A DNA stretch of 22,968 nucleotides from Thermoplasmatales archaeon SW_10_69_26 (GTDB lineage: Archaea > Thermoplasmatota > SW-10-69-26): NCBI GenBank assembly GCA_003009755.1, contig PXUB01000019.1:1-22968 (forward strand), given 5' to 3'. Made by a program: the position numbers and the translations under genes. Each line of letters begins with the position of its first letter. Position 1 is the stretch's first letter. Positions 1-22,968 of this stretch are shown here, one piece after another. The notes below the pieces were generated by a model. The model had not been told where the DNA came from, did no database searches, and was given only the letters and a program-made list of their open reading frames with translations.

Positions 1-213
1 CCGGCGCCACCGCACGGACCGATGCTCGCGAGAGGGCGGATCCCCGATCCGCCCGAATCTGGAGATCGCCGCCCCCATCGCCCCGCTCACCCCCCTCGTG
101 GGTGCCGCCTTCCCGTTGTCAGCCACCCCTTGCCGTGCCTTCCGTCCCCTGTGCGCGTTGCACAATTCTTAAACCCAGGTAGGGAGTACCAGGCGTCGAA
201 TGGGGTCGTCGTC

Positions 214-1755
214 TTGACCGCTGATGATGAAGGTCCGACGGAGCCAGGCAGCGAGGAGCTCGATCGGGTGCGTCAGGCTCTCGACGAAGGGTCCGACGTG
301 TCCGCTGAGGATCTCAGCGAGGATGAGCGACGGCTGCTGGAGTCCCTCGACGAGCGGGTCGAGGAGACGGTCGAAGGGGTCGAAGGAGCTCCCAGCTCCG
401 AAGGGACACCGGCGGACGAAGCCGAGGAGGAAGCCGTCACACGGGTCGGCGAGGCGGACGAGGCCCCGGAGGAGGGGTCCTCGGACGTCGAGACGACCGA
501 GGACGCCGTCCAGCCGCTCCACGAGGCCGTGACGGCCGACGAGGTGGCGGAGACCTCGGGTGAGGAGGAAGCCGAGCAGGCCAGCCGCGACGAGGCGAGC
601 GAGGAGGCCGCCAAGATCCACGAGCGCGAGGCCGAGGAGGCCACCTCGGAGACGGGCGACGAGACCGTCGACGAGGAGCCCGAGCCGGCGGACCCCGATA
701 CGGAGACGACGGCCGAGGAGGATCCGCTCAGCCAGCAGGCCGAGCAGGCGCTGGAGGCGGCCTCCCGACGACCCTCGCAGGCCGACGCCGATCCCCGGGC
801 CTCCGTCGACAGCGGTTCCGTGATGGATCTGTTGAGCCCCTTCACCGTCGTGGCTCCCCCGCAAGGCTCGATCGAGGGCGACTGGGTCGTCGAAGGCGAA
901 CAGCAGCAGACGACCGACGACGACCTCGGCCTCGGCGCCGAGCCGGAGGTCGAGGAGCCCTGGTCCGGAGAGGACGAGGACGCCCAGGCCGAGGAGGGCG
1001 TTCCCGCTTGGCCGGACGAGGAAGACGACGAGGAAGAGGGCCTCGAGGACGAGGAGCCCGAGCCCTGGCCCGGCGAGGAGGAGTGGGCCGAGGACGAGGA
1101 CGACGACGAGGTGTTTGAGGCCGAAGCCGAGCCCGAGCAGGAGGAAGCCTTCGAGGACGACGAGGAGTTCTGGGAGGATCTGCTCGAGGACGAACCCGCC
1201 GACGAGGACGAGGAAGCCTTCGAGGAGCCGGCCGAGGACCCCGACGACGACGAGCCGCTGTTCGAGGACGCCGGAGACTGGCTCGAAGAGGACGAAGACG
1301 ACCCCGCCACCGAGGGCGAGCGAGCGCGCGAGGAGCGCGACGCCTGGATCGAGGAGAGCCTCGAGGAGGAGGCCGGCGAGGAGGAGGAAGTCGAGTTCGC
1401 GATCAGCGACGACGACCCGGCCGAGCACGAGGCCGACGACGACGAGGACACGATCGAGTTCTCCCTATCCGAAGACGAGGGGAACCCTTCTGAGCCGGCG
1501 GCCGAGGAGGAGGCCATGAGGGCAGAGGCCGACGAGGCCGAACCCCCGGCCGAGCACGAGGACGCCTACACGCACGGCCCCTACACGCTGTACCGCAAGA
1601 CGGTGGAAGGCAGTGAAGGCGAGACGGAGGATCTGTTCTTCTTCGCCCGCAACCCGCCCGACGACGCGGAAGCCACCGAGCTGCCCGACGAGCACGAGGT
1701 CGGCGTGAACGACCGCACCGGTGTCCCCTTCGTTCGCGAGAGCGACGAGGACTAG
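214..1755 (+). CDS. Extremely acidic, probably disordered protein with a small C-terminal globular domain (YTHGPYTLYRK...LFFFAR...LPDEHEVGVNDRTGVPFVR)
   Basis: Long GAG/GAC-rich ORF. The first ~64 codons of the track ORF (from 22) look non-coding. TATA-like CTTAAA at ~168 is followed by an in-frame TTG at 214; start is uncertain. Confidence 0.75.
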   Translation: MTADDEGPTEPGSEELDRVRQALDEGSDVSAEDLSEDERRLLESLDERVEETVEGVEGAPSSEGTPADEAEEEAVTRVGEADEAPEEGSSDVETTEDAVQPLHEAVTADEVAETSGEEEAEQASRDEASEEAAKIHEREAEEATSETGDETVDEEPEPADPDTETTAEEDPLSQQAEQALEAASRRPSQADADPRASVDSGSVMDLLSPFTVVAPPQGSIEGDWVVEGEQQQTTDDDLGLGAEPEVEEPWSGEDEDAQAEEGVPAWPDEEDDEEEGLEDEEPEPWPGEEEWAEDEDDDEVFEAEAEPEQEEAFEDDEEFWEDLLEDEPADEDEEAFEEPAEDPDDDEPLFEDAGDWLEEDEDDPATEGERAREERDAWIEESLEEEAGEEEEVEFAISDDDPAEHEADDDEDTIEFSLSEDEGNPSEPAAEEEAMRAEADEAEPPAEHEDAYTHGPYTLYRKTVEGSEGETEDLFFFARNPPDDAEATELPDEHEVGVNDRTGVPFVRESDED

Positions 1756-2031
1756 TCAGAGGTCCAAGGCGCCCTCTTCGCACCAGAGGGCGAAGCGCTC
1801 GGGCGATTCCGTGAGGACCTTGACCTCGCGGTCGTCGATCGCGACCAGGCGTCCCCCTTCGGTGTCGACGGTCACGTCTTCGTCGGCGACCAACGCCTGG
1901 GTGACCTCGTCCACGTGGGCGGTCCCGATCCACCACGCGACCGGGGTCAGCTCGCGGTCCTCGGCCGCGGTCTCGAGCGCGTGCAGCCGCTCCTGGACGG
2001 AAGGCATCGCCTGGGCCAGGGAGGCTTGCAT
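1756..2031 (-). CDS. Small acidic hypothetical protein (~91 aa)
   Basis: Host-like codon usage and acidic composition. It fills the gap between the acidic ORF and the pyrB promoter, with its stop abutting the stop of the previous gene. ATG at 2031. Confidence 0.65.
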   Translation of the reverse strand: MQASLAQAMPSVQERLHALETAAEDRELTPVAWWIGTAHVDEVTQALVADEDVTVDTEGGRLVAIDDREVKVLTESPERFALWCEEGALDL

Positions 2032-2063
2032 CAAGGGCTTTGCCGCCGGAAGGAAGTAAGCTC

Positions 2064-2069
2064 TTTAAG
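2064..2069 (+). promoter_or_regulatory. TATA box of pyrBI (possibly shared with the divergent gene)
   Basis: TTTAAG ~25 nt upstream of the ATG at 2092, consistent with a leaderless archaeal transcript. Confidence 0.6.
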
Positions 2070-2091
2070 CGGGTGGCGGTTGGGTTGGTGC

Positions 2092-3030
2092 ATGTCCCCC
2101 GACGGCCGTGGCGACACCCCAGAGGGTGGCCGCAGCCTGGTCAGCGTGCGCGACCTCGACCGGGACCGCATCGATACGATCCTGGACGAGGCCGAGCGCT
2201 TCCAGAAGGCGCTCGACGGCGACGGGCCCCAGCAGACCGCCTCGAACCGCGTGCTCGCCGCCCTGTTCTACGAACCATCGACCCGGACGCGATTGTCCTT
2301 CGAATCCGCCATGCAGCGGCTCGGCGGAGACACGATCACCATCTCGGAGGCCTCCGCCTCGAGCATGGCCAAGGGTGAGTCGCTGGCCGACACCGTTCGC
2401 GTCGTCAGCGGGTACGCCGACGCCATCGTGCTCCGACATCCCCGCCAGGGATCGGCGCGCCTGGCCGCCCGCTTCGCCGACGTCCCGGTCGTTAACGCCG
2501 GCGACGGCGCCGGCGAACATCCGACGCAGACGCTGACCGACCTGCTGACGATCCGTCAAGCCTCCGGCAGCCTCGAGGACGCCACCGTCGTCGTGGCGGG
2601 AGACCTGCGCTACGGCCGCACCGTGCACAGCCTGGGCCTGGCGCTGGGCATCTACGGGGCCAACCTGCGCCTGGTGCCCACCGGCGATCTCGATCTGCCA
2701 GCCGACCTCGAGGAGGAGATCCGAAGCCGGGGAGCCTCCATCGAGCGCGCCGACGCCATCGGGGACGCGCTCCCGCAGGCCGACATCCTCTACCAGACGC
2801 GTGTGCAGGAGGAACGGATCGAAGGGACCGGCGCTCGCCCGGAGACCGTGACCCTCGAGACGCTGCGCGAGGCCCCCGCTGGCCTCAAGGTCATGCATCC
2901 GCTGCCCCGCGTGGGTGGCATCGATCCAGCGGTCGACGACTCCGACCACGCCGTCTACTTCGAGCAGGCGCGCAACGGGCTGCCGATCCGGCTCGCCGTC
3001 CTGAACCAGATCTTCGGTGATCGATCGTGA
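2092..3030 (+). CDS. pyrB: Aspartate carbamoyltransferase catalytic subunit
   Basis: Motifs FYEPSTRTRLSFE, KGESLADT, NAGDG..EHPTQ, GDLRYGRTVHSL, RVQEER and MHPLPR. Start moved to ATG 2092, downstream of the TATA box. Confidence 0.97.
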   Translation: MSPDGRGDTPEGGRSLVSVRDLDRDRIDTILDEAERFQKALDGDGPQQTASNRVLAALFYEPSTRTRLSFESAMQRLGGDTITISEASASSMAKGESLADTVRVVSGYADAIVLRHPRQGSARLAARFADVPVVNAGDGAGEHPTQTLTDLLTIRQASGSLEDATVVVAGDLRYGRTVHSLGLALGIYGANLRLVPTGDLDLPADLEEEIRSRGASIERADAIGDALPQADILYQTRVQEERIEGTGARPETVTLETLREAPAGLKVMHPLPRVGGIDPAVDDSDHAVYFEQARNGLPIRLAVLNQIFGDRS

Positions 3031-3488
3031 GAGAGCTCAAGGTCACTCCGATCCGCAACGGGACCGTCATCGACCACCTGCCGGCCGGGTCCGCGCTGGG
3101 CATCTGCCAGGTGCTCGGCATCCCGCGTCCCGGTTCGGCCTCGACGGTGAGCGTCGTCATGAACGTGCCCTCGGACGCGATGGGGCACAAGGACATCATC
3201 AAGGTGGAGGACCGGGACCTGCACGAGGACGCCCAGCAGCAGCTGGCCGTCATGGCGCCCAACGCGACGGTCAACACGATCCGTGACTACCACGTCTCGG
3301 AGAAGCGCACGCCCGAGGCGCCCGAGACCGTGAAGAACCTGGCCGCGTGCCCGAACCCCGGCTGCATCACGAACGACGAGGAGCCGGTGTCCTCGGAGTT
3401 CGACGTGCACCGGAACGGCGACGGCTACGAGCTCTCCTGCGCCTTCTGCGTGGAACGCATCGAGGACCCGATCGAGCTCGTCGGCTGA
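3027..3488 (+). CDS. pyrI: Aspartate carbamoyltransferase regulatory subunit
   Basis: IRNGTVIDHL, KDIIKVE and zinc ligands CPNPGCITN...CAFC. GTGA overlap with the pyrB stop. Confidence 0.97.
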   Translation: MRELKVTPIRNGTVIDHLPAGSALGICQVLGIPRPGSASTVSVVMNVPSDAMGHKDIIKVEDRDLHEDAQQQLAVMAPNATVNTIRDYHVSEKRTPEAPETVKNLAACPNPGCITNDEEPVSSEFDVHRNGDGYELSCAFCVERIEDPIELVG

Positions 3489-3491
3489 GCG

Positions 3492-4748
3492 CTATCCCTC
3501 GAGGTCCTCGGCGAAGCGCCGGGCCGCGCTCGCCGACACATCGTCGGCCTCGACCATCCGCTCGGCGACGTCGTCGATCTGGTCCGACCCGACGCCGGCT
3601 TGACGGGCGAGGTTGGCGGCGTGCAAGCGCATGTGGCCCTCTTGGATGCCCTCGGCGACGAGGGCTCGAAGAGCGGCGACGTTCTGCGCCATCCCGACGC
3701 TGGCCGCGATCCGCGCCAGCTCGGGTCCGCTCGGTTCCCCCATCAGCTCTAGGGCCGCCTGCGCCGAGGGCAACGACGAGGTCGCCCCGCCGACGACGCC
3801 GGCTTGGACGGGGACCTCGAGCCTGCCGTGCAGGTGGCCCTCCTCGGTGACCTCGTAGCGGGTCAACGCCTGGTAGCGGCCCTCGCGGGCGGCCCACGCG
3901 TGGGCGCCGGCCTCCTGGGCGCGCGTGTCGTTGCCGGTGGCCAGCATGACGGCGGTGATGCCGTTCATCACGCCCTTGTTGTGCGTGGCTGCGCGGCACG
4001 TGTCCGCGCGCGCGATACGGTTGGCCGTCACGATGTCCTCGACGACGTCGCGGCCGCCCAGCTCCTCGCGATCGAAGGTGGCTTCCACGCGGACCACGCG
4101 GCGACGGGCGAGGTTGGAGAGGATGCGCAACAGCGCCCGGCCGCCGGTGAGGTCCTCGAGCCGCGGGGCGAGCCGTTCGGCGAGCTCGTTCACGTAGTTG
4201 GCGCCCATCGCGTCGCGGACGTCGGCGACGAGGTGGACGCTCAGGGCCGAGTCACCCTCGGGCAGATCGTGGCGGTGCGTGGACAGCTCGCGGGGCCCGC
4301 CGCCGCGCTTCTCCATCGAGCCCTCGGGATCGCGCAGGCCGGCCACGAGCTCGTCGGCGTGATCCTCGACGGTGGCCTGGGCCTCGTCCACGTCGACGTC
4401 GACGAGGTGGACCTGGGCGACCATCTCGGGCCGGCCGCCCTCGGCCTGGAATCCGCCGTGGGGGCGGGCGGTCTTGGCGGCGTGGCTGGCCGCGGCGACG
4501 ACGCTGGATTCCTCGGTTGCCATCGGGACGAGCACGTCGTCACCGTCGACGACGACGTTCGTGGCGACGCCGATCGGCAACGTGAGGCGCCCGAGCACGT
4601 TCTCGGACATCTCCTCGAGCACCGCGTCCTCGGGCGCCCGGTCGAGGGCCTCAAGGGTCTCGGGGTCGACGCCGGCCTCGTCGACGAGGCGCTTGCGGCG
4701 GCCCTCGCGGTCGTGTTCATGGAACCCGGGCAGGCGGCTGGTGGTCAC
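3492..4748 (-). CDS. mvaA: Class II hydroxymethylglutaryl-CoA reductase
   Basis: Motifs SRLPGF, ENVLG, PMATEESSVVAA, DAMGAN, THNKGVMNG, GNDTRA and GIQEGHMRLH. Probable start is GTG 4748 (MTTSRL), ~25 nt after an AT-rich box. Confidence 0.95.
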   Translation of the reverse strand: MTTSRLPGFHEHDREGRRKRLVDEAGVDPETLEALDRAPEDAVLEEMSENVLGRLTLPIGVATNVVVDGDDVLVPMATEESSVVAAASHAAKTARPHGGFQAEGGRPEMVAQVHLVDVDVDEAQATVEDHADELVAGLRDPEGSMEKRGGGPRELSTHRHDLPEGDSALSVHLVADVRDAMGANYVNELAERLAPRLEDLTGGRALLRILSNLARRRVVRVEATFDREELGGRDVVEDIVTANRIARADTCRAATHNKGVMNGITAVMLATGNDTRAQEAGAHAWAAREGRYQALTRYEVTEEGHLHGRLEVPVQAGVVGGATSSLPSAQAALELMGEPSGPELARIAASVGMAQNVAALRALVAEGIQEGHMRLHAANLARQAGVGSDQIDDVAERMVEADDVSASAARRFAEDLEG

Positions 4749-4802
4749 CGCCGCGGCAACGGGGTCCCCGTTCAAGTAGCCTGAGGGTACGACGTGGGCA
4801 GA

Positions 4803-4916
4803 CCTCACGCCTGCGTGGGACGAAGAGGGTCACGAGGGGAGGAGTGTGTGCCCGGGAACACCGAAGGGGCGAGGGGGCGAGGAGCGAGGGGGGCGATGTC
4901 CCCGGGCGGCGTGAAG
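4803..4916 (-). other. Structured intergenic element: 9-bp outer stem enclosing a 14-bp stem with a 30-nt C-rich loop
   Basis: 4850-4863 pairs with 4894-4907, and 4803-4811 pairs with 4908-4916. The mismatches resolve as G-U pairs only on the minus strand. Confidence 0.4.
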
Positions 4917-5133
4917 GGACGGCCGGTGGGCCTCGGCTGGCCCGCATCCCATCCACACCGCATGCTCTCTCGTGGGGGATATCAAGCTCTCCGGTGGAGT
5001 GGTCGAAAGGTCGAGGGTGGACGGCCGCGGGAGACGGCAGCCGGCGACGCCGGGGCCCGGAACCTTGGGATTCGACGCAGACCGGTCCGTTTTTCCCGGC
5101 CGTCCCGGCTCCGACCGTTCGGGGTTGTACCCG

Positions 5134-5397
5134 ATGACGGGACGCATCGCACGGATCGGAACCCTGAGCCTCGCGCTTGCCCTGGTCGCGATGACCGCGC
5201 CGGGCGAGCTGGTCGAACCGCTGGCCGACGAGGAAGCCGACAGCCTGGCTCCGACGGCCGAGGCCCACGTCTGCGTGCTCCAAGTGGGCACGGACAACTA
5301 CGAGTGCCCGCGCGACGGGTGCGACGACGAGCGCTTCCACGTCCACGTCCCGCGCCACGGGCCGAGCTGCATCGGCGTGGGCCCGTTGAAGGGCTGA
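5134..5397 (+). CDS. Small secreted Cys/His-rich protein (87 aa)
   Basis: ATG 5134, basic N-region plus hydrophobic stretch (RIARIGTLSLALALVAM), an acidic linker, then a 43-aa segment with 4 Cys and 4 His. Host-like codon usage. Confidence 0.7.
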   Translation: MTGRIARIGTLSLALALVAMTAPGELVEPLADEEADSLAPTAEAHVCVLQVGTDNYECPRDGCDDERFHVHVPRHGPSCIGVGPLKG

Positions 5398-5407
5398 GGG
5401 TCCACCC

Positions 5408-5710
5408 TAGCCTGCCGGACTCGATGTGCGTAACATCTCGCGGCGGCCTGAGCGAGTCGAGGTCAAGGAGGCCGAAGCAGGAAACCCCTCTGCGGGTTTT
5501 CGATGCAGGCCGACGATGAGATCGGCCGCTCAGGCCGCCGCCCGACGGGCCGCCCTCAGCAGGCCGACGCCGACGGGAACGCCCTCGCCGCTCCCGCAAG
5601 CGTCGTCGCCGTCGACCTCGAAAGGCCCTCCGGGCATTCCTTCGTCTCGGCTCCTAGCTTTCGACCTGCTGAGGGCGGCGAGAGTTACGCAGATAACGTC
5701 CGGCAGTCTA
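5408..5710. mobile_element. MITE-like non-autonomous element (303 bp) with imperfect ~34-bp terminal inverted repeats
   Basis: Left end TAGCCTGCCGGACTCGATGTGCGTAACATCTCGC versus reverse complement of right end TAGACTGCCGGACGTTATCTGCGTAAC-TCTCGC (28/34 by hand). ACCC lies directly on both sides (5404-5407, 5711-5714). No transposase in the window. Confidence 0.6.
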
Positions 5711-5735
5711 ACCCCGGGCCGGCCGGGGCCTTCGT

Positions 5736-6902
<1,167 letters not shown>

Positions 6903-7173
6903 GGTTGCCTCCTGCGAGGCCGCTCGTTGCGATAAAGGTTTGCGTGGACCCACGACCGGGCTGTCTCGTTAAGCAGGGGCCGCGAAGGACACGAAGGATC
7001 GCCAAGGCCACGAAGGGCCTGCGACTCGCCGCCGGGCGGCGTTGTCACGGCAGCTGCTCCCCGTTGTGCCCTGGCGTCCCCTCGCGTACTTGGTGGTCCC
7101 CCCGTTTCTTATCCTTGCAGCCCGACCCACGACGGCCTGGGGCCGGGTTCGGGTTGGACCGCTACGGGCAGCC

Positions 7174-7389
7174 TCAGGGTCCTCGCCCGGCGGCGACGGC
7201 GCGGCTGCGGGTCGGTTCCTCGGAACCGAGCAGCGCGCGGGCATCGTCCCGGTCGAGTTCGACCGTGGCTCGGGCCTCGGCCCGAGCGAGGTCGACGGTC
7301 ACGTGTTCCCACGTCGAGGAGACGTCGATCACGCGGAAGCCATCGTCGAGCAGTTCGTCGAGCCGGCGAATCGTCGCGGAGGCGGTCAA
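7174..7389 (-). CDS. Small hypothetical protein (~71 aa), apparent paralog of 7530-7754
   Basis: Coding-like acidic ORF. Probable TTG start 7389 (GTG 7398 is an alternative). Shares the pattern DG..VxST...LDxDDxRxLL with its neighbour. Confidence 0.65.
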   Translation of the reverse strand: MTASATIRRLDELLDDGFRVIDVSSTWEHVTVDLARAEARATVELDRDDARALLGSEEPTRSRAVAAGRGP

Positions 7390-7529
7390 GACTCCCACCG
7401 CATGCGGGCAAGTCTCGGCGCTGTAAACACCCAGGCGAGAGGGCAGAAGGGCCGAAAGGGCAAGCTTTTAGAACCTCGTCCGAGGCGCGCGAGGATGGTT
7501 GCGAGCCACCCTCAAGCGTGACAGAGCGT

Positions 7530-7754
7530 TCACACGACCATCTTGGCTTCGCTTCGTCGCTCGGTCACCTCCTCCAGCACGCCGGCCGCCAGGAGGTTCC
7601 TCGTGTCATCTGCGTCCAGCCGGTAGCGGTCGGTGTCGGTCGTGCCCTCGAACACGAGGACGAGGCGATCGTCGGTGGAGTCGACGGATCGGAGTTCGGC
7701 GCCGTCGTTCACGGATCGGCGGATCTCTTCCACGATTCCGGTCGATGGCGTCAA
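7530..7754 (-). CDS. Small hypothetical protein (74 aa), apparent paralog of 7174-7389
   Basis: Corresponds to the C-terminal end of the spurious 519-aa antisense ORF. GGTGA SD-like motif just before TTG 7754. Sequence MTPSTGIVEEIRRSVNDGAELRSVDSTDDRLVLVFEGTTDTDRYRLDADDTRNLLAAGVLEEV... Confidence 0.6.
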   Translation of the reverse strand: MTPSTGIVEEIRRSVNDGAELRSVDSTDDRLVLVFEGTTDTDRYRLDADDTRNLLAAGVLEEVTERRSEAKMVV

Positions 7755-7925
7755 GGGATCACCAACGGTCGAACACCCTCGAGGTAGAGAGGACCACGGG
7801 AGAGGACGGTCGACCGAGAGCCAGGCTCTCCCGATGACAGAAGGTGCCCGACCCCCGCCGTTCATACGGGAGGAGCGCGCCAGCGGTGCGTCAGGTATTT
7901 GAGCAGGGCCCCCGGTGCCGGCGGC

Positions 7926-9053
7926 GTGTCGGGGAACACGATCGAGGACGTGACGATCGTCGGCGGCGGCGGAGCCGGCCTGATCACCGCGTTGACCCTG
8001 CAGGAGCGCGTGCCGAGCCTCGACATCGACGTCCTGGAGCGCGAGCCCAGCGCCTACACGACGCTGTGCGCGGAGGGCATCAGCGACAAGACGCTGGACC
8101 TGTTCACGGCCTTCGATGCCGAGCCCTACTGCGCGGAGGCCTTCGAGGGTGCGCGCTGGTGGTTCCCCGGTCCCGTCGAGGTGCTCGTCAACGAGCCCTG
8201 CTACACGATCGAGCGTTCCTCGTGGTTCCCCGCGATGGCCGAGACCTTCGAGGACCGTGGAGGCACCTACGAGACGGACCGCAAGGTCCGGCCCGAGGAC
8301 GTCGACGAGCTGCGACGCGACACCGACCTGCTCGTCGGTGCCGACGGCCCCGGCTCGAACGTACGCGAGGCGTTGGGTGGCACCGGCATCACGCGGCTGG
8401 GCGTGCAGGTCCGCCTCCAGGCCGACTGGGACGGCGACCGGCTGGAGTTCTTCACCCACGAGGACTTCTCGCCGGAGTACGCCTGGGTGTTCCCGAAGGA
8501 CGACATCCTCAACGTCGGGATCCTCGGCGAAGAGGACGGCAAGGACTTCGACCGGATCGACCGGTTCCGCGACTGGCTGGGCCTGGACGGCAAGATCCGC
8601 AAACGCGAGGCCTACCCGATCGGGTTCGACGCCTCCTTCCTCGCGAAAGGCAACACCGCCCTCATCGGGGACGCCGCCGGCCTGACGAACCCGTTGACGA
8701 AAGGGGGCCTGGCCGCGATCATCCACAGCGCCCGCCTGCTCGCCGACGCGGTCGAGGAGGCCGACGAGGCGTCCAGCAAGGGACCCACGGCCGCCGAACG
8801 CTACGCCAACAGCGTCCGCAACCACCCGATCTCGCACCCCTCCTTCGAGGAGGGGTTGGAGATCATGCTCGACTGGGACAACGAAGACTTCGAGCGGCTG
8901 GCGCGGTTCGCCCCCGAGACGGTCGAGGCGGGCGGAGGGCAGATCAAAGAGAAGCTGTTGTTGGCTCTCGGCATGGGGACGAACCCGACCCTTATCCCCG
9001 AGATCTGGACGCTTTATCGGGCGATGGCCCTTTCGAAGGAGTACTCGTGGTGA
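7926..9053 (+). CDS. FAD-dependent oxidoreductase, geranylgeranyl reductase family
   Basis: IVGGGGAG Rossmann motif, CAEGI, VGADG, YAWVFPK, NVG and IGDAAG..NP..KGG. Probable start GTG 7926 after TATTTGA at ~7896. Confidence 0.85.
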   Translation: MSGNTIEDVTIVGGGGAGLITALTLQERVPSLDIDVLEREPSAYTTLCAEGISDKTLDLFTAFDAEPYCAEAFEGARWWFPGPVEVLVNEPCYTIERSSWFPAMAETFEDRGGTYETDRKVRPEDVDELRRDTDLLVGADGPGSNVREALGGTGITRLGVQVRLQADWDGDRLEFFTHEDFSPEYAWVFPKDDILNVGILGEEDGKDFDRIDRFRDWLGLDGKIRKREAYPIGFDASFLAKGNTALIGDAAGLTNPLTKGGLAAIIHSARLLADAVEEADEASSKGPTAAERYANSVRNHPISHPSFEEGLEIMLDWDNEDFERLARFAPETVEAGGGQIKEKLLLALGMGTNPTLIPEIWTLYRAMALSKEYSW

Positions 9054-9124
9054 CCGTTCGCTCCCGTTTCGAAGCGTGAATGAATCCACGTTGATTTATC
9101 CGTCTCGTGCCCATGCATGACACG

Positions 9125-9313
9125 ATGGGCGAGGCCGAAGGGGACTTGGAAGACCAGCTCTCCGAGCAGAAGGAGATCAAGGTCAAGATCCCGATGGAGC
9201 TGTACCTGAAGCTCCATCAGAACAAGATCATCAACGGAGCCCAGATCAAGGAGGTCGTCCAGGATGCGCTGGACGGCTACTTGGCGGAGATCGGAGACGA
9301 GGACGAGGGCTGA
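9125..9313 (+). CDS. Small ribbon-helix-helix-like (CopG/MetJ-type) protein
   Basis: Alternating strand KEIKVKIP, helix MELYLKLH, Gly turn, then helix IKEVVQDALDGYL. TTTAT box at ~9095. The start could also be 9113. Confidence 0.6.
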   Translation: MGEAEGDLEDQLSEQKEIKVKIPMELYLKLHQNKIINGAQIKEVVQDALDGYLAEIGDEDEG

Positions 9314-9369
9314 CCGGCCCACCTGCGAAGGTATAAGGCCCTGGCCTCGTCTGCTTCGAGCGGGCCCCG

Positions 9370-9822
9370 ATGGCGTTCGAACCCGACCTCGAGACCGAGG
9401 CGGCCGCGTTGCCGACCGAGGACGACGACGAGGAGAGCACCCAGGAGCGCCTGCTGACCGAGATGACGCAGGCCCTCCGCAGCCTCGAGGCGAACACGAA
9501 GGGCGTGTTCGGCTCGGCGGTCGTCGACGGTGACGGGTTCCCGATCGCCTGGGACCTCAAAGGTGGAACCCAGCAGTCCAGCGTGGCCCTCCTGGGCGCA
9601 ACGCTGCGCGAACAGCTGGACCGGTCGTCGACGATCCTCGACCTCGGCGACTTCTCGTCCGGGCTCGTCAAGTTCGACAAGGGCTACCTCGGGATCTTCG
9701 ACCTGAAGACCGACGACCTGTTCCTCGTGATCCTCGCCGGTAGCCAGGTGAACATCATGGATCTGCTGCTGGAGAACGACGCGGTCCTCCGCGAGCTGAA
9801 GGAGATCCTCGGAGGTGGCTGA
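9370..9822 (+). CDS. Roadblock/LC7 (MglB-like) domain protein
   Basis: Helix followed by GVFGSAVVDGDGFPIA, a second helix and three C-terminal strands, the typical Roadblock pattern. TATAAG at ~9332. Confidence 0.8.
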   Translation: MAFEPDLETEAAALPTEDDDEESTQERLLTEMTQALRSLEANTKGVFGSAVVDGDGFPIAWDLKGGTQQSSVALLGATLREQLDRSSTILDLGDFSSGLVKFDKGYLGIFDLKTDDLFLVILAGSQVNIMDLLLENDAVLRELKEILGGG

Positions 9823-9824
9823 GG

Positions 9825-10244
9825 ATGGTCCTGAACGTCGGCATGACGGTCGGGTACGGCATCGCCGTCGTCTTCGGGCTCGCGACGATGCTGTTCGGCG
9901 GCCGCGCGCTCAGCGTGCTCCGCCGACCCCCCACCGGTGAGGCCGGGCGTGAGCTCGTGTTCCTCTCCGCCGAGGACCTGGTCGCCCCGATCGGGGTGAC
10001 CCTGTTCGTGTTGCTCATCGAATGGGTGGAGTGGATCGTGATGACCCTGCGCGGAGCGGGCATCGTCACGCTCGCCAGCTTCAACTTCTACGCCAACATC
10101 GTGCAAGGTGGCCTGCTGTTCGTGGCCGCGATCATGCTGTACCGCGTGTTCGTGCCCTACACGCGCTCGCGGCGCGCCCAGCGGTCCCGCATGATCCTCG
10201 ACCGCCTGGCCGCTCGCGTGGCGCTGCTGCGCGGGCGCAAGTAG
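9825..10244 (+). CDS. Membrane protein with about 3 transmembrane segments and a basic C-terminal tail
   Basis: Three long hydrophobic segments. Starts 2 nt after the Roadblock stop, with GGAGG/GAGG upstream. Confidence 0.75.
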   Translation: MVLNVGMTVGYGIAVVFGLATMLFGGRALSVLRRPPTGEAGRELVFLSAEDLVAPIGVTLFVLLIEWVEWIVMTLRGAGIVTLASFNFYANIVQGGLLFVAAIMLYRVFVPYTRSRRAQRSRMILDRLAARVALLRGRK

Positions 10245-10247
10245 CCC

Positions 10248-10856
10248 ATGACCATGGATGGCGACGAGCCGGGCATCGGACCGGACGGCTTCGTGGACGC
10301 CTACGAGGGCCGCCCTCCCTGGGAGGTCGGCGATCCACAGCCGGCGGTCGTCGCCCTCGCCGACGCCGGACGGCTGCAGGGCTCGATCCTCGACGTCGGG
10401 TGCGGCACCGGCGAGAACGCGTTGATGCTCGCCGAACGCGGCTACGAGGTCGTCGGGATCGATTCGGCACCCAACGCGATCGAGCGAGCCCGAGCGAAGG
10501 CCCGCGAGCGGGGTGTGGACGTGGAGTTCCTCACGTTGGACGCCTACGAGCTGGCCTCGCTGGACCGAAGCTTCGACACGGTGGTCGACTCGGCCCTGTT
10601 CCACGTGCTCGCGCACGAGGATCCCGACCGGTACGCCGCGAGCGTCCGGTCGGCAATCCGGGACGGGGGCCGGTTGTTCGTGCTCGCGTTCGAGAGCGGC
10701 CAGGAGGCCGATGGACCCTCGATCCCGCGCGAGGCGATCCAAGCGACCTTCCAGGACGGGTGGACGGTCCAGAGCATCGAGACGACGACCTACGAGACGA
10801 TCGATCCGGACGTCTACAAGCGCCGAGCCCTGTTGGCGACGATCGAAGCCACGTGA
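10248..10856 (+). CDS. Class I SAM-dependent methyltransferase
   Basis: PPWEVGDPQP, ILDVGCGTGE (motif I), GIDSA and FDTVVDSALFH. Confidence 0.92.
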   Translation: MTMDGDEPGIGPDGFVDAYEGRPPWEVGDPQPAVVALADAGRLQGSILDVGCGTGENALMLAERGYEVVGIDSAPNAIERARAKARERGVDVEFLTLDAYELASLDRSFDTVVDSALFHVLAHEDPDRYAASVRSAIRDGGRLFVLAFESGQEADGPSIPREAIQATFQDGWTVQSIETTTYETIDPDVYKRRALLATIEAT

Positions 10857-11021
10857 CCGCCGCCGAGCCGTCGACAGCCGCGGTCACAGGCAGGCCATCT
10901 CTCCCATCGACCCGAGGACACACCGCCGATCGACGAACGATCGGCTGACCCGGTGGGGAAGAGGTTGACCCGGCGGGCTCGATGGTCGTGACGGGGAGCC
11001 CGCCGGAGGGGAGCTGAGCCC

Positions 11022-11930
11022 TCAGCTCAGCTTCTCGGTGATCGCCGGCAGCACGTCGTAGAGGTCGCCGACGAGCCCGTAGTCCGCGTGCTCGAAGAAC
11101 GGCGCGTTCTCGTCGGTGTTGACGACGACGATGAGCTCGGAGTCGCGGCAGCCGGCCAGGTGCTGGATCTGGCCGCTGACCCCAGCCGCCACGTAGACCT
11201 CGGGCGTGACGACCTTGCCGGAGAGGCCGATCCAGCGGTCGTCCCCGAGCCAGTGCAGGTCGGCGCTGATCGGGCGCGAGCACCCGACGACGCCGCCCAT
11301 CGACTCGGCCGTGTCGAAGACGAGCTCCATGTCGTCCTCCTCCTCGACGCCGCGACCGAAGGCGACGACGACGTCGGCCTCCTCGATGTTGACGCCCTCC
11401 TCGTCGCGCTGCTCGAGGCTGACGCGTTCGACGCGGCCCTTGCCGGGCGAGACCTGGATCGTCTCGACCGGGGCCGGGTCGCCGGTGGCCGGCTCGAAGC
11501 TGTGGGGGGCGATCGTGGCCACGACGTCGTCCGTCTGGGGGACCTCGTTGGCCATCGTCTTGCCGCCCATGAACTTGCGACGGAACGTCCCCTCCTCGGG
11601 GATCTCGAGCGCGGTCACGATGTAGCCGGCGTCGAGCTTGGCGGCCAGCTGGGGGCCGATCTCCTTGCCGCGGCGGTTGCCGCCGACGAGGACGCGGTCG
11701 GCGCCGACCTCGTCGACGATCTCGGACAGCGCGGTGGCGACCGGGTCGACGTGGTACTCGTCGAGACCGTCGCCTTGGGCCGTGTAGACCTTGGACGCGC
11801 CGGGAACCTCGGGGTCCTCGGCGGCCGGACCGAGCGCGGCCGCGACGACCTCGTCGCCGATCTTCTCGCCGGCGGTGACGAGCTCGGCGAACAGGTCCTC
11901 GTCGGTCGCGAAGACGAGCACGGTGCTCAT
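11022..11930 (-). CDS. etfA: Electron transfer flavoprotein alpha subunit
   Basis: IEEADVVVAFGRG, VGCSRP, IGLSGKVVTP, GVSGQIQHLAG, NTDENAPFF and DYGLVGDL. Confidence 0.95.
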   Translation of the reverse strand: MSTVLVFATDEDLFAELVTAGEKIGDEVVAAALGPAAEDPEVPGASKVYTAQGDGLDEYHVDPVATALSEIVDEVGADRVLVGGNRRGKEIGPQLAAKLDAGYIVTALEIPEEGTFRRKFMGGKTMANEVPQTDDVVATIAPHSFEPATGDPAPVETIQVSPGKGRVERVSLEQRDEEGVNIEEADVVVAFGRGVEEEDDMELVFDTAESMGGVVGCSRPISADLHWLGDDRWIGLSGKVVTPEVYVAAGVSGQIQHLAGCRDSELIVVVNTDENAPFFEHADYGLVGDLYDVLPAITEKLS

Positions 11931-12704
11931 CTAGATCACCCCTTCGGACTGGAGGTTCTCGACGAGCCACTCGGCCGCCTCGTCGGGGTCGTCGACCTCC
12001 ATGATCTCCTTCTTGCGGGTCTCCTCGGGGGCCTTGTTCTCGACGATGCGGACGGTGGGCTCGGTGTCGACGCCCAGGTCCTCGGCCGAGAGCTCGGTCA
12101 AGGGCTTGTTCTTGGCCTGCAGGATCTCGGTCAGGGACGGGAGCCGCGGGTCGTTGATCGACTCGACGACCGTGATGACGGCGGGCGTCGGGGCGCGGAG
12201 GGTCTCGATGCCCTCGTCGATCTCGCGTTCGACCTCGACGGATCCATCGGTGAGCTCGACGTCGAAGACGTAGGAGAGCAGCGGGGCGTCGATGAGCTCG
12301 GCCACCATCGGCCCGGTCGAGGCCGTGTGGCTGTCGGCCGACTCCTCGCTGGCGAACACCAGGTCGACGTCGCCGGCCTCTTCGACGGCGCCGGCCAGCG
12401 CCTCGCACTTGCGAAGCTTACCGCCCTCGAGGAGCTCGGGTTCGTTGATGTGGAACGCCTCGTCGGCGCCCATCGCGAGCACCTCGCGCAGCGACTCCTC
12501 GGCCTGGTCGTCGCCGAGCGTGATCGCCACGATCTCCTCGACCTCACCGTCCTCCTTGAGCTGGACGGCGGCCTCGATCGCGTTCTTGTCGTAGAGGGAG
12601 ATCACGCGTTCGGCGCGACTCGTATCCGGCTCACGGGTCGAGTCGTCGATCCGGACCTCCTCTGTGTTGGGGACCTGTTTCACGAGGACGGCGGCCTTCA
12701 CCAC
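11931..12704 (-). CDS. etfB: Electron transfer flavoprotein beta subunit
   Basis: VLVKQVP, YDKNAIEAAVQLKE, LAMGADEA and INDPRLPSL. Its stop abuts the etfA ATG. Confidence 0.95.
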   Translation of the reverse strand: MVKAAVLVKQVPNTEEVRIDDSTREPDTSRAERVISLYDKNAIEAAVQLKEDGEVEEIVAITLGDDQAEESLREVLAMGADEAFHINEPELLEGGKLRKCEALAGAVEEAGDVDLVFASEESADSHTASTGPMVAELIDAPLLSYVFDVELTDGSVEVEREIDEGIETLRAPTPAVITVVESINDPRLPSLTEILQAKNKPLTELSAEDLGVDTEPTVRIVENKAPEETRKKEIMEVDDPDEAAEWLVENLQSEGVI

Positions 12705-12796
12705 GGGTTACACCTTGGCGGCGCAACCTGCAGAGGGTATAAATGCCTGACCCACGGGCGGCTAGGGGCCGGGCAGAGATGGGCGCCAGCCGGCGA

Positions 12797-12964
12797 TCAG
12801 CGGCTCACGCCGGGCTCGGCCTCGTCTTCGCCGGAGGCCTGGCTGACGCCGAGCACGGCCTCGCAGGAGGGACAGATGTGCACCGTGACGAGGGATGCCT
12901 GGCTGGCCTCCTCGTCGATCCCGAGCATCGCGATCTCCGCCTCGCAGTGAGGGCAACGCGCCAT
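12797..12964 (-). CDS. 55-aa single zinc-finger small protein (CPHC...CPSC), absent from the ORF track
   Basis: Manual translation MARCPHCEAEIAMLGIDEEASQASLVTVHICPSCEAVLGVSQASGEDEAEPGVSR*. AT-richer TTCAAG ~25 nt upstream of the ATG. Confidence 0.8.
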   Translation of the reverse strand: MARCPHCEAEIAMLGIDEEASQASLVTVHICPSCEAVLGVSQASGEDEAEPGVSR

Positions 12965-13091
12965 ACGCGGGGATAGAGCACCCGGTCCTTGAACGGCTCG
13001 GGAACGGACCAGTGCCGGCCGAGGGTGGGGACTCGGACCTGGGACGGGCTGGTGTCGGCGGCTCGCGGCTGCGCCGAGGCTCGTTGCGGGT

Positions 13092-13658
13092 CTAGCCTTC
13101 GACGACCTCGATCATCTCGCCGAAGGCGAGCGTGCCGGAGATGTTGTTGATCTTGGCCTTGACGACCTGACCCTTGCCGGCGCCCTCGACGAAGATCGTG
13201 TACTTGTCCTTGTGCGCGACGCCGTCGCCCTGGCGGCCGGTGTCCTCGATCTTGAGCTCGTAGACCTCGCCTTCCTCGACGGCGTCGGCCTCTTGCTCGG
13301 TCTCGGCCGTGGGCTTGCGAGCCCGGACGGGTCGGTGGCCACCGCAGGCATCGCACTGGAGGACCAGCGTGCGGCCTTCCTTCTGGAGGTGGGTGTCCGG
13401 TCGCCCGCACTCCGAGCACAGCACGTAGGTCTCGACGTAGCCCTCGAGCCGGGCCGCACCCATCTCACGCAGCAGGCGGGGCACAACCTCGTCGGGATCG
13501 CGGTTCAGGCGATCCAGCACGTCGGCAAAGTTCCGCACGACGGTGGTCTTCCCCTCCTTGCGGATGTTGAGATCCGGGAGCTGGAAGCGCTCCTGCTGGG
13601 TGATCGGCTCCGGGAGCTCCTCCTTGGCCCGGTCGAGCAGGGAATCGTAGTCGGACAT
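13092..13658 (-). CDS. eif2b: Translation initiation factor aIF2 beta subunit with C-terminal TRAM domain (appears internally shortened)
   Basis: DYDSLLDRA, ERF..P, EGKTTVVRNF, LNRDP, zinc ribbon CSECGRPDT...CDACG, and TRAM motif VEEGEVYELKIEDTGRQGDGVA...IFV.GA.KG. Confidence 0.93.
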   Translation of the reverse strand: MSDYDSLLDRAKEELPEPITQQERFQLPDLNIRKEGKTTVVRNFADVLDRLNRDPDEVVPRLLREMGAARLEGYVETYVLCSECGRPDTHLQKEGRTLVLQCDACGGHRPVRARKPTAETEQEADAVEEGEVYELKIEDTGRQGDGVAHKDKYTIFVEGAGKGQVVKAKINNISGTLAFGEMIEVVEG

Positions 13659-13879
13659 GTTGACGACAAGTAGCCCCGGCTCCGGTAAAAAGGTGAGGCA
13701 AAGCGGCGGTCACGTGGCCATCAACCCCCGCTCCTCCTCGATCGCCTCAGTGATGGAAGCTGTCGTGACCCGACTACATGGGTTTTGGGTTTCTGCTGAC
13801 CGCCAGCTCAGCGAATCCCTGCCTGTCATCGTTCCCCGCATGTATCGAGAAACCAGGCAAACGATCGGAGGGTTGACGC

Positions 13880-14665
13880 ATGGATGGAAAAACCGGACTG
13901 TACGTGACCTTCCTTCTCGCCGCCTCGATTGCCTCCACGGGCATGGCTGGCGCGTACGAGGGTTATATCAGTTACATCAACGACTACCAGGACCCGGACT
14001 CCGACCTACCTGAATGCGAGGATAACGCGAACAACATCAGAGACGAACTGAACGCCGAAGGGACCTACACGGTCGACAAATACGGTGAGATGAACGCCAA
14101 GGAATCCCACTGGAAGAGCGGCGGGGATAGCTCCTACGCGGATTGGGGAGATCTTTCGTATTTCTGTGGGCACGGGGGAACCTACGATGCCGGTGATCAG
14201 ATTCGGAGCTTCCAGGCTTTTACACCCCAGGGAGGCGAATCAGAGTACTTGTACGGAAACGAACTTAATCTCGGTGATACCGACGCAGAGTGGGCCACGT
14301 TCGATTCGTCACACAGTCTCTACATCGACGACGAGAATAACCTTGCGAACCTCGCCGAATGGCATAGTGGTTTCGACTACCTGAACTTGCTGATTGGGTG
14401 GCATACTTCTCCAGCCGACACTGACACAGGCGGAGAGTTCTACGATTCGATGTTCGATACGGGCAGCTTAGACGGAGGAGGCGAGAAGATCAAGGCTTCC
14501 CGGTTCGCCTCGGACGGGGGGTGTTCTGGAAATTCAGGCGAGTACCAGACCATCATCGGCGAAAAGGCGACCTTCAGTAATGATTACGCCTGGAGCGAAG
14601 GGGGTCCCGCTGCGGGCAGCCAGGCGAACGACGGGAGCTACGTCTATTGGGGGAACTCTTGCTAG
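13880..14665 (+). CDS. Secreted DUF6345-like protein (caspase/gingipain clan CD-like motifs)
   Basis: Signal peptide ending AGA. Motifs D..DLSYFCGHG, LGDTDAEWATFDSS..L, W..GF..L.LLIG.H and G.EF. GGAGG upstream. Family recognised from memory. Confidence 0.7.
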   Translation: MDGKTGLYVTFLLAASIASTGMAGAYEGYISYINDYQDPDSDLPECEDNANNIRDELNAEGTYTVDKYGEMNAKESHWKSGGDSSYADWGDLSYFCGHGGTYDAGDQIRSFQAFTPQGGESEYLYGNELNLGDTDAEWATFDSSHSLYIDDENNLANLAEWHSGFDYLNLLIGWHTSPADTDTGGEFYDSMFDTGSLDGGGEKIKASRFASDGGCSGNSGEYQTIIGEKATFSNDYAWSEGGPAAGSQANDGSYVYWGNSC

Positions 14666-14677
14666 GAGGTATCGATA

Positions 14678-15649
14678 ATGATTGAGATTGCACCGAGAGG
14701 CATTTGGGTAACCGCCCTCGCCGTCGCCCTCTTGACCGTAGCGCTTCCCCCCTCGCTCGATCTGGGGGAAGAGGGTAGCGAGTACCAACTTCCCGCGGAT
14801 CGCGGAGCGCAGGCGTCACCTTCCACCGAGTGGGCGCTCGGCAGTTTCGAGCCTCCCAACCGGATGGCGATTTACAGCCACGTCGACGACGAACGATCCG
14901 CCGTCGAGGCCCTACAAATCGCAGAGAACGTTGGGGTAAAGGTCCCATCGATCGACTACGACGCTTCTCGGGGATCCTACTACGTCGAAGATGGGGTCAG
15001 CTCGTACGAAGTTGTCGTCTACGAGACACCCGATAGCTTCCTTCTCCGGGACGAGACCATTTTCGACACGATTACCGACGGGAAGCAACCGGACCTCCCG
15101 ACCGAGACTGAGGGCAAGGAACTCGCCCTCGAGTACCTGGCGGAGAGCGATCAGCTGCCGGCGGAGCAAGCCGTCGACACTGCGGCCCCGGACTACTACT
15201 GGAATACGCAGGTGGAGGTCAATACGACGACCGATGAGAAAACGGTGCTGAAGACGAACCTCCAGGTTCGTTTCGACCGTCAAGTGGATGGATACCCTGC
15301 ATCGGGTGGCGGAAGCAAGCTCTATGTCCATTTCAGCGACGGATCCCACCTCGCTGGCGTGACCAAGGCATGGCCCGCCCTCGAGAAGGAAGGAAGCGAG
15401 GATCTTCGGACCCTCGGCGAGGCGATGGCGATGGTCAACAAGAGCAGTAGCAATATGAGGATGGATGTACCGCCAAACTGCGCCAACCTGAAGCTCACCT
15501 CTGGGCAGATCGAATACCACGTCCCCGGCCCTCAAAGCACCGAGACCCAAGCTTTCCCCGTGTTCTCTTTCCTCGGGTCCTGCGAGGGTATTGACGGTGA
15601 CCCGATCACCGGAGAGAAAGCGCAGGTCCTCGTCCCCGCAGTCGGGTGA
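14678..15649 (+). CDS. Exported or membrane-anchored protein with FTP/PepSY(YcdB/YycI)-like pattern
   Basis: N-terminal hydrophobic segment. LPTE.E..ELA..YL, VRFDRQVDGYP..GGG.KLYVHF...G.LAGV, LRT..EA, and IEY....AFPVFSF.G. GGAGGT SD. Confidence 0.65.
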   Translation: MIEIAPRGIWVTALAVALLTVALPPSLDLGEEGSEYQLPADRGAQASPSTEWALGSFEPPNRMAIYSHVDDERSAVEALQIAENVGVKVPSIDYDASRGSYYVEDGVSSYEVVVYETPDSFLLRDETIFDTITDGKQPDLPTETEGKELALEYLAESDQLPAEQAVDTAAPDYYWNTQVEVNTTTDEKTVLKTNLQVRFDRQVDGYPASGGGSKLYVHFSDGSHLAGVTKAWPALEKEGSEDLRTLGEAMAMVNKSSSNMRMDVPPNCANLKLTSGQIEYHVPGPQSTETQAFPVFSFLGSCEGIDGDPITGEKAQVLVPAVG

Positions 15650-15657
15650 ATAAGGAG

Positions 15658-16155
15658 ATGGCTCGTTCACCCCCTCTTTTTCTGTTCCTTTCCTTGATGC
15701 TACTGTCCCAGGGATGCATCGGGTCTCAGAACGACCGCCAGGAGTTCGCCGATGATCTGGAACCTAGCGTCGAGAGCGTCGAAGTACGCGACCAGGGTAC
15801 AACTGCGACGTATCAGCCCGAAGCGGCCAACGTGAGCTCGGTCATCGAAGAGATGCTGTTCCTCCTTTATGAGGTGCACAACGTCGAACGGACGTTCTAT
15901 CAGGCCAACGGCACTGAAGCCATACTCAACAACAGCGAGTACGTCCGCTTGGACTTCGGTTCGCAGGAGAACATCACGTTGCCGAACTATCGAGGAACGG
16001 AGGTGAAGATGGACAAGGTCATCGCCATCCTCTCCTCCTCGCAGGAAACAGCCCCTATCGGCCGCCTGCTGTTATGCTCTGATCTCGCCTGCAGCCCTTA
16101 TGCCACGGACCGTCCGTTGCACCCTCTGAGGTCCACCCTGAATGACATGCCCTGA
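15658..16155 (+). CDS. Predicted lipoprotein
   Basis: Hydrophobic LFLFLSLMLL followed by archaeal lipobox-like SQGC-IG. ATG 15658 (GTG 15646 overlapping the upstream stop is an alternative). Confidence 0.7.
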   Translation: MARSPPLFLFLSLMLLSQGCIGSQNDRQEFADDLEPSVESVEVRDQGTTATYQPEAANVSSVIEEMLFLLYEVHNVERTFYQANGTEAILNNSEYVRLDFGSQENITLPNYRGTEVKMDKVIAILSSSQETAPIGRLLLCSDLACSPYATDRPLHPLRSTLNDMP

Positions 16156-16229
16156 GCGGCAACTCGACGAGTAGCTCCGAGCACAGTGGGCGAAGCCCTA
16201 AAGTATGAACGAGAACGGAAAGGAATAAC

Positions 16230-16754
16230 GTGGCGGCGGACGAAGGAACGGATAGCGAGTTCGGACCCGAAGTCGAGGGGGATTTGACGGAACTCCTCGG
16301 CTCCGACCTCCTACGTTCAGCCCAGACGAAACTTCTGATCCTCTCGAGATTGAGAGATCGGCGTTCCACCGGCGCAGAACTGGCGAAAATGCTCGATGTC
16401 GACCGGAGTGCCGTGTACCGGCACCTGGCGGACCTTGATGAGGGAGGCTACGTCGAACGCCACGAAACTGGCCGGAAGTGGATCTACTACGAGCTAACGT
16501 CGAAGGGGAAGACACTAGCGCGGGCCAGCAACCACCTGTTCAAGATCTCCGTCCTTTTTGCGCTCGGAGGGGTCCTCGGCTACCTGATCCTTCGGTGGCT
16601 TGCCGCGCTCTGGACGTGGGAACCCGTAACTCGCGACGTGGGCCCATATACCCCCCGACCCGAATTCCCCCTTCTGCCGGTTCTCAGTGTCCTCGCCCTT
16701 GGACTCATCGTCTTCCTTGTATCGTACCTCCGTCGACGATGGAACACATCGTAG
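16230..16754 (+). CDS. ArsR-like winged-helix regulator with two C-terminal transmembrane helices
   Basis: TKLLILSRL...STGAELAKMLDVDRSAVYRHLADL.E.GYVER...KWIYYELT.KG, followed by two hydrophobic segments and a basic tail. Confidence 0.85.
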   Translation: MAADEGTDSEFGPEVEGDLTELLGSDLLRSAQTKLLILSRLRDRRSTGAELAKMLDVDRSAVYRHLADLDEGGYVERHETGRKWIYYELTSKGKTLARASNHLFKISVLFALGGVLGYLILRWLAALWTWEPVTRDVGPYTPRPEFPLLPVLSVLALGLIVFLVSYLRRRWNTS

Positions 16755-16788
16755 ACCGGGCCTGGCCCCAACTCTGCGGGTGGCCACG

Positions 16789-17216
16789 TCACTGCCGGTC
16801 AATAGGATCGAGGCCGTGACCACCGAAGCTGGCCCACGCGAGGGGGATCGCCTCGCCGGTCGCCAGAAGGACGAGCACCAACAGCATCCCCTCGAGCGGG
16901 CCGCCAGTCGGAGAGAGATCCCCGATCGAGGCGTTGGGCGGGAACCAGGCGATCTCCGGTCGCCCCGAACAGCCAAGACCGCCCACGTGAGAAGCGCCAG
17001 CGGCGCGATCACGCCCTCGGGGACTGCGTCGAACATCGCGGTCATCAGGCCCACGAAGGCAGCCTGCAGCGCAGGGGCGAGCGCGAGGGTGCCGACCTTC
17101 GCGATGGGGCTTCAACGCGGCTCTATCGAGTGCGGGTGTGGTTCCACCACCACGCATGACACCGCAACACGTCCTGCAGCGAGGCCCGCGTATGCCAGGT
17201 TCCCGGCCTTCGCCAT
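16789..17216 (-). pseudogene. Degraded membrane-protein gene
   Basis: ATG 17216 with an in-frame TGA at 17112-17114. Hydrophobic segments (TLALAPALQAAFVGLM, IAPLALLTWAVLAV) continue in a different frame (GMLLVLVLLATGEAIPLAW). TATAAG box at ~17279-17284. Confidence 0.45.
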
Positions 17217-17539
17217 GCCCCGATGTGAGGCTCGCTATCACGGGGATCGTGCCACGTGATCGTCCCGTGGTCGCTGCTCTTATAGGCCACCGCCCCGCCG
17301 GCCATCGCTCCGACGCACCCCAAGCGGCACCCCGCCGGCGGTCAAGTGGCGGCGGCGTCGTGACCATCGCTGCCTTCGGCCGACGGCGAGCAGCCGGATC
17401 TCGAATCCGATCAAAGAGGGGCCCACGACGCTTTCCCTCAGCCCCAGCCCGCTCTCGACAACGATCCCCCTCCCGACCGGTCGCCCACTGACCGATTTCC
17501 TCCGCCCCATCTACCTCCTTCCTTCGCCGAGGCCGACGA

Positions 17540-17641
17540 ACATCGGCGACTGAAGGGTCGGACCGAGCAGGAAGCCCCCGTAGGACCCGATCTCCGATCG
17601 AGTGGGCTTCCTGCGATGGGAGACTCTGAGGGAGCCGATGT
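17540..17641. repeat. Degenerate ~102-bp palindrome (rod-like hairpin)
   Basis: ACATCGGC/GCCGATGT, GGGTC/GACTC and a perfect 11-bp GCAGGAAGCCC (17567-17577)/GGGCTTCCTGC (17604-17614), separated by 7x7 internal loops. Confidence 0.55.
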
Positions 17642-17785
17642 GAGGAGGAGGACCCCGTTTTTCGCCCCCCTGTAACGTCCGCGATCATCGTGAGGCTGAT
17701 GTGTCAGCCCACTCTGCGGATTGACCCTGGGGGCGGGCCGCCCGGGGGTACCGGGGGAGGCCGGGGGACGAGGTCCCCACCGGGG

Positions 17786-17887
17786 TCCTGTATGGCGGCG
17801 CGTTGCCCCGGCATCATCGACGGGCCCGGGAAGGGGGTCAGCCTCCCGATCGGCCCACTCGCCAGGCGCCCATCAGGCGCGCCGCCA
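17786..17887 (-). ncRNA. Archaeal box H/ACA guide RNA (single hairpin), predicted target 23S rRNA A-loop U2554 (E. coli numbering)
   Basis: Lower stem GGCGGCGC/GCGCCGCC. Pocket strands UGAUGGGCG (17875-17867) and CAAC (17805-17802). Upper stem CCUGGC/GCCGGG with K-turn-like GA/GAUGAU. ACA at 17791-17789, 14 nt from the start of the 3' guide. Own TATA-like box ~25 nt upstream. Confidence 0.75.
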
Positions 17888-17908
17888 GCGCGTGCTAGGT
17901 CGTCCCCC

Positions 17909-17914
17909 GTTAAG
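17909..17914 (-). promoter_or_regulatory. TATA-like box for the H/ACA RNA
   Basis: CTTAAC on the minus strand, centred ~25 nt upstream of the hairpin 5' end (17886) and divergent from the serB promoter. Confidence 0.5.
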
Positions 17915-17962
17915 GATGTTGGCTGGTTGGGCGTGTCGGGGAGAGGGTCGGCGGCGACGGTG

Positions 17963-17968
17963 TTTAAG
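17963..17968 (+). promoter_or_regulatory. TATA box of serB
   Basis: TTTAAG, the same hexamer as upstream of pyrB, ~25 nt before GTG 17993. Confidence 0.55.
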
Positions 17969-17992
17969 GCCCCTGCCGGCATGGCGGGCACG

Positions 17993-19222
17993 GTGCCCTC
18001 CGACCACCTGCTCTCGCTGCACGCGGTCGCGGACGATCGTCGAGGCCTGTTGGCCGAGATCTCGGGCTTGGTGACCTCTCTCCGTGGCAACATCGTCCAC
18101 GTGGAGCACCGCCAGGTCCGCGGGATGTTGACGTTGCTGATGCTCGTCGAGGACAGCGAGGAGGGCGGCGACGAGCGCCAGCGGTTGGAGCGCATGAGCG
18201 AGGTCCTGGAAACCCGGTTGGATGGGCTGGGCGTGGAGGCCAACACCGAGGTCTCCGAGAGCCAGCCGGATCCGCCGGTGCGGGATCTGCGCGTGATGAC
18301 GATCATCGGGGCCGACAAGGTCGGCGTGATGCACGCCATCACGCGCACCATCGCCGATCACGAGGTCCCGATCATCCAGACCCACCAGGTCGCCTCGGGC
18401 GAGTTCATGGCGTTCGAGATCGTCGTGGACGTCGGCGGGTCCAACGGCCACGGCCCCGTCGACATGGATGCCCTGCAGGAGGACGTCCGGTCGACGTGCG
18501 AGGCGGTCGGCGTCGACGTCGTCGTGCAGCCCCACGGCGTCAACCGGGCCCGGCGCCAGCTGGTGGTCTTCGACATGGATTCGACGTTGATCCAGGGGGA
18601 GGTCATCGACGAGCTGGCGAAGGCGGCCGACGCGGCCGAGGAGGTCGAGCAGCTCACCGAGCGCGCGATGGCTGGCGAGCTCGACTTCGAGGAGGCGTTG
18701 CGCGAGCGCGTCGGCATGCTGGAGGGCCTGACGGAGGACCAGCTCGAGCAGGTGGCCGGGTCGATGGAGCTGACGCCGGGCGCCAGCGACCTGGTGCGCG
18801 TGCTCAAGCAGATGGGGTTCAAGGTCGCCCTCATCAGCGGCGGGTTCACGTTCTTCACGGACCGCTTGCAGGACAAGCTGGGCCTCGACCACGCGTTCGG
18901 CAACGAGCTCGTCATCGAGGACGGCGAGGTCACCGGCGAGGTGCAAGGCGAGATCATCGACAGCGAGCGGAAGGGCAAACTCGTCGAGGAGCTGGCCGAG
19001 CGCGAGGGCGTCCCGCTCGAGCAGGTCGTGGCGATCGGCGACGGCGCCAACGACCAGATCATGCTCGACAACGCGGGCCTGGGCATCGCGTTCAACGCCG
19101 AGGAGATGCTCCGGCAGACCGCCGACGGCCAGATCACGCGCGACAACCTGGCCGGGTTGCTGTACTGCTTGGGCGCCAGCGACCGAGAGATCGACGCTGT
19201 GCGTCAGCCGGACGCGGGCTAG
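17993..19222 (+). CDS. serB: Phosphoserine phosphatase SerB with two N-terminal ACT domains
   Basis: ACT motifs DRRGLLAEIS and GADKVGVM. HAD motifs VFDMDSTLIQGEVIDELA, ISGGF, K and GDGAND. True start GTG 17993 or ATG 17981, not 17690. Confidence 0.95.
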   Translation: MPSDHLLSLHAVADDRRGLLAEISGLVTSLRGNIVHVEHRQVRGMLTLLMLVEDSEEGGDERQRLERMSEVLETRLDGLGVEANTEVSESQPDPPVRDLRVMTIIGADKVGVMHAITRTIADHEVPIIQTHQVASGEFMAFEIVVDVGGSNGHGPVDMDALQEDVRSTCEAVGVDVVVQPHGVNRARRQLVVFDMDSTLIQGEVIDELAKAADAAEEVEQLTERAMAGELDFEEALRERVGMLEGLTEDQLEQVAGSMELTPGASDLVRVLKQMGFKVALISGGFTFFTDRLQDKLGLDHAFGNELVIEDGEVTGEVQGEIIDSERKGKLVEELAEREGVPLEQVVAIGDGANDQIMLDNAGLGIAFNAEEMLRQTADGQITRDNLAGLLYCLGASDREIDAVRQPDAG

Positions 19223-19291
19223 ACGGCTGACGTCCCGCAGGCCTGGTCGGCGGCCCTCCGGGCGGCGTCGGCCAGCTGGCTCGTCTCGTAC

Positions 19292-19486
19292 GTGGAGCCG
19301 TCGATGCCGACGCCGGACGGGAGCCGGTTGGCCGGCACGATGGGTGTTGCCGTCGACGACCAGAACCGAGGGCAGTTGTTCGAGAAGGTTTAAGACCTCG
19401 TGGCTGCCTGCGGCGCTCGGAGGCGGGAGGCCCTGCGAACGCAGTCCACGCTCGTCGTCGTGCTCGTTGCCGTGACCACCATCACC
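19292..19486 (+). repeat. Copy 1 of a ~195-bp duplicated upstream+promoter+SD+signal-peptide module
   Basis: Aligns by eye with 21300-21493. Shared blocks include GACGCCGGACGGGAGCCGGTT, GGGCAGTTGTT..AAGGTT, GGAGGCGGGAGGCC and TGCGAACGCAGTC.ACGCTCGTCGT.GTGCT.GTTGCCGTGA.CACCA. Confidence 0.85.
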
Positions 19487-21091
19487 ATGGGAATGGCCCC
19501 GCTGGGCGCCAGCCAGGGCACCGAAAAGACCCAACAAGAACCGGCAACCCCTGCACTCGCTCCCACCGAGGACCGCAGAGAACGCAACCATCGCCTGCCG
19601 CTGGACGCAGACCGCCCACACGACGGCGTGGACCGCCCCGACCGCTTGGACGACGAGGCTCCCGTGCCGCGGCCGAACCCCAACCAGCGACAGGCCCAGC
19701 CTGCGCAGGGGCTAGCACCCGACGACCCCGGCTGCCTCCCGCACCCACCGATCCGGATCGTCGACGACGCGATGTTTCAGCTCGGCCCCGCCGTCGGCGT
19801 CACCAACCCCACGGCCGCCGGCACCGCCGAGGACCCCTACGTGATCGAGGGCTGGTGCATCACACCCCAAGCTCCCGAGATCGTGGAGCAAGCGCCCTTC
19901 GGCCCCGTCGAGAGTGCCGGCATCGCGATCGACCACACCGAGGCCCACGTCGTCATTCGCGACAACCGCATCGACGGGAACGCGGTCGACAATCCACGAG
20001 TGGTTACCCAACAGCAAGTCGGCATCGACCTGGTCGACGCCGCCAACGTCGCGATCGCGAACAACACGATCACGAACAACGACGACGGCGTCGTCCTCGA
20101 CGAGTCGAGCGGGACCACCATCGCGAACAACACGATCACGAACAACAACGACTGGGGCGTCTACTCCTACAGGTCGAGCGGGACCACCATCACCAACAAC
20201 ACGATCACGAACAACGACTTCGACGGCGTCTTCCTCGACGAGTCGAGCGGGGCCACCATCGCGAACAACACGATCACGAACAACGACTGGGGCGTCGACC
20301 TCTACAGGTCGAGCGGGACCACCATCACCAACAACACGATCACGAACAACAACGACGACGGCGTCGACCTCGGCGCGTCGAGCGGGGTCGCGATGCGGGA
20401 CAACGAGTTCGGAAGCAACGGGGTCCGGATTGGCGGCTATGAGGCGAACCACTACCAGCACTCGATCCAACCCTCGAACACGGTGAACGGGGAACCGCTC
20501 GTGTACGTCCGCAACCAAGAAGACGTGCACGTCGAGCAACCGGCCGGCCAGGTAATCCTCGCCAACACCACCAACGCCACCGTCGAGAACGTCGACGTTT
20601 CCGACACCAGCACGGGACTCCAGCTCGGCTTCACCGACAACACCACGATCGCGAACAACACGGTCACGAACAACAACTTCGACGGCGTCCTCCTCTACGA
20701 GTCGAGCGGGGCCACCATCGCGAACAACACGATCACGATCAACGACGACGGTGTCCTTCTCTACAGGTCGAGCGGGACCACCATCGCGACCAACACGATC
20801 ACGAACAACAACGACGACGGCGTCGACCTCTACGACTCGAGCGGGGTGGAGGTCCACCAGAACAACATCCACGACAACGACGACTTCGGCCTCGAGGTGT
20901 TCGCCGGCGACACCGTCCACGCCGAGAACAACTGGTGGGGCGCCGCCAACGGCCCATCTGGCGGCGAGACCGATGCCTGCACCGATGCCAACGCCGACGG
21001 CGACGGCGACGCGATCACCACCGACGACGCCGAGGTGTGCTTCGACCCGTGGCGAACCAGCCCGAACCCCGACGCGGGCGCAGGCGGCTAA
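19433..21091 (+). CDS. Secreted right-handed parallel beta-helix (NosD/PbH1-like) repeat protein
   Basis: Signal-like N-terminus, HPPIRI...GTAEDPYVIEGW cap, repeated IANNTITNNxxGVxLxxSSGTT units, NTVNGEPLVY...GQVILAN insert, and AENNWWG...FDPW end. The start position matching the other module copy is CTG 19433; the track start is GTG 19400. Confidence 0.88.
   Translation: MRTQSTLVVVLVAVTTITMGMAPLGASQGTEKTQQEPATPALAPTEDRRERNHRLPLDADRPHDGVDRPDRLDDEAPVPRPNPNQRQAQPAQGLAPDDPGCLPHPPIRIVDDAMFQLGPAVGVTNPTAAGTAEDPYVIEGWCITPQAPEIVEQAPFGPVESAGIAIDHTEAHVVIRDNRIDGNAVDNPRVVTQQQVGIDLVDAANVAIANNTITNNDDGVVLDESSGTTIANNTITNNNDWGVYSYRSSGTTITNNTITNNDFDGVFLDESSGATIANNTITNNDWGVDLYRSSGTTITNNTITNNNDDGVDLGASSGVAMRDNEFGSNGVRIGGYEANHYQHSIQPSNTVNGEPLVYVRNQEDVHVEQPAGQVILANTTNATVENVDVSDTSTGLQLGFTDNTTIANNTVTNNNFDGVLLYESSGATIANNTITINDDGVLLYRSSGTTIATNTITNNNDDGVDLYDSSGVEVHQNNIHDNDDFGLEVFAGDTVHAENNWWGAANGPSGGETDACTDANADGDGDAITTDDAEVCFDPWRTSPNPDAGAGG
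20053..20846 (+). repeat. Two blocks (5 + 3 units) of 66-69-bp coding tandem repeats
   Basis: Recurring AACAACACGATCACGAACAAC...GGCGTC...TCGAGCGGG.CCACCATC at ~20053-20388 and ~20641-20846. Confidence 0.85.
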
Positions 21092-21299
21092 CGACGGGCT
21101 CCGCGAAGCTCGCCCGGCCGATCGACGAGGACGAGCCCCACGCCGTTGCCCACGTCGAGCGCCGCGAGGACGGGCACGGGCACGCAGCCAGCAAGCTCGA
21201 GGACGTCTTCGACGCGAAGGGCCTGGCGCTGACCCAGGCGCGCAAGGGCCCCACGCGGTCGATGGACCTATTGAGCGCGGACAGGGGGGAGCGGGGCGG

Positions 21300-21493
21300 G
21301 TGGATCCGTCGATCCCGGACGCCGGACGGGAGCCGGTTCGCGGAGACGGTGGGGTTGCGGTAGACGGTCTCAACCAGGGGCAGTTGTTGGAAAAGGTTAA
21401 CACCCCGCTACTGTCTCCGGCCCTTGGAGGCGGGAGGCCATGCGAACGCAGTCGACGCTCGTCGTTGTGCTAGTTGCCGTGATCACCACCACC
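21300..21493 (+). repeat. Copy 2 of the duplicated promoter+SD+signal-peptide module
   Basis: See 19292-19486. This copy has ATG at 21440. Confidence 0.85.
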
Positions 21494-22968
21494 GGGTTCG
21501 TGCCCGTGGGAGCCTCCGTCACCACCGAGGACCCCCCCGCGGACGCGACCGCCACCGAGGACCCCGTGCAGGCCCACCAAGACCTGGCCAGCACCCTGCA
21601 AGCTGTTGACGGCGAGCTGACCGACCAGGCGATGCTGGAGGCCGCCCACGCCGCGGCCGAGGACCAGCCCACGCCTGGCAGCGATCGCGCACCCAACGAC
21701 GACGCCGCGTTCCAAGCCGCGCGGTTGGCCCTCGAGCACCGGCAAAACCTCGCGGGCGACAAGCTCTCCGACGAGATCGCGCCCCTGCTCGACCAGCAAC
21801 AACGCAACCTCGACCTGGCCGAGACGCTCACCACCGAATCAGACCCGTCCGACGACGACCTAGACACCGCGATCGCAACCGCCCAACGCGCCAGCCAGTG
21901 GCAAGCCACAACGCTGGACCTCGCCACCGCCGACCCCGTCCCGTTGACCGGGTACACCACGCCCAGCCAGGCCCTGCTCGAGCTCGCTGACCGCCATGAT
22001 GCCACGCCGACAAGCCAACAGCTCGACGAGCTGCAAGGCCTGGACGAGCTCGCGGACCCGGTCCGCTCCGCCCTAGCGCGCACCGTCGACGCGTTCCTCG
22101 CGCTCGACAACGCCATCCAGCTCGCGTACGCGGACGCCGATCTCCGAGCCCTCGAGGAGTTGAGCAACGCTGACACGCGGCCAGGCGCAGAGTCCACGGC
22201 GATCCCCGGTAGCCTGGACGCCGACCCGGCCGAGCTCCTCACCCCCGCCGCGTCGGCCGACGTGCCCGCCGCGTCCCCGGCCGGGGAGCGCTTGGCCGAG
22301 GCCGGCGTGGACCTGGCCCCCGTGTTCGACATGCGCACCCAGTTCCTCGACGCCGTCCACGACCTGCGAAACGCCCTCGACGAGGTCGGCATCGCGACGG
22401 CCCAGGCCTGCGAGCCGGTGCAGGTGGGTCCCGCGTTCAGCATCGATCTAGCCGCCTGCGGCAACACCTACACCACCGACGTGGCCTTGCAACTGGATGC
22501 CGGCGGCAGCGATGTGTACCACAACAACGCCGGCGGCAGCAACCTCGCCAACGGCGCGTGCAGCCTCGAGGCGGGCGTGTACGCGTCGGCGGCCCTGGTG
22601 GACCTGGGCACCGGCGACGAGGCCTACGGCCACCCCGATGCCCCTCGGGCCTGCGGGGCCAACGGCGGCGGCTACCGCGGTGTGGGGTTGTTGCTCGACC
22701 AAGCCGGCAACGACACCTACACCGCCAACAGCCGCACCTTCACCGCCGACGGCTTCGGCACGAACGGCGGCGGCTACCTCGGCGTGGGGTTCCTGCACGA
22801 TGCCGCCGGCAACGACACCTACACCGCCACCGGCGATGGCACGAACGGCGGCGGCGACTCCGGTGGTGTGGGGCTCCTGCTCGACGAGGCGGGGCACGAC
22901 ACTTACACCGCCACCGGCGATGGCACGAACGGCGGCGGCGACTCCGGTGGTGTGGGGTTCCTGCTCGA
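21440..22968 (+). CDS. Secreted protein (3'-truncated) with acidic helical region and Gly-rich GxGxLxDxxGxDxY...NGGG repeats; absent from the ORF track
   Basis: Manual translation MRTQSTLVVVLVAVITTTGFVPVGASV... stays open to the window end. GGAGG SD. 28-aa repeats such as GVGFLHDAAGNDTYTATGDGTNGGGDSG. Confidence 0.85.
   Translation, partial: MRTQSTLVVVLVAVITTTGFVPVGASVTTEDPPADATATEDPVQAHQDLASTLQAVDGELTDQAMLEAAHAAAEDQPTPGSDRAPNDDAAFQAARLALEHRQNLAGDKLSDEIAPLLDQQQRNLDLAETLTTESDPSDDDLDTAIATAQRASQWQATTLDLATADPVPLTGYTTPSQALLELADRHDATPTSQQLDELQGLDELADPVRSALARTVDAFLALDNAIQLAYADADLRALEELSNADTRPGAESTAIPGSLDADPAELLTPAASADVPAASPAGERLAEAGVDLAPVFDMRTQFLDAVHDLRNALDEVGIATAQACEPVQVGPAFSIDLAACGNTYTTDVALQLDAGGSDVYHNNAGGSNLANGACSLEAGVYASAALVDLGTGDEAYGHPDAPRACGANGGGYRGVGLLLDQAGNDTYTANSRTFTADGFGTNGGGYLGVGFLHDAAGNDTYTATGDGTNGGGDSGGVGLLLDEAGHDTYTATGDGTNGGGDSGGVGFLL
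22820..22957 (+). repeat. Exact 54-bp direct repeat with 84-bp period
   Basis: TACACCGCCACCGGCGATGGCACGAACGGCGGCGGCGACTCCGGTGGTGTGGGG at 22820-22873 and 22904-22957. Confidence 0.9.

Follow-up and report, generated by a model that had tools for sequence, protein, structure and literature searches.

The box H/ACA sRNA HgcG of Thermococcales and Archaeoglobus (also named Pab40, Pf7, Pho40 and Afu4; RF00064) is described as a guide RNA of three motifs, and the Pyrococcus motif 3 member (Pab40) makes a helix 69 pseudouridine in vitro (PMC2377435). In Haloferax, sR-h45 consists of two stem-loops, the 3′ stem-loop being the guide for U1915/U1917 in helix 69, whereas the 5′ one makes Psi2605 (E. coli 2586); a linker of 56 nt separates them, and a linker of such length is called special to haloarchaea (PMC7075261). 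The two Haloferax hairpins are regarded in PMC2584109 as the counterparts of stems II and III of Pf7. A eukaryotic guide, yeast snR10, directs with its 3′ hairpin the pseudouridine U2923 in the A-loop of the large-subunit rRNA (PMC2879522).

The stretch of DNA that we analyzed, 22,968 nucleotides long and hereafter called the window, comes from an uncultured and poorly known archaeal lineage found in halite; small shares of the stretch are also present in soil-metagenome runs. Its minus strand, from 17886 to about 17650, very probably encodes one box H/ACA guide RNA of two hairpins and about 237 nt, with the A-loop and helix 69 of 23S rRNA as predicted targets (Table 1). In each hairpin, a lower stem is followed by an open pocket and by an upper stem that contains a K-turn-like GA/GA loop; the ANA box stands 15 nt past the upper stem. 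The pocket strands of both hairpins find their complements in the 23S rRNA of the host itself, and both hairpins are conserved, with pocket bases fixed and stem changes compensatory. The stems, pocket, K-turn-like GA motif, ACA at 14 nt and TATA-like box listed in a first-pass annotation of hairpin 1 were all found in place. A minus-strand frame downstream of the RNA (16757–17642) contains at least four stops, and no downstream gene is therefore fused to the RNA.

Table 1. Features of the predicted two-hairpin guide RNA and of its divergent neighbor, in window positions
Feature	Positions	Strand	Remarks
serB, phosphoserine phosphatase with N-terminal ACT-like part	17981..19222	+	divergent neighbor of the RNA
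TATA-like box CCTTAAC	17909..17915	-	23–29 nt upstream of the first base of the RNA; putative promoter
Hairpin 1, box H/ACA motif, 98 nt	17789..17886	-	predicted 23S A-loop guide (E. coli U2554; alternative U2555)
Hairpin 1 lower stem, 5′ strand GGCGGCGCG	17878..17886	-	6/8 modelled pairs changed on both sides, 8 homologues
Hairpin 1 5′ guide UGAUGGGCG	17867..17875	-	pairs with 23S CGCCCAUUA, one G–U
Hairpin 1 upper stem (P2), 5′ strand CCUGGC	17861..17866	-	both sides changed in 4/6 pairs
Hairpin 1 K-turn GA, non-bulged strand	17859..17860	-	invariant in 8 aligned homologues; orientation as in the Rfam HgcG consensus
Hairpin 1 K-turn, bulged strand GAUGAU	17813..17818	-	second GA would form the sheared pairs; last U without partner
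Hairpin 1 upper stem (P2), 3′ strand GCCGGG	17807..17812	-	covariation
Hairpin 1 3′ pocket strand G-CAAC	17802..17806	-	CAAC pairs with 23S GUUG (E. coli 2550–2553)
Hairpin 1 lower stem, 3′ strand GCGCCGCC	17794..17801	-	covariation in 8 homologues
ACA box, hairpin 1	17789..17791	-	15 nt past upper-stem end; preceded by AU
Clamp helix, 5′ strand GGACCCCGG	17780..17788	-	directly 3′ of the ACA box
Linker, ~44 nt	17736..17779	-	one or two small predicted hairpins
Hairpin 2, box H/ACA motif	17660..17735 (about)	-	predicted 23S helix 69 guide (E. coli U1915, perhaps U1917); weak match to Rfam HgcG motif 3
Hairpin 2 5′ guide GGGUCA	17722..17727	-	pairs with 23S UGACCC; invariant 7/7
Hairpin 2 3′ guide GUUAC	17672..17676	-	pairs with 23S GUAAC; GUUA invariant 7/7
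ANA box of hairpin 2, AAA	17660..17662	-	15 nt past upper-stem end
Clamp helix, 3′ strand CGGGGUCC	17650..17657	-	probable 3′ end region of the RNA

The lower stem of hairpin 1 is formed by GGCGGCGCG and CGCGCCGCC (17886–17878 with 17802–17794), and a variant at 17800, present in two RNA runs, makes one of its pairs G–U. The 5′ pocket strand reads CC-UGAUGGGCG, and the ACA box follows the first base of CAAC at a distance of 14 nt. The internal loop above is asymmetric, its 5′ side reading GA and its 3′ side GAUGAU, and GA is kept on both K-turn strands in all eight hairpin 1 homologues. We take the second GA of the bulged strand as the conserved one because the first GA is CA in hairpin 2 of genome G001. 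The K-turn is non-canonical, as one base is missing on the 5′ strand: this strand is one base short (8 vs. 9 positions) in the window's family and in G031, whereas the K-turn is symmetric, with 9 positions, in G011, G015 and G016. Counted along the 3′ strand of the upper stem, the distal G:A pair stands 9 positions up; published values are 9–10 (PMC7075261). The ANA box stands at 15 nt in hairpin 1 of 8/8 homologues, and likewise in hairpin 2 of four family members; the published distance to the upper stem is 14–15 nt (PMC4652768), also given as 15 ± 1 (PMC7075261). The folding energy of hairpin 1 was close to that of shuffled sequences (z = −0.23; 77 of 200 shuffles folded at least as well), and in a genome of ~68% G+C folding stability is uninformative.

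We identified seven homologues, which come from three families of the host's class and, outside it, from a single genome in a different class of the phylum. With blastn, 3 of 60 relatives gave matches, all within the window's own family (three of its five members), and the match exactly spans hairpin 1. Matches to a structure model, R1, were present in 7 of 20 class relatives, six of them accepted, and in one further genome of another class among the 150 phylum relatives sampled. The R1 match in G008 (32.4 bits) was rejected as a homologue: its guide words differ (CAUCGGCG and GAAC), a correctly placed ANA box and a following second hairpin are lacking, and the sequence looks coding. In the alignment of the eight homologous sequences, which was fitted to the model and somewhat favors the structure, 94.9% of the cells were paired in comparison with at most 49% when the partners were slid, and both sides had changed in 16 of 25 pairs; none of 500 shuffles matched the observed values. 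An independent MAFFT alignment of four sequences gave 96% paired, compared with at most 55% in the slid versions. This covariation argues decisively that the predicted hairpin 1 is beyond chance. The conservation of pocket and box anticipated by the first-pass annotation is also borne out, CAAC being kept in 8/8 homologues and AUGGGC in 7/8, with a mismatch within the 5′ guide of G015 (AUUGGGC). An ANA box is placed exactly 10 nt after CAAC in all eight (ACA in six, AAA in one and AGA in one), while the base before CAAC varies among G, A, U and C. Among the relatives with assembled 23S rRNA, the A-loop sequence is identical in G002, G015, G011 and G008, and that of helix 69 in G002, G015 and G011.

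The host's own 23S rRNA (G000:C38:74866-77710) reads GGGGUUGUUCGCCCAUUAAAAGGGG at the A-loop, the complement that had been predicted from the two pocket strands. The pocket of hairpin 1 (UGAUGGGCG plus CAAC) forms 9 + 4 pairs with this sequence and leaves UU free (E. coli U2554/U2555), so that U2514 of the host's 23S rRNA (E. coli 2554) becomes the predicted target base. In 16S and 23S rRNA searched together, this fit comprises 13 contiguous pairs vs. 7 for the next best (7–9 pairs at the best sites outside the A-loop), and shuffling equalled 13 pairs in 5 of 3000 trials with the guides and in 1 of 300 with the rRNAs. The conserved guide core matches only two sites in 2.8 Mb on both strands, and one of the two is the A-loop. 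The Haloferax SL1 site, E. coli U2586, gave no acceptable fit as a target of hairpin 1.

The pseudouridine at E. coli 2554 proposed by the first-pass annotation is in keeping with the 9 + 4 pairing and its free UU, but U2555 also fits. In this alternative register (5 + 8, again 13 contiguous pairs), the extra G before CAAC would pair with U2554, leaving U2555–C2556 free and starting the 5′ guide at G2557. The base before CAAC is a G or A that could pair with U2554 in 5/8 homologues, but in the remaining 3/8 it is U or C and unable to pair. Moreover, counting n+15 from the box, the usual place, puts the first unpaired base directly after CAAC. The target proposed for motif 2 of Afu4 (A. fulgidus 2601 = P. 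abyssi 2647; PMC2377435) falls in the A-loop by our arithmetic, and applying the Pab35-derived offset of 92 places it at E. coli 2555. The modified base could thus be U2554 or alternatively U2555, and we consider it unlikely, though worth keeping in view, that the RNA is a true H/ACA RNA whose hairpin 1 modifies U2555 or both uridines. The E. coli site numbers behind the offset of 92 are those that we presume to apply.

The 3′ guide duplex of hairpin 1 is only 4 bp, at the short end for known guides, and in 4/8 homologues the base adjoining the upper stem is unable to pair with C2556, which then leaves three target bases unpaired. Both features would suit an H/ACA-type RNP RNA in which hairpin 1 is mainly a folding or assembly chaperone for the pre-23S helices 90–92 and performs little or no modification. 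Further in line with such a role, among the archaea whose rRNA pseudouridines were reviewed, the available text of the respective sources reports none in helix 92 of P. abyssi (PMC2377435), S. islandicus (PMC11077068) or Haloarcula/Haloferax (PMC2584109). The dual-function snR10 of yeast, which also acts in processing, offers a precedent, but its processing role resides in its other hairpin (PMC2879522). The exact ANA-box spacing and K-turn distance in 8/8 homologues matter more for catalysis than for mere pairing, and we regard a chaperone role with little or no modification as very improbable; pseudouridylation of the A-loop at U2554 is our preferred reading.

The pocket of hairpin 2 fits its target with 5 + 7 pairs around U1884 of the host's own 23S rRNA, within helix 69. 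The box of this hairpin is AAA in G000, G004 and G001, ACA in G002, G015 and G016, and AUA in G011; when hairpin 2 is aligned across families with MAFFT, the columns of its lower stem fall out of register between them. An outer helix, the clamp, encloses hairpin 2 in the unconstrained minimum-energy fold of 7/7 homologous RNAs, with sequences that differ between them. Only the window's own family has the long linker; in G011, G015 and G016, 8 to ~30 nt lie between the hairpin 1 box and the lower stem of hairpin 2.

The first-pass annotation had described the element as a hidden H/ACA guide, and alignments with motifs 2 and 3 of HgcG relate it to a known family. The counterpart of hairpin 2 is motif 3 (model positions 203–265), with which it shares guide words and K-turn orientation, the hairpin 1 type of G031 aligns with motif 2, and the order of motifs is unchanged, hairpins 1 and 2 corresponding to motifs 2 and 3. 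By these alignments, the predicted two-hairpin RNA is a diverged HgcG-type RNA and does not represent a new class of guide. Unlike HgcG, it lacks motif 1, carries the outer clamp and has a K-turn whose bulge is one base long. The Rfam check proposed earlier came out negative, a search of the whole window giving no matches at gathering score: hairpin 2 alone scores 15.9 bits against RF00064 (E 0.023; gathering score 77 bits), hairpin 1 gives no match to this model, and at E ≤ 0.01 the model finds nothing in 19 of 20 class relatives. Because the gathering score (77 bits, three motifs) is not reached directly, we trace the relationship through intermediates. Better-scoring HgcG RNAs of the phylum carry the motif 2 guides AAUGGGU/CAACCCC (G034) and AUGGGU/CAACCC (G027), which are longer complements to the same A-loop. 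The family appears modular, with motifs 2 and 3 here, 1 and 2 in G031, and all three elsewhere. Motif 2 of P. abyssi is reported to be active at another site, U1932, and the older motif 2 targets of Afu4 and Pf7 were judged to lie outside the guide rules (PMC2377435).

As far as descriptions allow a comparison, the RNA of the window resembles sR-h45 in its two stem-loops with a 3′ one aimed at the helix 69 uridines, in using a non-ACA "ANA" box, in a long linker of around 50 nt between the stem-loops, and in the salt habitat common to both hosts. It is unlike sR-h45 in that hairpin 1 has no fit at the position modified by the Haloferax 5′ stem-loop, and in that the long linker is absent from the rest of its class. 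The parallel to snR10 drawn in the first-pass annotation holds at the level of the A-loop (PMC2879522); by description, snR10 is unlike the present RNA in being a eukaryotic hairpin-hinge-hairpin-tail snoRNA that lacks a K-turn and has an extra role in pre-rRNA processing. For the exact position, we take yeast U2923 to be the equivalent of E. coli U2554. The human counterpart of snR10 is SNORA21.

In each of four RNA libraries from two studies, one contig of 170–176 nt covers 17714/17719..17886; the contigs are silent on the strand and on the true termini of the RNA, and they leave 17650–17713 and serB uncovered. All four contig alignments end at 17886, where the lower stem and, by prediction, the RNA begin. 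Of the minus-strand transcript of ~100 nt that had been expected, the coverage of the element and its end point are thus seen, but the RNA as now predicted has two hairpins and ~237 nt, and its strand is not given by the contigs. At an upstream distance equal to that of the TATA-like box, G002 and G004 have CTTAAG- or TTCAAG-like words. The first-pass annotation had further suspected that an over-extended serB ORF masks the element, and in the ORF 17690..19222 we indeed observed no codon periodicity before ~17950–17980. The homologues of serB begin near 17981–17993, and the predicted true start of serB is in this interval, not at 17690. The notion of no guide RNA at all, with a chance G+C-rich hairpin or a plus-strand serB leader in its place, can draw on a folding energy not above that of shuffles, on the lack of an Rfam match at gathering score and on contigs silent on strand, but it is already refuted as far as sequence analysis goes and deserves next to no credence: both stems have compensatory changes around fixed pocket bases, a second hairpin built in the same way has a textbook target, the contig alignments stop at 17886, 95 nt short of the serB start, and the hairpin 1 loci are flanked by different sequence in the other class families and G031.

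The host genome encodes Cbf5 (400 bits), Nop10 (77.8 bits) and L7Ae (100.8 bits), all scoring above the curated cut-offs. Gar1 (PF04410) gave no match in this 95% complete genome, in a search that was positive in only three of four archaeal controls. In the mechanism that we propose, L7Ae would bind the K-turns of both hairpins, and Cbf5–Nop10, with Gar1 if present, would dock on the lower stem and ANA box of each. The two strands of each pocket would pair with the pre-23S rRNA, and Cbf5 would isomerise the first unpaired uridine. Hairpin 1 would thereby convert the third A-loop base (E. coli U2554), in the loop where the CCA end of the A-site tRNA is held, to pseudouridine, and hairpin 2 would yield the near-universal pseudouridine of helix 69 at E. 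coli 1915 and perhaps, as in Haloferax, also that at 1917. By origin, the RNA would derive from the three-hairpin HgcG/Pab40/Pf7/Afu4 family and have retained two of its hairpins, motifs 2 and 3.

The analysis adds a probable, previously unannotated RNA gene with RNA-library coverage to the halite lineage and corrects an over-long serB call. It gives sequence-level support for the A-loop as a target of RNA-guided pseudouridylation in archaea, since the pocket bases are conserved across two classes and distant relatives carry longer complements. This site has so far been documented mainly in eukaryotes, and for archaea there is an old and disputed Archaeoglobus prediction. Tentatively, A-loop guidance at U2554 may be an old and widespread archaeal function of HgcG motif 2, inherited or mirrored by snR10 and its human counterpart, and the salt-dwelling Thermoplasmatota class may have rebuilt the RNA as a two-hairpin form with the clamp enclosing hairpin 2 and both ANA boxes at helix junctions; we see the two propositions jointly as possible rather than probable. 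If they are true, the clamp form could set the order in which Cbf5 loads onto the two hairpins, or act as a gate for that loading.

The minus-strand hairpin that the first-pass annotation read as an H/ACA guide for the 23S A-loop (hairpin 1) is present as it described. Its 9-bp lower stem (GGCGGCGCG / CGCGCCGCC, read on the minus strand) opens into a pocket whose 5′ strand is CC-UGAUGGGCG and whose 3′ strand is G-CAAC, and above this come an upper stem of 6 bp (CCUGGC / GCCGGG) and an asymmetric K-turn-like loop with GA and GAUGAU on opposite strands and another stem beyond. AU-ACA comes 3′ of the lower stem, with ACA 14 nt downstream of the CAAC start, and the TATA-like word CCTTAAC precedes the stem's first base by 23–29 nt. 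As the window has a G+C content of ~68%, the predicted stability of hairpin 1 is uninformative; its folding energy gave z = −0.23 against shuffles, 77 of 200 being equally or more stable. An Rfam scan of the window at the gathering score matched zero families.

Hairpins of the window RNA, with the basis on which each was delimited
Feature	Position	Strand	Basis
Hairpin 1	17886..17789	minus	sequence reading
Hairpin 2	~17735 to 17660	minus	conserved block in four family members

The host genome (2.8 Mb, archaeal, 95% complete), of which the window is contig C19, carries its 23S rRNA on contig C38, with an A-loop reading GGGGUUGUUCGCCCAUUAAAAGGGG. As predicted in the annotation, it is complementary to both pocket strands: GUUG pairs with CAAC of the guide and CGCCCAUUA with UGAUGGGCG, with one G–U, leaving UU free. 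When each U of the host 16S and 23S rRNAs was scanned under H/ACA geometry, the A-loop site had 13 contiguous pairs and the runner-up 7; 13 pairs were reached by 5 of 3000 shuffled guides and 1 of 300 shuffled rRNAs. The conserved guide core occurs at two sites in the whole genome, both strands considered, one being the A-loop. The other, GUUGUUCGCCCGUU at G000:C42:119165 on the minus strand of the host genome, lies ~3.5 kb from cbf5 (C42:114676-115626) and is probably a chance match. By these pairings, the A-loop is a well-supported predicted target of hairpin 1.

In E. coli numbering, set from the UmGm tandem 2552/2553 and the loop definition in excerpts of two sources (PMC2584109, PMC4644070), the free uridines are U2554 and U2555. 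The conserved duplexes, CAAC:GUUG and AAUGGGC:GCCCAUU, have U2554-U2555-C2556 between them; the position preceding CAAC varies (G, A, U or C), as does the one that follows AUGGGC (G, U or C), and in the window's family C2556 is paired by an extra 5′-strand G, which yields the classic U-N. U2555 is a possible modified base instead of U2554; the spacing rule puts U2554, the first free base, as the predicted target, and in the Haloferax experiments, as excerpted, the converted uridine is the 5′ U (PMC7075261).

Pocket and box are kept in relatives and the stems of hairpin 1 covary, in line with the conservation that the annotation anticipated. When 161 nt around hairpin 1 were searched by blastn in 60 relatives, three matched strongly (E 1e-14 to 3e-16); all three belong to the window's own family (three of five members), and each match covers just hairpin 1. 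When these four sequences were aligned with MAFFT, the pocket and K-turn words proved invariant, and three lower-stem pairs had both-side changes. R1, the covariance model of hairpin 1, matched 7 of 20 class relatives and one other-class genome among 150 sampled relatives from the phylum; since, of the thousands of candidates in each genome, its first-look filter scored only 150 or 26, its misses are not absences. Homologues were accepted in G011, G015 and G016 (host's class, other families) and G031 (another class), making eight sequences in total. The R1 match in a further relative, G008, was rejected as a homologue: the guide words differ, there is no box, and the context is coding-like. 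In the eight-sequence alignment, which was fitted to R1, 94.9% of cells were paired, vs. at most 49% with partners slid, and 16 of 25 pairs showed both-side changes; none of the observed covariation measures was reached by any of 500 shuffles. CAAC is found in all eight and AUGGGC in seven (AUUGGGC in G015), with the box exactly 10 nt after CAAC throughout (six ACA, one AAA and one AGA). Among relatives with an assembled 23S rRNA, the A-loop is identical in four and helix 69 in three of those. The 5′ strand of the K-turn has one base fewer in the window's family and G031 than in G011, G015, G016 and the consensus of HgcG (Rfam RF00064, or Pab40/Pf7/Afu4), a three-motif archaeal H/ACA sRNA.

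A second conserved block, hairpin 2, lies 3′ of the ACA box in all four family members. It has a lower stem CGCCCCC / GGGGGCG, a pocket of A-GGGUCA-A (5′) and C-GUUAC-A (3′), an upper stem with a GA / GAUGA loop as in hairpin 1, the short K-turn build being common to both, and an AAA box 15 nt past the upper stem. In helix 69 of the host (GGGGGUAACUAUGACCCUC), GUAAC pairs with GUUAC and UGACCC with GGGUCA, 5 + 7 pairs that leave free U-A, at E. coli U1915. Hairpin 2 comes after hairpin 1 in seven of eight loci; GGGUCA and GUUA are invariant, and the lower stems, very unlike in sequence, still fold. Directly after the first ACA, GGACCCCGG (17788-17780, minus strand) pairs with CGGGGUCC (17657-17650), which follows the second box. 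This outer helix is found in the unconstrained fold of all seven homologous RNAs, with a different sequence in each; none is seen in the HgcG consensus structure line. As modeled, the clamp would enclose the linker and hairpin 2, with both ANA boxes at helix junctions. Because it pairs the tail after the second box, the RNA would extend from 17886 to ~17650, about 237 nt. The hidden H/ACA guide-type RNA of the first-pass annotation is real, but its lone ~100-nt RNA gives way to one of two hairpins.

Public runs holding the stretch are labeled halite metagenome (13 rows with a share of at least 0.27, from five studies, one of which rows may be the DNA source). Four RNA libraries from two studies were aligned, and each yielded one contig of 170–176 nt on 17714/17719..17886, which places hairpin 1, the linker and the beginning of hairpin 2 on a single molecule. 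The alignments end at 17886 in all four, with 1–3 extra unmatched contig letters, and no contig reaches serB. Hairpin 1 is thereby covered by RNA, as the annotation had expected; as the contigs give neither strand, level nor true ends, this is support for expression, not proof. Two RNA runs of one study have A for G at plus-strand 17800, turning a lower-stem G–C into G–U, a variant that preserves the predicted structure of hairpin 1. The host encodes Cbf5 (400 bits), Nop10 (77.8 bits) and L7Ae (100.8 bits), all exceeding cut-offs; a search of the 95% complete genome for Gar1 (PF04410) gave no match, with a model that also misses one of four archaeal control genomes.

The neighboring serB (17981-19222, plus) has 76–78% identity within the window's family. 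Its best relatives outside the family are mostly bacterial, chiefly Actinomycetota and Myxococcota MAGs or isolates (36–56% identity), and include one unclassified archaeal MAG (42%), which hints at gene transfer. GTTTAAGG lies at 17962-17969 (plus), 12–19 nt upstream of the ATG at 17981. Position 17993, a GTG ~27 nt past this TATA-like word, would fit a leaderless start and is therefore a candidate serB start, which may be the true one. Between the RNA and a winged-helix gene (16230..16754, plus), minus-strand G+C over ~0.9 kb (16757-17642) is to some extent periodic in a codon-like way; that frame has at least four stops, and the interval may be a decayed gene. At 19400-21091 (plus), a 563-aa ORF with many tandem TIANNTITNN(N)D units resembles a repeat protein of the parallel beta-helix type whose N terminus is signal-like.

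A-loop modifications in archaea were reportedly mapped by Hansen in 2002. The Pab35 sites in P. abyssi are 2549, 2672 and 2697. We take these to be E. coli 2457, 2580 and 2605, an offset of 92 that makes P. abyssi 2647 equal to E. coli 2555, in the A-loop. According to excerpts of Muller et al., Afu4 motif 2 was once proposed for A. fulgidus 2601, equal to P. abyssi 2647, a proposal that these authors doubt (PMC2377435); we infer that this site falls in the A-loop, at E. coli 2555. The excerpted portions of published maps of P. abyssi (PMC2377435), S. islandicus (PMC11077068) and Haloarcula (PMC2584109) list no A-loop pseudouridine, and yeast snR10 is described as guiding U2923, in the A-loop (PMC2879522). 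Haloferax sR-h45, as excerpted, resembles the window RNA in its two stem-loops with the helix 69 guide on the 3′ side; its box is AUA and its linker 56 nt long (PMC7075261), and the 5′ stem-loop is responsible for the pseudouridine at E. coli 2586 (PMC7075261, PMC2584109).

Searched with permissive thresholds, hairpin 2 aligned with HgcG motif 3 (RF00064, Pab40), with the same guide words and K-turn orientation; the score, 15.9 bits (E 0.023), is far under the cut-off of 77. Pab40 motif 3 is said, in the excerpt, to target the uridine in helix 69 of P. abyssi (PMC2377435). Of the 151 genomes in the phylum sample, RF00064 matched 53 at E <= 0.01, one over the cut-off, and in the window's class just one genome, weakly. 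Motif 2 of the two best matches, AAUGGGU ... CAACCCC (G034) and AUGGGU ... CAACCC (G027), is the same A-loop guide as hairpin 1 with a longer 3′ duplex, and in both the helix 69 guide is motif 3. In G031, the hairpin found by R1 aligns with HgcG motif 2 and there is no motif 3. At L041 (G031:C2, 1494-1695, minus), this small other-class genome has an HgcG-like RNA of motifs 1 and 2 only, followed by no helix 69 hairpin, a truncation opposite to the window's. Given the HgcG alignments of both hairpin types, the window RNA corresponds to HgcG-family motifs 2 and 3, without motif 1. It is a real, conserved and probably expressed RNA gene. Rather than forming a new class, it belongs, as a diverged form with two hairpins, to a guide RNA family already known.
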